62,999 bases of DNA, filler included, from 5 parts of 5 records of this genome joined end to end with filler, not necessarily neighbours in it, one strand, 5' to 3'. Shown: positions 1 through 62,999, counted from the whole stretch's first letter. Notes: a model not told the origin generated them from the sequence alone. Numbers and translations: made by a program.

Positions 1-1722
1 AGACGACTGGAAAGATCCGGCCGTTATGTCCCTCTGATGAAAGAAATATTTGCCGAAGAAGGCCTTCCTCAGGATCTGGTTTACGTGGCCATGGTCGAGT
101 CAGGTTTTGTGGAGCATGCCTATAGTTGGGCAAAAGCCGCGGGGCCCTGGCAGTTCATTGAAGGGACTGGGAAAATTTACGGGTTAAAAAACGACTGGTG
201 GCGTGATGAGAGAAGGGACCCGGTTAAATCGACTCATGCCGCTGCTCAGCATCTGAAAAAGCTGTATCGTCAGTTCAATGACTGGCAACTGGCGGTCGCT
301 GCTTACAACGCCGGGTCTGGAACGGTTTCCCGTGCTATCCGAAAAACAGGCTCAAGAGATTTTTTTGAGCTTTCGCGCCGGAATTACCTCAGAGCTGAAA
401 CTAAAAATTATGTCCCCAAATTCCTGGCGACCCTGATTATTGCCCGGGACCCGGAGCAATATGGTTTCAAGGATCTCGATTATCAACCGCCCCTTGATTT
501 TGACAGGGTCACCGTTGCCACGTCCACCGACCTGGAGGTCATTGCCCGACTGAGCAACAGCAGCTATAAAAAAATCAAACATCTGAATCCGGAACTTAAA
601 CGCTGGTGCACTCCCCCGGAAAGCAAGAACTACAAAGTCAAAATTCCGCCAGGACTCGAGGATGAATTTTACAAGAAATTTGTCGAGCTTCCGGCAAGTG
701 AGAGAGCCAAATTCAAGCGTCACAAAATCAAGTCCGGAGATACCCTGGGGGTCCTGGCCAGGCGCTATCATATTCAGGTGCGGGATATCATAGCTCTGAA
801 CAGCATAAAAAATCCTCGTGGCTTGCAGATCGGCGACAATCTGATCCTGCCACTGAAGGACGGCTATACCCGGCTTCCAATGGATGAGTTGAAGGATGAT
901 TACAAGCGCTCCAGGCGGAAAACCTACAGGGTCCGCAAAGGCGATTCCTTGTGGAAGATTGCCAGGAAATTCGACGTTTCCGAAAAAAACCTCAGGGTCT
1001 GGAATACACTTGGCTGGAGCAACAATCTTCGCCCGGGGCAGGTTCTGATGGTTTCAAAAAAAGGGGCGGTTCGCAAAGGGAGAACATCCAAAGGACGTTA
1101 CAAGGTTGAGTATTCCGTCATTGCGGGAGACAACTTGTGGGATATCGGCCGCGAATTCGGAGTCGGAACCCGGGACATCCAACGCTGGAACAACCTTTCC
1201 GCAAGGCACATCCTCCGTCCGGGACAAAAGTTGACTCTGTTCGTAGACAAAGTTTCCGGTTCAAAAAAACTGTCTGTTATTTCCGACAGTAAGTCCCCGG
1301 GAAAGGACAATTATACGGGGCCTCGCAAAAAGGTCGCTTATACGGTCCGCCCGGGAGACAGCCTTTGGGAGATCGGTCGTAAATTCAATGTTGGCACCCG
1401 TGATATCCAACGCTGGAACAATCTTTCCTCCAAGCACGTCCTGCGTCCGGGAGACCGGCTCACCCTGCATGTTGCCGAGAGCCTGAACTCTCCTTCTCTG
1501 TCCGCTGTCTCTGATGTGCCGACCAGACAGAAATTGGAATCGGTCAAGCCGCGTCAGAAGCTTATTTATCAGGTCCGCACAGGTGACACCTTGTGGGGCA
1601 TCAGCCGCCAATTCAACGTGGCTACCAGGGAAATCCTGCACTGGAACAACCTTAAGGATCGACACGTTTTGCAGCCTGGCGACAAACTGACTCTGCATGT
1701 GGAAACGAACGAAAAGAGTTGA
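1..1722 (+). CDS. mltD: Lytic murein transglycosylase (SLT domain) with five LysM repeats, MltD-like; 5' truncated by window
   Basis: Frame is open from base 1. SLT motifs AMVESGF, AAGPWQFI, AAYNAG, ETKNYVPK; five LysM units (e.g. YRVRKGDSLWKIARKF, YTVRPGDSLWEIGRKF). Confidence 0.9.
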   Translation, partial: RRLERSGRYVPLMKEIFAEEGLPQDLVYVAMVESGFVEHAYSWAKAAGPWQFIEGTGKIYGLKNDWWRDERRDPVKSTHAAAQHLKKLYRQFNDWQLAVAAYNAGSGTVSRAIRKTGSRDFFELSRRNYLRAETKNYVPKFLATLIIARDPEQYGFKDLDYQPPLDFDRVTVATSTDLEVIARLSNSSYKKIKHLNPELKRWCTPPESKNYKVKIPPGLEDEFYKKFVELPASERAKFKRHKIKSGDTLGVLARRYHIQVRDIIALNSIKNPRGLQIGDNLILPLKDGYTRLPMDELKDDYKRSRRKTYRVRKGDSLWKIARKFDVSEKNLRVWNTLGWSNNLRPGQVLMVSKKGAVRKGRTSKGRYKVEYSVIAGDNLWDIGREFGVGTRDIQRWNNLSARHILRPGQKLTLFVDKVSGSKKLSVISDSKSPGKDNYTGPRKKVAYTVRPGDSLWEIGRKFNVGTRDIQRWNNLSSKHVLRPGDRLTLHVAESLNSPSLSAVSDVPTRQKLESVKPRQKLIYQVRTGDTLWGISRQFNVATREILHWNNLKDRHVLQPGDKLTLHVETNEKS

Positions 1723-1755
1723 CAACCTCCTGTGGGTAACATAATCCTTCCTTTT

Positions 1756-1784
1756 AACCTCTCCGCGGCGGAGAGGTTTTTCTT
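1756..1784 (+). terminator. Rho-independent terminator
   Basis: Perfect 10-bp stem AACCTCTCCG/CGGAGAGGTT with a 3-nt loop, followed by TTTCTT, just after the mltD stop. Confidence 0.8.
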
Positions 1785-1821
1785 GTGGATGTGAAAAACG
1801 TCGCCGAGTTAAACCCGGAAT

Positions 1822-1981
1822 ATTCATGAAGACTTCTGCTGCAACCGCTGATTGTGCGTCATCTCAAGCCGTGCTCTCTCCTTGTTCTTCGATAGTATTG
1901 CAGGTACGCCTGTAGAGTGCGCCACTGCGCTTGGCTTGACCTGACACACAATTACCGAATTCGTGACAAAGTCTTATGAAT
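1822..1981. repeat. Nested inverted-repeat intergenic element (MITE/REP-like)
   Basis: Outer arms ATTCATGAAGACTT / AAGTCTTATGAAT; inner arms 1851-1870 and 1933-1952 are 17/20 complementary. Confidence 0.55.
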
Positions 1982-2100
1982 AGACCGAGCTAGAATCACC
2001 TTCCTGACGACCTAATTTTTCAAGCTTCCGATAGTTTTTGACATTTGTCTGGGGGTTGTTAGAATTTTGCCAAATCACCCTGCCTTGAAAGGATTTGTTA

Positions 2101-2826
2101 ATGTACAACTTGCTGATATCGTTTGGTTTTGGTGCCATTGTTTTTGCTTCTCTCCATTTCGGAGCCGGAATACAGGCAGGCTTTGCAGCACTCGCCATGG
2201 CGGCTGTTTACGTGGCAGTTTTTTTCGTTATCAGTCGCATTTTCATGAAAAAACTGGGCACCCTTATGGAAGTGGCAGAGCGGGATATGCAGGCGGGGCG
2301 TATTGACAAATCCATTAAAGTCCTGGAAAGCGGTTTTAAATACGGAAGATGGCAGCTTTACGTCAAACCCCAGGTCAATGCCCAGATAGGCATGGTTTAT
2401 TATCTCAAGCGCGATTTTCGTAAGGCCTTTGACTATTTGCAGAAGGGTTTCACTCGCAACTGGGCCTCCATGGGGATGCTGGCCATTTGTTACATGAAGC
2501 GAAACAAACCAAATGAGATGAAAAAAACCTTTGAAAAAGCCGTCCGGGTAACGAAAAAAGAGCCTCTCCTCTGGAATCTTTATGCTTTATGCCTGGAAAA
2601 GATTGGTGAAAAGGAAAAAGCGGTAGAAATTCTTGAAAAGGGAATCAAAAAGGTGGGCTACGATGAACGTCTGGCAGCCAACCTGGACGCTCTGAAAGAG
2701 GGAAGAAAAATGAAAATGAAGGGCTACGGAGAAATGTGGCATCAGTTTCATCTGGAAAAACAAGGGACTCTCATCAAACAGCAGACCAAGGCCGTTCAGG
2801 GACGGCGGAAGATTGTGAGACGCTAG
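2101..2826 (+). CDS. Membrane-anchored tetratricopeptide repeat protein
   Basis: Two N-terminal hydrophobic helices followed by TPR-like helices (AQIGMVYYLKRDFRKAFDYL, LWNLYALCLEKIGEKEKAVEILEKG). Confidence 0.75.
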   Translation: MYNLLISFGFGAIVFASLHFGAGIQAGFAALAMAAVYVAVFFVISRIFMKKLGTLMEVAERDMQAGRIDKSIKVLESGFKYGRWQLYVKPQVNAQIGMVYYLKRDFRKAFDYLQKGFTRNWASMGMLAICYMKRNKPNEMKKTFEKAVRVTKKEPLLWNLYALCLEKIGEKEKAVEILEKGIKKVGYDERLAANLDALKEGRKMKMKGYGEMWHQFHLEKQGTLIKQQTKAVQGRRKIVRR

Positions 2827-2904
2827 GAACCTGTCGGACTTCTTGGTTGCAGCACAAATATTTCGGAATTTATAGATACGCCTTACCGCACGGGACATCG
2901 GGCT

Positions 2905-3576
2905 TTGACGGATAAAAAGACGGGAAAAAAGAAAACCCTTAAAGACCTGAAGAAAATTCTTCCTTCCCTGCCTTCCAAGCCTGTTACCCCCTCGCCCAAA
3001 CCTTCTCCACACCTCGATTCTGAAGCCAAACCTTTGTTGTTTGAAAAAGAGATGGAGCGCCTGGGGGTTATCCCCCACAAAGCGCGGGCTGGAAGTGAGT
3101 TCTCCCATGATCTTCCAGCCGAAGAATCAACTTTGGACGAAACGTCCGAAAGCCTGCCGGAAGAAAATCTGAACGATGAGGCATTATTCCTATCTTCCCT
3201 GAAAAATTTCGATACAATTTTCGAGGAAGAGGACCATGCCGCCCTTTCTGAAACATCCTCTTCCCGGCGCACCAAGACGCTTAGAAAAAAGAAGTTTATC
3301 CCTGACAAACAGATTGACCTGCATGGGTTGACCCGGAAAGAAGCCCTCCGGAAGGTACATTTTTTCCTGGAAAATGCGGCTTATGAAGGGTTGAAAGCGG
3401 TTTTGATCATTACCGGGTGCGGTCATGGATCGGAAGGGGAAGCGGTTCTTCGCAGTGCTGTGGAAGATTTTCTAGTCAAGGAGGCCCAGCTGTGGGTTTC
3501 CAGTTGGGAAAGGGCGCCTCGAAAATTGGGGGGAGAAGGAGCTATTGCCGTTTTCCTCCGCAGAAGAGTGGAATGA
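2905..3576 (+). CDS. Smr/MutS2 C-terminal domain protein
   Basis: IDLHGLT...VLIITGCGHGS...GGEGAIAVFL Smr motifs. Confidence 0.9.
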   Translation: MTDKKTGKKKTLKDLKKILPSLPSKPVTPSPKPSPHLDSEAKPLLFEKEMERLGVIPHKARAGSEFSHDLPAEESTLDETSESLPEENLNDEALFLSSLKNFDTIFEEEDHAALSETSSSRRTKTLRKKKFIPDKQIDLHGLTRKEALRKVHFFLENAAYEGLKAVLIITGCGHGSEGEAVLRSAVEDFLVKEAQLWVSSWERAPRKLGGEGAIAVFLRRRVE

Positions 3577-3761
3577 TCACTCCTCACGGTCTTCCGAAAA
3601 TCCCATCGTCAGATCCCTCAAGAGAATATTTTCCCCATCACTTCCACTCAGGCAAACAGTTCTGAGAAAGTACCAGACCTGTTGCCTGTTGAGGATGCGC
3701 TTCTGCAGCAGCCAAGTTGCCTCGAAATTTAGGGGCAGGGCGGCACAAGCGGAACGTTGGG

Positions 3762-5985
3762 TTAATCCGTTTTCTCCCCAGGGGCCTCGTTCTCTTTATT
3801 GGCTGTATCCGAAATCTTCTGAGGTTTTTGAGGAGCGGAATCAACGGTCTCTTTTTCCGCTGTCTTTTCTTTTGCGTCAGGGCCTTGCTCCGGCGTCTTT
3901 TTCGCTCTTGATGGTTGACGGGATCGTGATGCCCGTGGTCGGGATCTCGGTGTCGGTTTTCCACTCTCCTTTTCTTCTGAGGGTGTTTTTTCCGGTTCCG
4001 TTGCAGGGGCAGGCGCTTTTGAGTCCGTATCCGCTGCCTCAGATTTTTTTGGCGTTTTTCGTCGTGGCCGAGGCTTTCTTTTCGCCGCCGCCGCTTTAAC
4101 CTTGCCAGGCTCCTCCGCTGAACCCACTGGAGCGGCTTGACTCTCGCCCGCGGCCCCGGTGGTTGTTTCCTCTGCAGTCTTGGCAGTCTTCTGTGTGGGC
4201 TGGGATTCCACCTGGTCGGTTTCTGTTTGTGGTTGCGTAGCCTCTGTTTGTTGTTGATCGATTTTTTCAGGGGTGGTGGCGACTTTTTCCGTTTTTGGGT
4301 CTGCTACGGGTTTCCCCTGGGGTTTCCCCGGATGTTTTCTGTGAGAGGATTTTCGTGCGCCACCTCTTTTTCGGCCTCCTCCTTCCGTGCCAGCGGCAGG
4401 TTTTTCCGCAGGAGCAGTCGCCGCTGTCTGGGGGGATTGGCTTGGGGTTTCTTCCGCCACCTTAGAGGTTTTTTCCTCTTCCATTGCGGGTTTCTGGCTC
4501 GCCGGTTTTTCCCGTTTATGGAAAATTATTTCCATGGCATCGGGTTTCAGTTCCGGGCGCCCCTTGATGGAAATGACGGTCTTATATTTTTTTTCCAGTT
4601 CCGCCAATGTGGCCCTTTTTTCATTGAGAAGATATAAGGCCGTATCCAGGGTCGTTTCCCCTTCGATTTTTTCGATGCCATCCCGTGCAATGCCGGCTTC
4701 AAGTTTGCGCAGGAATTCGATAGCCAGGGCCTCAACCCTTTTCAGTTGGCCGCTCCCCTGGCAATAGGGGCATGGCAGGGACGATTTTTCTCCAAGGGTT
4801 GTTTTGATCCTTTGCCGGCTCATCTCCAGAAGTCCGAACTTGCTGATACGGGAGAGGTTCACACGAGCTTTATCCTGACTCAAGGCCAGCTTGAGATTTT
4901 TTTCCACATCCCGGACATGGTCCTTGCCTCTCATGTCAATGAGGTCGATGACAATCAATCCTCCAAGGTCCCGCAAGCGCAATTGGCGGCCGATTTCCGT
5001 CGTGGCCTCCATATTGGTTTTGTAAGCTGTTTTTTCAATATCCCCCTCGCCCATTGTTTTGCCGGAATTGACGTCGATGGCGACCAGGGCTTCGGTTGCG
5101 TCAATTACGATGGAGCCCCCGGAAGGAAGACTCACCTTGTTTTTAGCGATAGCCGCTATCTGTTCCTCAATTTGGTAACGAGAAAAAATGGGGCGGCGCT
5201 CCCGGTGGAGTTTGACGAGGCCAGCGTAATCCGGAAGGACATCCTGAAAAAATTCCTTGGCTTCGTGGAAGACCTTGGGATTATCGACTACCACGGCATC
5301 CATGTTGGTGTCGAAATAGTCGCGCAGGAAGCGAATAACCATATTCGATTCTTTATAAATCAGGGCCGGGGCCTTGGCCTGCTTGTAGAGTTCAAGGACT
5401 TTTTCGTTGATTCGCAGCAAGTAGTCGATATCTTTGCGGAGCTCCTCTTTTTTGCGGCCCACGGCGGCTGTCCGGACGATATAGCCGGTATGCTCCGGAA
5501 GGTCGAAGGACGCCATGGTTTCCTTGATTTTTTTCTTTGTGGTTCAGATTCGATCTTTCGGGAAACCCCCAGCGTGTCGCTGAAAGGCATGAGGACCATG
5601 TAGCGACCGGGCAGGGAGAGGTGGGTGGTCAGGGCCGCTCCCTTGGAGCCTCTTTCATCCTTGATAACCTGAACGAGGATCTCCTGGCGGGGTTTCAGGA
5701 CTTCTTCGATTTTGGGAAACCCTTCGGTTTTGGGAGCATTCGGGCCATGAACCTGGGCAAGGTTGACTTCACTGATCTGCAGGAAACCGAAGCGGTCCCC
5801 TCCGTAATTGACAAAAGCCGCCTGCAGGCCTGGTTCTGTATTGACCACTACTCCTTTGTAGATATTGCCGCGATTCTGTTCCCGACCGGCAAATTCGACT
5901 TCATACTCCGACAGGATACCGTCTTCGACGATAGCGACCCGACTTTCTTCCGGGTGCAGGGCATTAATAAAAATCTTTTTCTCAT
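3762..5985 (-). CDS. rne: Rne/Rng family ribonuclease with long disordered C-terminal tail; two apparent homopolymer frameshifts (about 5976-5980 and 5528-5534)
   Basis: KIFINALHPEESRVAIV, GNIYKG, AAFVNYG, AIDVNSG, LRLRDLGGLIVIDLIDM, SKFGLLEMSRQR, CPYCQG. Adding one A in each run restores a single frame. Confidence 0.9.
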
Positions 5986-6001
5986 GAATATTCTTTCTAT
6001 G

Positions 6002-6038
6002 GGTTGTCCTCCGAGAAAGAGTTTTCCGGAGGACAACC
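6002..6038 (-). promoter_or_regulatory. Strong stem-loop in the putative rne 5' leader
   Basis: GGTTGTCCTCCG/CGGAGGACAACC 12-bp perfect stem, 16 nt upstream of the inferred ATG. Confidence 0.5.
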
Positions 6039-6283
6039 TTGCAAAAATGAAAAGCTTGTCTCAAGCCCAAATTATATTGCAATTGGAGGGTTGTGATGAA
6101 TCGCTCCAATCAAATTCTAAATGATTCCAATTAATTTATGGCAGAAACTTTATACAATGGCAATCATGACAGGGAATATTTGTGAAAAAACCATGAGAAA
6201 ATCTTTAAATTTTTATCAAACCGACTACGGCGGCCCGTTATTTGGGAGTTTTGCGTGGTTTGTCGATGTGATATAAAGGCCCC

Positions 6284-8203
6284 ATGATTCAGCTAAAAAA
6301 CATCTGGAAAAGATTCGGCGACAAAAAAATTCTGGCGGATGTCTCCTGGCAGATTAACAAAAAGAACCGCATCGGGTTGTGCGGACCGAACGGTGCCGGG
6401 AAGACGACCCTTCTCAGGGTTCTGGCCGGGGAGATGACGACGGACAGTGGTGAAATCCAGGTCGCCAGGGAAGTGACTATCGGCTATCTTCCCCAGGCAG
6501 TACAGGGTTTCGCGAAGGGGACGCTCTTTCAGGAAGTCCGTGGGGCATTGGACGAACTCACCCGCATGGAAGCCGAATTGGCCCGTCTGGAAAAGGAAAT
6601 CTCCCAGGCCCCCGAGACCCGAGTGCTGGAGCGCTACTCAGTATTGCAGGAAACTTTTCGTGTGCGTGGCGGTTATACCATGGAAGCCGATGTGTCTCGA
6701 GTTCTGGACGGACTCGGTTTTGTGAAAGATGATTGGGAAAAAAGTTGCGAAACCTTTTCAGGTGGCTGGCAGATGCGGATCGCTCTGGCCAAACTGCTTC
6801 TGCAACGTCCCAATCTCCTTCTGCTCGATGAGCCGACCAACCACCTTGATCTGCCGACTCGCGATTGGCTGGAAAACTACCTGAGAGAATACCCTTACAG
6901 TGTGGTTCTGGTTTCTCATGATCGATTTTTCCTGGATCAGACCGTGGAAAAGATCGTGGAGATATGGAACGGAGACATTCACGAATACCCCGGCAATTAC
7001 AGCTATTATCTCACGGAGAGAATCCGGAGGATTGAACAGATCCGCGAGGCGAAGCAGCGCCAGGATGAAGAGATTCAGAAGATTCAAACGTTCATCAATC
7101 GTTTCCGCTATCAGGCCAACAAGGCGTCTCTGGTGCAGAGCCGGGTCAAACAGCTTGCCCGGATCGAGCCAATAGAAGTCCCTCCTTTGCCCAAAAAAGT
7201 CGCTTTTCAGTTTCCACCGTCCACCAAGTCGGGGAAGACGGTTCTCGAAATGACGGAAATCAGTCATGGCTATGGACCGTTGACGGTTTTCAACAATGTC
7301 GACCTGACCGTTCTCCGCGAGGAGAGAATTGCCCTGGTGGGTGCCAATGGGGCTGGGAAATCGACTCTGATGCGTCTTATCGCCGGACAGGAATCGCCCA
7401 GAACCGGGGAGCGCAAGGAGGGACACAATCTTCGCATCGGTTATTTTGCCCAGAATCAGGCCTCCCGACTTGATTCCTCCCGTACGGTTCTGGAGGAGAT
7501 CACAGCGGATGCGCCATTTGAAGTCGTGCCCCATCTGCGTAATATTCTGGGTGCATTCCTTTTCTCCAGCGAAGAAGTTGATAAGAAAGTTGCGGTTTTG
7601 TCCGGTGGGGAAAGAAACCGGCTGGCCCTGGCCAAGCTCCTTCTAATTCCCTGCAACCTGTTGCTTTTGGATGAGCCAACCAACCACCTTGACCTTGAAT
7701 CCAAGGATGTACTGCTCGCAGCTTTAAAAAAATATGATGGAACCCTGATTTTTGTGTCCCATGATCGTTATTTTGTCGATCATTTGGCATCTCGGGTGCT
7801 TGAAATCGGCAGTGGGGAGGTCATTTCCCATCTTGGCAATTATGAAGATTTTTTGAAAAGCAAAGAAAAGGAAGGGGATAGCGCGCACAGTGCCCTGAGG
7901 GTTGAACAACGCATGGTCTCTTCGGAAACCTGTGCTGATGATGAGAAAACTTCTCGCAAACTTGACCATTTAGAGCGTAAGGCTCGCCAGAAAGAGGAGC
8001 GTCGGCGCCAGAAAGAGATTGAATCCCTGGAGGAGAAAATTGCGGCGCTCGAGAAGGAGATAGCGGTGCTGGAAAAGTTTCTCGGGGAACCGGATTCTTA
8101 CCCCAACGATGAAACTTTCAAAGAAACAATAAAAAATTATGAGAATCTGCAGAAGGAAGTGGAAGCACTTTATGAGCAATGGGAGGATGCGCAGGCCTGT
8201 TGA
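6284..8203 (+). CDS. ABC-F family ATPase
   Basis: Two ABC domains (GPNGAGKT, FSGGWQMR, LDEPTNHLD; GANGAGKS, LSGGERNR), no TM segments, C-terminal coiled coil. Confidence 0.95.
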   Translation: MIQLKNIWKRFGDKKILADVSWQINKKNRIGLCGPNGAGKTTLLRVLAGEMTTDSGEIQVAREVTIGYLPQAVQGFAKGTLFQEVRGALDELTRMEAELARLEKEISQAPETRVLERYSVLQETFRVRGGYTMEADVSRVLDGLGFVKDDWEKSCETFSGGWQMRIALAKLLLQRPNLLLLDEPTNHLDLPTRDWLENYLREYPYSVVLVSHDRFFLDQTVEKIVEIWNGDIHEYPGNYSYYLTERIRRIEQIREAKQRQDEEIQKIQTFINRFRYQANKASLVQSRVKQLARIEPIEVPPLPKKVAFQFPPSTKSGKTVLEMTEISHGYGPLTVFNNVDLTVLREERIALVGANGAGKSTLMRLIAGQESPRTGERKEGHNLRIGYFAQNQASRLDSSRTVLEEITADAPFEVVPHLRNILGAFLFSSEEVDKKVAVLSGGERNRLALAKLLLIPCNLLLLDEPTNHLDLESKDVLLAALKKYDGTLIFVSHDRYFVDHLASRVLEIGSGEVISHLGNYEDFLKSKEKEGDSAHSALRVEQRMVSSETCADDEKTSRKLDHLERKARQKEERRRQKEIESLEEKIAALEKEIAVLEKFLGEPDSYPNDETFKETIKNYENLQKEVEALYEQWEDAQAC

Positions 8204-8271
8204 AATGGCGGGATATTTGCAAAGCTTGATGTTTGGCCACAGGTGCCGAAAAAAAGATATGGGGTGTTGTC

Positions 8272-8919
8272 ATGTTAGTTCTGCCGCGCGGAAAAGCCGT
8301 GAAAGAAAAAATAAGTTTGAAAAACTTTGATGTGCTCGATTGCCTCCAAAAGCTTCAGGCCGGTCAATTCACCGGTTATCTTCGTTTCGATTCCCCGGAG
8401 GGGGCAGGGATAATTTTATTTAACCGGGGCAAGATGATAGGCATATTTTTCCAGGGGGAGAGAGAAAATCTTATTGCTCTGCGAGCTCTTTCCAACATCT
8501 TTGAGAATATTCGAAGCGGAAGGAGCCTCCTCTATATCTACAGCGTAAGTACGCGTCTTCTGATGAATCTTTTTGAAATTCTACATGGGAACATCATCTA
8601 CCGGGGCCAGGAACTTCTTCTTGTAGATGTCGCATTCCTTATTGACCATATCAAAAATGAAAATATCAGTGGCGCCCTGAGGGTTTATGTGGGCGATCAG
8701 GTAGCCATTATTTTCTATCGCCAGGGAACCCCGATAGGTTTTTTTCATGATGGCGGTAAGGATATTGACACCTTTGCGGATACCGACAAATCACTGGCCT
8801 TGATGGCAGGTGCCCGGTTCGACCTTTTGGTCTCACGGGATTCCGAAGGCATGGTACTGGTCGATTTTAACAAGTCGATCGACCTGCCGGCGCTTTGGGA
8901 AAAATCCATGAAGGGATGA
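8272..8919 (+). CDS. Conserved hypothetical protein with duplicated DUF4388-like beta domain
   Basis: Internal repeat FTGYLRF...GIILFNRG / ISGALRV...AIIFYRQG; resembles Desulfuromonadales hypothetical proteins. Confidence 0.55.
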   Translation: MLVLPRGKAVKEKISLKNFDVLDCLQKLQAGQFTGYLRFDSPEGAGIILFNRGKMIGIFFQGERENLIALRALSNIFENIRSGRSLLYIYSVSTRLLMNLFEILHGNIIYRGQELLLVDVAFLIDHIKNENISGALRVYVGDQVAIIFYRQGTPIGFFHDGGKDIDTFADTDKSLALMAGARFDLLVSRDSEGMVLVDFNKSIDLPALWEKSMKG

Positions 8920-8965
8920 ATTCGTCTTTTCTGCTTCTCTCTTAACACCTTTATCAGCTCTTCTG

Positions 8966-9854
8966 TTACTTCAATGGTTTGACAACCTGGGCATCTACCG
9001 GGACCAGGACAATCTGGATGCGACGATTCTGGGCCCGGCCAGCGGCACTTTGATTGTTGCTGACCGGTTGAAACTGGCTGAAACCACTGGCCGACAGCTT
9101 TTCCCCCTTATCCCGATCCTGTTCTGCAGAAAATGGACAACATTGACGGCTCGGGCGGTGGACAGTTCCCAGTTGGAGGGAAGGTCTTTTTCAAGCGGGA
9201 ACTGATTGGAATATTATCCGTATGTCCCTCAACACGGATACTTTTACCTTCCATATTTTTCAGGACTTTTCCAACCCGCTGCAGTACTTCAAGTCCCTGT
9301 GGTTTGATATCCGCACTTCCCGATTCAAACAGAATTTTTTCCACCAGATTGACCGTCAACTTCCCTTTTAACTGTGAAATTTTCACTTCACCGCCACGAA
9401 TTTCCTCCTCCATGGTCTCCACCAAAGAATCGTAGGTTGATTTGATCTCCGCCAAGCGGGCTTCGCGCTCGATCCGCTCCTTTTCGATCTGTTGTTCCAG
9501 AAGATCTGTTTCCGTGCGAATATTCTGAATGGTCTTTTCCGCCTGCAGGTTTTTATCCGTCAGGACTTTCCTTTGAAAATCCAATTCTTTTCTGATTTGC
9601 ACCAGATTCCTGCGAAGTTCCGAATTCTGCTCGGACAATTCCTGAAGATCCAGAGCCAGTTCTTGTTGCTGTAGGACGAGATCTCTTTTCTGGTCCAAAA
9701 GGACCTGGTTTTCCTCTTCAAGTGTTTTGAATGCCCGGCTCAGCTGCGCGGCTTCCAACTCTTTCTGCTCGAAGACGGATTTGCTCACGCAAGCGGTAGT
9801 CAGGAAGCCAGCAATAATTATCAATAATCCACTTTTCAAGACCGAAGCGTTCAT
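8966..9854 (-). CDS. OmpA/MotB family lipoprotein with coiled coil; frameshifts near 9178 and 9105
   Basis: Lipobox LTTAC, ILFESGSA, IRVEGHTDN; shifted frames give SNWELSTARA and GRAQNRRIQIVL. Confidence 0.85.
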
Positions 9855-10034
9855 TTTTTCTCCCCAAAGCAAACTTTTTGAAATTTGTCTGTTTTTCACC
9901 CTAATGTTTGGATAACCAATGATCGATTTCCATCAAGCTTCCAAACGTTTTCGCTTCTCACAGATTTACCTTTTTTCTACCATAAAAGTGGTTTAAGTAA
10001 AGGGAAATCGTTGATTTTGAAGAACTCTTTTCAG

Positions 10035-10064
10035 TTGCGACGGGTCTTGCGAGTATGCTATAAA
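10035..10064 (+). promoter_or_regulatory. Possible sigma70 promoter of nadC
   Basis: TTGCGA-18 bp-TATAAA with extended -10 TG. Confidence 0.35.
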
Positions 10065-10097
10065 AACACACTTATGACTACATTAAAGAGAATTTAA

Positions 10098-10931
10098 GTG
10101 TTTGATATACAAAAGATAATTAATAAAGCTTTGGAAGAGGATGTCGGCCCGGGCGATGTTACCACGATGGCAACGGTAGCCCCGGACTGTCTTGGAAAAG
10201 CAGAATTCCTGGCAAAGGAAGATTTTATTCTAGCTGGTCTCGATGTTGCCAGAAAAACATTTTCGACTCTTGACTCCGGCGTGAAGTTTTTTGGTCTGGC
10301 GGAAGATGGAGCGTCTATTAAGAGAGATGAAGTGTTTGCCTCTCTGGAAGGCCGTGCCTGTTCCCTGCTTCAGGGGGAGAGAGTTGCCCTGAATTTTGTC
10401 CAGCGTATGAGCGGGATAGCGACCCAGACCCGACGTTTTGTAGATGCCGTGAAGATGACATCAGCAAGTATAGTCGATACCCGCAAGACAACTCCCGGTT
10501 TGCGGGTGTTGGAAAAATACGCGGTACGGGTCGGCGGCGGACGCAACCATCGTTTTTCTCTTTTTGACGGTGTCCTGATTAAGGAAAATCATATCGTTGC
10601 GGCAGGCGGCATCCTTGCGGCGATTTCCAAGGCCCGGAAGAGTGTTCCGCATACGTTGAAGATCGAGGTTGAAACCCGAACTTTAACCGAAGTCCAGGAA
10701 GCACTTGAGGCCAAGGCGGACATTATTCTCCTCGACAACATGACGCTGGAGATGGTCCGGGACGCTGTGAAAACCATCGGGAACCAGGCGCTTGTGGAAA
10801 GCTCGGGTGGCGTCACCCTGGAAACGGTCCGTGCGCTGGCGGAATCAGGGGTCGACTTCATTTCCGTCGGTGCCCTGACCCATTCCAGCCGGGCTGTGGA
10901 TATTTCACTGCTTTTTTCCGAGCAGGCCTGA
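10098..10931 (+). CDS. nadC: Nicotinate-nucleotide diphosphorylase (carboxylating)
   Basis: EDVGPGDVTT, DTRKTTPGLR, NHRFSL, LIKENH, IEVE, ILLDN, ISVGALTHS. Confidence 0.97.
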   Translation: MFDIQKIINKALEEDVGPGDVTTMATVAPDCLGKAEFLAKEDFILAGLDVARKTFSTLDSGVKFFGLAEDGASIKRDEVFASLEGRACSLLQGERVALNFVQRMSGIATQTRRFVDAVKMTSASIVDTRKTTPGLRVLEKYAVRVGGGRNHRFSLFDGVLIKENHIVAAGGILAAISKARKSVPHTLKIEVETRTLTEVQEALEAKADIILLDNMTLEMVRDAVKTIGNQALVESSGGVTLETVRALAESGVDFISVGALTHSSRAVDISLLFSEQA

Positions 10932-11661
10932 GTGAGAACCGTGGGCATTCAAGAGAATATCGGAAGTTTTCACAAACCTGTTGAAAGCTGCTCAATGACA
11001 TTCACTGTTCTTCCAAGCGAGCTGGAGGCCCGCATCGTCGGTTGTCGGATTATCTGTCTGGCTACGACGGAAAGTACCAACATACGGGCCAGGCAGCTTG
11101 CGGAGGAGGGTGCGCCCGAGGGCACGGTGGTTCTGGCTGATTGCCAGACCGGCGGCAAAGGGCGGCGCGGACGTTCCTGGGCTTCGCCGGGCGGAGTCAA
11201 TTTTTATGCATCCGTACTTCTGCGTCCTGCCATTTCTCCCAGCGAATCCTCTCAGCTCACCTTTATTACCTCATTGGCCGCGGTCAAAGCCCTTCGGGAA
11301 AGTTTCAATGTCAAGGCAGAGGTCAAATGGCCCAACGATATACTGTTGAACGGGAGGAAACTGGGTGGGGTTCTGAATGAACTTTGCACCTCTCTGAAAC
11401 AAATCAATTACCTCGTTCTGGGGTTGGGGGTGAATCTCAACATGACCCGGGATCAGTTACCCGCAAGAGAGCTTTTTCCCGCCACTTCCGTTATGCTGGA
11501 AAAAGTGAAGAAGTCTCTCGCACCAGATTCGCCCGAAACTATTTCCGCCAGCTGGATCGACTTTATCTTCAATACCTTGAAAAGGGATTTTCCGGGATAC
11601 GTGAGGAATGGGAATCATATTGTGGAATGATCGGTTGCCGTGTGGAGCTGGATTCTGGGGG
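10932..11661 (+). CDS. birA: Biotin--[acetyl-CoA carboxylase] ligase; frameshift near 11500; truncated by contig end
   Basis: STN, QTGGKGRRGRSWASP, KWPNDILLNGRKLGGVL, GLGVNLN. Confidence 0.9.
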
Positions 11662-11761
11662 NNNNNNNNNNNNNNNNNNNNNNNNNNNNNNNNNNNNNNN
11701 NNNNNTTAATTAATTAANNNNNNNNNNNNNNNNNNNNNNNNNNNNNNNNNNNNNNNNNNNN
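11662..11761. other. Artificial contig linker
   Basis: N44-TTAATTAATTAA-N44, stops in all six frames; composition shifts on either side. Confidence 0.98.
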
Positions 11762-12014
11762 TTTTTGAATATTCTTCATCCTTCTTATCTAAATATTCGT
11801 AATCAGGTTCTTGATCGACCCCTTGTTTTTTACAATAATCTAAAAAATTATATTCAATATAGTCGAGTTCAGATTCTCTAACTACTTTTTGCGTATGCCT
11901 ATCAAAAGTAAGAGCAATTGGATGAAATTCACTGTACTTCGAACTCATTTCCACCATCACCTTATCAAACACATAAGTTCTATTCCCAAAACATATTGAT
12001 GCAACCTTCATCAA
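11762..12014 (-). CDS. Hypothetical protein, N-terminal fragment (continuation of glycan operon)
   Basis: GGAGG RBS upstream; ORF runs into the linker. Confidence 0.55.
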
Positions 12015-12023
12015 GCCTCCATA

Positions 12024-12965
12024 TCAAACAATCCATGAACTCAAATCTCTATTAATCAAACCACTGAGAGATCCAATATCACGCTGAAAATATTTAAATA
12101 AAAAATCCTTTTCTGTACCCGTTATACACTGATCATAACTTGATTTAAACAAAACACGTCTTGCGACATCTGCGATACTTTTAGGCAAATATTTTTTAAA
12201 CGTCTCCTTCAAACCACTTTTAAAGGCAAAATGATTTATAAAACGATATCTAGGCATAATAGACTGAGCATATCGTTTAGAATCATACTTTAACAATGAC
12301 TCATCGACACCCAAAAATGAAAGCAAATCCTTGAGCAAATTCTCTTTATCGCTCTTCAGATCATCATATAAATATATTTTAACATTCTCTCTTGGAAATA
12401 TATCTAAATATCTTTTCACTTGCTCATAATACAATCCGGCCTCAATATAAGGTCGACTTATCCCCCATCCCCTTTTATCTTTAGCCATATTCTTTTTAAC
12501 TTCATCAACAATGGATTTACTTGAAACACGCCCCATCTGTATATCCATTTTATAATTAGAGTACGCCCTATCAACAGGGTCTCTCAGCAACATAACAATT
12601 TTTGCGTCAGGCACGTCATCATATATCAACTGCGCAGCAACCTCAGAAACCAAGTAAGAATTACTTATTTCTCCAACCACGATTTCTGAGTCTACATTCT
12701 TAAATAGTGCTTCATAGTTTTTTCGTTCCCTAACATGAGCAATATGAATCTCTTCATCCATAGGACCGGAAACAAAATTCTCAACATCTTCAAACAAAGT
12801 AGATAAATAATCTTCAGAGAACTCATCAGGATTAAAGTCTTTAGAGTAGTAGTTAGGCTCTTTAATGGGGCTCATATATATCTGTGGATGACTCTTTAAA
12901 TACTTATAAAGAGACGTAGTCCCCGATTTTGCCGCACCAACGATAAAAAAATTAGGTAAAGTCAT
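12024..12965 (-). CDS. PAPS-dependent sulfotransferase
   Basis: 5'-PSB motif PNFFIVGAAKSGTTSL and 3'-PB motif LLRDPVDRAYS. Confidence 0.92.
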   Translation of the reverse strand: MTLPNFFIVGAAKSGTTSLYKYLKSHPQIYMSPIKEPNYYSKDFNPDEFSEDYLSTLFEDVENFVSGPMDEEIHIAHVRERKNYEALFKNVDSEIVVGEISNSYLVSEVAAQLIYDDVPDAKIVMLLRDPVDRAYSNYKMDIQMGRVSSKSIVDEVKKNMAKDKRGWGISRPYIEAGLYYEQVKRYLDIFPRENVKIYLYDDLKSDKENLLKDLLSFLGVDESLLKYDSKRYAQSIMPRYRFINHFAFKSGLKETFKKYLPKSIADVARRVLFKSSYDQCITGTEKDFLFKYFQRDIGSLSGLINRDLSSWIV

Positions 12966-12974
12966 ATCTCACTC

Positions 12975-14159
12975 TTATGATAAATATTTGTCTTTAATAT
13001 ATGTTATAGCTTTTTCGTATTGTCCTTTCATTTCGTCAACCTTTGACAAAATGGAACGCGAAACACTTTCTCTGTTTTCAATTAAATATTTTGAATAATC
13101 AATGACGCCATTCGCGTCAAACTCCCGCAACGAATAATATTTCAAACCCAGCAATTTTGCATAATCGACTATCTTGTCGTTTCGGACCAAGCCTATAGAT
13201 GGCGTTCCACCTATGGAACTTAAAATATTCATATGTAGTCTACTTGAAAGAACAAACGACATCTTTTTCATAAATGTAATCAAATCTGATGGCGTGAACT
13301 GTCTATGAACAAAAAAACACTTTTCATCTACCCCCAAATCCTGCATCATATCGACATCTCCGCCACAAGTTAAACTTGTTGGCACCAAGAAGACATTAGC
13401 GTCATACTCTTCTCTATAATATTTTATAACATTCTTAATCTCACCTAACGGAGTATTCTTCTTAATATCCTTTTCTCCGGAAATAGTTATAGCAATATTT
13501 AAATTATTATCATTATATCTCTCAAGCTGATCCTCACTCAAGTAAGAGGTTAAATCTAAGTTTTCAGTTGGGGTAACAGCCAAAGCAGGGTCATAAGAAA
13601 TTTTGAGTTTTTCACGATCTACTCCAAGATCAACCAAACGCTCTATAACATATTGATCACGAACAAAAATATCTTGAAGCTCATTACAGACACCTTTAAT
13701 AAAGTCCTTAGTCTTAGGATCAACAACACTCGCCATACCCACTCCAAAGAGCACCGTCGGCACACCCTTCTCTAATGCATACATAACTGTTCTTAGTGAA
13801 TACCAAGGACAATCTGACAGAATAGTCGCGCCTCCACATATATATAAGTCCTTATTCAAAAAGAAGTCTCGCTCCTTTTTTAATCTTAGAAAGGCGAAAG
13901 GCTCCCTCTTTGAATATGCATAAAAACCAAAAACAGGCTTCTTATATATAGCACGAATGGGATTCACATAAACCTTGGGAAATCTACTTTGAAGCCAGCT
14001 ATCATCCTCAAGGTTCTCATCGAAAGCCGATGCAGAGACAGAATATTTATCTATATTATAAAATCCATTTAGTATTGATTCTAATATTGCCTCATCACCA
14101 ACATTAGATAATCCATACAAAACACCACCGACGTGAACATTCTTCTTATTATTTCTCAT
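12975..14159 (-). CDS. Polysaccharide pyruvyl transferase family protein
   Basis: NVGDEAIL, GGATIL, VRDQY, SYDPAL, SSRLH motifs (WcaK/CsaB-like). Confidence 0.85.
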   Translation of the reverse strand: MRNNKKNVHVGGVLYGLSNVGDEAILESILNGFYNIDKYSVSASAFDENLEDDSWLQSRFPKVYVNPIRAIYKKPVFGFYAYSKREPFAFLRLKKERDFFLNKDLYICGGATILSDCPWYSLRTVMYALEKGVPTVLFGVGMASVVDPKTKDFIKGVCNELQDIFVRDQYVIERLVDLGVDREKLKISYDPALAVTPTENLDLTSYLSEDQLERYNDNNLNIAITISGEKDIKKNTPLGEIKNVIKYYREEYDANVFLVPTSLTCGGDVDMMQDLGVDEKCFFVHRQFTPSDLITFMKKMSFVLSSRLHMNILSSIGGTPSIGLVRNDKIVDYAKLLGLKYYSLREFDANGVIDYSKYLIENRESVSRSILSKVDEMKGQYEKAITYIKDKYLS

Positions 14160-15337
14160 CTATATTTCACCATAGCCTTTTTAATTAACAACATACCTTT
14201 ACGTCTAACCTTTGAAAAGAATCCCCAATCAAGACAATCTTTATACTCTTCTTCAATGCCACTTAAGGAATTCTCTTTATTAGTTAGTGAGTTTAGCAAC
14301 TTTTTATTAGCCTTCTTCAATTTCTTCTTGTTCAACTTCACAACAAGATGACCTTGAGCTGCTAATAGCTTAGAAGCACTTTCATTTTTAAGACTAACCA
14401 ACCCACCCTTTTGTAAACTTTGGACTAAATTATTGCCCAATTTAGTCCTAGCAACTATTATGGAAACACCTAGAGATGCTTCATCTCCGTAGTCACAATT
14501 CCAATAGTCTCCTAGGGTAATATCAGAATCTCCACTGGCACCAGCCTTACATTCATAACAAATATTTTGCGTTGCCAGCTTTGCATTCAAGACCTTTCCA
14601 AAGATGGATTCTCTGAAGACTTCCCTAAACTCATTTTCTTCCTCTTTTAATAGTATTGAAAAGTTACCCCACCCAGTTTTTTTATCTCTAAAATTAATTT
14701 GTGGATTCACAAATCCTTTATGAGCAATATATCTTTCAGTCAAGAAATTGGAAACAACTCGACCACAAAAAATATCAATATATATTATGTTTTCACGCTC
14801 ACCAAGGGCTTTTCTTAAATTCATTATCTGACAGGGAAGAGCTACTATTAAATATTTTTGATCCTTATTCGATCCTATTTCACCAATGGCCCCCGAATAT
14901 TCAGATGGCATGTATTTAGAGGAAGCAATTGATTTCAAATCATCCAAATTGCTAATTATTTTAAGTTCTGTCTTTCTTAGTTGTTGGTTATAAGTGGTCC
15001 CAATTACTTTGTAACCTTCATTTAGACACCATTGAGATATTGCAGTGGCTAATCCACCCGATGCAGCTTGAGTCCTTAAACCTTGGTTATTATTCCAACC
15101 TGAATAGACACCTACATATTTCCCAAATAAATCAAACATTCTCTGCCTATTCGAAGGCATTGAACACATTCTTAGACACTTTCCACAACTTGTACACTTA
15201 TCTTCGTCTATTTTCGGTCTAAAAAAACCGTATTCATTTAATTCAATTTCAATAGCTTCAAAAGGACATACTCCGGCACAAACACCACAACCGCAGCACT
15301 GCTCATTATCAACAATTTTCAATATGTTTTTTTGCAT
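14156..15337 (-). CDS. FrhB/FdhB-like flavoprotein with N-terminal 2x[4Fe-4S]
   Basis: CCGCGVCAGVCP, CTSCGKCLRMC, ASGGLAT, SSKY, ALPCQI, SDITLGDYW. Confidence 0.88.
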   Translation of the reverse strand: MQKNILKIVDNEQCCGCGVCAGVCPFEAIEIELNEYGFFRPKIDEDKCTSCGKCLRMCSMPSNRQRMFDLFGKYVGVYSGWNNNQGLRTQAASGGLATAISQWCLNEGYKVIGTTYNQQLRKTELKIISNLDDLKSIASSKYMPSEYSGAIGEIGSNKDQKYLIVALPCQIMNLRKALGERENIIYIDIFCGRVVSNFLTERYIAHKGFVNPQINFRDKKTGWGNFSILLKEEENEFREVFRESIFGKVLNAKLATQNICYECKAGASGDSDITLGDYWNCDYGDEASLGVSIIVARTKLGNNLVQSLQKGGLVSLKNESASKLLAAQGHLVVKLNKKKLKKANKKLLNSLTNKENSLSGIEEEYKDCLDWGFFSKVRRKGMLLIKKAMVKYR

Positions 15338-15342
15338 TATCT

Positions 15343-16638
15343 TTAAACTTCTTCAATCAATCCATGTTCCAACATTTTTAGAACAGGTTCATCAAATCTC
15401 CATATTGGTAAATCTGCTCTTTCCGCAATTTCGACTAGAGTATTTTTTCCATCTGCAAAGCCCATCAAGTAGTCCCAAGGAAGACGATCGTTATCATTTG
15501 CAATTTTTGGGAACAAACCATAACCAGTCAAAAAAGGTTCCCCTTCGAATTTATGATTGTAAACATTCGATCTCTCAATCACTTCAACCGCTTCCCATAG
15601 CAATTTAAAACTATCTAAAAGCGATTCCTTTGAAACAAATGACAAATCATCCAGCGAAGTATCATACTCAGGGTATGCCCCTAAATGATATTTTCTTATG
15701 GAACCAATAGGAATTTCCATTCCTAATGAATTATAAGCCTTTTCATTACCCGCTGTCCCAGTCTTAACATCAAACTCTTCATTATTATACGGAACTCCGT
15801 GATGCTTTAATGCGTGCATCATTGCAATATCTGCAACAGTACCACCAAAGCGACTTTTTCTATAATTAAAGGTCTCCGATCTATCAGCTAAATTTACTAA
15901 CGTATAGCCTCCAACAACATTCTTCAACCTATCACGATCAAGGTGAAATAAAGCAATTGGACCCAGCGTCTCCGGAGTTAACAATAATCTATAGGAATAC
16001 TTTCTCTCTTTTTTCATTGAAAGAAGCTTCATTAGGTGAACTGCGATAACAACCCCAGACAAATTATTTCCCAATGAAGGGCAACTAAGGACTGCGTCAA
16101 TCAATATCGTCTTTGAGGATTTACCCGGTAAGAACACTTCACCTACTGTTAAGTCTCCGTCATAAAACTCAGTGTCAATATTCACATCATATTCATCATC
16201 CACTAGTTGCCGTACCTGCTTCTGTGAAAGGCAAAGCCCCCAATTATTTCTATAATAGGCAACGTCCAAGGGCACTGCATTTTCATCAGTACCTCCAACA
16301 TGAGCATGCTCTAACAACTCAGCTTTAGAAACTCTACCTGAGAAAGGCTGACTATATTGACATAGCTGAAACGAATTTTCATGAAAATCGACAATTTTCC
16401 TACCATCAACTGATGACACAAATGCTTCTCTAGCTTTCCACTCTTTAGGTATAGTCCAGCTCCCACACTTACTCCCAGACCTAAATTTTAAAATATTCAA
16501 AGGAAGATGCTTAGAGATTTTATCCAATGAAGCCCTATATCCCTCGCCCATCAACGTTCTATATATCGGAAATAGTTCTTCCAATGACGACCAAAGCTCG
16601 CTCTTCAGTGACTTATCATCAATCATGTTTTCAATCAT
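15343..16638 (-). CDS. DUF4910 domain protein (M28-like fold, PA insert, C-terminal wHTH), degenerate metal site
   Basis: WTIPKEW, NNLSGV, PETLG, YPEYDTSLDD; paralog of the adjacent gene. Confidence 0.8.
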   Translation of the reverse strand: MIENMIDDKSLKSELWSSLEELFPIYRTLMGEGYRASLDKISKHLPLNILKFRSGSKCGSWTIPKEWKAREAFVSSVDGRKIVDFHENSFQLCQYSQPFSGRVSKAELLEHAHVGGTDENAVPLDVAYYRNNWGLCLSQKQVRQLVDDEYDVNIDTEFYDGDLTVGEVFLPGKSSKTILIDAVLSCPSLGNNLSGVVIAVHLMKLLSMKKERKYSYRLLLTPETLGPIALFHLDRDRLKNVVGGYTLVNLADRSETFNYRKSRFGGTVADIAMMHALKHHGVPYNNEEFDVKTGTAGNEKAYNSLGMEIPIGSIRKYHLGAYPEYDTSLDDLSFVSKESLLDSFKLLWEAVEVIERSNVYNHKFEGEPFLTGYGLFPKIANDNDRLPWDYLMGFADGKNTLVEIAERADLPIWRFDEPVLKMLEHGLIEEV

Positions 16639-17953
16639 CAATCTTAGCCTCCTCAATATCAACAAGACCTGCTTTTGCAAACTTATCGACATAAGACTCA
16701 ACACGATCTAAAGACATATTCAACTTAACAGCTATGTCCTTAACTGAAGATTCACCATCAAAAGCTAATATTATCTGTTCGATAGTATCATCAACATTAA
16801 GATCTTCATAAAGATCATACTTGCTAAGAAAAAGATTCGCGGTGTACTTAGGCTTAGGAATAACATTCTTTTCCAAATGCATAAGTGTTTGCCAACAAAC
16901 ATCAACAGCTTCTCTTAAATATTTAAGACTAATGATATCAGGGTTATCATCGCTAGTATGATATTCTGGGTAAGGCCAACGCGAAAGAGATATTGTTGGA
17001 ATATTTATCCCAGGGCCGTTAAAGTTAATTTCATCATTACAGATAACTTTTCTAAAATCACCCACGCCGAACACAGGGACCTTGTCACTCAAAACATCTT
17101 CTGCAATATAATCAATATCCGTATCTCCCTGTTTTGAATATTGAAGTTTGAGATGATTCTTATTTCCCAGCATCTCCAAAATCATTCCATATTTGAAATT
17201 TTTTATCTCATCCTGTCTATTATATAGATAACATACTGAACCTATATTTTCGGGACAAAGAACCAATCTATAAGTGTATCTTCTATGAGACAACTCAGAC
17301 AATCTTTTCATTAGAGCAATCCCAACAGCAACACCCGACAAACCATCATTAACCTGGTTTGGATGACACAAGTGAGAACATAGTATAATCGTTTCAGGAG
17401 AATCCCCTGGGATAACTACCTCACCAACTTCCAGGAAACCATCTTCAAAACTAGTATCAACACACACCTCAAATGGTCCATCCCCCATCTCCTGAACATC
17501 ATTGTAACTTAAGCTAAAACTCCAATTTGGTTTATAGTAATGATATGCATAGGGAATTGCATTAGGCCTATCCACATTAAAACACAAATGCTGCATAAGT
17601 TCTTCTTTAGAAACAACCCCTTTAAACGGAACTGAATATGAAGCTAAATGCAAGGAATTGCTATTATAATCACAAACAACATTACCATTCGACTTTATCC
17701 ACGCCTCATTAACACTCCATTTTTTTGGGACCTTCCATGACCAGACATCCTTCCCTGAAGGTGTTGCAATAGTATCGACAGGGAGATATTCATTTAAATA
17801 CTGTAAAGAATCATGATAGCCATCTGAAACTAGTGTTCGATATTTTTTCCAAAGTTTATTAATAATATCTAGCATCAAATTATCTTCATCCGTGACACTA
17901 CAGTCATTATTTACTATGCCCAAATCAAAACTTGCAGGAAATTGATATTTCAC
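16631..17953 (-). CDS. DUF4910 domain protein with intact metal-ligand pattern
   Basis: WKVPKKW, SHLCHPNQVNDGLSG, PENIGS, DEINFN, YPEYHTSDD. Confidence 0.85.
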   Translation of the reverse strand: MKYQFPASFDLGIVNNDCSVTDEDNLMLDIINKLWKKYRTLVSDGYHDSLQYLNEYLPVDTIATPSGKDVWSWKVPKKWSVNEAWIKSNGNVVCDYNSNSLHLASYSVPFKGVVSKEELMQHLCFNVDRPNAIPYAYHYYKPNWSFSLSYNDVQEMGDGPFEVCVDTSFEDGFLEVGEVVIPGDSPETIILCSHLCHPNQVNDGLSGVAVGIALMKRLSELSHRRYTYRLVLCPENIGSVCYLYNRQDEIKNFKYGMILEMLGNKNHLKLQYSKQGDTDIDYIAEDVLSDKVPVFGVGDFRKVICNDEINFNGPGINIPTISLSRWPYPEYHTSDDNPDIISLKYLREAVDVCWQTLMHLEKNVIPKPKYTANLFLSKYDLYEDLNVDDTIEQIILAFDGESSVKDIAVKLNMSLDRVESYVDKFAKAGLVDIEEAKIDD

Positions 17954-17967
17954 TCTATCCCTCTCTG

Positions 17968-18993
17968 TTATTTTTTTATCCCCGATGCGTCATACTCAGC
18001 GTTAAACATCATGGCTTCTTCGAGAATTTTTAATGGTGTAAAGAATCGCTGACCAAGTTTAATACTTGAAGCAACATCTTTACCAGAATCATCTTTAACA
18101 GACCCAATCAAAATAGCCTTATCCCGCGTTGCCACATGAACTCCATTATCGTTAATTCTATAGACAAGCCCTGCCATAAATGGATGAAATTCACCATCTT
18201 GATCAATGATTTGACAATTTTTCAGATACATTCTTTTTCCATCAATGAATGTTGATGCTCCAACATATGGATCGTCAAAGGCTCTAACAAATTTTTCGAT
18301 TTCGTTCGAAGACCAAGTCCAATCAATATATCCATGTTTCATAGTATACAATCTTGGAAAATAAGAACTGTCATCTTCATTAAGTTCTGACAACTTCATG
18401 TCCAAATCGTTCTGGATATCATCTAAAAATTCTCTAAAAAGATTTAAACCTTCTTCATCAGATACTTTAAAGAAGTCAGCCGGCTTTCTTACCCATTCTG
18501 GGATGTTGTACTCTCTTGTTCTTAATATCTTACCGGAATCAAAGACACCTGGAACCATCTCCTCATTAATAACCTGTATATTCCAAGCCCCTACATTACT
18601 ATCCTTCAATATTTGCCATGTAAAATGAGCTCCACCACGATACTGGGGAAGCCTAATAACCATAAAATCGAAAAGCTTCTCACCAAACAATTCGATTGTT
18701 GATGTATCAAACGTATAAGTTTCGCCCAGACCTATTCCCATAGTTCTAGAATCAACAACTTTAGCAAGATCAGCTGTCTTATTTATATCTGAAACGGAAT
18801 AAAACTCAATCCCTTCAGAAGCAAGGCGATCTTTCATTACAACTTTTTTTTCAAAATCTATAATTTCATCTAAATGTCTCTCTGCAGCAAAGACAATAGG
18901 AATAATATCTCTTTTTCGTGCTTCCAGAGCAAAATCAACCAGCAATGCCCCTCCACCAAAAAAGACTACTTTATCTAATCGACCTATTTTCAT
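17968..18993 (-). CDS. Fmt-fold (formyltransferase-like) protein with C-terminal OB domain, catalytic N/H absent
   Basis: LPQYRGG, DSGKI, GYIDWTW...FVRAFDDPYVGA; the expected NxH is replaced by DFMVI. Confidence 0.75.
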   Translation of the reverse strand: MKIGRLDKVVFFGGGALLVDFALEARKRDIIPIVFAAERHLDEIIDFEKKVVMKDRLASEGIEFYSVSDINKTADLAKVVDSRTMGIGLGETYTFDTSTIELFGEKLFDFMVIRLPQYRGGAHFTWQILKDSNVGAWNIQVINEEMVPGVFDSGKILRTREYNIPEWVRKPADFFKVSDEEGLNLFREFLDDIQNDLDMKLSELNEDDSSYFPRLYTMKHGYIDWTWSSNEIEKFVRAFDDPYVGASTFIDGKRMYLKNCQIIDQDGEFHPFMAGLVYRINDNGVHVATRDKAILIGSVKDDSGKDVASSIKLGQRFFTPLKILEEAMMFNAEYDASGIKK

Positions 18994-19010
18994 TTATTCC
19001 ATACCCCCAT

Positions 19011-19537
19011 CTATAAAGCTGAGTTTAACTTTTCGACCAGTAGCTCATCAACATACTTACCATGTGACATGCGATGTCTTTTTTTCTACCAATTTCCTCA
19101 AAGCCAACCTTTAAAAAAGCCCTATATGACCCTTGATTATTTTCATACATTCCAGCAGTCACTTTATTTAAACCCAATTCCTTAAAGGCATAATCTGTTG
19201 CTAATGAAATGGCTTCAGAACCAAACCCCTTACCCCACGCGCTCTTCTCCCCAATAATAAGACCAATATCGCCATACTTGTGATGAGAGTCTATATCTCC
19301 AATCTTGATATTTCCGATATATTCATTTGTATCATTAATATAGACACCAAAAAGAACATTATTTTCACTATCATTCATATTTCTGGCATATTCTTTCAAA
19401 TCATCCAAAGTGTAGGTTGTCCATCTTGATTCTAAATATTGAGTAATCTCCTTATCGGACATCCACTTAACATAAGATTCATTAACATCATCCTCACACA
19501 AAACCTTTAATGAAATTCTTTCTCCACAAACAGTCAT
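19011..19537 (-). CDS. GNAT (RimJ/PseH-like) N-acetyltransferase; frameshift near 19079-19085
   Basis: YIGNIKI, IGEKSAWGKGFGSEAI, NQGSYRAFLKVGF; one extra A gives the C-terminus RHRMSHGKYVDELLVEKL. Confidence 0.85.
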
Positions 19538-19549
19538 TTTCTCTCCTTC

Positions 19550-20338
19550 TTATGTATGTAATCGAATTGGCACTCCAGCGTTTTTAACCTGAGACCTTAC
19601 CTGCATTAAATTTTCATCCTTAAAACAAAAATAGGTTCCAGCAGAGACAGCATCTGCACCACCCTCAACAAAGCCATCAACAAAATGACTAGCAAGACCG
19701 CAACCACCAGAGACAATCACAGGGATTGACACAGCCGACACAACCTTTTTTATAAGCTCAATATCTAATCCATTCCTAGTGCCATCATTATCGATAGAGG
19801 TCAGGAGGATCTCTCCAGCCCCCTTCTCTTCACACTGCTTGACCCATTCTACCGGATCTTTGTCAGTCTTCATAGATCCGCATTTAGACCACACAAAAGA
19901 TTTACCACCCTCTTTTGCCACATCAACACTCACGACAACACACTGTGAACCAAACATTGAAGCAGCTTCGGATATTATATCTGGATTTTCAATCGCCACA
20001 GTATTAATAGAAACCTTATCAGCCCCATTTAGTAATAATTTCCTAAAGTCATCAAGAGTCCTGACTCCTCCACCAACGGTTAAGGGCATAAACATCTCTT
20101 CAGCTGCTGATTTTACGACATCAAGTAGTAAAAGATTTCTATTATTTAGTGAAGCATCTATATCTACGAACAGGAGTTCATCTGCGGCTTGATCTTGATA
20201 AATTTTGGCCTGAGAAACAGCATCACCTATAACAATATATTCCTTAAAGTTGATAGACGTAACCAAAACCAATTTATTTTGGCTTCCGATTTTTTGTTCT
20301 TTCAACTGAAGTTTTGGAATTATCCGTTTTTTAATCAT
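19550..20338 (-). CDS. HisF-like cyclase subunit of sugar amidotransferase (WbuZ-like)
   Basis: ADELLFVDI, PLTVGGGVR, GADKVSIN, GAGEILLTSIDNDGT; located in a glycan operon. Confidence 0.88.
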   Translation of the reverse strand: MIKKRIIPKLQLKEQKIGSQNKLVLVTSINFKEYIVIGDAVSQAKIYQDQAADELLFVDIDASLNNRNLLLLDVVKSAAEEMFMPLTVGGGVRTLDDFRKLLLNGADKVSINTVAIENPDIISEAASMFGSQCVVVSVDVAKEGGKSFVWSKCGSMKTDKDPVEWVKQCEEKGAGEILLTSIDNDGTRNGLDIELIKKVVSAVSIPVIVSGGCGLASHFVDGFVEGGADAVSAGTYFCFKDENLMQVRSQVKNAGVPIRLHT

Positions 20339-20344
20339 ATTAAA

Positions 20345-20971
20345 TTATGGTTCCCAACTCATAAAATTTTCTAGAATTTTCATTCCGTAATCCTGGCTCT
20401 TCTCAGGATGAAATTGCAAAGCAATGATATTATCCTTTTGAACTGCCGCGGTCACATCATCTTCATATTCACAGACAGCCAAAACATCTTCCTGGTTCTT
20501 ACAGTTCATCCAATATGAATGAACAAAGTAAAAGTCGGCTTTTTCAGGAATACCATTTAATACATCGTGAGTTTTTTTAACCTCAATATCATTCCACCCG
20601 ACATGTGGGACACGCAAGGCTTTATCTTTCGGCTCAAGCTTCTTAACCTCTGAATCAAACCAACCCAAGCCCCCATATTCACCCATTTCATAGCTCTTCT
20701 TCGCCATAACCTGCATTCCAAGACATATCCCTAGAATTGGGCGCCCTTTTCTGAGGACTTGTTCATTTAGAGCTTCAGCAAAACCCTGACTATTTAACCT
20801 TTCAATACAGTCTCGAAAAGCCCCAACGCCAGGAAGAACTATTTTATCTACACCTGCCAGCTGTTCGGCCTGATCACAGATTTCAATATCGGCACCAAGC
20901 ATTTCAAATGCATTACTAACCGATAGTATATTTCCCATGCCATAATCAATTATACCAATCTTCTGATTCAT
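20345..20971 (-). CDS. HisH-like glutamine amidotransferase (WbuY-like)
   Basis: IIDYGMGN, LPGVGAF, GICLGMQ, FYFVHSY, QFHPEKS. Confidence 0.92.
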   Translation of the reverse strand: MNQKIGIIDYGMGNILSVSNAFEMLGADIEICDQAEQLAGVDKIVLPGVGAFRDCIERLNSQGFAEALNEQVLRKGRPILGICLGMQVMAKKSYEMGEYGGLGWFDSEVKKLEPKDKALRVPHVGWNDIEVKKTHDVLNGIPEKADFYFVHSYWMNCKNQEDVLAVCEYEDDVTAAVQKDNIIALQFHPEKSQDYGMKILENFMSWEP

Positions 20972-20976
20972 ATTTA

Positions 20977-22178
20977 TTACCTATTAGTACGACGTCTCCA
21001 GCGCCCAAGCAACTTTTCAGCTTCTTCACGAGGCATTTTACCGTTTCTACACCATTCACCGTAATCCTTTAATTTCTCACCATCTCCGTAAGACGATTTA
21101 TCATAACTCCATGGAGATACCGTATGCCCCAAAGCAATTTCATAGAATTCTTCTTCTGTAAGCCCAACAAAGTCTAAAAAGAAATCCAAACTTGGAGGAC
21201 GTTTTCCTTCAAATTCTTTTTTCATAGCCATTGCTTCATCTCTTGACAATCGATTGTTTCGAATATCAATTGAAGCTAAATGGCTTGGCCTTGTATAACC
21301 TCTCTTAATAAATTTGATATAATCTCTGACCCCTTGCAAGTAGCATTCAATCTTTTCATAAGTGTAATTTTTAGGGACATTTTCAACTTCGTCACCCTGC
21401 CAAGACAATTCCTCTTCAATTATCTTGGACTGCTTTTTCACATCCCAAGGAATGAATGAACCCAAACAAACTGATCTATAATTAATCTTTCTGAGATCCT
21501 TCAGAGATGGATAAGTAAATGGCTGCAGCTCTCTCTCATCAACATCACCTTCCAAACGTATCAGCATATCCTGGGCATTAATTCCAAGATTGATAAATCT
21601 ATTAAATCTCTTTTCATCGACCTCTTCAACCTGTTCATAACTATAATAAGCTGTATATTCAGCAGAGGGCTCTCCCCATATAACTAGTGGAACACTGTGT
21701 CTGAGAGCAACCCACATGGGATAAGCAAAAATGCCTGTATGACAGTGCCAACAAAAATCACCCTTTTCCAGAAAGCTTTGAAGCATCAACTTCTGAACAA
21801 CCTTCCAGTTAGGAGTAAAGTGGTGAAAATCAACACCTAGCTCTCTAATAACGTTTTTCGTGTTCTTTTCTAAATTTGGTCTTAGAAAACCGTGATCAAA
21901 ACGAACAACAAGAGGCTTAAGCCCGTACTCTTTGACTAGATAGTAGAGAGTCCAAGTACTATCTTTACCGCCACTAAACGGAACAATACAATCGTACTGA
22001 TACTTTCCTTTATATTGAGCTATTAACGTATCTAACTCTTTCTTTTTATCATCCCAATTAATGGCTTCCTGTTTATATTCATGATTCTTACAAATATTAC
22101 ACACACCCTCTTCATCATAAACGATTGTCTCATGGGTCTCTGGAATAATACATTTTGAACATCTTTTAACTCAACCAT
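20977..22178 (-). CDS. N-acetyl sugar amidotransferase (WbuX/PseA-like); frameshift near 22164-22167
   Basis: Restored N-terminus MVELKRCSKCIIPETHETI...GVCNIC; PP-loop DCIVPFSGGKDS; CWHC; WGE. Confidence 0.88.
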
Positions 22179-22193
22179 TCTGGCCTCCATATT

Positions 22194-23249
22194 CTAATCA
22201 TCAACTATAATCTCCCAAGAAAGAGGTGTCCCAACTTCAACATCTTTCTGAGCTTTTTTATTTAAAACCATTTCATAATATCTCGTGTGCAATCCATCTC
22301 CGGGGCGAATACTACGAACATTCTCTTCTGAAAACCGCTCCCCTGCCTTAATATTCTTTACAACAAATAGTGAGCGTCTAAAAACCTTACTAGCCTTTTC
22401 CTTCTCAGTTATCTTATAATTGACCCTCCCTAATGCCTTTTCAACAACGCGTACAGAGTCAACCATCTCCTTAAACTCTTGAGGTTCACTTGAAAAAGCC
22501 CCATCCGGGCCACCCAAATCACGAGACAAGGTAAAATGTTTTTCTATAACCGAAGCCCCTTTAGCTGTCGCTGCAATCGCTATTGTTGAACCCATTGTGT
22601 GATCAGACAACCCAACAGGAACCGAAAAAGCTTTCTTCAAATGAGGAATTGTCTCTAAATTCATCTCTTCTGGAGGTGCAGGGTAAGAACTATTACATTT
22701 CAAAAGAACAAGATCTTTAGCACCTGCATTTCTTGCCGTACAAACAGCTTCCTCTATTTCGGACAATGTAGCCATCCCTGTTGACATAATAATAGGCTTA
22801 CCGGTCTTTGCAACATACTCAATGAGAGGTAAGTCTACTAATTCAAACGAAGCTATTTTATATGCAGGGACATCTAGTTTTTCCAAAAAATCAACTGCAG
22901 ACTTGTCAAAGGGAGTTGAAAAAGATATCAAACCTAACCCTTTAGCCGCTGCAAAAAGTTCGGGGAACCACTCCCAGGGTGTATAAGCTTCTTTATACAA
23001 CTGATACAAATTCTTTCCATCCCATAAAGTCCCTTTATTAATTCGAAAATAATCGTTTTCGCAATTTATTGTAATTGTATCTGGAGTATATGTCTGAAAC
23101 TTAACAGCGTCAGCTCCTGATTTTTTGGCTTCTTCGAGAATCTTAATAGCATTGTCCAGTTTGTGATTATGATTACCTGACATCTCTGCAATCATAAAGA
23201 CTGGATTCTTATTTCCGATTTTTCTATTTTCAATCTGCACACTATTCAT
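22194..23249 (-). CDS. pseI: Pseudaminic acid synthase
   Basis: IAEMSGNHN, KFQTYTPDT, LYKEAYTPWEW, GLSDHT, EKHFTL, SAF domain RPGDGL. Confidence 0.9.
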   Translation of the reverse strand: MNSVQIENRKIGNKNPVFMIAEMSGNHNHKLDNAIKILEEAKKSGADAVKFQTYTPDTITINCENDYFRINKGTLWDGKNLYQLYKEAYTPWEWFPELFAAAKGLGLISFSTPFDKSAVDFLEKLDVPAYKIASFELVDLPLIEYVAKTGKPIIMSTGMATLSEIEEAVCTARNAGAKDLVLLKCNSSYPAPPEEMNLETIPHLKKAFSVPVGLSDHTMGSTIAIAATAKGASVIEKHFTLSRDLGGPDGAFSSEPQEFKEMVDSVRVVEKALGRVNYKITEKEKASKVFRRSLFVVKNIKAGERFSEENVRSIRPGDGLHTRYYEMVLNKKAQKDVEVGTPLSWEIIVDD

Positions 23250-23264
23250 GCGATTTCTCCACTA

Positions 23265-23837
23265 TTATTGCTTAGCTTTTCCACTAATATTACTTACGGG
23301 TGTATCCCAACCATTCACAAGCAACTCTTTGTAGATTTCCTTGTCCTTTACCCTATGAAACGAACCGCCATCAGGTTGAGATATCGCTTTTACAGCTCTC
23401 TCTCTGATACGCGACCAACTCTCATCAAACAACCCAACCATATCTACTTGGAGTTTTTGGTAACTACTAGCCAACGTCTCATCATTAGAAAAAGAGACTT
23501 CTTTTTGGGCAATAATGTCACCAGTATCCAAACCTTCATCGATCAAATGGATCGAAACACCCTTGGGTGTATTTTCCAAAAAACTCCATAAGTTCGGATC
23601 GGCCCCTCTATTCCAAGGCAACAAAGAGATATGAAGATTAATAATATCTCTTCCCATCATGTCCAAAATATCTTTCTTTATCAAATGTCGATATCCATAA
23701 CTGATAACAAAATCGATTTTATTTTTTTCAATAAATTCTACATTAATAACCTCATGATGAACCAGGCATTCATCACCTGACTTCCTCAAGGTGTTAATAA
23801 GCAATTCGCTCGAATTTCCCAATAATAATACTTTCAT
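23265..23837 (-). CDS. Sugar N-formyltransferase (PseJ-like)
   Basis: Intact INLHISLLPWNRGADPNLWS and LDTGDII motifs; no C-terminal domain. Confidence 0.85.
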   Translation of the reverse strand: MKVLLLGNSSELLINTLRKSGDECLVHHEVINVEFIEKNKIDFVISYGYRHLIKKDILDMMGRDIINLHISLLPWNRGADPNLWSFLENTPKGVSIHLIDEGLDTGDIIAQKEVSFSNDETLASSYQKLQVDMVGLFDESWSRIRERAVKAISQPDGGSFHRVKDKEIYKELLVNGWDTPVSNISGKAKQ

Positions 23838-23845
23838 AATATAGA

Positions 23846-24640
23846 TTAGACAAAATAATATCTGTTTAAAAACTCAACATCTTGAATAAAATGCCCTACT
23901 CCGTTATTACAATCACCCTTAGTTTCTATTGTAATAGACTTATTTTCAGGTATAGCTTCCAGTATCCATGAAAAATCATAATTTCCAGACCCAAGCTGCT
24001 TATGCATATCATATTCAGATTCAGAATCACCGTCTGACAAATGAAACATCTGGGGCTTTAATAAAAGGAACTCTCGAACTACTTCTTGAACATCTCTCTT
24101 CATTGAAACTGATGCATTAATAGCATGACCAAAATCAAGACAGAAACCCAAACCTGTTTCATCAGTTATGAGTTTGATCTGTTCCGGAGAATAACCAACA
24201 CACATTTCATTTTTTAAGCCAATCTTTGGCTTATTCTCTACCAAGGCAATATCAAACAACTTATTATACTGTTTAGCAAATACCTTAAATTGCCTAATGG
24301 TCTCATTTAGCTCCCCATCAATTCCCGGGTGAAAAACTATTTTCGAAGGGTTGAGAGACTCTCTAAATAACTCAACGTCATCTAAGACAGCTCTATTTTC
24401 CAACTCTTTTTCAACAAAAGACGGATTAAAGCCAGCATAGGAATGCGGCGCATGTAAAATAAAAGGAATATCTATATCTTTCCAAATATCGAGCAAATCT
24501 TTAGAGCCTGGGACACAAAAGAGTTCAATATAATCAAAAAGATTATCGTGATAAAAACTCTTTGCCTGCTCAATATGTTCAATATTTCCAGACCAAAGTT
24601 TCAAACCAAATCTGTGTTTTCTTGGAATATTATTCATCAA
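23846..24640 (-). CDS. Xylose isomerase/AP-endonuclease-2-like TIM barrel protein
   Basis: LHAPH, VFHPG, VENKP, CLDFGHA, FHLSDG, DMH..LGSG, TIET metal-binding pattern. Confidence 0.8.
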   Translation of the reverse strand: MMNNIPRKHRFGLKLWSGNIEHIEQAKSFYHDNLFDYIELFCVPGSKDLLDIWKDIDIPFILHAPHSYAGFNPSFVEKELENRAVLDDVELFRESLNPSKIVFHPGIDGELNETIRQFKVFAKQYNKLFDIALVENKPKIGLKNEMCVGYSPEQIKLITDETGLGFCLDFGHAINASVSMKRDVQEVVREFLLLKPQMFHLSDGDSESEYDMHKQLGSGNYDFSWILEAIPENKSITIETKGDCNNGVGHFIQDVEFLNRYYFV

Positions 24641-25947
24641 GTAAGTCTTTTGAATCCTGAGTGAGATATTGGACCGTCAATCGCTGATTCGATATCCCCA
24701 TCATCTATTATCTTTTTTATTTGAGAAAACACTTCCTTAACATTCTCTAGATACCTTTCTATTTCTTCTCTCGTATGCGCATAAGATACATATAAACCGG
24801 TCCCTGCCAAATACCCTCTTTTCAGCATCTCTTGAGTAAAAAAAGTTTTAAGTGCCAAAGAATTATCATGATTAAATGAAAAATGACTTAATGGAGCTAT
24901 ACCGAATACATTTATATCTAACCCCAAATCTTCGGACATCTCTTTCCAGCCATTTTGAACAATAGCACCTATTTCATTCAAATGTTCTGGGACATTCTTT
25001 TCTTTCATAAATTTTATTGTCTGAATTGATGCTACCGGACCTATTCTTTCAGTCCAATAAGTACTGCTGATAAATGAATTCTGAGCACTCTGCATAATAT
25101 CCGAACGACCAATTATGGCACTCATTGGGTACCCGTTACTCATTCCCTTTCCAAATACAGCAATGTCGGGATCAACTCCAAACTTTAAGTGAGCACCCCC
25201 AACATTCAGACGCCAACCAGATGTTATTTCATCAAAGATTAAGACAATCCCACTCTTCTTAGTCTCATCTCTTATAGTCTCCAAAAAACTCTCTTTTGGG
25301 TAATGGTTTCTAAGAGGTTCCATAACTACTGCCGCAATACGACCTTCATTTTCACTGAGAACCTTCTTGAAACTTTCTATATCATTATATGAAAATGGAA
25401 TAGCTGTATTACCTAAATTACGAGGAACTCCCGTTGAATCCAACCCAGGCAATAAATGATTATCTAGAGAGGCGTCATCGGAAATGTTCGCTGATAGATA
25501 CCAATCATGCCAGCCATGATAACCACAAAAAAGGACTACATCTTTCTTAGTTTTGGCTCTAGCAATTCGAACAGCTATCGACATGGCCTCTCCACCCGTA
25601 CGTGAATATCTGACCATATCGGCCCAAGGATGTATCTCACAAAGCAACTTTCCTAATTCAACTTCCTCAGGAGCGTTTAGAGTTGTCATACTACCATTAT
25701 CCACAACATTTTTTACAGCTGAATTAATCACCTCGTTAGCGTACCCCAAGACACAGGCACCAATTCCCATAAGGCTCATATCAATATACTCATTCCCATC
25801 CAAATCCCAAACTCTGCAACCTTCGGCACGGCTGTAATATGCCGGCCATTTCTCTGGCAAAAACATCTCAGGTCGTTTTGACAACAACTGTGTTCCACCG
25901 GGAATTATTTTTTTTGCCTGCTGATATAATTTTTGAGTTTCATTCAT
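24637..25947 (-). CDS. Class III PLP aminotransferase (glutamate-1-semialdehyde aminomutase-like)
   Basis: IIPGG, WDLDGNEYID, GYHGWHDW, LIFDEITSGWR, FGKGMSNGYP. Confidence 0.88.
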   Translation of the reverse strand: MNETQKLYQQAKKIIPGGTQLLSKRPEMFLPEKWPAYYSRAEGCRVWDLDGNEYIDMSLMGIGACVLGYANEVINSAVKNVVDNGSMTTLNAPEEVELGKLLCEIHPWADMVRYSRTGGEAMSIAVRIARAKTKKDVVLFCGYHGWHDWYLSANISDDASLDNHLLPGLDSTGVPRNLGNTAIPFSYNDIESFKKVLSENEGRIAAVVMEPLRNHYPKESFLETIRDETKKSGIVLIFDEITSGWRLNVGGAHLKFGVDPDIAVFGKGMSNGYPMSAIIGRSDIMQSAQNSFISSTYWTERIGPVASIQTIKFMKEKNVPEHLNEIGAIVQNGWKEMSEDLGLDINVFGIAPLSHFSFNHDNSLALKTFFTQEMLKRGYLAGTGLYVSYAHTREEIERYLENVKEVFSQIKKIIDDGDIESAIDGPISHSGFKRLT

Positions 25948-25949
25948 AA

Positions 25950-26741
25950 TTATGACTCCGCTGAAATAGGCTTATCTTTTTCAAGAGATTTTTTATAACC
26001 TTCATTTCTCTCTATATTACTATTTAGTCCTTGAAGTTCGGGTTCCTTCTCAAGCAACCGCAAAACATCACTCATTCCAAAATCAGGATTTATTGGAAGT
26101 AATTTTTTATATATTTTAGAAACAAATTCGTAATCTCGTTGCTCATCTACAGTCCAACGCATATCTTTTAGATTTTCTTCGTACTCTACACTTTTCAAAT
26201 TATATTTTGAGGAATTCTTTTTTACATATGGAGTCACATGTTCCCTCTCCGATAGAAGCTCGGCTTTCTTCCAAGCTTCCTGGAGAACACTGAATTTCAG
26301 AACCTCTGCATCTATTCCATCAGGGTATGTTTCAACTAAAGTATTGCTCGTATAATCATATCCTTCATCTAAATGTATCTTAATAATATGATCAACAACC
26401 TCATCATCGATCAAAGGACAATCACCTGTAATCCTTACCACATGCGTTGGTTTATATAGTCTGGCAGCCTGATAAAAACGATCCAGGACATCCTCTTCAG
26501 ACCCACAAGATACCTTTATTCCCTTCGAAGAACAGATATTAACAATCTTTAAGTCATCATCACTGATAGATGTTGCAACAACAACCTCATCAATCAATTT
26601 GCTCTTACGAACACGCTCAACAATTCGCTCGATAATCGGCTTACCCTCTAAATCATACAATACTTTACCAGGAAGTCTTGTTGAACCCATTCGAGCCTGA
26701 ACTATAGCTATAATCTTTTCATTTCTCATCGTTTTGGCCAC
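25950..26741 (-). CDS. SpsF-type acylneuraminate cytidylyltransferase
   Basis: QARMGSTRLPGKVL, GSEEDVLDRF, RITGDCP, REHVTPY, RWTVD. Confidence 0.88.
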   Translation of the reverse strand: MAKTMRNEKIIAIVQARMGSTRLPGKVLYDLEGKPIIERIVERVRKSKLIDEVVVATSISDDDLKIVNICSSKGIKVSCGSEEDVLDRFYQAARLYKPTHVVRITGDCPLIDDEVVDHIIKIHLDEGYDYTSNTLVETYPDGIDAEVLKFSVLQEAWKKAELLSEREHVTPYVKKNSSKYNLKSVEYEENLKDMRWTVDEQRDYEFVSKIYKKLLPINPDFGMSDVLRLLEKEPELQGLNSNIERNEGYKKSLEKDKPISAES

Positions 26742-27610
26742 CTAAATGGTAATATTATATCTTCATTATCAATTCTTAATCTTTCCAAATCGCTCATTAA
26801 AGGAATAACTTTCTCAGCATATTCAGAAACTTTCATCAAATCCTGAAAATTTTCCATTCCATCAACACCAACAACAACTCTATCAATATTCTGATTTAGC
26901 AACGCAAAATTCATACAGAGCTGAGATACTGGAATTGAGGTCGATGAAGACAACGAATTAAGAGTATCTATCCTGCCTCTGACATCTTCAAAAAAAGGAT
27001 CAAGATCTGAAGCTCTTTTAAACACTAACCCCTGGAGAAAGACAGATCTAACATGAATCTCCACGTCCATCTGCTTCATACTCTTGAAATAAGGTTCAAA
27101 ACGCTGATCAAAAACACTGTATGGAATTTGAACAATATCAAAATCTATATCACTATTTAGAAGCTTCTCTAGTTGTTCAGGATAATACAGAGAGAAACCA
27201 ATCCGCTTAATCTTTTCCCTCTTCTTGTTTTCAACCAAGACATCCCAAATCTCTGAATTCGATTCACAAGCTTCAAAGTCATGTATCAGGTAACCATACA
27301 AGGAATCAGCACCAAGATTTGCAAAAGACAGATCAATCTTATTTTCAGCATCAGTTTTTGAAGAAGCCGTATATTTGGAAACAATATTGAATTTCAAATC
27401 GGCTTGTTCAGAAAGAGATCTCCCAATAACTTCTTCACTATCACCATACAATAGCGCCGTATCCAAAGTATCCAACTCATAGCTCTTAGCAAGTCTTAGT
27501 ATCTCAGACACTTCTGTCGCTGGGACTTTTCCCCTAGTATTCGAAATACCATAATCACTTCCAAACTGGACAGTACCTAACGCAATTTTTTTATTATAGT
27601 TTTGATTCAT
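26726..27610 (-). CDS. Aldo/keto reductase
   Basis: IALGTVQFGSDYG, LDTALLYGDSE, YLIH, GFSLY, HVRSVFLQG. Confidence 0.88.
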   Translation of the reverse strand: MNQNYNKKIALGTVQFGSDYGISNTRGKVPATEVSEILRLAKSYELDTLDTALLYGDSEEVIGRSLSEQADLKFNIVSKYTASSKTDAENKIDLSFANLGADSLYGYLIHDFEACESNSEIWDVLVENKKREKIKRIGFSLYYPEQLEKLLNSDIDFDIVQIPYSVFDQRFEPYFKSMKQMDVEIHVRSVFLQGLVFKRASDLDPFFEDVRGRIDTLNSLSSSTSIPVSQLCMNFALLNQNIDRVVVGVDGMENFQDLMKVSEYAEKVIPLMSDLERLRIDNEDIILPFRWPKR

Positions 27611-28763
27611 AATCTTTAAAAACCTGAAACAGACGATCACAAACTTTTTTAATATCCTCATCTGTCATATCTTGATAGAGAGGAATCGATATTTCTTTCT
27701 TATAAAAGACTTCTGTGTTTGGACTACCCTCTTTGCTATACCCTAAAGATGCATAGTAGGGTTGTCTATAAACAGGAATATAATGAACCTGAACACCAAG
27801 TCCTGCATTGCGCATCAAATCAAACAATTCACGCTTATGCTCCAAATATTTATCTTTCAATAATATTGGAAAGAGATGATGAGCCGAGTTTCTTTCAGTC
27901 TTCTCAGACAAGACGTCAAAGTATGGATTACCAGAAAAAGCTGCCAAATACTGCCTAACAATTGCTTTTCTTCTATCAATAAACTGATCTAGCTTCTTTA
28001 GTTGACTCAAGCCAAGGGCAGCGTGAATATCACTCATTCGATAATTATAACCCAAGTATTGCATTTCATAATACCAGCCACCGACCTCATCTTTTGTAGC
28101 CTTAATATGATCCTTAGTTATACCATGAGTTCTAAACATAAGAAGCTTCTTGTAGAACTCCTCACTATTTGTAACAACAGCGCCGCCTTCTGCCGTTGTA
28201 ATAGGCTTAACCGGATGGAAACTAAATACCGTCATATCTGAATATTTGCAGGATCCAATTTTCTCATCTTCATATTCAGCTCCCAATGCATGACAAGCAT
28301 CTTCAACAACAAACAAACCGTGTTTCTTTGCAATTTCACGAACCTGCTTAAGATCAACAGGCTGACCAGCATAATGGACTGGGACAATCAACTTTGTCTG
28401 CTCTGTTATTACCGACTCAAGCTTTTCAAGGTCAATATTTCCAGTATCTGATTCTATATCTACAAAAATGGGTTTTGCGCCGAGATATAGCCCTGCATTT
28501 GCCGTTGCCGCAAAAGTATTAGGTGAAGTGATCAGTTCATCATTCTTTTCCAAACCTAAGGCAAAGTACGCTGCATGCAAAGCGGCTGTCCCCGAATTAA
28601 AGGCAACGGCATATTTAGCTCCACAATAACTCGCAAGCTCGCTTTCGAACTCAGATATTTTCGGACCTTGAGTAATATAATCAGACTGAAGAACTTCTAA
28701 GACAGCCTTGATCTCACTGTCGTCAATACTCTGCTTTCCATACGGAAAAAACTCTTTCATCAT
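27594..28763 (-). CDS. pseC: UDP-4-amino-4,6-dideoxy-N-acetyl-beta-L-altrosamine transaminase
   Basis: PYGKQSID, ITQGP, EDACHALGA, FSFHPVKPITTAEGG, GWYYEMQYLGYNYR. Confidence 0.9.
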   Translation of the reverse strand: MMKEFFPYGKQSIDDSEIKAVLEVLQSDYITQGPKISEFESELASYCGAKYAVAFNSGTAALHAAYFALGLEKNDELITSPNTFAATANAGLYLGAKPIFVDIESDTGNIDLEKLESVITEQTKLIVPVHYAGQPVDLKQVREIAKKHGLFVVEDACHALGAEYEDEKIGSCKYSDMTVFSFHPVKPITTAEGGAVVTNSEEFYKKLLMFRTHGITKDHIKATKDEVGGWYYEMQYLGYNYRMSDIHAALGLSQLKKLDQFIDRRKAIVRQYLAAFSGNPYFDVLSEKTERNSAHHLFPILLKDKYLEHKRELFDLMRNAGLGVQVHYIPVYRQPYYASLGYSKEGSPNTEVFYKKEISIPLYQDMTDEDIKKVCDRLFQVFKDYESKL

Positions 28764-28776
28764 TCAACCAACCTTC

Positions 28777-29774
28777 TTAATAGACAATATCTACTTCATT
28801 TAACAAATTCGACAATTTTTGAACTTCTAGCCACTCAGCATTTTCACCCGAAGAATAAGTAAAACCATCTTCGACCTTTTCACCACCGGTTTTGAAGTGT
28901 TGATCCAAATCCCACCAATCAAAATTAGGATAGATGATGTAATGATCATCATATTCATATGTTGTACGGGAATCTTCCTTAGCAATCATTATCTCATGTA
29001 ATTTTTCACCTTCTCTAATACCAACAACATTTATGTCGACTTCTGGATGTACAGCTTGAGCCAAATCAGTAATCTTAAATGAAGGGATCTTTGAAACGTA
29101 GACCTCTCCACCCTTTGACTCATTAATAGCTTTAAAAACCAAATCGACACCCTGATCTAAGGTAATCCAAAAACGTGTCATCCTTGTATCTGTAATAGGA
29201 AGAACTCTATCGCCCCCATCAACAAGAGTCTTAAAGAATGGAATCACAGAACCGCGACTACCAGCAACATTCCCATATCTGACAACACTAAAAACAGAGC
29301 CCTCTTTACCAGAATAAGCATTTGCTGAGATGAACAATTTGTCTGACACCAACTTAGTTGCACCATACAAATTTACCGGGTTAACGGCTTTATCTGTCGA
29401 TAGAGCAACTACCTTTTTAACACCGCAATCAATCGCAGCATTAATAATATTTTCAGCGCCGTGAATATTTGTTTTAACAGCTTCAATAGGATTATATTCC
29501 ATTAGGGGAACGTGTTTAAGGGCTGCAGCATGAATCACATAATCAACATCAACAAAGGCACGATATAGACGATCTCTATCACGCACATCACCAATAAAAA
29601 GCGTAGCTTTTCTTCGTGTTCAGCAAACTGCTTTCTCATCATATATTGTTTATATTCATCTCTCGAATAGATAATAATCTTTCTTGGATTATAATCTTTC
29701 AGGATTCTTGCCACAAACTTCTTGCCAAAAGAACCCGTTCCACCTGTAATTAAGATTACTTTATCATTTAACAC
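28777..29774 (-). CDS. pseB: UDP-GlcNAc 4,6-dehydratase (inverting); frameshift near 29596-29600
   Basis: TGGTGSFG, YSRDEYKQ, HAAALKHVP, STDKAVNPVNLYGATK, RYGNVAGSRGSVIP, MTRFWI. Confidence 0.92.
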
Positions 29775-29777
29775 CTT

Positions 29778-30611
29778 TTACCTCCTGTCTGTTCTTCCTA
29801 TAAAGAAAGGATTTCTCAAATCTTTTTTATTATAAAATAAATTTCCATTATTAACAGTTTCACTAATATACGCCCCAGCCTCTTCCAAGATAATATGCCC
29901 AGCCGCTGTATCCCATTCCATGGTGGGTCCAAATCTTGGATAAATGTCTGCCTCACCCTCTGCAACGAGACAAAACTTAAGCGAGCTACCAGCTGACACA
30001 CACTCAACTTCAGAATATTCTTTTTTTAAGCAATCAATAAACCCTTGAGTATCTTTATTAATATGTGATCGACTCGCAACAACCTTGACCTTCTCGTTCG
30101 ACTGTTCCCTCTTAATCGGCAGTAGCGATTTACCTACTTCATCCCAGGAATCAACAGTCCAGCCTTGAGTAAATTTCTTTTTGGCCTCTTCAATCTTATA
30201 TGAACCTTCACCACTTAATGCACAATAGACAACATCCATCTCGGGGACATATATAACACCCAGCTTTGGCTGGTTGTCTTCAATTAACGCAATGTTAACT
30301 GTATATTCACCATTTCTTTTTATAAATTCCTTTGTTCCATCAAGCGGATCGACCAACCAATATTTCTCCCATTGCTTTCGAACATCGTATTCAACCTCTT
30401 TTTCTTCTTCGGACATTAGGGGAACTTCTGGGAAACACTTATTCAAAGCATCTTTAATAACCTGATTTGAGGCTTTGTCTGCAATGGTTAAAGGCGACTG
30501 ATCATCTTTATACTCAACTCCAAAATCATCTGAACGATAAATCTTTGATGTCTCAATTCCTGCATCAACTGCTATTTTACAGATTCTATTTAAAGTCTTA
30601 AAACTTCTCAA
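29778..30611 (-). CDS. cysQ: 3'(2'),5'-bisphosphate nucleotidase
   Basis: [37 protein letters not shown]. Confidence 0.93.
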
Positions 30612-32533
30612 GAAATCACCCCTTTTTTCTTCAAATACGAAACAATTTCATCAGCACTATCTTTTGGTTCAGAATCAAGCACATCAATTTTAATTTGGGA
30701 ATTCTCTGGTCTTTCGTACGGAACATTAACCCCCGCTAATGTATCAATCTCACCATTCACTGCTTTTGCATACAAACCACGATTATCATGTTCTTTACAC
30801 CAATCAATTGAAGCGTCTAAAAAGACTTCTGTAAAATTCTCGCTACCAATCTCTCTTCTTATCTCCTCCCGAACCTTCTCATCAGGGGAAACAAAAGCAC
30901 AAATTGCGACTATTCCAGACTGATTAAGCAATTTCGCGACCTCTGTAACTCTTCTAAGATGTTCGGACCTATCTAGTGCAGTAAAATCCAACTCTCGACT
31001 TAAACCCAATCTGGTATTTTCTCCATCCAGAACAACGCATTTAACACCTTGAGAAAAGATTTTCTTTTCAAGCTCATAAGCCACACTTGTTTTGCCTGAG
31101 GAGACCAAACCGGTTATCCAAACCGTATGAGGTTTATGACCATACTTTTCAATTCTTTCACCTGAACTAATCAAGCTATTTGTCTTCGCTAAATTCTTAT
31201 TATCTGATGAGCTTGCACTATGAATGCTTGAAGGCAGGGATTTTGAAGGCTCCCTATCCAAAATCATGCCGGCAGCAACTGTATTGTTTGTTATTGCATC
31301 AACAACAATAAAACTACCCGTGAGTCTGTTCTTTTTATATGGATCAAAAAATAGCGGCTTCATTGTGGTAAAAACAACTCTGCCTATTTCATTTAAATGC
31401 AACCTATCAGTAGAAACCCTATTCAACTCATTCACATCAATTTTGTAACGGACATCATCTACACGCGCCTTAACAGACTGAGTTGTATGTTTTATATAAT
31501 ATGTTTTACTTGGGTCTAAAGACTCGTCCCCCATCCAAACAAGCATACCCTCAAAATGTCTTTCAACATGAGGACGGTTATTAGGATGGATCAACATATC
31601 TCCCCTACTAATATCTATCTCGTCTTCAAGCGTTAGAGTAACGGACATGGGTGGATAAGCTTCGTCTAACTCACTATCCCAAGAGACAATTGATTCAACC
31701 CTACTCTGCTTCATTGAAGGCAACACTGTTACCGTATCACCCTTCCTAACGATACCTGAAACTAGTTGAGCGGAATATCCTCGAAAATTCTGATTTGGCC
31801 TGGAGACATATTGAACAGGAAAACGTAAATCGACTAAATTCTTATCGCTTGCGACATAAATATTTTCTAGTATTTCAAGAAAACTCTCACCGCTATACCA
31901 CGACATTCTTTCACTACGTTCAGTTACGTTATCGCCTTCCAACGCACTAATAGGAATAAAACGAACATCTGTAATATTCAATTTTTGAGCAAACTTTGAA
32001 TACTCATCTTTAATCTTATTATAAGCATCTTCGCTATAATCGACTAAATCCATCTTATTGATAGCGACCAACATATGCGGAACACCCAACAATGAAGATA
32101 TAAATGAGTGCCTCTTCGTCTGGGGCATTATACCATTACGCGCATCAATCAGAATGACAGCTAAGTCAGCAGTTGAGGCACCAGTTGCCATATTTCTGGT
32201 ATATTGCTCATGCCCCGGAGTATCAGCTATAATAAACTTTCTCTTTGGTGTTGAAAAATAGCGATAAGCCACATCAATTGTAATTCCTTGCTCACGCTCT
32301 GCTTTTAGCCCATCAGTTATAAGCGCAAAATCAATTTCGGCATGCTCATTTATCTTTTGAGAGGCTTGCTTAACCGACGCCAATTGATCTTCAAAAACGC
32401 CCTTTGAATCGTGAAGCAAACGACCAATCAATGTCGATTTTCCATCATCAATACTGCCGGCTGTAGAAAATCTCAAAAGATCTCTTTTTTCATTTTGAGC
32501 TAAAAAATCATCTATAGAAAAACCATTAGTCAT
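30608..32533 (-). CDS. cysNC: Sulfate adenylyltransferase large subunit fused to APS kinase domain (CysN/CysC)
   Basis: [43 protein letters not shown]-terminal [11 protein letters not shown]. Confidence 0.93.
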
Positions 32534-33437
32534 TAGAAGTATCCTTCCTTCTTTTTAGTCTCCATTGACCCTTCTTCATCATGATCAATAACACGAGTTG
32601 AGCGCTCGGAAATACGAGCAACCATCATCTCTTCAATTATCTCTGGAACTGTTTTAGCATCGGACCTAATAGCCCCCGTACAAGGATAACAACCGAGAGT
32701 TCGAAAACGACTCATAACCTTTTCAGGTTTCTCACCCTCTTTAAGAGGTATAGGACCATCTAAAGGAATCAACTGATTATCTCGAACAATCATATCTTGT
32801 TCTTTTGCAAAATACATAGGAACAACAGGGATATTCTCCATATGTATATATTGCCAAACATCCAACTCAGTCCAATTTGATAGAGGGAAAACCCTAATCG
32901 ATTCACCCTTATTAACTTTTGCATTATAGACATTCCAAAGTTCTGGACGCTGATTTTTTGGATCCCATTGACCAAACTCATCTCTAAAAGAATATATTCT
33001 CTCTTTGCTCTAGACTTTTCTTCATCCCTTCTGGCACCGCCAAAAGCAGCATCAAAATTGTACTCGCGTAGAGAATCAAGCAGAGCTTGTGTCTTCAATT
33101 GAGCGCAACATTTTTGAGTCCCAAGATCAAAAGGATTACACTTATTCTCGACCGCTCTCTGATTTGTATAAACAAGGAGATCAGCACCAATTTCCTTTGT
33201 ATAATTATCTCTAAATTCGATCATCTCTTTGAATTTAAAAGTTGTATCCACATGAAGAAGAGGAAAAGGCATCTTACCGGGATAAAAGGCCTTCTGAGCT
33301 AAACGAACCATTACTGAAGAATCCTTACCAACGGAATACAACATAACTGGACGTTCAAATTCTGAAACTACTTCACGTATAATATGGATACTTTCTGCTT
33401 CTAATTGTTTAAGATGTGTCAGTGAATAATTCTTCAT
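32533..33437 (-). CDS. cysD: Sulfate adenylyltransferase small subunit; frameshift near 33004
   Basis: [31 protein letters not shown] then ERIYSFRD...[25 protein letters not shown]. Confidence 0.93.
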
Positions 33438-34159
33438 ATCATATCCTTTTTCAAATATCCGATAATCTTCTTACAACTCTCATCTAACGAAAGTTTACTG
33501 GTATCTATATCCATCTCTGGCGACACTGGAGCTTCGTAAGGATCATCCAAACCCGTAAAATTCTTTATTTCTCCAGCTCTAGCCTTGCGATACAAACCTT
33601 TAACATCTCTCTTTTCACACTCTTCAAGAGGTGTTGAGACATGCACTTCAATAAAATTGTCGCACAAACCTCTAGCAAACTCTCTTGTCTCTTTGTATGG
33701 AGAAATAAATGTTGCTAAAACAATAACTCCATTCTGCTCCAACTTGCTAGCTAGATAGCCAATTCTTTTTATATGCTGGTTCCTCTCATCTTTTGTAAAA
33801 CCAGTTTTTGGAAAGATATCTCGAACATTATCGCCATCAAGATGTTCAACCTTCCACCCTCTTGCTTTCAATCTTTTATATAGAGCCTCTGCAACTGTAC
33901 TTTTCCCAGACCCAGACAACCCTGTAAACCAAACAACCGCAGGCCTAGGAGTCTTAATACCAACCTTAACTCTTCCCCAGGCTCGTTCATGTGCAAAATA
34001 GAGCATCATCTTTAAGACAACTTCAAAAACACCGATTGTTGCTGCCATTTCAAGACGTCCAGTAAAGGCAAAAACCAAAGCAATCGTCGTCATGGTAGCC
34101 CAAAAACGCCAAGATACAGTTTTTGCAATAGATCTTTTTTTAGTTTCAATATACATCAA
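33434..34159 (-). CDS. cysC: DUF2061 membrane domain fused to adenylyl-sulfate kinase
   Basis: [14 protein letters not shown]...YFAHERAW, then [37 protein letters not shown]. Confidence 0.9.
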
Positions 34160-34174
34160 ACCTCCAACCCAGAT

Positions 34175-35125
34175 TTAAACCTTTTTGAAATATTCAATCG
34201 TCTTCTTCAAGCCCTCTAATAACTCAACTTTTGGGACCCATCCTAATTGTTCCTTGAATTTTTTAGCGACTATAACACTTCTCATCTGCTCACCTAATTT
34301 CGCAGGAGCATACTTTTCTGAAAAACCTTTACCCAACATACTATTAATATTCTGAAACAGAATATTTACATCTGTCTCAACTCCTGTACCTATATTGTAA
34401 GAGCCTTCAACTTCTTGCCCTAAAGCAAGCTTATTTGCATCGACAACATCTCCAACATAGACGTAATCTCGCGTCTGTCTTCCGTCGCCATTAATCACAG
34501 GCTGCTCATCTGCCAACATCTTACTTGCAAATATCGCAACAACTCCAGCTTCACCTTCGGCATTTTGTCTTGGCCCATAAACATTTGCATATCTAAGAGC
34601 TACATATGAAATCCCATATTGCTGTTGATAATAATAAAGATACTTTTCGCACGTATATTTATTGATTCCATATGGACTTATTGGTCTTACTGAATGATCT
34701 TCATCTGCAGGAAAGGCATCCTGTTCACCATAGATTGCTCCACCGGATGAAGCGAATACAATCTTCTTTAACCCTACCTGGCGTCCCGCCTCAATTAAAT
34801 TAATAAAACCCGAAACATTGACATCAACATCCCTCTTTGGGTTAGCGACTGAAACTCGAATATCTATTAGGGCTGCATGATGATTTAAAACCTCAGGCTT
34901 CTCTCTCTTAATGATGTTAACTGCATCAGCAGAACATACATCAACTTCATAAAACTTTGCTTTAGGATTCAGGTTTTCTTTTCTACCTGATGATAGATCA
35001 TCAAAGACAATAACCTCATGACCTAATTCGATATAGGCATCAACAACATGAGAACCGATAAAACCAGCACCTCCAGTAACCAGGATACGTAATTTGTTAT
35101 TAGTAAATCGTGAATTGTTGTTCAT
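34175..35125 (-). CDS. NAD-dependent epimerase/dehydratase (UDP-glucose 4-epimerase-like)
   Basis: TGGAGFIGSH, ASSGGAIYG, YGINK, RYANVYGPRQ, GDGRQTRDYVYV. Confidence 0.92.
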   Translation of the reverse strand: MNNNSRFTNNKLRILVTGGAGFIGSHVVDAYIELGHEVIVFDDLSSGRKENLNPKAKFYEVDVCSADAVNIIKREKPEVLNHHAALIDIRVSVANPKRDVDVNVSGFINLIEAGRQVGLKKIVFASSGGAIYGEQDAFPADEDHSVRPISPYGINKYTCEKYLYYYQQQYGISYVALRYANVYGPRQNAEGEAGVVAIFASKMLADEQPVINGDGRQTRDYVYVGDVVDANKLALGQEVEGSYNIGTGVETDVNILFQNINSMLGKGFSEKYAPAKLGEQMRSVIVAKKFKEQLGWVPKVELLEGLKKTIEYFKKV

Positions 35126-35499
35126 AATTCACTCCCCCTATTTTTCAAAGACTTTATTAAACCTGACAACATCTTTTGAATATTTACTATATCCTCAAGG
35201 ATGGCTCTATGTTTATACTCCTCCATATAATGCAGTTTATTTGATATCATTAGCTGTGTTTCCAACTCGCATGCCGAACCTCTGGAAACATATAAAAACT
35301 GAATAAATTCGGCATTCGACTTCCGCGAAGCTCCTTCCGCAATATTGCTCGGAATAGAGACAACAGCTCTTCTCATTTGAGATACAAGTCCAAATTTTTC
35401 TTCAGATGGAAAATCAGAGGTAAGCTCATAAATAGACAAAGAGAACTCAATAGCCTTTCTCCAAACATCCAAATCTCTATGTGTCTTTATGCTATCCAC
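35122..35499 (-). CDS. Four helix bundle protein (23S rRNA IVS protein family)
   Basis: HRDLDVW, FPSEEKFGLVSQMRRAVVSIPSNIAEG, GSACELETQL. Confidence 0.92.
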   Translation of the reverse strand: MDSIKTHRDLDVWRKAIEFSLSIYELTSDFPSEEKFGLVSQMRRAVVSIPSNIAEGASRKSNAEFIQFLYVSRGSACELETQLMISNKLHYMEEYKHRAILEDIVNIQKMLSGLIKSLKNRGSEL

Positions 35500-35534
35500 T
35501 ATTCACCATTCACATCTAACAATTAACATTTAAA

Positions 35535-35546
35535 CAGGCTACCGCC
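35535..35546 (-). promoter_or_regulatory. ops element (RfaH recruitment site)
   Basis: Minus strand GGCGGTAGCCTG matches the consensus GGCGGTAGnnTG; preceded by a small GAGTT/AACTC hairpin; lies in the operon leader. Confidence 0.85.
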
Positions 35547-35643
35547 CATAGAGTTTCCCTGAACTCCTGCATAATTGAACAATTATTTAAAACTCCAATC
35601 CTCAATCTTAACCTTAATCCCAACTTTGAGAGCTCATTATATC

Positions 35644-36129
35644 TCAAGCTACCAAACTGACATCTTTACAACTCAAAACAGCTTTCATCTCTCTTTCATA
35701 AACTTTCAACAAAACAGCAACTCTACCATCTGCAGAGACATTTTTTTCAAGCACACCCTCTAAGTCTTTCAACAATCCCTTTTTCACCTGTATCTTAGCA
35801 CCACGCCTAAACGTTATATCTTCTAAAATCCTGTTTTCATCTAAGCGGTCTCTTATCATTCCCACAACATCATCTGAGATCGGAACGGGTTTAGAGCCAC
35901 AACCAAGAACCTTATTCACACCACGAGTATATTTCACCATTTGATGATTCTCTGGTTTTGAAAGATCATGCTTTAAGAAAAGATAATTTGGGAATAAAGA
36001 CTTAAGCCCAGACGAAAGACTTTTGACCTTTGGATTCAGGACCTTGCAACCTATCGAAGAGAAGCGTTTTTCTAGATCGTCTTCTCTCTTAGGTTTCGTC
36101 TGTATGACATACCAATTACTCATCAACAA
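35644..36129 (-). CDS. rfaH: NusG-family antiterminator, RfaH-like
   Basis: WYVIQTKP, LFPNYLF, YTRGV, PVPI, KOW-like C-terminus; adjacent ops site. Confidence 0.8.
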   Translation of the reverse strand: MLMSNWYVIQTKPKREDDLEKRFSSIGCKVLNPKVKSLSSGLKSLFPNYLFLKHDLSKPENHQMVKYTRGVNKVLGCGSKPVPISDDVVGMIRDRLDENRILEDITFRRGAKIQVKKGLLKDLEGVLEKNVSADGRVAVLLKVYEREMKAVLSCKDVSLVA

Positions 36130-36659
36130 CTCCCATTACCCCACAATAAAAGCATATTCTCTTTCTGAAATTTTCCATTCATATTCTTAAATTCGCTATC
36201 TGATAAAATAAGAGAACGTATCTTTCTTTTTATTATCAACTCTGTCCTTGAGATATAATCCTGCAATCTATGATTATCTAAATCTCCAACCAAGACGAGA
36301 TCTATTATTCCGCTATCAACACCGCTTGCGTAATCACCGGATACATAAACAGCATCAAGACTTCCAACTTTTGATAAAAGGTCAGAAATATGATCAAGAC
36401 CTGTCATTTTTTTGAGGATATTATTTATATCAGGAAAAAGTGGATGTTCAGTATTTGCAGAATAAAAAACATTTCTGCCGGACTTTTCGCTCCTAAGAAG
36501 CTTTGCATCAACAAGACGATTTAATTCAACACGAATAGAGTTTGTTGATTCACCAAACTCGTTAGAAATTTGACGAAGGTAGGCTTTCACTTCAGGATTC
36601 AAAAAGAATTTAAGAAGTAGTCTGATCCTCGATTTAGATGTAATAATTGACTCTAGCAT
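36123..36659 (-). CDS. ArsR-like winged-helix protein with C-terminal nucleotidyltransferase-like domain
   Basis: SKSRIRLLLKFFLNP...YLRQISNEFGESTNSIRVELNRL; GDYASGVDSGIIDLVLVG. Confidence 0.75.
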   Translation of the reverse strand: MLESIITSKSRIRLLLKFFLNPEVKAYLRQISNEFGESTNSIRVELNRLVDAKLLRSEKSGRNVFYSANTEHPLFPDINNILKKMTGLDHISDLLSKVGSLDAVYVSGDYASGVDSGIIDLVLVGDLDNHRLQDYISRTELIIKRKIRSLILSDSEFKNMNGKFQKENMLLLWGNGSC

Positions 36660-36680
36660 TTCCCCTCAAATACCAATATT

Positions 36681-36697
36681 GAGTAAATATTTTGCTC
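36681..36697. promoter_or_regulatory. Candidate operator palindrome upstream of the wHTH gene
   Basis: GAGTAAA-TAT-TTTGCTC, 6/7 inverted match, about 20 bp upstream of the ATG. Confidence 0.4.
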
Positions 36698-36789
36698 GTA
36701 ATTAACACAATGGGAAATTAAGTCAACACTAATTCTATTTAAGAAGTAAATAATTATCTTTATAAATCAAGATATTAGAAGGTTTTTCT

Positions 36790-37710
36790 CTAGAGATTTC
36801 TAGCTTCGGGGACTTTCTCTCTCATGATCTCGGCAATATGAGGTTCCAGCTCTACAAGATTGTTTTTCTGAAGTTGATATAGACTCTCCCAATTACCTAT
36901 ATCACTCCACCCAATACTACAAGGAACACTGACAACTCTATCAGACCTCTCCATAATACCATAATCGACAGATATACTCTCTGTCTGCCTGAAGAAATCA
37001 TTAATCTGCTCAGAGCTTCCGAACTGATCAAGGAGATTTTTCATCTTTGGGAGGTATTCTTCAATTTGATTAAGAACAAAACTTGCCTTCCATACAAACA
37101 TACCACTATTCCAAACATACTTATCATCTTCTATGTATCCTGAAGCAACTTCAACTGAAGGTTTCTCAACAAACTTATCAACCGTATAGACAGGCCACTT
37201 ACCATCCGGGTCGTCTTCTATCAGTTTATCAACCTTGATATACCCATAACAATCAGCTGGCCAGCTTGGCTGAATTCCCAGCGTAACCAACACATCTCTA
37301 GTATTGGCAATATAGATAGCTCTCTCAATTACTTTTCTAAACTCATCCTGCTTTGTTATCAAATGATCTGAAGGCAACACCACAATGACTGCTTCTTTAT
37401 CTTTCTCTGAAATGATTTTGGAAGCAAAGGCTATACAAGGCCCCGTGTTTTTCTTTTCAGGCTCACCAATAATATTTTCTATAGGAACATCTGGCAATTG
37501 CTCATTAACTAAACCAACATATTTATCATTCGTTGCAACATAAACATTTTGAGATGGGACCAAGCCTGTAAAACGATCAAAGGTTTGTTGAATAAAGGTT
37601 CTGTCACCCCAGAAACTCAAGAACTGCTTAGGTTTCTCCGGAGTAGATACAGGAAAAAAACGCGTTCCCTCTCCACCAGCCATAATTAATATATATAAAT
37701 GTTCGTTCAT
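36790..37710 (-). CDS. manC: Mannose-1-phosphate guanylyltransferase
   Basis: MAGGEGTRFFPVSTPEKPKQFL, EPEKKNT, PSDH, FVEKP, WNSGMF, WSDIGNW. Confidence 0.92.
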   Translation of the reverse strand: MNEHLYILIMAGGEGTRFFPVSTPEKPKQFLSFWGDRTFIQQTFDRFTGLVPSQNVYVATNDKYVGLVNEQLPDVPIENIIGEPEKKNTGPCIAFASKIISEKDKEAVIVVLPSDHLITKQDEFRKVIERAIYIANTRDVLVTLGIQPSWPADCYGYIKVDKLIEDDPDGKWPVYTVDKFVEKPSVEVASGYIEDDKYVWNSGMFVWKASFVLNQIEEYLPKMKNLLDQFGSSEQINDFFRQTESISVDYGIMERSDRVVSVPCSIGWSDIGNWESLYQLQKNNLVELEPHIAEIMREKVPEARNL

Positions 37711-37825
37711 TAAGCTCTCCTTTTGAGCGCGGAGAATAATTTGAAATCTTAATTATGTCAAGACGATTACAGAAAAGCTAGTCGTTGGTTCTTAGATCTA
37801 TTTTTGATTTATTCCCTTGTTTTAC

Positions 37826-37912
37826 GTCATCATCCTACTTGTTTGTCCACCTTTAGAGGAACACGGGGATCTAGTAGTGCTTTCACGAGATCCTCGGGTC
37901 AAGCCCGAGGAT
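37826..37912. repeat. REP-like palindromic element at contig end
   Basis: ATCCTCGGG-TCAAG-CCCGAGGAT perfect hairpin at 37890-37912; GC-rich within an AT-rich contig; degenerate GTCATC...GGGGATC half upstream. Confidence 0.65.
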
Positions 37913-38012
37913 NNNNNNNNNNNNNNNNNNNNNNNNNNNNNNNNNNNNNNNNNNNNTTAATTAATTAANNNNNNNNNNNNNNNNNNNNNNNNNNNNNNNN
38001 NNNNNNNNNNNN
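37913..38012. other. Artificial contig linker
   Basis: N44-TTAATTAATTAA-N44. Confidence 0.98.
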
Positions 38013-38086
38013 CGTCGAAAGCGGCGGTGAGCCGCTGGCGGATGCAGGGGTTTTTTTGTGTTTAACCTTATCTGTGCCGGTTGTAT

Positions 38087-38653
38087 CTAGTCGGCCTCTT
38101 CGATCTGGATTACTCCGGTCGGACAGACGGCGACGCATGCCTTGCAACCGACACAGACATCATTGAGTTCCTCGAACGGGGTCACGATGACCCGCTTGCT
38201 GCCGCGCTGGGCGAAGCTGATCGCGTGCCGTTTGGAAATTTCGGCGCACGCTCTCACGCACAATCCGCACAGGATACAATCGCTCTGTTCTTCTTTTTTC
38301 AGCTTGAAACGAGTGTCGCGCACACCGTATTCATGCGCAAGGTCGATGATCACCTGGGAATCGGGAGATCTGGCCAGGTACAGCTCCAGCAGGATCTTGC
38401 GGGTCTTGCGCACCCGCTCAGTATCCGTTTTCACCTCGATGCCTTCCTGGGCCGGATAGAGGCAGGCAGGCTGGATTGACGGCCAGCCGCGCTTGACCAC
38501 TTCCACCAGGCAGAGGCGGCAGGCTCCGTACGCGGACATATCCTCGTGATAGCAGAGAGTCGGGATCTTGATTCCCTGCTCCCGGGCGACTTCGAGTATG
38601 GTTGTGCCTTCCTTTACCTCGAGCTCTTTGTCGTTGAGCGTGAATGTAACCAT
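38087..38653 (-). CDS. NuoG/HydA N-terminal FeS domain only (BfuA-like): [2Fe-2S] plus 2x[4Fe-4S], no catalytic domain
   Basis: IPTLC...GACRLCLVE...PAC; CILCGLCVRAC; CVGCKACVAVCP; 188 aa. Confidence 0.9.
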   Translation of the reverse strand: MVTFTLNDKELEVKEGTTILEVAREQGIKIPTLCYHEDMSAYGACRLCLVEVVKRGWPSIQPACLYPAQEGIEVKTDTERVRKTRKILLELYLARSPDSQVIIDLAHEYGVRDTRFKLKKEEQSDCILCGLCVRACAEISKRHAISFAQRGSKRVIVTPFEELNDVCVGCKACVAVCPTGVIQIEEAD

Positions 38654-38669
38654 TGCGTATCTTCCTTGA

Positions 38670-40565
38670 TTAATCTATCGAGTCGAATTTGCAGACTTCT
38701 ACGCAAATACCGCATTTGACGCATTTTTCCTGGATGATCTCCGCCACTTCTTTCTTCTTCCAGATGATCGCCTCGGAGGGGCAGTTGCGGAAACACAGGC
38801 CGCACTTCTTGCATTTCTCGGGGTTGACCGTGTATGTGAACAACGGTTTGCATACCTTAGCCGGGCATTTCTTGTCCCGGATATGAGAGATATACTCATC
38901 CCTGAAGTTGTGCAGGGTGCTGAGAACCGGGTTTGACAGCGAGGTACCGAGACCGCACATGGACGCATCGTTGATGGCGTAACACAACTCCTCAAGCAGC
39001 CCGAGGTCCTCCTCGCGGCCTTCCCCTTCGCAGATCCGGTCAAGAATCTCGAGCAGGGCGGCGGACCCGTCCCGGCAGGAGATACATTTTCCGCACGATT
39101 CGTCATTGCAGAATTCGATGAAATATTTGGCGACGTTGACCACGCAGGCACTTTCGTCCATTACGATCATGCCGCCCGAACCCATCATCGATCCGGCCTC
39201 TTTGAGCTGGTCGAAATCAACCGGCATGTCGAGCATGTCGGCGGGCAGGCAGCCGCCGGACGGACCGCCGGTCTGTACGGCCTTGAACTGTTTGCCATCC
39301 GGGATGCCGCCGCCGATATCGAAGATGATCTTGCGCAGTGTCGTGCCCATCTCGACTTCGATCAGACCGGTATTGACGATGTTGCCGACAAGCGAGAACA
39401 CCTTGGTTCCCTTGGAGTTGTCTGTCCCCATCGACGCGTACCAGTCGGCCCCTTTGTTGAGAATGATCGGTACGTTGGCAAAGGTTTCAACGTTGTTGAG
39501 CACGGTCGGTTTTTCCCACAGCCCCTTGTCCGTGGCATGATCGTATTTGGCGGTGGGTTCTCCGGGCAGCCCCTCGATGGAGGCCCGCAGTGCACTCGAC
39601 TCACCACAGACAAATGCGCCGGCGCCCTGGAACACCTCGATGTCGAAGTCGAAATCGGAGCCCATGATGTTTTCACCAAGTACGCCGTACTCGCGCGCCT
39701 GTTTTATCGCGTTGAACAAACGGGTGACGGCGAGGGGGTATTCGGCACGGACATAGACGACGCCGTGTTTCGCACCGACTGAGTACGCAGCGATAATCAT
39801 TCCCTCGATGACGGACTGCGGGTTGCCCTCGATCAGGGAGCGGTCCATGAAGGCACCGGGGTCGCCCTCGTCCGCATTGCAGATGATGTATTTCGGGCGT
39901 CCGGTGGCCCTGGCCGCCGACTCCCACTTTCGTCCGGCAGGAAAACCGCCGCCTCCGCGTCCCCTGAGTCCGGATTTCTTGACCTCTTCGACGACGTCCT
40001 CCGGCGTCATGTCCTGCAGGCACTTAGCCAGAGCCTGGTACCCGTCTACCGCGAAATAATTGCGAATGTCTTCCGGGTTGATCGTTCCGCAGCCGCCGAG
40101 GACGATGCGTTTCTGGCCGGCGTAGAAGGGTACCTCCTGTTCCGTCGCCGCATGGGTGCCATCCTGTTTCTCGAACAGCAGGTCTTCAACGACATCGTGT
40201 TCCTCAAGTGTTGCCCGGACAATGTTTTCAACGTCGTCAACCTTCACCTTGTTGTAGAAGGTTCCGGCTGGTTCGACGCGCACCAGGGGGCCCATCTGGC
40301 AGAATCCGTGGCAGCCGCTGGTACTCGCTCCGACCTCCATGTCCTCGCCTTCAAAGAGGAGTTCGACATCGACATCTATCCCCTTGTTCTTGATGAGTCG
40401 CTTGAACTCTTCATAGACGTCGAGCGAACCGCCGACGATGCAGGCGGTCCCGGCGCAGACGCGGAAACAGAGCTTGCGCCTGGCCAGCGCTGCCTGGCAA
40501 TGTTCCCGTAGTACCGCCATATCAGACGGCGCACTTACCCGTGACTTCGTTAATGTGGTTTGCAT
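38670..40565 (-). CDS. NuoF/HydB-like flavoprotein (BfuB-type)
   Basis: N-terminal CAGTAC/GCHGFC [2Fe-2S]; GLRGRGGGGFP; NADEGDPGAFMDR; GGPSGG; ESCGKCISC...CGLG; HIRDKKCPAKVC; C-terminal 2x[4Fe-4S]. Confidence 0.93.
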   Translation of the reverse strand: MQTTLTKSRVSAPSDMAVLREHCQAALARRKLCFRVCAGTACIVGGSLDVYEEFKRLIKNKGIDVDVELLFEGEDMEVGASTSGCHGFCQMGPLVRVEPAGTFYNKVKVDDVENIVRATLEEHDVVEDLLFEKQDGTHAATEQEVPFYAGQKRIVLGGCGTINPEDIRNYFAVDGYQALAKCLQDMTPEDVVEEVKKSGLRGRGGGGFPAGRKWESAARATGRPKYIICNADEGDPGAFMDRSLIEGNPQSVIEGMIIAAYSVGAKHGVVYVRAEYPLAVTRLFNAIKQAREYGVLGENIMGSDFDFDIEVFQGAGAFVCGESSALRASIEGLPGEPTAKYDHATDKGLWEKPTVLNNVETFANVPIILNKGADWYASMGTDNSKGTKVFSLVGNIVNTGLIEVEMGTTLRKIIFDIGGGIPDGKQFKAVQTGGPSGGCLPADMLDMPVDFDQLKEAGSMMGSGGMIVMDESACVVNVAKYFIEFCNDESCGKCISCRDGSAALLEILDRICEGEGREEDLGLLEELCYAINDASMCGLGTSLSNPVLSTLHNFRDEYISHIRDKKCPAKVCKPLFTYTVNPEKCKKCGLCFRNCPSEAIIWKKKEVAEIIQEKCVKCGICVEVCKFDSID

Positions 40566-41524
40566 TACGCTTGTTCTCTATACTGTTTGACTATTTCAGG
40601 AGCTTTCTTTTTGGTCATCGGCCCGATCACCTCATCGTTGACCGTCATAACCGGTGCCAGTCCGCAGCAACCGATGCAGCGGACCTCTTCCAGTGTGAAG
40701 AGCATGTCATCGGTGGTTTCCCCGCACTTGATTCCGAGTTCCGGCTCGAACGCTTCGATGATGCCCTCTGCCCCGCGCACGTGGCATGCAGTGCCGGTGC
40801 AGACAGTAAACTTGTATTTGCCAATCGGGTCGAGACTGAAAAGGTTGTAGAATGTCGCGATCCGGAAAATCTTGGAGAGCGGCATGTCCATCTCTTTAGA
40901 AATTTGCCTGAGCACAGGTTCCGGCAGGTAGTTGAAGGTCGAATTGACGTCGTGCAGGATCGGCAGGATGGGTCCGGGATTGTCACGATGGCGGTCGATG
41001 ATATCGAATACCTGATTTCTGGCGGCGCGGTCGAGCTTGAGTTTCTTCTTGTCCTCAGCTACCTGCATCGTTCCTTCCCGCGCGAAAGTCCATTTGGCCC
41101 GGGTGTCGAAACTGCCGGACTCCGCCATTCCCTTGACCGTCTTGATCAAATCGGGCACGAACAGTTTGATGTCTTCCTTGACCTTGACCTGGCAGGCCAG
41201 TCGAGTGCCGGTCTTTCTCTCTTCCTTGTTGATGAACATCTCTTCGGTCGGCAGGAGGTCACCGCCGCCGCTTTCGACGTTGAGCTTGCAGAATCCGCAG
41301 GTGCCGCGGCCGCCGCATGAGGCTGGGATCTCCATACCCTGGTTGATGAGGATCGACAGCAGGGTCGACCCGCCGTCGACGTTGAACTCCTTGTGCCCGT
41401 CTTCATCGTCGACGGAAACCGTACACTCTCCATATGAAACGAGCAATTTGTCGGCGATCAGCAGGATGACGGTCAGCGTGAACAGTATCGCAGTAATGAT
41501 CCCGATAGGAAGTAGCGTCTCCAT
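40565..41524 (-). CDS. NqrF N-terminal TM + [2Fe-2S] domain in frame with a NuoE/HydC domain (possibly two genes, second starting at 41068)
   Basis: ASCGGRGTCGFC, GGGDLLPTE, RLACQVKV (NqrF-like); then IATFYNLF, CTGTACHVRG, VRCIGCCGLAP (NuoE). Confidence 0.88.
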   Translation of the reverse strand: METLLPIGIITAILFTLTVILLIADKLLVSYGECTVSVDDEDGHKEFNVDGGSTLLSILINQGMEIPASCGGRGTCGFCKLNVESGGGDLLPTEEMFINKEERKTGTRLACQVKVKEDIKLFVPDLIKTVKGMAESGSFDTRAKWTFAREGTMQVAEDKKKLKLDRAARNQVFDIIDRHRDNPGPILPILHDVNSTFNYLPEPVLRQISKEMDMPLSKIFRIATFYNLFSLDPIGKYKFTVCTGTACHVRGAEGIIEAFEPELGIKCGETTDDMLFTLEEVRCIGCCGLAPVMTVNDEVIGPMTKKKAPEIVKQYREQA

Positions 41525-41607
41525 AATTATTCCGCAGGGGCTCCCATGGGTTTAGGTGAATGTGTGTTGAATGATTCTTGCATTGCTGCCAGTACCTTGT
41601 CGAAGAT

Positions 41608-42192
41608 TTAGACCATACCGCTGAAGCCCATGAAGGCCAGCGCGATGATTCCAGTGATTACCATGATGATTCCCGGTCCCTGCAGTCCTTTCGGAACCCG
41701 GCCGATGAGATCGAGCTTCTCATAGATGGCGGCGACCATGATCATCGCCAGCCAGAATCCGATGGCCGCTGAAATCGCGTAGACGACCGTCTGGATATAG
41801 GACATGTTATCGACCGTGGTGGCCTTCAGGGAGATGAAGAGTACCGTACAGTTAACGGTGATCAGCGGTAAAAATATTCCAAACGAGGCCTGCAGCGCCG
41901 GGAAGAAGCGCTCCATGATCATCTCGACCAGCTGCACACAGGCGGCGATCACGATAATGAACACGATGTACTGGATGATCAGTGAGCCGGTGGCTTCGAG
42001 GAGCTGGTAGATGACCCAGTTGGCCGACGAGGTCAGCGCAACGACGAAGATGACGGCCGCTCCCATGCCCATCGCGGTGGTCAAGCTCCGCGACAGCGCT
42101 ACGAACGGACACATGCCGAGGAGATAGAAAAGTGCGACGTTCTGGATCAGCAGTGCCGTTATGAAGATCGACAATAATGATGTTTCGCCCAT
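41608..42192 (-). CDS. nqrE: NqrE/RnfA-like membrane subunit
   Basis: LGMCPF, VQLVEMIMERFFPAL, GIFLPLITVNC, VPKGLQG...ALAFMGFSG. Confidence 0.85.
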   Translation of the reverse strand: MGETSLLSIFITALLIQNVALFYLLGMCPFVALSRSLTTAMGMGAAVIFVVALTSSANWVIYQLLEATGSLIIQYIVFIIVIAACVQLVEMIMERFFPALQASFGIFLPLITVNCTVLFISLKATTVDNMSYIQTVVYAISAAIGFWLAMIMVAAIYEKLDLIGRVPKGLQGPGIIMVITGIIALAFMGFSGMV

Positions 42193-42265
42193 GGTGATGC
42201 CTTTGTGTGTGGTTTATGCTGCGGTATATTTCTTCGCTTCCAATCTGTCCCGGCCGATCAACCGA

Positions 42266-42895
42266 TCAACCGCTGGCCGGTGGTTCTATTTTCGCCGCGG
42301 TTCTCGTAATCCACAGGAATACGCCGAGAACGAAAAAAGCGCCTGCCGGTGCGGCGAGGACAACCCAGTCTACCCATCCGGCCGGAGTGACCCGCACACC
42401 CAGAAGGGTGCCGAACGCAAATATCTCGCGGATGATTGCAATGGCCATCAGCGTATAGGTGTATGCGAACCCGTTTGCCAGCGCATCAAGCAGCGACAGT
42501 TTCGGCGGGTTCTGGACAAAGAATGCCTCCGCCCGGCCCATGATAATGCAGTTGGTGATGATCAGCGGCACGTATGGCCCCATCGCCTCACTGATGGTCG
42601 GGAAATAGGCCTTGAGTACCAGGTCGACGATCGTCACGCCGGAGGCGATGGTGATCATGTAGATGATGATGCGGACCCGGGAGGGGATGACTTTTCTGAG
42701 CAGGGAGATGATGACGGCAGTCAGCACGAGCACGAAGATAACACCGGCGCTCATCGCGATGGCGTTTTCGACCTTGTTGGAAATCGCCAGCGCCGAGCAG
42801 ATGCCAAGAGTCGCGGAGCTGATGGGGTGCTCACGCCAGATCCCGTTCTTGATGGTCTTGGCGCCTTTCTTTCCGAATGTCTGTTTCAGATTCAT
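42266..42895 (-). CDS. nqrD: NqrD/RnfE-like membrane subunit
   Basis: LGICSALA, IPSRVRI, LIITNCIIMGRAEAF, APAGAFF. Confidence 0.85.
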   Translation of the reverse strand: MNLKQTFGKKGAKTIKNGIWREHPISSATLGICSALAISNKVENAIAMSAGVIFVLVLTAVIISLLRKVIPSRVRIIIYMITIASGVTIVDLVLKAYFPTISEAMGPYVPLIITNCIIMGRAEAFFVQNPPKLSLLDALANGFAYTYTLMAIAIIREIFAFGTLLGVRVTPAGWVDWVVLAAPAGAFFVLGVFLWITRTAAKIEPPASG

Positions 42896-42898
42896 TTT

Positions 42899-43471
42899 CT
42901 ATTGACCGAGCAGAGTTTTGGTAGCCTGGACGTTGATGTTCACAATATTTTCGAGCGCGTTGCAGGTCAGCGTCGCGCCGGTAATAGCGTCCACCTCATT
43001 ATCCGCCGATGCGGTTCCGGCCGCAACGATTGCCAGTTCGGGCACGACCTTCTTGTCGCGGAAATTCATTAAATTGTCGGCCGCAAGTACCCGGCTGCCT
43101 AGCCCAGGCGTTTCACTCTGGGTGATGATCGCAATGCCCTTGATCGCATCTTTTTCAGGGGAAAGGGCGATAACGCCGCTCATCGGACCCTGGGATCCCG
43201 GGCCGGCGAATTCGAACGCGATGCTTCCGTCCTCAGCTGTATACAACGTTTTGCCGTCAATTTCGTCGGCCTTGACATTGGTGGTGAAGACCTGCTCGAT
43301 GGTATCCGCCTCGTACGGGATAACAAGTGCCTCCAATACCTTCTTGCGCTTCTTCTCAAGCAGATACTTTTCGATCCTCGGCCCGGTCATCGTGTCGACC
43401 GCGACCAGCGCCGTTGCCCAGAATATTCCGAACACCAGAACGAAACCGATCATTTTGATTTTATCTATCAC
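42899..43471 (-). CDS. nqrC: NqrC/RnfG-like FMN-binding subunit
   Basis: N-terminal TM helix, SETPGLG, flavinylation motif VDAITGATLT. Confidence 0.85.
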   Translation of the reverse strand: MIDKIKMIGFVLVFGIFWATALVAVDTMTGPRIEKYLLEKKRKKVLEALVIPYEADTIEQVFTTNVKADEIDGKTLYTAEDGSIAFEFAGPGSQGPMSGVIALSPEKDAIKGIAIITQSETPGLGSRVLAADNLMNFRDKKVVPELAIVAAGTASADNEVDAITGATLTCNALENIVNINVQATKTLLGQ

Positions 43472-43529
43472 GCCAACTCTCCAAATCAGATTAGTCTGCC
43501 AGTCATTCCTGTCGTGCCTGGTACCGTAT

Positions 43530-44630
43530 TCAGGTCGTTTCCGCGCTGCGATAGCGCACTGAAAGGACCACGTGGTCGATCAACGGGGTAAACGCGTTCA
43601 TGATCACGATACTGAACATGACGCCCTCGACATATCCTGAGAACACCCGGATCAGAACGGTCAGCAGGCCGCAGCCGACCCCGAAAATGAATTTGCCCGG
43701 AACCGTAAACGGTGAGGTGACCGGATCGCAAGACATGAACATTGCTCCGAACAGCACGGAACCGCCGAGCAGGTTGAATAGTCCGAAGTTCCAGGCGGCA
43801 CCGAAGCCGCTGGAAGCCGCTTCCGCCCCGGCCGTGGGAATACCGCCGAACAGCCCGATAGCAAACGCACAGACGAAGACCGATGCGAGGTAGGTGACCG
43901 GCACCCGCCAGTTGCTCACCCTGGTCAACATCAAGAAGATGCCACCGATGATAATCCCGAGCCTGAATGTTTCACCGGCGCTTCCGGATGGAATGCCGAT
44001 GAGCAGGTCCGCCGCCGGGGTGAAGATCGCCTGGGTCTTCGCCAGCGCCATCGGCGTTGCCTGGGAGACCGCGTCAGCTGCTCCCCGCCATGCTCCCGGT
44101 GCGGTCCAGCCGCTGGTCATGATGGTAGGGAAGGCGATGGTAATGAACAGCCTGCCCACCAGGGCCGGGTTAAAGATATTGTGACCGGTCCCGCCGAAGA
44201 CCTCCTTACCGAAAAAGACGCCGAAGAAGATGCCGACGGCGACAACCCATAGTGGGGTTGACGGCGGCAGAATAAGCGGGAAGAGGATGCCGGTGACGAA
44301 AAAGCCCTCGTGGATCTCGGTCTTCCGTACGCACGCGAAGATCACCTCGACGATGCCTCCGACCGCATATGAAACGAGGATCATCAGCAGAATGCGCGGG
44401 CCGAAGTAATAGAGCGACGCACAGATGCTGGGAAGCAGCGCGACTATCACGATGGTCATGTAGCGTTTGATGTCGAGCGGATCCCTTACGTGCGGGCCGG
44501 TTGCCGTTCGTGCCGGCGGGTAGAAGAAAATGAACTCTATGGCCTCGAAAAGCGGCTTGAAAAAAACGAGATTGCCCCGTTTTTCAAAGTGAGGCCTGGA
44601 CGATTCAAATAGGTTGTAAAGCCATTTCAT
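43530..44630 (-). CDS. nqrB: NqrB/RnfD-like membrane subunit
   Basis: NqrB-type N-terminus PHFEKRG...LFEA...F.P...PHVRD; HEGFFVTG; KEVFGGTG.NIFNPALVGR; DAVSQATP; DPVTSP. Confidence 0.88.
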   Translation of the reverse strand: MKWLYNLFESSRPHFEKRGNLVFFKPLFEAIEFIFFYPPARTATGPHVRDPLDIKRYMTIVIVALLPSICASLYYFGPRILLMILVSYAVGGIVEVIFACVRKTEIHEGFFVTGILFPLILPPSTPLWVVAVGIFFGVFFGKEVFGGTGHNIFNPALVGRLFITIAFPTIMTSGWTAPGAWRGAADAVSQATPMALAKTQAIFTPAADLLIGIPSGSAGETFRLGIIIGGIFLMLTRVSNWRVPVTYLASVFVCAFAIGLFGGIPTAGAEAASSGFGAAWNFGLFNLLGGSVLFGAMFMSCDPVTSPFTVPGKFIFGVGCGLLTVLIRVFSGYVEGVMFSIVIMNAFTPLIDHVVLSVRYRSAETT

Positions 44631-44721
44631 GCTTATTTCCTTGGCACCATGTTGTCTGAATGCGGTGAAAATCCAGTCGTCTTCAGTTGAATATCGCGAA
44701 CACCACCCATGAACGCGTCAC

Positions 44722-44983
44722 TCATCCTTCAATTAATTCTGCTATCGCACGTGCCCGTTCCGCCCTGAACGTATCCAGATGGTTGATCTTGGAAACGCAG
44801 ACGTAGGAACACAGGCCGCAGTCGATACACTTGTCGAACTCGACCCGATAGGCATCCTCGGGACGGTCGTTGTCCAGGTATCTATATATGAGATGCGGGA
44901 TAATTCCCGCAGGGCACACGCTCTCGCAGAAACCACAGAACACGCAGGGGCGGGATTCGCCGCCGAGCGCTGTTGTGAGTTTT
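44722..44983 (-). CDS. C-terminal fragment of an NqrA/RnfC-like subunit with 2x[4Fe-4S]
   Basis: Frame open to the contig edge: KLTTALGGESRPCVFCGFCESVCP...CIDCGLCSYVCVSKI. Confidence 0.8.
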
Positions 44984-45083
44984 NNNNNNNNNNNNNNNNN
45001 NNNNNNNNNNNNNNNNNNNNNNNNNNNTTAATTAATTAANNNNNNNNNNNNNNNNNNNNNNNNNNNNNNNNNNNNNNNNNNNN
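44984..45083. other. Artificial contig linker
   Basis: N44-TTAATTAATTAA-N44. Confidence 0.98.
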
Positions 45084-45312
45084 CATCGAAGCGATGTTGT
45101 CCGGTGTGCCGGTTCGTTATCACGAGTCCGGAGGAACCCCCGAACTCGTGAAGGACTGCGGCGTTCCCCTCGACCGCTTCGGCTACCTCCTTGACCATCT
45201 CGAAACCTACCGGGATCGCTGTCTGCAGAGAAGCGACCTGCATTTCAACCAGGTGATGGAGAAATACCAGCAATGCTGGAGCTCGACGGGTAGCCTCCAC
45301 CTGGTGCGCTGA
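45084..45312 (+). CDS. C-terminal fragment of a GT4-like glycosyltransferase
   Basis: IEAMLSGVPV...SGGTPELV GT-B motif. Confidence 0.7.
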
Positions 45313-45350
45313 GATCAACCAAGATCAACTCTAGAGGTTCTGTTTGAAAC

Positions 45351-46355
45351 ATGGCAGTTCATCCACACAAAGGCAGTTTCGACCCGTTTCCGGTAGCTCC
45401 GGTTTTCGTGGTCGGAGCACCGCGCTCAGGTACGACACTGCTGCAGAACCTGATTGCATGCCACCCCGACGCGGGAACAGCCCCCGAGACACACATTTTC
45501 ATCAAACTGACTCCAACCCTTCTCTACGAACGTAACCTGCCGCCCATCGGCAAACGAGCCGTACCGGAAACACTGCGTGGCAGCCAGGTCAACCAATTGT
45601 CCGGGGAGCTCTTCTCCTCGCTGGGTGCTGATCATGATCCGCCTGTCTTGGCCACCCACTACCACGACGATGAAGAGGTTGCCACCAGAGCGGTTGCCGG
45701 GCGTTTCTTTTCCGCACTTGCACAACGGGGCAAACATATCTTCATCGAGAAGTCTCCTCCACACGTGTTTTTCACCGCCGAAATTATGTCGGTCATTCCC
45801 GAGGCAAAAATCATTCACATTATCAGGGACCCACGGGACGTCGTTCCGTCGATCAACCGTATGCTTCAGCACATGGGCAAAAAACCGAGAACCGTTTACG
45901 AGCGAGCAAAAATTTGGAAAAGCTCTGTTGCCGCTGCTCAATCGGCGCGATTGTTCACGGTTCGCTACGAAGACCTCGTATCGGACACCCACACCGTCAT
46001 GAAGCAGGTGTTCACCTTTCTTGACCTCTCCTATTCCCCAGACTTCCTCTCTGAGCACTCTCGAGTTTCCGAAAAAACGGTTAAGAAAAATGAAATATGG
46101 AAAGCGAAGAATTTCAGCGACATCTCACCGGATCGCATCGGCAGGTTCAGGCAATCACTGAATACCAATGAAATCGGCATGATAGAGGCGATGTGCGGGC
46201 GACTCATGCTGAATCACGGCTACCAGACCACGGACGTACCGTCCAGAGCAATGGCTGTCCGCCGAGAAGCTGTGCAATACCATGCCCGGCGTGCCCGTAT
46301 GCTGCTCAAACGAGGGTTCTCCTCTGTCCAGGAACGTATACGGGGAAACCGATAA
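45351..46355 (+). CDS. Sulfotransferase
   Basis: PVFVVGAPRSGTTLL, EKSP, HIIRDPRDVVPS, VRYEDLV. Confidence 0.92.
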   Translation: MAVHPHKGSFDPFPVAPVFVVGAPRSGTTLLQNLIACHPDAGTAPETHIFIKLTPTLLYERNLPPIGKRAVPETLRGSQVNQLSGELFSSLGADHDPPVLATHYHDDEEVATRAVAGRFFSALAQRGKHIFIEKSPPHVFFTAEIMSVIPEAKIIHIIRDPRDVVPSINRMLQHMGKKPRTVYERAKIWKSSVAAAQSARLFTVRYEDLVSDTHTVMKQVFTFLDLSYSPDFLSEHSRVSEKTVKKNEIWKAKNFSDISPDRIGRFRQSLNTNEIGMIEAMCGRLMLNHGYQTTDVPSRAMAVRREAVQYHARRARMLLKRGFSSVQERIRGNR

Positions 46356-46420
46356 GCCGCCTGTTCTGATACTGAAGTTCCCGGATCAACACCGGACCAA
46401 ACCGGGAGTACTCATTCCAT

Positions 46421-47218
46421 TTATTCCGCGTAGCCGAAAAGGTCAAGGAGCCTCTTCGCGTCGGGGACATCCAGCAAAGCGCCGACGCGGTCTCTATACT
46501 TCTCGTCCCTCCAGCGACCGATGCCGTGGGACGAAAGGCTGGTAACCTCGGAAGACCATGCGACATGCTTCCTCACACTGGCATTTTCTCTGTAATTGAA
46601 CACACTCTCAGGAATATCGAGCCGGAAACGGTCATAGATTTTCGCTATCGTGGTGTGAAAGTCGCTGACGAGGTCCTCGTACCGGATGATAACCGTATCC
46701 CCATCGCCCTGGTGGGACGCGGTAATCCCGACGTCATAGGCCCAACGTTCTGGATGAATATGAAACTCGCCAGGATTACTGGGATGAAGAGATGTAATGA
46801 CATCTCTTCCGTCACGAACGATATGGACGAACCGGACGGATCCTTTGTATGCTTTCCTGATACAGCCGATTGTGCGTACATGTATAGGTGTCTTCTCAAC
46901 AATACAACGTTGGTCCGGTGTAGGTGCCGACTGTTTGAGAACTGCAGCAAGCAACTTCAACCGTGCCACTCGAGCCTTCCACCCCGAACAGGTATCTACC
47001 TTCCGCCACAGGATGCCGGTCGGTCCAGGTTGCGACAGAAACCCGCGTTTAAAGACCTCGGTTTCGTAATCCAGGCAGTAGAAGCGTTTGTCCGACGAAA
47101 GGATGGACAGAAGCAGGGTTGTTCCGGATCGGCCACAGCCGACGATAAACATCGGCGGCTCCCTTGTGATGAATTTCAGGCCCTTAATACGGGCGTATAT
47201 GTCAATCAATTCAATCAT
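46421..47218 (-). CDS. Sulfotransferase
   Basis: FIVGCGRSGTTLL, EKTP, HIVRDGRDVITS, IRYEDLV, GIGRWR. Confidence 0.92.
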   Translation of the reverse strand: MIELIDIYARIKGLKFITREPPMFIVGCGRSGTTLLLSILSSDKRFYCLDYETEVFKRGFLSQPGPTGILWRKVDTCSGWKARVARLKLLAAVLKQSAPTPDQRCIVEKTPIHVRTIGCIRKAYKGSVRFVHIVRDGRDVITSLHPSNPGEFHIHPERWAYDVGITASHQGDGDTVIIRYEDLVSDFHTTIAKIYDRFRLDIPESVFNYRENASVRKHVAWSSEVTSLSSHGIGRWRDEKYRDRVGALLDVPDAKRLLDLFGYAE

Positions 47219-49896
47219 TCCTCACTACCTGCCGCCGGGCATGCAACTCCTGAGCCTCAAGCAGGTCATTTTTCAGCCGTTCCCCGAGATATTCAACGAG
47301 AGGCTGCTCGAGCATCGTCAAATGATTACCGGGAATCCAGTGCTCCCTGAATCCTTGACCGGCCACCCGTCTCCAGGCAAGCCGACGATCGAGAATCCTT
47401 CGTCGATAAGGGGACTCCTTGACCCGGTAGAGAACAACGTCAGTTGAAACCTTACCCGGCCTGTATGCACGACGCGCCTGTCTCAGTGTCCGTTTAAGTT
47501 CCAGGTTGGGCTGCACTTTCTTGCCGATAGCCCCATCTTTTGCTTCCGAGATTCGCTCAAGTTCTTCCTTTTTCCTGGCAGCTACCCTGTTCTCCGTCGC
47601 TGATCTCAATTTCCGCTGCAACCAGCCATAGCACTGCTCCAGGTATTCCCCTGCAATCATGCTGCGAGGAATGATACAATCAGGAGCCCTCGTCTCAACC
47701 AGGACAAGCAGCGCAACTTCTTCTCCGTTCTCAATAAGTTGCCGGGCAATTTCAAAGGCGACCACCCCGCCGAAACACGTTCCGCACAGGTAATAGGGGC
47801 CTGCCGACTGCACTTTCTGCAACTCATTGATATAATACGATGCAATACCTTCAATACGTTCGAATCGCTCCAGGTTCCGATCATACCCGGCTGCCTGAAT
47901 TCCATAGAAGGGCTGATCTTCTCCAAAATATTTAGCCAGGTCCTGGTGACGCATCAGATGACCGCCTATACCCGGAACACAAAACAGCGGCGTGCGACTT
48001 CCTCCATTATTGAGGAGTACCACCGGGCTGACGCTGTCCGTTTTGGAATCCTTTTCGATAAGACGGGCCAGCTGGTTGACGGTATTTGCTTCCGCAAGAT
48101 CGGTAATGGCAATCCGCGTACCGAGCATCTTCTCCACTCGATCTGCCATCTCCACTACCAGGAGTGAGTTTCCGCCGATATCAAAAAAATCTTCATCCGG
48201 TTCAACTCTCTGGAGTTCAAGCAGGTTTTCCCAGAGTCGACATAATCGATCGACCAGCGATTCCGACTCTGCGGCCGATTGTCCTTCAGGTGAAGCAGGC
48301 GTTGTAATATGCAGCTGTGACTTATCGATTTTCCCGTTGGGGCCGAGGGGAATCTCATCGATAATTTCAACACTCACCGGTACCATGTGAGGCGGCAGTC
48401 TGTCTTTCAACCCTTTTCTGATTGCTGTCGAATCCAGAACGGTATCTTTACAGGGAACCACGAATGCAAATAACCGGTAATCGCCCCGATCGTCACCTTT
48501 GGCGACGACAACTCCCTGCTCGACGCCTGGAGTCCGGTTAAGAGCTTTTTCGATATCGGCGAGTTCGACCCCGATCCCCCTGACCTTGATCTTCTCATCA
48601 AGTCTGCCGGTGATTTCAAGAGTCCCATCCGGCAAAACCATTCCGAGATCGCCTGTGCGGAACATGAGCCTTCCCTGAACACTGCTGGTGGAATCAGGGA
48701 GATATCGTTGACGCGACAATATCGGATGGTTCAGGTAACCATCCGATATCCGGCTACCGCCAACAGCAATTTCGCCAATGTCGCCCTCTGCGACCTGCCG
48801 CTGCCCCTCATCCAGCAGATATACCGGGGTATCCGGCAGATGACGGCCAATCGGCACCATGCCTTCAGACTTAATATCCTCGCGAGAAACCCGATACGCA
48901 CAAACCGTTCCGGCAGTCTCAGTCTGAGAATAGAGATTCATTATTGTAGCTGATTGCCCGAGATCATGGTGCCAGAGAGCTGGAATGGTCCAGGGCATGG
49001 CCTGACCGGTAGAAAAAATATACTGAAGCCCCTGCGGCAGCAGTTGCGTGCGCCGGTCAACAGGCATCCCTGCAAGAGAGCGAAGGAAAAAATGAAGTAC
49101 TGCGGGCACCGTATCCCACACCGAGACGTGCTGCTCCCTGATCAAATTGAATAGCTGGACGGGGTCTTTTCTCTGTTCCTCACTGGCAACGACCATGGTA
49201 TTGCCTGTGCACAATGGAAGAAACGTTTGCCTGGTCGACGCCGAGAATGCGGTTGTCGCCGTGTGCAAAAAAATATGCTCAGAACCATCACCGAAAAATG
49301 TCTGTTTCAGGGCATCCATATACGTTATCATGGACCCATGTTTGACCGCGACGCTTTTGGGACGACCGACCGACCCCGAGGTAAACATTACGTAGGCGAG
49401 GTCATCCGCCGAAACTTCCGTGTGCGGTTTATCCAGGTCGTGCTGATCACGCGTTTCATAAAACGATTCAATCGTCAATGCCTGTGTTGAAGGGAACAGA
49501 GAAGCATGAGCGGAGTGGGTAACAACGGCTGACATCGGAGTGTCAGAGATCATTTCAAGCAGCCGTTCCTCAGGGTACTGGGTATCCATTGGCACATACG
49601 CTGCTCCGATCTTCAATACCGATAGAATCGCAGCGACATTGACATGCCCCCGATCCAGGTATATTCCAACGAAACTTCCTTTCTCAACTCCTGCGTCCTG
49701 CAACCAGTGCGCAAGCTGGTTTGCGAGTTCGTCAAATCGGGAGTAGGTCAATCGAACCGAATCATCGATAATGGCCATCTTCTCCGGCGCTTTCACAACC
49801 CGGTTCTCAAAGAGCGCGTGAACGCCCCCTTCCCACCATGGGCAGGCTCCATCCCAGCTGAAGACCAGTGTCCCTGACTGTAAAATGTTCCTTTTT
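47211..49896 (-). CDS. NRPS-like adenylation-PCP-thioesterase; probably the C-terminal part of one protein with the upstream dehydratase
   Basis: VHALFE...APEKMA, FTSGSVGRPK, FRTGDLG, GRLDEKIKVRG, NGKID; PCP FFDIGGNSL; TE GTCFG and GNH. Confidence 0.9.
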
Positions 49897-51052
49897 CAGT
49901 CACCGGAAAAATCAGATCAGCCGTACCGGTGGTTGTCACCTCCTGGAGCTGATTCCTGCCGGTCACTTTCACCCGCAGCAGGTGGTGATCATCATGATCC
50001 TGTTTTTCGATACCATCAACCGAGTAAAACGTCGCATCACCATACAGGTTCGGGCCAAGAATCTGAACCTTCAACCGTTCCAGCCTGCACTCATCAGAAA
50101 TCAGACCGGTGAGTATGCCCGACACAACCGCGAATCTCATCACCCCGTTGTCGAAAGGGGCCGGCATCCCCCGCTCTGCAGCCATCAGATAATCTTCATG
50201 CTGCTGAGAGAACTTTACCGGCCACCCGGTCACGGGATTTACCGTCCGCGTATGGGGCGCGTCAAGCAGATCCAGATATCCCAGGACACCGCCCTGATAG
50301 GAAGGACCGGAACCCGCCTGCCAGCACACCATATCACCGATAGTCAGTGGCCCCCTGACGAAAACCCCGAGATTCACACCCGCGCCAAGGTCGTTACAAT
50401 CGCTGATTTTCCGTTTCTCCCGCTCCTCCCGAATAAGGGCCTCGATATTTTCCAGTTCCTCCGGCTGATACCGATATGTCTCCCGATCCGTCAGCAACTC
50501 CTGATCAGGTCGGTAGGCGCGCAACATCGTTCCTGAAGCAGTTCCGACCAGTTTACCCAGTTGATTCCAATAATTTACTTCAGAAATTATGGTAATTGTC
50601 CGATTCCCGGCCTGAATCCTGGAGTCGTACACGTTTTTCTGAACAGAACGGCTCTTCAGCCTGTCACCCTCCAAAATCGGCAGATGCCAGGTATATTCGA
50701 TTTCGCCAATCAGGTTGGTTAACGGTACATCAATGGGAGCACCGTGAAGTATCGGATACAGAACAGACGTCAGGTAGGCGGGCGGTGCGGGATGCTTTCC
50801 CAGCTGCTTTCTTATGGAATTATTCCTGTCGAGCCACAGCGGGTTGTCGTCGCCGATTCCAAAGGCAAACTGCCTGATCGAATCAGCGGTTACAGATGTG
50901 TTCCAGGATTCCCGTTCCCTGATCTCAAGACCATTGAGCTTCTGCGTCTCTTCGACGAATCGATCGATTGCGAGCACTACACCGTTATCAGGGCTCGGTT
51001 TGTCCGGTTCTCTCATATTCCCGTTCTTATCGCCAGTATGACTATGGTACAA
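49793..51052 (-). CDS. Double hot-dog MaoC/FAS1-like acyl dehydratase
   Basis: DSIRQFAFGIGDDNPLW, APPAY, EYTWHLPILEGD; second hot-dog QQHED...GMPAPFDNG...NLYGD. Confidence 0.8.
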   Translation of the reverse strand: MYHSHTGDKNGNMREPDKPSPDNGVVLAIDRFVEETQKLNGLEIRERESWNTSVTADSIRQFAFGIGDDNPLWLDRNNSIRKQLGKHPAPPAYLTSVLYPILHGAPIDVPLTNLIGEIEYTWHLPILEGDRLKSRSVQKNVYDSRIQAGNRTITIISEVNYWNQLGKLVGTASGTMLRAYRPDQELLTDRETYRYQPEELENIEALIREEREKRKISDCNDLGAGVNLGVFVRGPLTIGDMVCWQAGSGPSYQGGVLGYLDLLDAPHTRTVNPVTGWPVKFSQQHEDYLMAAERGMPAPFDNGVMRFAVVSGILTGLISDECRLERLKVQILGPNLYGDATFYSVDGIEKQDHDDHHLLRVKVTGRNQLQEVTTTGTADLIFPVTEKGTFYSQGHWSSAGMEPAHGGKGAFTRSLRTGL

Positions 51053-51070
51053 AGTACAAACTCCCCGCTG

Positions 51071-52390
51071 TTAGCGGGTTTCCTGGGATTTTGTCACGTA
51101 CCAGTCGAGATGCGGCCGGAAGTACGTCTTGTCCATCAGCCGTCTACTGCCCAACATTAGATTCTCGTATTGCACACTGAACCGCAGAATGCGCTCGATC
51201 GTGTGATACTCCTGCTTTCTGTTCGACACTCCCAGCGTCACCGTGTAGTCATTGGTCGCAAAGAGGTGATCAGGGAAATGACACTCGACGGTATACTCGC
51301 CCGCCTCGAGCGTCCCGTTGAATTTTCCAGTGTCCAGGAGCTGGGACAGCAGTATCCGCTGCAGATCTCCGCCGAGCAGCGATACCACAATATTGAACTC
51401 AAAGGCCTTCCTGTTGATCGTGAAATCCAGCCTCAACAGTACCGGTTCTTTTGATCTGAATGAGCTGCGCGGATTTCCGTCCTTGTCCCGCAAAGATATG
51501 GAGTTAATCGTCACAAACGGGTCGACCCGGTTGACCCGCCCCATGGTTTTCTCCCAGATTTTCTCTTGCGTTACCACTGCAGGCATCTCTGCCATTTCAA
51601 GATCGAGTGAACGCAGATAGTAGTCGACCGCCTCGTTGATGGAGTCGCTGTAAACGATCTTCCCTTCCGCAATAACAATGCCTTTGTTGCAGAGTCTCCT
51701 GACTGATGCCATCTGGTGGCTCACGAACAGTACGGTTCGACCACCTTTGCTCACCTCCTCCATCTTACCAAGACACTTCTTCTGAAACTCGGCGTCACCC
51801 ACCGCAAGCACTTCATCTACAATGAGAATCTCAGAGTCCAAATGTGCCGCGACGGCAAAAGCCAAGCGGACGTTCATTCCAGACGAGTAACGTTTGACGG
51901 GTGTATCGATATGGTGTTCGATACCAGAGAAATGGATAATCTCATCGATCTTGCGGTCGACCTCGTACTTCGTCATTCCCAGTATCGAGCCGTTGAGGTA
52001 GATGTTCTCGCGCCCGGTGAGCTCCGGGTGAAATCCGGTACCGACTTCCAGCAGACTGGCGATTCGTCCCCGAATCTTGACTTTTCCCAAAGTTGGTGCG
52101 GTAATCCGGGACAGGATTTTCAACAACGTCGATTTTCCTGCACCATTTTTGCCTATAATACCGATTATTTCATTCTGCTGAATCTCCAGGTCGATCCCTC
52201 TGAGTGCCCAGAAACGATCCCCCTTGGCACCAGCTGTCTGGGATGCATTGCTGAACAGTTTCGAATTCGGGTCTTCCTTGCCCCTCACCCGGGCCCACCA
52301 ACTCTGCACGTCCTGCGTTAGCGTACCGTGACCGATTACCCCCAGTCGATACTCTTTGCTTAGATTTTCGATTTTAATAGCTGTTGGCAT
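51071..52390 (-). CDS. wzt: Polysaccharide ABC transporter ATPase with C-terminal Wzt_C domain
   Basis: GKNGAGKSTLLK, LLEVGTGFHPELTGREN, YSSGM, VDEVLAVGD. Confidence 0.95.
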   Translation of the reverse strand: MPTAIKIENLSKEYRLGVIGHGTLTQDVQSWWARVRGKEDPNSKLFSNASQTAGAKGDRFWALRGIDLEIQQNEIIGIIGKNGAGKSTLLKILSRITAPTLGKVKIRGRIASLLEVGTGFHPELTGRENIYLNGSILGMTKYEVDRKIDEIIHFSGIEHHIDTPVKRYSSGMNVRLAFAVAAHLDSEILIVDEVLAVGDAEFQKKCLGKMEEVSKGGRTVLFVSHQMASVRRLCNKGIVIAEGKIVYSDSINEAVDYYLRSLDLEMAEMPAVVTQEKIWEKTMGRVNRVDPFVTINSISLRDKDGNPRSSFRSKEPVLLRLDFTINRKAFEFNIVVSLLGGDLQRILLSQLLDTGKFNGTLEAGEYTVECHFPDHLFATNDYTVTLGVSNRKQEYHTIERILRFSVQYENLMLGSRRLMDKTYFRPHLDWYVTKSQETR

Positions 52391-52429
52391 ATTGACATTG
52401 TTCCTCTTGTCTGAGCAGTGCTCACAGGA

Positions 52430-53296
52430 TCAAACCGTATCCATGAATGTCTTTTCCTGTCGGCTGAAAATGACTATGCCGAAAAAGACGATGACGACCG
52501 TGATGAACCAGCTAATGAGAATATGGCTCATTTGTATGGAACTGGTCCCGAAAAAGGCATACCTGAAAGACTCGACCAAGGCCACCATGGGGTTGAGAAT
52601 ATAATAGGGCATAAGCCAGTCCGGAATCTGCGTCAACGGGTAGACGATCGGCGTTGCGTACATCCACAATTGAATGAAAAAAGCCATTGTGAAACGAAGA
52701 TCCTTATATTTCGTCGTCAGGGATGAAATGAGAATTCCGAGTCCCAGACTCAGCAATGCCATCTGGATCACCAGAACCGGCATCGCCAGTACCCACCAGG
52801 TCGGACTGATCGGTGCTCCCTTCGCGAGAAAATAGAAATAAAACCCGATGAAAAGAACCAGTTGGATAAGAAACTGGAGCATGCTCGAAATCACCACCGA
52901 GATCGGCACCGTAACCCGGGGAAAATAAACCTTGCCGAACATCTTGGAATTCGAGACAAAGGTATTTGAGGTGTTGGAAAGGGTCGAGGAAAAGTAGCCC
53001 CACATGACATTACCGGCCATGTAGAAGAGAAACGGCGGCAGATCGTCCGTGGGTATCTTGGCCACCCTGCCAAAAATGATGGTGAAGACGAGCGTCGTGA
53101 AAAGCGGCTGTATGATATACCAGAGCGGCCCGAGAATGGTCTGCTTGTAAAACGTCACGAAATCTCGTTTGACAAACTGTACTACCAGCCCGCGATAATA
53201 CCAGATCTCGGCCAGATCGATATCGAGCCACCCGGTTTTCGGCTCAAGGACCGTATCCCACTTTTCAGCGGGCACACCATTTTCTAATTTATTCAT
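52430..53296 (-). CDS. wzm: Polysaccharide ABC transporter permease
   Basis: RDFVTFYKQTILGPLW, KVYFPR, WMYATPIVYP, LNPM, EKTFMDTV. Confidence 0.95.
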   Translation of the reverse strand: MNKLENGVPAEKWDTVLEPKTGWLDIDLAEIWYYRGLVVQFVKRDFVTFYKQTILGPLWYIIQPLFTTLVFTIIFGRVAKIPTDDLPPFLFYMAGNVMWGYFSSTLSNTSNTFVSNSKMFGKVYFPRVTVPISVVISSMLQFLIQLVLFIGFYFYFLAKGAPISPTWWVLAMPVLVIQMALLSLGLGILISSLTTKYKDLRFTMAFFIQLWMYATPIVYPLTQIPDWLMPYYILNPMVALVESFRYAFFGTSSIQMSHILISWFITVVIVFFGIVIFSRQEKTFMDTV

Positions 53297-53769
53297 ACCC
53301 AGAACTTCACTGTATTGGATTACCGATGTATATCAGCGAGTCAGCATTTACCCGATGTCAGCGCGCGACCAGGGCCATATCAAATATAATGATAACATAA
53401 CTGACACTTGCACGGTCTAGCCCTGTGGCCATTGGTTTTCCACTCTCCGTAATACACCCGAATTTTTCTTGTTTCTTAATATAAATCAGACAACTGAATT
53501 GAAGACATCCTCAGGATGAAGCTCTATACCCACTAATAGGCGGCATGTCAACCTCGGGACTTTTCTTCAATAATCAGGTGTAAGCTAGACTGCTCTCATG
53601 TATCACGACCTATAGTATCAGTATTTCACGATTCCCACATCTACCCCCATCACTTCAAGCTGCCTCCATGCATTTTTTTATAGTAATCCCCGTCGGTAAT
53701 ACATCCATCCACACAGGTTCACAAGCGCTCGACATAGCCTTGACTTGTCCCTGCTGGAGCAGTAAACAA

Positions 53770-54738
53770 ATGAGTATTTACCACATGGATTACAAAATAA
53801 TTTTCACTATGATGCAACAGGTAACTGAATTTTTCATTACCCTGATCGGAAAGCAGCTCGCCCTTCTGCGTAACCGACGCAAAAAGTTTGAGCACGAACT
53901 TTCCATTTGTGCAATCTTTAAAGATGAAGCCAGGTATCTGAACGAGTGGCTGGCATTTCATCGAGGCGTTGGAGTCGATCACTTCTATCTCTATAACAAT
54001 AACAGTACTGATAACTTCCTTGAAGTACTTAAACCTTGGCTGCAACAAGAACTGGTTACCCTGATCGACTGGCCCATGATACGTGGACAGCGTAGTGCTT
54101 ACAGGCATTGTATTATAAACCATCGAAACCAGACTCGCTGGGTTGCATTTATCGACATCGACGAGTTTCTCTTTTCGCCTCAATCCATCTGTCTCAAAGA
54201 GGTGCTCAACCGTTATAACGACGTATCGGCCATATTCGTCTATTGGGTCTTGTTTGGTTCCGGGGGGCATGTCACGAGACCCGACAGAGGCGTTTTAGAG
54301 TCCTATACCCGCTGCATGGACATGCATTCCGCCATAAACGACACGTTCGGTCATAACAAGCGGCCAGGCAAAGATAACTATGTGACCGGTTGGGCCCAGG
54401 ACGGTAAATCAATCGTAAATCCACGACTCGTCCGCAGATACGTCGTGCATAAGCCAAAAGATATGTGGTATGGCGAAATCGTGGACGAAAACCGCTGCCC
54501 GCCTGAGCAAAGAGTCCATGGTGCCGCCATAAGTCACTCTATTTTCCGGATCAACCACTACTGGTCCAGGTCAATTCAGGAATTCACTGAAAAGGTTGAA
54601 AAGCGCATAGCAGGCTTCAAAACACCGCCAAACGTAAAACTTGAAACCTGGCTTGACCGCGAAAAGAAGCTTAACGTGGAAACAGATGAAACAATTCTCA
54701 GAACTTGGCGGGAAATTCAATCGCAGGCAGAGAGGTGA
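53770..54738 (+). CDS. GT92/DUF23-like glycosyltransferase (start uncertain)
   Basis: LSICAIFKDEARYLNEW, FYLYNNNSTD, WVAFIDIDEF, KSIVNP, INHYW. Confidence 0.85.
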   Translation: MSIYHMDYKIIFTMMQQVTEFFITLIGKQLALLRNRRKKFEHELSICAIFKDEARYLNEWLAFHRGVGVDHFYLYNNNSTDNFLEVLKPWLQQELVTLIDWPMIRGQRSAYRHCIINHRNQTRWVAFIDIDEFLFSPQSICLKEVLNRYNDVSAIFVYWVLFGSGGHVTRPDRGVLESYTRCMDMHSAINDTFGHNKRPGKDNYVTGWAQDGKSIVNPRLVRRYVVHKPKDMWYGEIVDENRCPPEQRVHGAAISHSIFRINHYWSRSIQEFTEKVEKRIAGFKTPPNVKLETWLDREKKLNVETDETILRTWREIQSQAER

Positions 54739-54851
54739 TATGAGTTCTACCATATAAGGCGCATCCAAGCAGCGACTGGCATATTGGCTTGCATGGTCTT
54801 TTGCAAATGCGTAAATTTTCAGGTTTTTTAATCTGTCGTAATTTTGTATAA

Positions 54852-54881
54852 TTTAAGATTCCCTTAAGATCGTGTTAAGAC
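54852..54881 (+). promoter_or_regulatory. Three TTAAGA direct repeats at 11-bp period (OmpR-family-type operator)
   Basis: TTAAGA starts at 54853, 54864 and 54875. Confidence 0.55.
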
Positions 54882-54916
54882 CGATTTCGACATGAACTTC
54901 CCTCAAAAGCCCTAAA

Positions 54917-54938
54917 TAAGGAGCACGTAAGGAGCACG
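54917..54938 (+). repeat. Tandem duplication TAAGGAGCACG x2 containing the RBS
   Basis: Exact 11-bp tandem repeat immediately before the GTG start. Confidence 0.8.
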
Positions 54939-54939
54939 A

Positions 54940-57064
54940 GTGGTTTTCAGCACAATCGGCACGGTACTTGAGAGTCAGGCGAACTCGATCCCCAATTCAG
55001 TAGCCATCGAGACGCCGGGAGACTCCCCACTAAGCTATCAGGCCCTCAACACTCAGGTAAAAAGAATAGCCTCTTCTCTTCAGGCAGCCGGGGTTCAACC
55101 TGATGCACGTATCGCCCTCGTCATGCCAAACGGCGCAGATATGTCAATTGCCCTGTTGGCTTCCGCAATTACGGCTGTTTGTATCCCTCTCAACCCGCTA
55201 TATGGCCGAAAAGAGTATGATGCCTACTTCGCTGAGATGCGCGTCTCACATGTGTTGCTCCAGAAAGGTTATGGAGTACAAGCTTCTGATGCAGCAAAGG
55301 CTGGAGGACTGCCTGTATACACGTTGACGAAAAATGGTCAGGGGGTTTGTTTCGAGGGTGATGCTTCAGGTGCAGATGGGACTCCCCTTCCTTCTGACAA
55401 GGCTGACCGTGTTGCCGTTGTCATGTTGACTTCAGGTTCAACTTCACAGCCGAAAAAGGTTCCCCTGACCCATCACAACCTCTGTACCTCCGTGGAAGAC
55501 GTGTGTCGCTCATTAAACCTTGGTCCTGAAGATCGATGTCTGAGTATGTGGGAACAACACCACATCGGGGGAATTTCTGATCTCTTGCTGGCACCTCTGG
55601 CCAGTGGTGGATCTATTATTTCTGCTGGTTCTGTGGATGTTCAGCAATTCTTTGAGCTCCTGGACAACTATCATCCTACGTGGTTTCAGGCAGTACCGAC
55701 AACCCTGCATGCCATTGTACGGGTTGCAAAGCAACAGGGGCGAAGCCAGGTTTCATCATCACTCCGGTTTGTCCGTTCCGTTGCTGCTGGTATTTCTCAA
55801 ACCTTGAAGGATGAAGTGGAAGACTTATTCGGGATTCCGGTAATTCAGACTTTCGGCATGACCGAAGCCGCACCGCTGATTACCAGCACCCGGTTACCGC
55901 CAGCTATCAATAAGCCTGAGTCTGTCGGGCCCAGTGCCGGACCGAATGTGGCCATCCTGAGGTCGACTGGAATTTGTTCAGATAGCTTTGAACGAGGTGA
56001 GGTGGTTGTAAGCGGTCCAAATGTAATGTCCGGTTATGAAGATGCTCCTGAGCTCAACGAGGAATCCTTTATCGATGGCTGGTTTCGTACCGGAGATGTT
56101 GGATACCTGGATGAAGATGGTGAGTTGTTTCTAGTCGGCCGCGTCAAAGAGTTGATCAACCGTGGCGGTGAAAAAATTTCCCCCCAGGAAGTTGAAGACG
56201 CCTTACAGACGCACCCAATGGTTGAGGAGTGCGCAGTTTTTGGGCTGCCACACCTGACGCTGGGAGAAGAGGTTGCCGCAGCCATAGTGGAAAAGGGGAG
56301 AGCCCCGCTCAATGATGAAGAAGTACAGGCATACCTGGCGTGCCGTCTAGCCCCGTTTAAGCTCCCAAGCCGGGTGTTTTTTGTCGAGAAGCTACCTTAC
56401 ACTTCGACAGGGAAAATAGAGAGGTTGAAGATCGCAGCACAATGTGCCGCAGCCCCTGGGGAGGACAACCTGAGCAGCCCGCCACGTACTCCACTGCAGG
56501 CAAAGCTAATGAAGATCTGGAAAATGTTCTCCAGGTCAAGGAGGCCGGTGTCACTGATGATTTTCAAGACCTCGGTGGAGACTCTCTTGCCGGGGTCGAC
56601 CTGCTGTCACGTGTTCAAAAAGAGCTTGGTTATAATCTTCCTTTCAGTGCTTTGCGAAAGCTCTCGACGGTGGCGGAAATGGCAGATACCATAGAGTCGG
56701 GGGCATTTGAAGATGTATATCTTGAGGCCTTGTGCCAAAGCGGCCTTGCTGAAGATGAGGCAAGACTCTTATTAATCGTTCTGGGTGCGGGGAATATCTC
56801 TGCCCATGCTGAAACACCTTTTATCAAGCTTGTCAATGCCACGGGGACGCGTACTCCGCTGATATGGTGTTTCAACTCCCCAGAGGCTGAGATGCGCGCC
56901 TTCGGTTCGGTGCTTCCTGGAGATCAACCACTCTATGGCCTGTATTCGGGGAGTGGACGAATCGAGTATACGAAACGGGTGACAAGGGCATTAGCGGCAG
57001 CCTATGCCGACACAATTCAACATATCTTTCCAGATGGACCGTTTTTTATAGGTGGGAATTGCCG
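54940..57064 (+). CDS. Acyl-CoA-ligase-like A domain (oxalate-CoA ligase-like)-PCP-TE; frameshift near 56520; truncated by contig end
   Basis: LTSGSTSQPKKVPLTH, FGMTEAA, WFRTGDVG, INRGGEKISP, TGKI; shifted frame gives FQDLGGDSL and FFIGGNC. Confidence 0.85.
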
Positions 57065-57164
57065 NNNNNNNNNNNNNNNNNNNNNNNNNNNNNNNNNNNN
57101 NNNNNNNNTTAATTAATTAANNNNNNNNNNNNNNNNNNNNNNNNNNNNNNNNNNNNNNNNNNNN
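57065..57164. other. Artificial contig linker
   Basis: N44-TTAATTAATTAA-N44. Confidence 0.98.
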
Positions 57165-57493
57165 GGTGCTTTTTTCTTTATTTTGTTGCTAAATTCAACG
57201 GGGCTCATTTCTTTCATACGAAACATAACAATCACTAGATCAAACTTTTTTTTATCTAATTGTTCAAAAGCCTCACTTGTGCTGCTAACATTATGAATTC
57301 GTGGAACAAATTGCAGATTCATATCCAAATATTCACCAAATATCCTTTCAGAAAGCTTCCCATCTTCCTCTAAAACAAAGGCATCATAAAGACTTGCAAC
57401 CAAAAGAATCTCACGTACACGAAACTCCATTAAATCATGAAATCCGGAAAAATTCATTTTATTTTTTTGGATAAAATCTTGCTTAACTGACAT
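57165..57493 (-). CDS. N-terminal receiver-like fragment of a PEP/pyruvate-binding (PEP synthase-like) protein
   Basis: FHDLMEFRVREILLVASLYDAFVLEEDG...IFGEYLDMNL N-terminus; truncated by the linker. Confidence 0.65.
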
Positions 57494-57740
57494 AGCTACC
57501 CCTTAATGCGAGTATAAATATATAATCATCATAACATTATATTACTTTGAGTGATTAATTGTCAAAACATGTGTATTTTGGCGTTTGAAAAAATACAAAT
57601 TGTTTATTTTATGTTTATTTTCCACTATATATGTTTTAATAAATGTTGGATAACGAATAATAAACGCTTATTTAAAACGAATATTAAACGTGCTAACTGA
57701 TATTATGAACAAAATATTAATAAATTATGAAGGAGAAAAA

Positions 57741-59193
57741 ATGTCTGAAAACGATGTAAGAACCAAAGAAAACGTTAATACTGAAAAAAACCTAGCTTAC
57801 TGGGTGTAATAATAGTATTTGCTTTTCTAATAGCAGCTATGATAATCCAAATTTTTGTTCTCAAAAGAAACTGGGATACACATATTACTTTAATAATTGC
57901 AACAGTTGTTGCAGCTATTGTCGCTTTACTTAGTGGGTTTAAATGGAAAGACGTACAGGCTGGTATATTGTATGGGTGTGAAATTGCAATGCTTCCAATG
58001 CTTATCCTAATGCTAGTTGGTGTTTTAATAGCATCATGGATAGCAGCAGGAACAATACCTGCACTAATCTATTATGGTCTTCAAATTCTGTCACCATCAA
58101 TATTCCTATTTACAGCATGTCTAATCTGTTCAATTGCTTCAGTCTCAACAGGAAGTTCATGGACAACAGGGGCAACATTTGGTGTTGCGTTTATGGGAAT
58201 AGGTATGGGTCTTGGAATACCAGTTGGTATGACAGCAGGTGCTGTTATCTCAGGAGCAATCTTTGGTGATAAAATGTCACCTTTATCTGACAGCACAAAC
58301 CTAGCGGCGGGTGTTGCAGAAGCAGACTTGTTTGATCATATCAAATCTATGATTTATACAACTGGACCGGCTCTTGGAATATCTCTTGTAATTTATTTGG
58401 TAATGGGACTTACAGGTGCTAGCGGAGGAGAGATTGATAACACTTATGTACAAACTATTCTAGGTGGCATAAAAGATAATTTCAGTTTAAACTTTCTTGT
58501 ATTTTTACCACCTATCGTAGTTATTGTATTAGCTATCCGTAAGGTTAGCGGTCTAGCTGTTATGATTATCGGTTCTCTTACTGGTATGTTGGTTGCACTT
58601 TTCATTCAAGGATTCGGTCTTGGTGAAATGATAGGATTTATGAACAATGGTTTTGCAATGGATTCTGGAGTTGCTGATGTTGATGCATTGTTATCAAGAG
58701 GTGGGTTGCAAAGTATGATGTGGACTATCTCACTAGGATTTATTGCTTTAAGCTTCGGCGGACTTTTGGAAAAGACCAGGATGTTAGAGGTTCTTTTAGA
58801 AAAATATCTGGATTAGTTAAAAAAGAGGGTGGCCTTGTTTTAACACATGCGCTTTCTGCGTTTGCTGTTAACTTGTTCTCTGCAAGCCAATACATGGCAA
58901 TCATTATTCCAGGAAGAATGCTTGTACCAAAATATAAGGAACATAAGCTTTTACCATCAGTCTGTTCTAGAGTATGTGAAGATACAGCAACAGTAACATC
59001 ACCATTAGTTCCATGGGGACTTTGTGGAGTATTCTTTGCAGGAGCATTAGGTGTTTCTACAATGACATATTTCCCATATGTATTCTTAGCATTCTTAGCA
59101 CCATTGATAACAATAATATTTGGTTTCACTGGAATAGCTATGTTTAAAGAAGGTGAAAAACCAGCAGTTAAGACATATAGTGATAACGTATAG
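57741..59193 (+). CDS. NhaC family Na+/H+ antiporter or amino-acid transporter; frameshifts near 57784-57790 and 58800
   Basis: AGGAG RBS; WIAAGTIP, TGSSWTT, SGAIFGDKMSPLSD, LLSRGG, PLVPW. Confidence 0.9.
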
Positions 59194-59205
59194 GTGGAGG
59201 TTTGT

Positions 59206-60408
59206 ATGAATCGTGAAGATGAGGTAATAACTAAAGAAAACATAACAGAGCTCTTAAATGATTTAGCGAAAATTTCCAGTCCTTATTTTCATGAAAATCA
59301 AGTGCTAGACTATATATTTGATTGGCTTAAATCCAACGATTTGCCTGCTGAATATCATCACTATGAAGATATAAAAGTAACTAAGTTTGCAGGTAAGAAC
59401 ATTATTGGTAAGCTAAAAGGAAAAGAAGAAGGTACAGTTGTATTACTGAATGGTCATGTTGATACTGTAAACATCTGCAACGGTTGGACAAAAGATCCTT
59501 TGAATCCTGTTGTAGAGGATGGAAAAATGTTTGGTGTAGGTGTTTTAGACATGAAATCAGGGGTATGTGCAATAATGCTTGCGTTGAAAGCCTTTGTAAT
59601 GCTAAACGAGAGCTTTAAAGGTGAAATATTGTATCATTTTGTATCTGATGAGGAAGGACCTTATGGTCTTGGTACAAACTTTATAATAGAAGATGGACTG
59701 GCAGATGATGCTGATGTAAGCATTGTACCTGAACCATCGTCGGGGTTTTGTAATATTGAGTTTCCTTGTGTTTGCCTTGGAGCAAGAGGTGGATTTCAAT
59801 ATGATATTCGCTTTTTTGGTACATCTTCTCATGCAGCTACACCTGAACTTGGTGTTAATGCGATTGAACAGGCAGCTAAGTTGATTAAGGAATTTGAAAA
59901 TGTGGACCTTATTGAAGATGAAAAGTTAGGAAAAGGTTCAATATGTATTATAGGAATGAACGGAGGAGGTCAGGCTTGCTCCGTAGCGGATACTGCTGTA
60001 ATCAATATTTTTAGACATATTGTTGTTGGTGAAGATAAAGCAACCGTGCTAAAAGAAATAGAAGATGCAGCAATAAGAGCAGGGGTAGAATGCAGATATG
60101 AGGTAGTTTTTAGAGAAGCGCCAACTGAAGATTCAGGTGCGTTTATGCCGTATACTTCAGATGGAGAAAATCCTTATGTAAAGTCATTTTTGCATGCTAC
60201 ACAGGAAGTTACAGGTAAAGATCCAACAATAGCTTATTTTTCAAGCATAGGTGATTACTGCTATCTTGGTTCAAGACTTAATATTCCTACAATTGTCTTT
60301 GGACCAAATGGAGGGAATTTCCACGGTGCTGATGAATATGTAAACATTCAGGATGCAGTAAACACATCAAAGGTAATATATAACTATTTAAAAACAATAT
60401 TGCTGTAA
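59206..60408 (+). CDS. M20 family metallopeptidase/deacylase (ArgE/DapE-like)
   Basis: LLNGHVDTV, GVGVLDMKSG, SDEEG, PEP, HGADE. Confidence 0.9.
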   Translation: MNREDEVITKENITELLNDLAKISSPYFHENQVLDYIFDWLKSNDLPAEYHHYEDIKVTKFAGKNIIGKLKGKEEGTVVLLNGHVDTVNICNGWTKDPLNPVVEDGKMFGVGVLDMKSGVCAIMLALKAFVMLNESFKGEILYHFVSDEEGPYGLGTNFIIEDGLADDADVSIVPEPSSGFCNIEFPCVCLGARGGFQYDIRFFGTSSHAATPELGVNAIEQAAKLIKEFENVDLIEDEKLGKGSICIIGMNGGGQACSVADTAVINIFRHIVVGEDKATVLKEIEDAAIRAGVECRYEVVFREAPTEDSGAFMPYTSDGENPYVKSFLHATQEVTGKDPTIAYFSSIGDYCYLGSRLNIPTIVFGPNGGNFHGADEYVNIQDAVNTSKVIYNYLKTILL

Positions 60409-60417
60409 TTTTAACAG

Positions 60418-60467
60418 ACCCTTTTTCGCTCAGTTTCTACTTTGCGGAGAAGGGGTTCTCTTTTTTT
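60418..60467 (+). terminator. Probable Rho-independent terminator
   Basis: CCCTTTTTCGC/GCGGAGAAGGG stem with G-U pairs, followed by a T-run. Confidence 0.55.
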
Positions 60468-60516
60468 AATTTTGGGTGTAGTATATAAGTAAATTGTAAA
60501 ACAGGATGATTATATT

Positions 60517-62061
60517 ATGAAAGAAAATAGTTTGTTGGTTTATAACTCAAATATATTAAGTATGGATAAATCTGATTCAGTATTTAACTGGATGAGCATA
60601 ATAAACGGAAAAATAACTGAGTTAGGATTTGGTGATGGATACAAGAGCCATCTTGTGTTTTGTGATGATGCTGTTGATATGAAATGTAAAACTATACTTC
60701 CTGGATTTTATGATAGCCATGTACATTTAGTTCAGACCGGGCTGAATTATGAAGGGTTAGATTTCAAACCTGCTGGCTCTATCGATGATGTTTTGACTAT
60801 GATTGAAGAAAGAGCTTCAAATTTGCCAGATGGTAAACTATTACGAGGGATACATTTTGATGTAACGTCGATAAAGGAAGCAAGGTTCCCAACACGTCGA
60901 GAACTTGACATGGTTTGTCCCAACAACCCTGTTTGGATAAACAGCATAGAATATCATACAAGTATCCTTAATTCGCTTGCACTTAATATAATCAATATTC
61001 CGCTTTTTATCGATGGTATAGCACGTGATGAAAGAAATTTGCCTCTTGGGTATTTTACAAGTAAGGCAAGTGCTTTTATTAGAAATAAGATGTTCGGAAT
61101 TATCGATGATAAGACAAGGAAAAGCGGAATAAACAAAGCAATTATAAAAGCTATTTCAAAAGGAGTTACTTCAATAAATGCAATGGAGGGTGGATTTACC
61201 TTTCATGAGAAAGATGTTGCTTTTTTGTTAAAACATATGAAATCTTTTCCTATTGATACTGAAATTTATTATCAGTCATTCTCATTTGAAAAGATTGCGG
61301 AGTATGGATTAAATCGTATAGGTGATATATTTGTAGATGGTGCTTTTGGATCAAGAACAGCAGCTATTTCAGAGAACTATAAAGATGATAAAGATAACAA
61401 AGGAAAACTTTATTATAGCCAAGAAGAGCTAAACTATTTTGTAAAAAAAGCTAACAGGCTAAATTATCAAATTGCACTTCATGCTATAGGAGGAAGAGCC
61501 ATAGAGCAGACTCTAAATGCTTTTGATTGTGCACTTAAGGAATATCCGAGAAAAGATCATAGGAGTAGGATGGAGCATTTTGAGCTTGCTTCAACTGAAC
61601 ATATCAAAAAAGCAAAAGAATTGGATATGGTAATCTCTGTTCAGCCTGCGTATGAATATAAGTGGGGCACGAGCAACAGTTTATATGAAGATAGACTTGG
61701 TAAAGAATTGGCATCTAAAACAAATAATTTTAAAGAGATGATTGACTGTGGGCTTATTTTGTGCGGTGGATCAGACAGCGATGTTACTGAAATTAATCCT
61801 TTGCTTGGAATTCATTGCGCTGTTAATCACCCTAAACCAAATCATTCAGTTTCTGTTAAAGATGCGCTTAAAATGTTTACTATAAACGGTGCATTTGCAT
61901 GCTTTGAAGAAAAAATCAAGGGTAGTCTAGAAACTGGTAAGTTTGCAGATTTTGTGGTTCTAAATGATGATCCAGTGAAAATTGACAAAAAATACATTAA
62001 GGATATAGAAGTGTTGGAAACATATAAAGAAGGGACAAGAATTTTCCCTATCGACGATTAA
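60517..62061 (+). CDS. Amidohydrolase 3 family protein (YtcJ-like)
   Basis: PGFYDSHVH, DGAFGSRTAA, HAIGGRA, RMEH, GGSD, GSLETGKFADFVVL. Confidence 0.92.
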   Translation: MKENSLLVYNSNILSMDKSDSVFNWMSIINGKITELGFGDGYKSHLVFCDDAVDMKCKTILPGFYDSHVHLVQTGLNYEGLDFKPAGSIDDVLTMIEERASNLPDGKLLRGIHFDVTSIKEARFPTRRELDMVCPNNPVWINSIEYHTSILNSLALNIINIPLFIDGIARDERNLPLGYFTSKASAFIRNKMFGIIDDKTRKSGINKAIIKAISKGVTSINAMEGGFTFHEKDVAFLLKHMKSFPIDTEIYYQSFSFEKIAEYGLNRIGDIFVDGAFGSRTAAISENYKDDKDNKGKLYYSQEELNYFVKKANRLNYQIALHAIGGRAIEQTLNAFDCALKEYPRKDHRSRMEHFELASTEHIKKAKELDMVISVQPAYEYKWGTSNSLYEDRLGKELASKTNNFKEMIDCGLILCGGSDSDVTEINPLLGIHCAVNHPKPNHSVSVKDALKMFTINGAFACFEEKIKGSLETGKFADFVVLNDDPVKIDKKYIKDIEVLETYKEGTRIFPIDD

Positions 62062-62165
62062 TTTACACTTTATATAATTAATAATCTAATTATTAAGATG
62101 AATTAGTGTATATTCATAGCTTAAAAAGTAAATTTGGTTTTTAAACCGAAAGGAAACTAAATAGG

Positions 62166-62999
62166 ATGAACAAACTAAACGTAAGTTTGCTTGGCTATCC
62201 AAAAATTAAATATAATGAAATAGATATTACCGAAAACTTAAGTAGCAAGTCTGTCGGTCTTTTGTGTTATCTAGCGGTTAATCATCCTAAAGGAGTGCTA
62301 AGAGAGAAATTATCAAGTATGTTTTGGGAAGGCAGTACAGAAAAATCTGCAAAGTATAATTTAAGATATAATATTTGGAGTATAAATAAGCTTTTAAGAC
62401 CTAATCGAAAAGATATTGAAGATGCAGTATTAGTCAGTAAAAGGAGCGTATTAGAATTTGCAGATGACATCAACGTATATTGTGATGTTAATGAAATGAT
62501 GGAGATATATTCTCATTCGAAAAAATTACCTATTGTAAAATTATTAAGAATAAAAGAACTTTGTACTAATGATTTCTTGATGGGTTTTTATATAAAAAAG
62601 GTGCTTTGACTTTAATGATTGGGTGTTTTACGAGAGAGAGCAAATTCAAACGATATTGTTTAGTTCACTTTCCAAAATAAATGATTATTATGAAAAAGAA
62701 GGATGCTATTCTAAACAGGTCGAAACACTTGAAGAGATGATTAGAATAAATGTATTTGATGAAGACATTTATGCAAAATTAATTAAAATACATATTAAAC
62801 AAAATAATATAAGCGCAGCTTTAAACCAATATAATAGATGTGAGGTTATATTAAGAGAAGAGCTTAGTATATCACCTAAGCTTAGCACAAAATTGCTCTT
62901 GGAAGAAATAAAGTCAGCAAGAAATAAAAACAGTTCAAGGGATACTAATAAAAAACAATTAACTCCTGATGATAATAGATTAGGATGTTTAATAAAAAA
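62166..62999 (+). CDS. SARP/BTAD transcriptional regulator; frameshift near 62600; runs off the window
   Basis: LLGYPKI, LLCYLA, REKLSSMFW, AKYNLRY; shifted frame gives FNDWVFYERE...FDEDIY...AALNQY...LREELSISP. Confidence 0.85.

What the first reader, a model, noticed from the sequence alone, without database searches (positions are those of the whole stretch)
38087..44983. Na+-NQR-type membrane complex wired to a HydABC/Bfu electron-bifurcating module instead of NqrF's own NADH dehydrogenase
Seen: one co-oriented operon in nqrA-B-C-D-E-F order with Nqr-like motifs, followed directly by nuoE-, nuoF- and short nuoG-like genes. Known: canonical NQR takes electrons from NADH via the FAD domain of NqrF; Rnf takes them from ferredoxin via RnfB; HydABC/Bfu cores bifurcate between NAD(P)H and ferredoxin. 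Neither an NqrF FAD domain nor an RnfB is visible here. Inference: an ion-pumping complex with a bifurcating/confurcating input, e.g. coupling NAD(P)H, ferredoxin and NAD+ or quinone to Na+ translocation. I cannot verify whether this arrangement has already been catalogued.
Basis: partly seen in the sequence, partly recalled or inferred. Interest (0 to 1): 0.9.

Follow-up and report, generated by a model that had tools for sequence, protein, structure and literature searches.

The report
Nqr-type ion pump with bifurcating-flavoprotein head
This operon encodes a membrane redox pump related to the sodium-pumping Nqr and Rnf complexes whose usual electron-input subunit is replaced by the NADH/ferredoxin flavoprotein module of electron-bifurcating hydrogenases, an arrangement kept in three bacterial phyla and not found described in the papers searched.

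Summary
The finding fills a 6,971-base contig (38013-44983) with one minus-strand operon. It holds the last 86 codons of an NqrA/RnfC-like gene, NqrB/RnfD-, NqrC/RnfG-, NqrD/RnfE- and NqrE/RnfA-like genes, and one ORF fusing the NqrF N-terminus (membrane helix plus [2Fe-2S]) to NuoE. A HydB/BfuB-type NuoF and a 188-aa NuoG/BfuA stub follow.

The same order recurs in 26 of 80 fetched loci from Desulfocapsaceae, Planctomycetota and Spirochaetota. None of 30 such loci holds RnfB or an NqrF FAD domain.

In trees the membrane subunits form their own clade (100/100), sister to all sampled Nqr-type clusters. Subunit B has the NqrB-only N-terminal segment that forms the quinone pocket. Subunit A keeps RnfC's two [4Fe-4S] motifs but has a degenerate or lost FMN/NAD domain.

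Most likely this is an ion-pumping oxidoreductase that feeds electrons from NADH, probably together with reduced ferredoxin, through a Bfu module into an Nqr-type core and on to menaquinone. Bifurcation, the acceptor and the pumped ion are inferred.

Seven literature searches found no description. I rate it a new variant of known kinds.

The parts
44725..44983 (-). C-terminal 86 codons of the A subunit (NqrA/RnfC-like), cut by the contig end. It carries eight Cys in two CxxCxxCxxxC motifs.
   Evidence: Best hit rnfC TIGR01945, 58 bits. It is 92% identical to the end of the complete 442-aa protein L002:5571-6899, which aligns over its full length to V. cholerae NqrA.
43530..44630 (-). B subunit (NqrB/RnfD-like, 366 aa) with flavinylation motif DAVSQAT (T192) and an NqrB-type N-terminal segment.
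   Evidence: PF03116, 330 bits; nqrB NF003756 304 bits, below its 414 cut-off; rnfD TIGR01946 244 bits, above its 207 cut-off; residues 7-84 align to NqrB 6-83 of 7xk3_B, while RnfD structures start aligning at residue 42-43.
42899..43471 (-). C subunit (NqrC/RnfG-like, 190 aa) with an FMN_bind domain and the motif DAITGAT.
42266..42895 (-). D subunit (NqrD/RnfE-like, 209 aa). C33 and C116 are candidate ligands of the intramembrane [2Fe-2S].
   Evidence: C33 is kept in 43 of 43 aligned homologues and C116 in 41 of 43.
41608..42192 (-). E subunit (NqrE/RnfA-like, 194 aa). C28 and C115 are the partner ligands.
   Evidence: Both Cys are kept in 43 of 43 aligned homologues.
40565..41524 (-). Fusion protein (319 aa): N-terminal membrane helix, an NqrF-type [2Fe-2S] ferredoxin domain (C70, C76, C79, C111), a linker, and a NuoE/BfuC thioredoxin-like [2Fe-2S] domain (C242, C247, C283, C287).
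   Evidence: nqrF TIGR01941 residues 5-159, 123 bits; invariant Cys; residues 7-152 align to V. cholerae NqrF 8-151, and residues 171-317 to HydC, NfnC and WorC chains.
38670..40565 (-). BfuB/HydB-type NuoF (631 aa): N-terminal [2Fe-2S] domain, FMN/NADH domain, N3-type [4Fe-4S] and a C-terminal 2x[4Fe-4S] domain.
   Evidence: The start codon overlaps the stop of the fusion gene by one base.
38087..38653 (-). Short BfuA/NuoG stub (188 aa): [2Fe-2S] plus two [4Fe-4S], with no catalytic domain.
   Evidence: It aligns end to end with WorA (9mqx_A residues 11-185) and lacks the same Cys/His segment that HydA chains carry.

Best explanation
The operon encodes one membrane complex, a third branch of the Rnf/Nqr superfamily.

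Shown:
- The core is of the Nqr lineage: subunits B, C, D and E have all flavinylation and Cys ligands intact.
- B carries the NqrB-only N-terminal segment.
- An NqrF-type membrane anchor and [2Fe-2S] domain is present, but its FAD/NADH domain is replaced by a fused NuoE/BfuC domain.
- A BfuB-type flavoprotein and a short WorA-like BfuA follow.
- The A subunit keeps two [4Fe-4S] motifs while its FMN/NAD domain is degenerate (Planctomycetota, Spirochaetota) or NqrA-like (Desulfocapsaceae).

Inferred:
- NADH is oxidised at the BfuB FMN, probably together with reduced ferredoxin bound at the BfuB C-terminal clusters (confurcation).
- Electrons leave the Bfu module to the tethered NqrF-type [2Fe-2S].
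- They then pass the D/E cluster, the C FMN, and the B FMN and riboflavin.
- They reduce menaquinone at the NqrB-type pocket while Na+ or H+ is pumped out.

The A-subunit clusters are either a retained side branch or a second port. In effect it would be an 'Nqr-Bfu', the Nqr counterpart of the predicted Nuo-Bfu.
For: One complex:
- The fusion of the NqrF-type anchor to NuoE is found in the window and in at least 120 protein clusters at 50-91% identity.
- Gene order A-B-C-D-E-(F'-NuoE)-NuoF-NuoG' is kept in 26 of 80 loci from three phyla.
- Gaps are at most 91 bases, and the fusion and NuoF genes overlap.

Nqr lineage:
- Concatenated D+E tree, 42 clusters: this type 100/100, sister to the NqrD-type clade (99/96), joint clade 100/100 against Rnf.
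- The paralogue-rooted tree gives the same topology.
- The B N-terminus aligns to NqrB residues 6-83. RnfD lacks this segment, and the 2025 review (PMC12174285, passages) says it forms the quinone pocket.
- The A subunit shares with NqrA an insertion of about 35 residues that RnfC lacks.

Bfu module:
- 606-748 bits to all nine solved BfuB-type chains, against 377 or less for non-bifurcating ones.
- N- and C-terminal cluster domains are present.
- The BfuA stub matches WorA.
- Spirochaete operons carry hydrogenase-operon accessory genes: DRTGG, CBS-HATPase and PHP.

Quinone:
- Two Desulfocapsaceae and one planctomycete host genome have MqnA/D or MenA plus MenG above cut-off; a second planctomycete host (G009, incomplete) has MenA only.
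- Polyprenyl synthetase lies beside the cluster in 12 of 17 spirochaete loci.
- A UbiA prenyltransferase lies 11-24 kb away in 4 of 4 further spirochaete genomes.
Against: - No biochemical datum exists for any member.
- The eight A-subunit Cys are kept in every member seen. This argues for working Fe-S clusters that a pure quinone reductase would not need.
- Five of five spirochaete host genomes lack MenB above cut-off, and G004 lacks MqnA/D and has only sub-threshold MenA and MenG hits. Menaquinone as acceptor is therefore unproven there.
- The fusion joins the NqrF-type domain to BfuC, not to BfuA, which is where Bfu enzymes normally exchange electrons with their third partner (PMC12318220, passages).
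- Both NADH and ferredoxin oxidation by quinone are exergonic, so confurcation is not needed thermodynamically.
- No RNA run holding the sequence was listed, so expression is unknown.
Confidence: 0.5

Rival explanations
1. It is a plain NADH:quinone oxidoreductase. The Bfu-type module serves only as an NADH dehydrogenase that replaces NqrF's FAD domain, with no ferredoxin involvement and no confurcation.
For: NADH to menaquinone is exergonic on its own. The core and the B N-terminus are Nqr-like. Host genomes also hold canonical Rnf for ferredoxin oxidation.
Against: The BfuB keeps the N-terminal [2Fe-2S] domain and the C-terminal 2x[4Fe-4S] domain with all Cys. These mark the bifurcating family and are absent from non-bifurcating NuoF (PMC9304861 and PMC12318220, passages). 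Keeping them across three phyla suggests they are used.
Confidence: 0.2
2. It is an Rnf-like enzyme without quinone. Electrons run between the Bfu module (NADH/ferredoxin) and an unknown soluble partner that docks on the two [4Fe-4S] clusters of the A subunit, with ion translocation in either direction.
For: All eight A-subunit Cys are kept. Planctomycete and spirochaete A subunits still score weakly as RnfC_N and Complex1_51K, 32-51 bits in 5 of 5 tested. The classical and futalosine menaquinone markers searched were not found above cut-off in the spirochaete hosts.
Against: The FMN/NAD glycine motif is degenerate. Complex1_51K scores 172-188 bits in true RnfC, against 32-51 bits or none here. 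The NqrB-type quinone-pocket segment is kept. Isoprenoid genes are linked to the cluster in spirochaetes.
Confidence: 0.15
3. It works in reverse. The ion gradient drives electrons from quinol up through the core, and the Bfu module bifurcates them to NAD+ and ferredoxin, making reduced ferredoxin for sulfate reducers or disproportionators.
For: Rnf runs in reverse in several organisms (PMC12174285, passages). Bfu enzymes are reversible (PMC9304861, abstract and passages).
Against: The gap from menaquinol (about -74 mV, value as given in PMC9304861) to a mid-potential of about -400 mV would need more than the one ion per electron reported for Nqr. That stoichiometry is established knowledge and was not tested here. 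The complex also occurs in fermentative spirochaetes and Anaerohalosphaeraceae, which make ferredoxin easily.
Confidence: 0.08
4. The adjacency encodes two separate enzymes: an Nqr-like core and, apart from it, a soluble NuoEFG-like enzyme.
For: In Spirochaetota the anchor/[2Fe-2S] gene and the NuoE gene are separate, and up to 3 kb of accessory genes lie before NuoF.
Against: The covalent fusion occurs in Desulfocapsaceae, Planctomycetota and others. Without the module the core would have no electron input, since no RnfB or NqrF FAD domain is found in 30 loci. The short BfuA has no catalytic domain of its own.
Confidence: 0.03

Closest known systems
[quoted passage not shown]
   Same: - Gene order A-B-C-D-E-F.
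- NqrF-type membrane helix and [2Fe-2S] domain with the same four Cys positions.
- NqrB-type N-terminal segment.
- NqrA-type insertion in subunit A.
- Flavinylation motifs and D/E Cys.
- Sister position in trees.
   Different: - No FAD/NADH (FNR-like) domain in F.
- NADH would be oxidised by a NuoF/BfuB FMN protein instead.
- Subunit A keeps two [4Fe-4S] motifs that NqrA has lost.
- B lacks NqrB's 40-residue insertion.
- All subunits score below the nqr equivalog cut-offs.
- It forms a separate clade.
Rnf complex (RnfCDGEAB; structures 7zc6, 9eri, 8ahx)
   Same: Shared membrane core. Subunit A/C has the C-terminal 2x[4Fe-4S] domain. Planctomycete and spirochaete forms keep RnfC_N and a weak Complex1_51K signal.
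   Different: No RnfB polyferredoxin. The FMN/NAD motif of RnfC is degenerate or lost. The membrane subunits branch with Nqr, not inside Rnf.
BfuABC family of electron-bifurcating flavoproteins (HydABC 7p5h, 7q4v, 8a6t; NiFe-HydABCSL 7t2r; NfnABC 9n5u; WorABCSL 9mqx)
   Same: BfuB has the FMN domain, an N3-type cluster, an N-terminal [2Fe-2S] and a C-terminal 2x[4Fe-4S]. There is a BfuC [2Fe-2S] domain. The short BfuA resembles WorA and lacks the same cluster segment.
   Different: The third partner is a membrane Rnf/Nqr-type core. BfuC is fused to an NqrF-type anchor and ferredoxin domain. BfuA has no catalytic or adaptor domain beyond residue 188.
Predicted membrane-bound Bfu enzymes Nuo-Bfu and Mbh-Bfu (Schut et al. 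2022, PMC9304861; passages read)
   Same: The concept is the same: a BfuABC module placed in an operon for an ion-translocating membrane complex, proposed to confurcate NADH and ferredoxin onto menaquinone or protons.
   Different: The membrane partner there is of the complex I or Mbh type. The main text of that catalogue has no occurrence of 'Nqr', and 'Rnf' appears only in a reference. Its supplementary tables could not be read.

Membership tests
Na+-NQR | NqrF with a [2Fe-2S] ferredoxin domain plus an FNR-like FAD/NADH domain | tested here: not met
   Only the anchor and [2Fe-2S] part is present: TIGR01941 residues 5-159 of the protein against model positions 3-155 of 405. No FAD_binding_6 or NAD_binding_1 hit. 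No tblastn hit to an NqrF FAD/NAD domain in 30 related loci or on the contig.
Na+-NQR | NqrA without redox cofactors | tested here: not met
   The window fragment and all seven full-length A subunits of this type aligned keep eight Cys in two CxxCxxCxxxC motifs. Canonical NqrA (L102) lacks them.
Na+-NQR | NqrB with an extra N-terminal segment forming the quinone pocket | tested here: met
   Residues 7-84 align to V. cholerae NqrB 6-83. The segment is absent from three RnfD sequences in alignment A3. Quinone binding itself was not tested.
Na+-NQR | Curated equivalog scores for nqrB, nqrC, nqrD and nqrE | tested here: not met
   Scores against cut-offs: 304 vs 414 (NF003756), 62 vs 144 (TIGR01938), 199 vs 235 (NF006777), 167 vs 248 (TIGR01940).
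Na+-NQR | Placement inside the Nqr clade | tested here: not met
   It is sister to, not inside, the clade of 17 NqrD-type clusters (99/96) in the 42-cluster tree. Sampling is limited: the 30 clusters of this type and the Nqr type come from five groups (Desulfocapsaceae, Spirochaetota, Planctomycetota and the phyla of G005 and G007).
Rnf | RnfB polyferredoxin input subunit | tested here: not met
   No tblastn hit at E<=1e-5 with two RnfB queries in 30 related loci. Only weak Fer4 similarity on the contig.
Rnf | RnfC with an FMN/NAD(H) domain plus 2x[4Fe-4S] | tested here: inconclusive
   The Fe-S motifs are present. Complex1_51K gives no hit in the two Desulfocapsaceae proteins and 32-51 bits in five planctomycete and spirochaete proteins, against 172-188 bits in two true RnfC. 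The GGAGFP motif is replaced. The window itself holds only the Fe-S end.
Rnf/Nqr superfamily core | Flavinylation threonines in B and C, and four Cys in D/E | tested here: met
   DAVSQAT (T192; T in 34 of 37 homologues), DAITGAT, and C33/C116 plus C28/C115.
BfuABC | BfuB with FMN/NADH site, N3-type [4Fe-4S], N-terminal [2Fe-2S] and C-terminal 2x[4Fe-4S] | tested here: met
   Pfam domains, Cys pattern, and 606-748 bits over nearly full length to nine solved BfuB-type chains.
BfuABC | BfuC thioredoxin-like [2Fe-2S] subunit | tested here: met
   PF01257, 165 bits. Residues 171-317 align to HydC, NfnC and WorC chains. Four invariant Cys. Here it is fused to the NqrF-type anchor.
BfuABC | BfuA N-terminal Fe-S domain linking a third-substrate site | tested here: met
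   It holds a [2Fe-2S] plus two [4Fe-4S]. The best match is WorA 9mqx_A at E 1e-37, with the same missing segment. It has no catalytic domain.
BfuABC | Electron bifurcation or confurcation between NAD(H), ferredoxin and a third substrate | not testable with these tools
   This needs enzyme assays.

The most novel reading that the evidence does not exclude
This is a living intermediate between Rnf and Nqr, and a new kind of respiratory enzyme. It would be a membrane pump that confurcates NADH and reduced ferredoxin through a hydrogenase-derived Bfu module into an Nqr-type core, reducing a membrane quinone while pumping Na+. It would show that the Nqr lineage first acquired the NqrF-type anchor and the quinone pocket while still carrying RnfC-type Fe-S clusters. 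It would also show that NADH-oxidising heads (FNR-like or Bfu-type) were swapped onto one anchor.
Probability: 0.35. Interest if true: 0.85.

Novelty: new variant of a known kind. Interest (0 to 1): 0.72.

Why it matters
Rnf and Nqr are the two known branches of a widespread family of redox-driven ion pumps. How Nqr arose from Rnf is argued only from sequence comparison (Reyes-Prieto 2014).

This clade mixes features of both. It has an Nqr-type F anchor, the NqrB N-terminus and the NqrA insertion. It also has RnfC-type Fe-S clusters, and it carries a third, different electron-input head. That makes the order of events in Nqr evolution testable.

Functionally, it would be the first Rnf/Nqr-type pump fed by a Bfu module. 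This would extend the predicted membrane-bound Bfu enzymes (Nuo-Bfu, Mbh-Bfu). It would also offer anaerobes a way to conserve energy from NADH plus ferredoxin without making hydrogen.

It is rare but spread over sediment anaerobes of at least three phyla, so it may matter for their energy budgets.

Tried and rejected
- Whole-genome search of the window's own genome: none is held. Host context was therefore taken from relatives' genomes.
- Literature: seven searches, plus passages of eight papers (PMC4046663, PMC6349859, PMC4014512, PMC9304861, PMC11406978, PMC12174285, PMC8238504, PMC12318220). None gave a description of this arrangement.
They list Bfu clades and their neighbours and might name this cluster. 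Supplementary file 1 of PMC8238504 was not read either.
- Earlier scan notes by sequence and by place: nothing.
- Sequencing runs: no RNA holder listed. One DNA run holds the whole stretch and may be its source. No reads were laid.
- Promoter and terminator scan of the contig: counts no higher than in shuffles, so no use was made of it.
- Menaquinone markers in spirochaete hosts gave no clear answer.
- Structure and complex prediction were not run. NuoE-NuoF-NuoG contacts would pass by likeness to solved HydABC, and transient ferredoxin-domain docking is poorly predicted.
- The idea that an rnfB or nqrF lies in the missing upstream DNA was rejected. Complete relatives begin the operon with the A gene and have unrelated genes upstream.

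Full report
**1. What is in the window**

The window is a chain of contigs separated by N spacers with GC from 0.35 to 0.57. The finding's coordinates are exactly one 6,971-base contig, 38013-44983.

On its minus strand lie eight co-oriented reading frames with gaps of -1 to 91 bases:
- The last 86 codons of an A/C-like gene (44725-44983), cut by the contig end.
- B (43530-44630, 366 aa).
- C (42899-43471, 190 aa).
- D (42266-42895, 209 aa).
- E (41608-42192, 194 aa).
- A 319-aa fusion protein (40565-41524).
- A 631-aa NuoF-like protein (38670-40565).
- A 188-aa NuoG-like stub (38087-38653).

Pfam and NCBIfam give the following:
- B: NQR2_RnfD_RnfE.
- C: FMN_bind.
- D and E: Rnf-Nqr.
- Fusion: Fer2 plus thioredoxin-like 2Fe-2S.
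- NuoF-like: Complex1_51K and NADH_4Fe-4S, with an N-terminal 2Fe-2S domain and a C-terminal 2x Fer4.
- Stub: Fer2_4 plus 2x4Fe-4S.

'F' and 'nuoE' are one ORF. Only the end of 'A' is present. That end carries two CxxCxxCxxxC motifs of the RnfC kind.

**2. Cofactor sites are intact (unless stated)**

- B has DAVSQAT; its T192 is T in 34 of 37 homologues.
- C has DAITGAT.
- D has C33 and C116, and E has C28 and C115; these are kept in 41-43 of 43 homologues.
- The fusion protein has an N-terminal hydrophobic helix.
- The fusion's Cys 70/76/79/111 lie in a stretch that aligns to V. cholerae NqrF residues 8-151 and to nqrF TIGR01941 positions 3-155.
- The fusion also has the four NuoE-type Cys, invariant in 13 relatives.
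- The NuoF-like protein has the Cys of an N-terminal [2Fe-2S], the N3-type cluster and two C-terminal [4Fe-4S].
- The stub has one [2Fe-2S] and two [4Fe-4S].

**3. The arrangement is conserved**

A search with the fusion protein found at least 120 protein clusters with the same two-domain architecture at 50-91% identity. Sources name them from Desulfocapsaceae, Desulfofustis, Desulfobacterales, Spirochaetota and Latescibacterota.

A scan of species-representative genomes returned 80 loci. In 26 of them the order A-B-C-D-E-fusion-NuoF-stub recurs as far as each contig reaches. These are Desulfocapsaceae L001-L008, Planctomycetota L009-L012 and L015, one locus whose record names no phylum (L014), and Spirochaetota and relatives L013, L016, L017, L036, L043, L047, L050, L056, L058, L066, L072 and L073. 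The other 54 loci match only the NuoE half.

In Spirochaetota the anchor/[2Fe-2S] part (149 aa) and NuoE are separate adjacent genes. Some operons hold DRTGG, CBS-HATPase, PHP, HATPase and a separate small 2Fe-2S gene before NuoF. From my own knowledge these accompany HydABC hydrogenase operons; this was not tested.

No RnfB, NqrF FAD/NAD domain or ApbE was hit in 30 loci of this type. Complete relatives begin the operon with the A gene, with unrelated genes upstream.

**4. It is a paralogue, not a replacement**

One Desulfocapsaceae genome (G001) holds four Rnf/Nqr-type clusters:
- A canonical RnfCDGEAB with ApbE.
- A canonical NqrABCDEF.
- An Rnf core with an RnfB::GltD-like fusion.
- This type.

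Using the E subunit as a probe:
- 21 of 187 genomes of that family carry it, at 85% identity or more.
- 8 of 401 sampled genomes of the spirochaete phylum carry it, at 61-69%.
- 2 of 401 of the planctomycete phylum carry it.
- The last two counts include the centre genomes.
- Other hits form a separate group at 52% identity or less.

**5. Where it sits**

A paralogue-rooted tree of the D-type and E-type subunits (86 rows, quick search) was built. So was a careful tree of the two subunits concatenated (42 clusters, 404 columns; 13 of the 25 members of this type that have both subunits were kept, to save time). They agree:
- This type is one clade (100/100).
- It is sister to a clade of all sampled clusters with NqrD-type subunits (99/96).
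- The two together (100/100) stand against Rnf.

Sampling of canonical Nqr is limited to Desulfocapsaceae and two further phyla reached through handles. The extra rows L128-L138 were labelled Nqr from their NqrD family score only.

Three shared characters support the Nqr affinity:
- The NqrF-type anchor.
- A roughly 35-residue insertion in subunit A that NqrA has and three RnfC lack.
- The N-terminus of B. Residues 7-84 align to V. cholerae NqrB 6-83, whereas RnfD structures and sequences begin at about residue 42. A 2025 review (PMC12174285, passages) states that the NqrB quinone pocket is formed by N-terminal helices absent from RnfD.

**6. The A subunit is intermediate**

The complete relative L002 is 442 aa, and its end is 92% identical to the window fragment. 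It aligns over residues 41-428 to V. cholerae NqrA, but only over its Fe-S end to three RnfC structures.

Complex1_51K scores are:
- 172-188 bits in two true RnfC.
- 32-51 bits in five planctomycete and spirochaete A subunits.
- Nothing in two Desulfocapsaceae ones, which score as NQRA_2nd instead.

The GGAGFP motif is replaced. All members keep the eight Cys; canonical NqrA does not. Reyes-Prieto et al. (PMC4014512, passages) proposed that NqrA arose from RnfC by losing NAD, FMN and Fe-S sites. These proteins look like stages of that loss.

**7. The head is a Bfu module**

- The NuoF-like protein scores 606-748 bits over nearly its whole length against nine solved BfuB-type chains (7t2r, 7q4v, 8a6t, 9mqx, 9bov, 8oh5, 7q4w, 7p5h, 9n5u). 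It scores 377 bits or less against FdsB and complex I NuoF.
- The NuoE half matches HydC, NfnC and WorC best.
- The stub aligns end to end with the first 185 residues of WorA (9mqx_A, E 1e-37). It lacks the same Cys/His segment that HydA chains have.
- The WorABCSL paper (PMC12318220, passages) says WorA lacks cluster A3. It also says additional subunits deliver electrons to WorA cluster A4.
- Schut et al. (PMC9304861, abstract and passages) define the family by the BfuBC core and predict two membrane-bound members, Nuo-Bfu and Mbh-Bfu. Their main text has no 'Nqr', and 'Rnf' appears only in a reference.

**8. Mechanism**

Shown: the parts list, the ligands, the fusion, the synteny and the phylogenetic place.

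Inferred: NADH is oxidised at the BfuB FMN, and reduced ferredoxin probably binds at the BfuB C-terminal clusters, as proposed for the family. Electrons then pass to the tethered NqrF-type [2Fe-2S] and through the D/E cluster. From there they go to the C FMN, then to the B FMN and riboflavin, and finally to a quinone at the NqrB-type pocket, with ion export.

In favour of quinone:
- The B N-terminus.
- Menaquinone markers: two Desulfocapsaceae hosts and one planctomycete host have MqnA/D or MenA plus MenG above cut-off. The second planctomycete host (G009, an incomplete genome) has MenA only.
- Polyprenyl synthetase beside the cluster in 12 of 17 spirochaete loci.
- A UbiA gene 11-24 kb away on the same contig in 4 of 4 further spirochaete genomes, with a B12-radical-SAM gene, a small multihaem cytochrome c and ResB nearby.

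Against:
- Spirochaete hosts lack MenB above cut-off (0 of 5).
- G004 lacks MqnA/D. Its copy also has no stub hit and may be decayed.
- The conserved A-subunit clusters suggest a second port.
- The anchor is fused to BfuC rather than to BfuA.
- The ion pumped and the direction of operation are unknown.

**9. Novelty**

Both modules are known kinds, and membrane-bound Bfu enzymes have been predicted with other membrane partners. I therefore file this as a new variant rather than a new category.

I found no description in seven full-text searches. Nor did I find one in passages of the Rnf/Nqr review, the Bfu catalogue, the flavinylation survey (which defines RNF by RnfB and NQR by NqrF, so would miss this type) or the Nqr-evolution paper. 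Supplementary tables could not be read, and subscription journals are not covered.

Earlier notes of this scan describe different NuoEF plus RnfB::GltD cassettes in other genomes, not this arrangement.

Noticed in passing
L103:4549-10873 (G001) and L114 (G002): An Rnf core (RnfC, D, E and A called) is followed by a 710-aa protein that fuses an RnfB-like N-terminus to a GltD/NfnB-like NAD(P)-binding flavoprotein. This is a second non-canonical Rnf head in the same Desulfocapsaceae genomes (L114 by BLAST only).
   Followed up: partly
L105:4805-10273 (G004, Spirochaetaceae chromosome): An Nqr-type cluster with a 364-aa NqrF (Fer2+FAD+NAD). Its A subunit (467 aa) keeps both CxxCxxCxxxC motifs, and its B subunit is the closest non-member relative of the window's B (313 bits).
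   Followed up: partly
L106:6714-10693, L108:6004-9951, L113:4312-8332: These are B-C-D-E-F clusters with a 366-372-aa NqrF-like protein. There is no A gene next to B in L106 and L108; L113 is cut by the contig end. Their B subunits lack the NqrB N-terminal segment.
   Followed up: no
L124:1-20000, L125, L126, L127 (Spirochaetota): The spirochaete operons sit in a conserved neighbourhood. It holds ResB and a small multihaem cytochrome c upstream, and two-component systems, polyprenyl synthetase, a B12-binding radical SAM enzyme and a UbiA prenyltransferase downstream. These genomes have no MenB above cut-off.
   Followed up: partly
L047:14159-18298 (G004): In this copy the NuoF match stops at query residue 596 and no short NuoG is found. 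A long minus-strand ORF occupies the place, so the operon may be decayed.
   Followed up: no
window 1-62999: The window is five contigs joined by N/TTAATTAATTAA spacers, with GC of 0.35-0.57. The contig at 11762-37912 has a strong negative GC skew. The contigs may not all come from one organism.
   Followed up: no
window 45351-49796: The next contig holds an 861-aa protein that looks to the eye like an adenylation-carrier-thioesterase (NRPS-like) enzyme, flanked by two ORFs of 334 and 265 aa that look to the eye like sulfotransferases. None was run against any family library.
   Followed up: no
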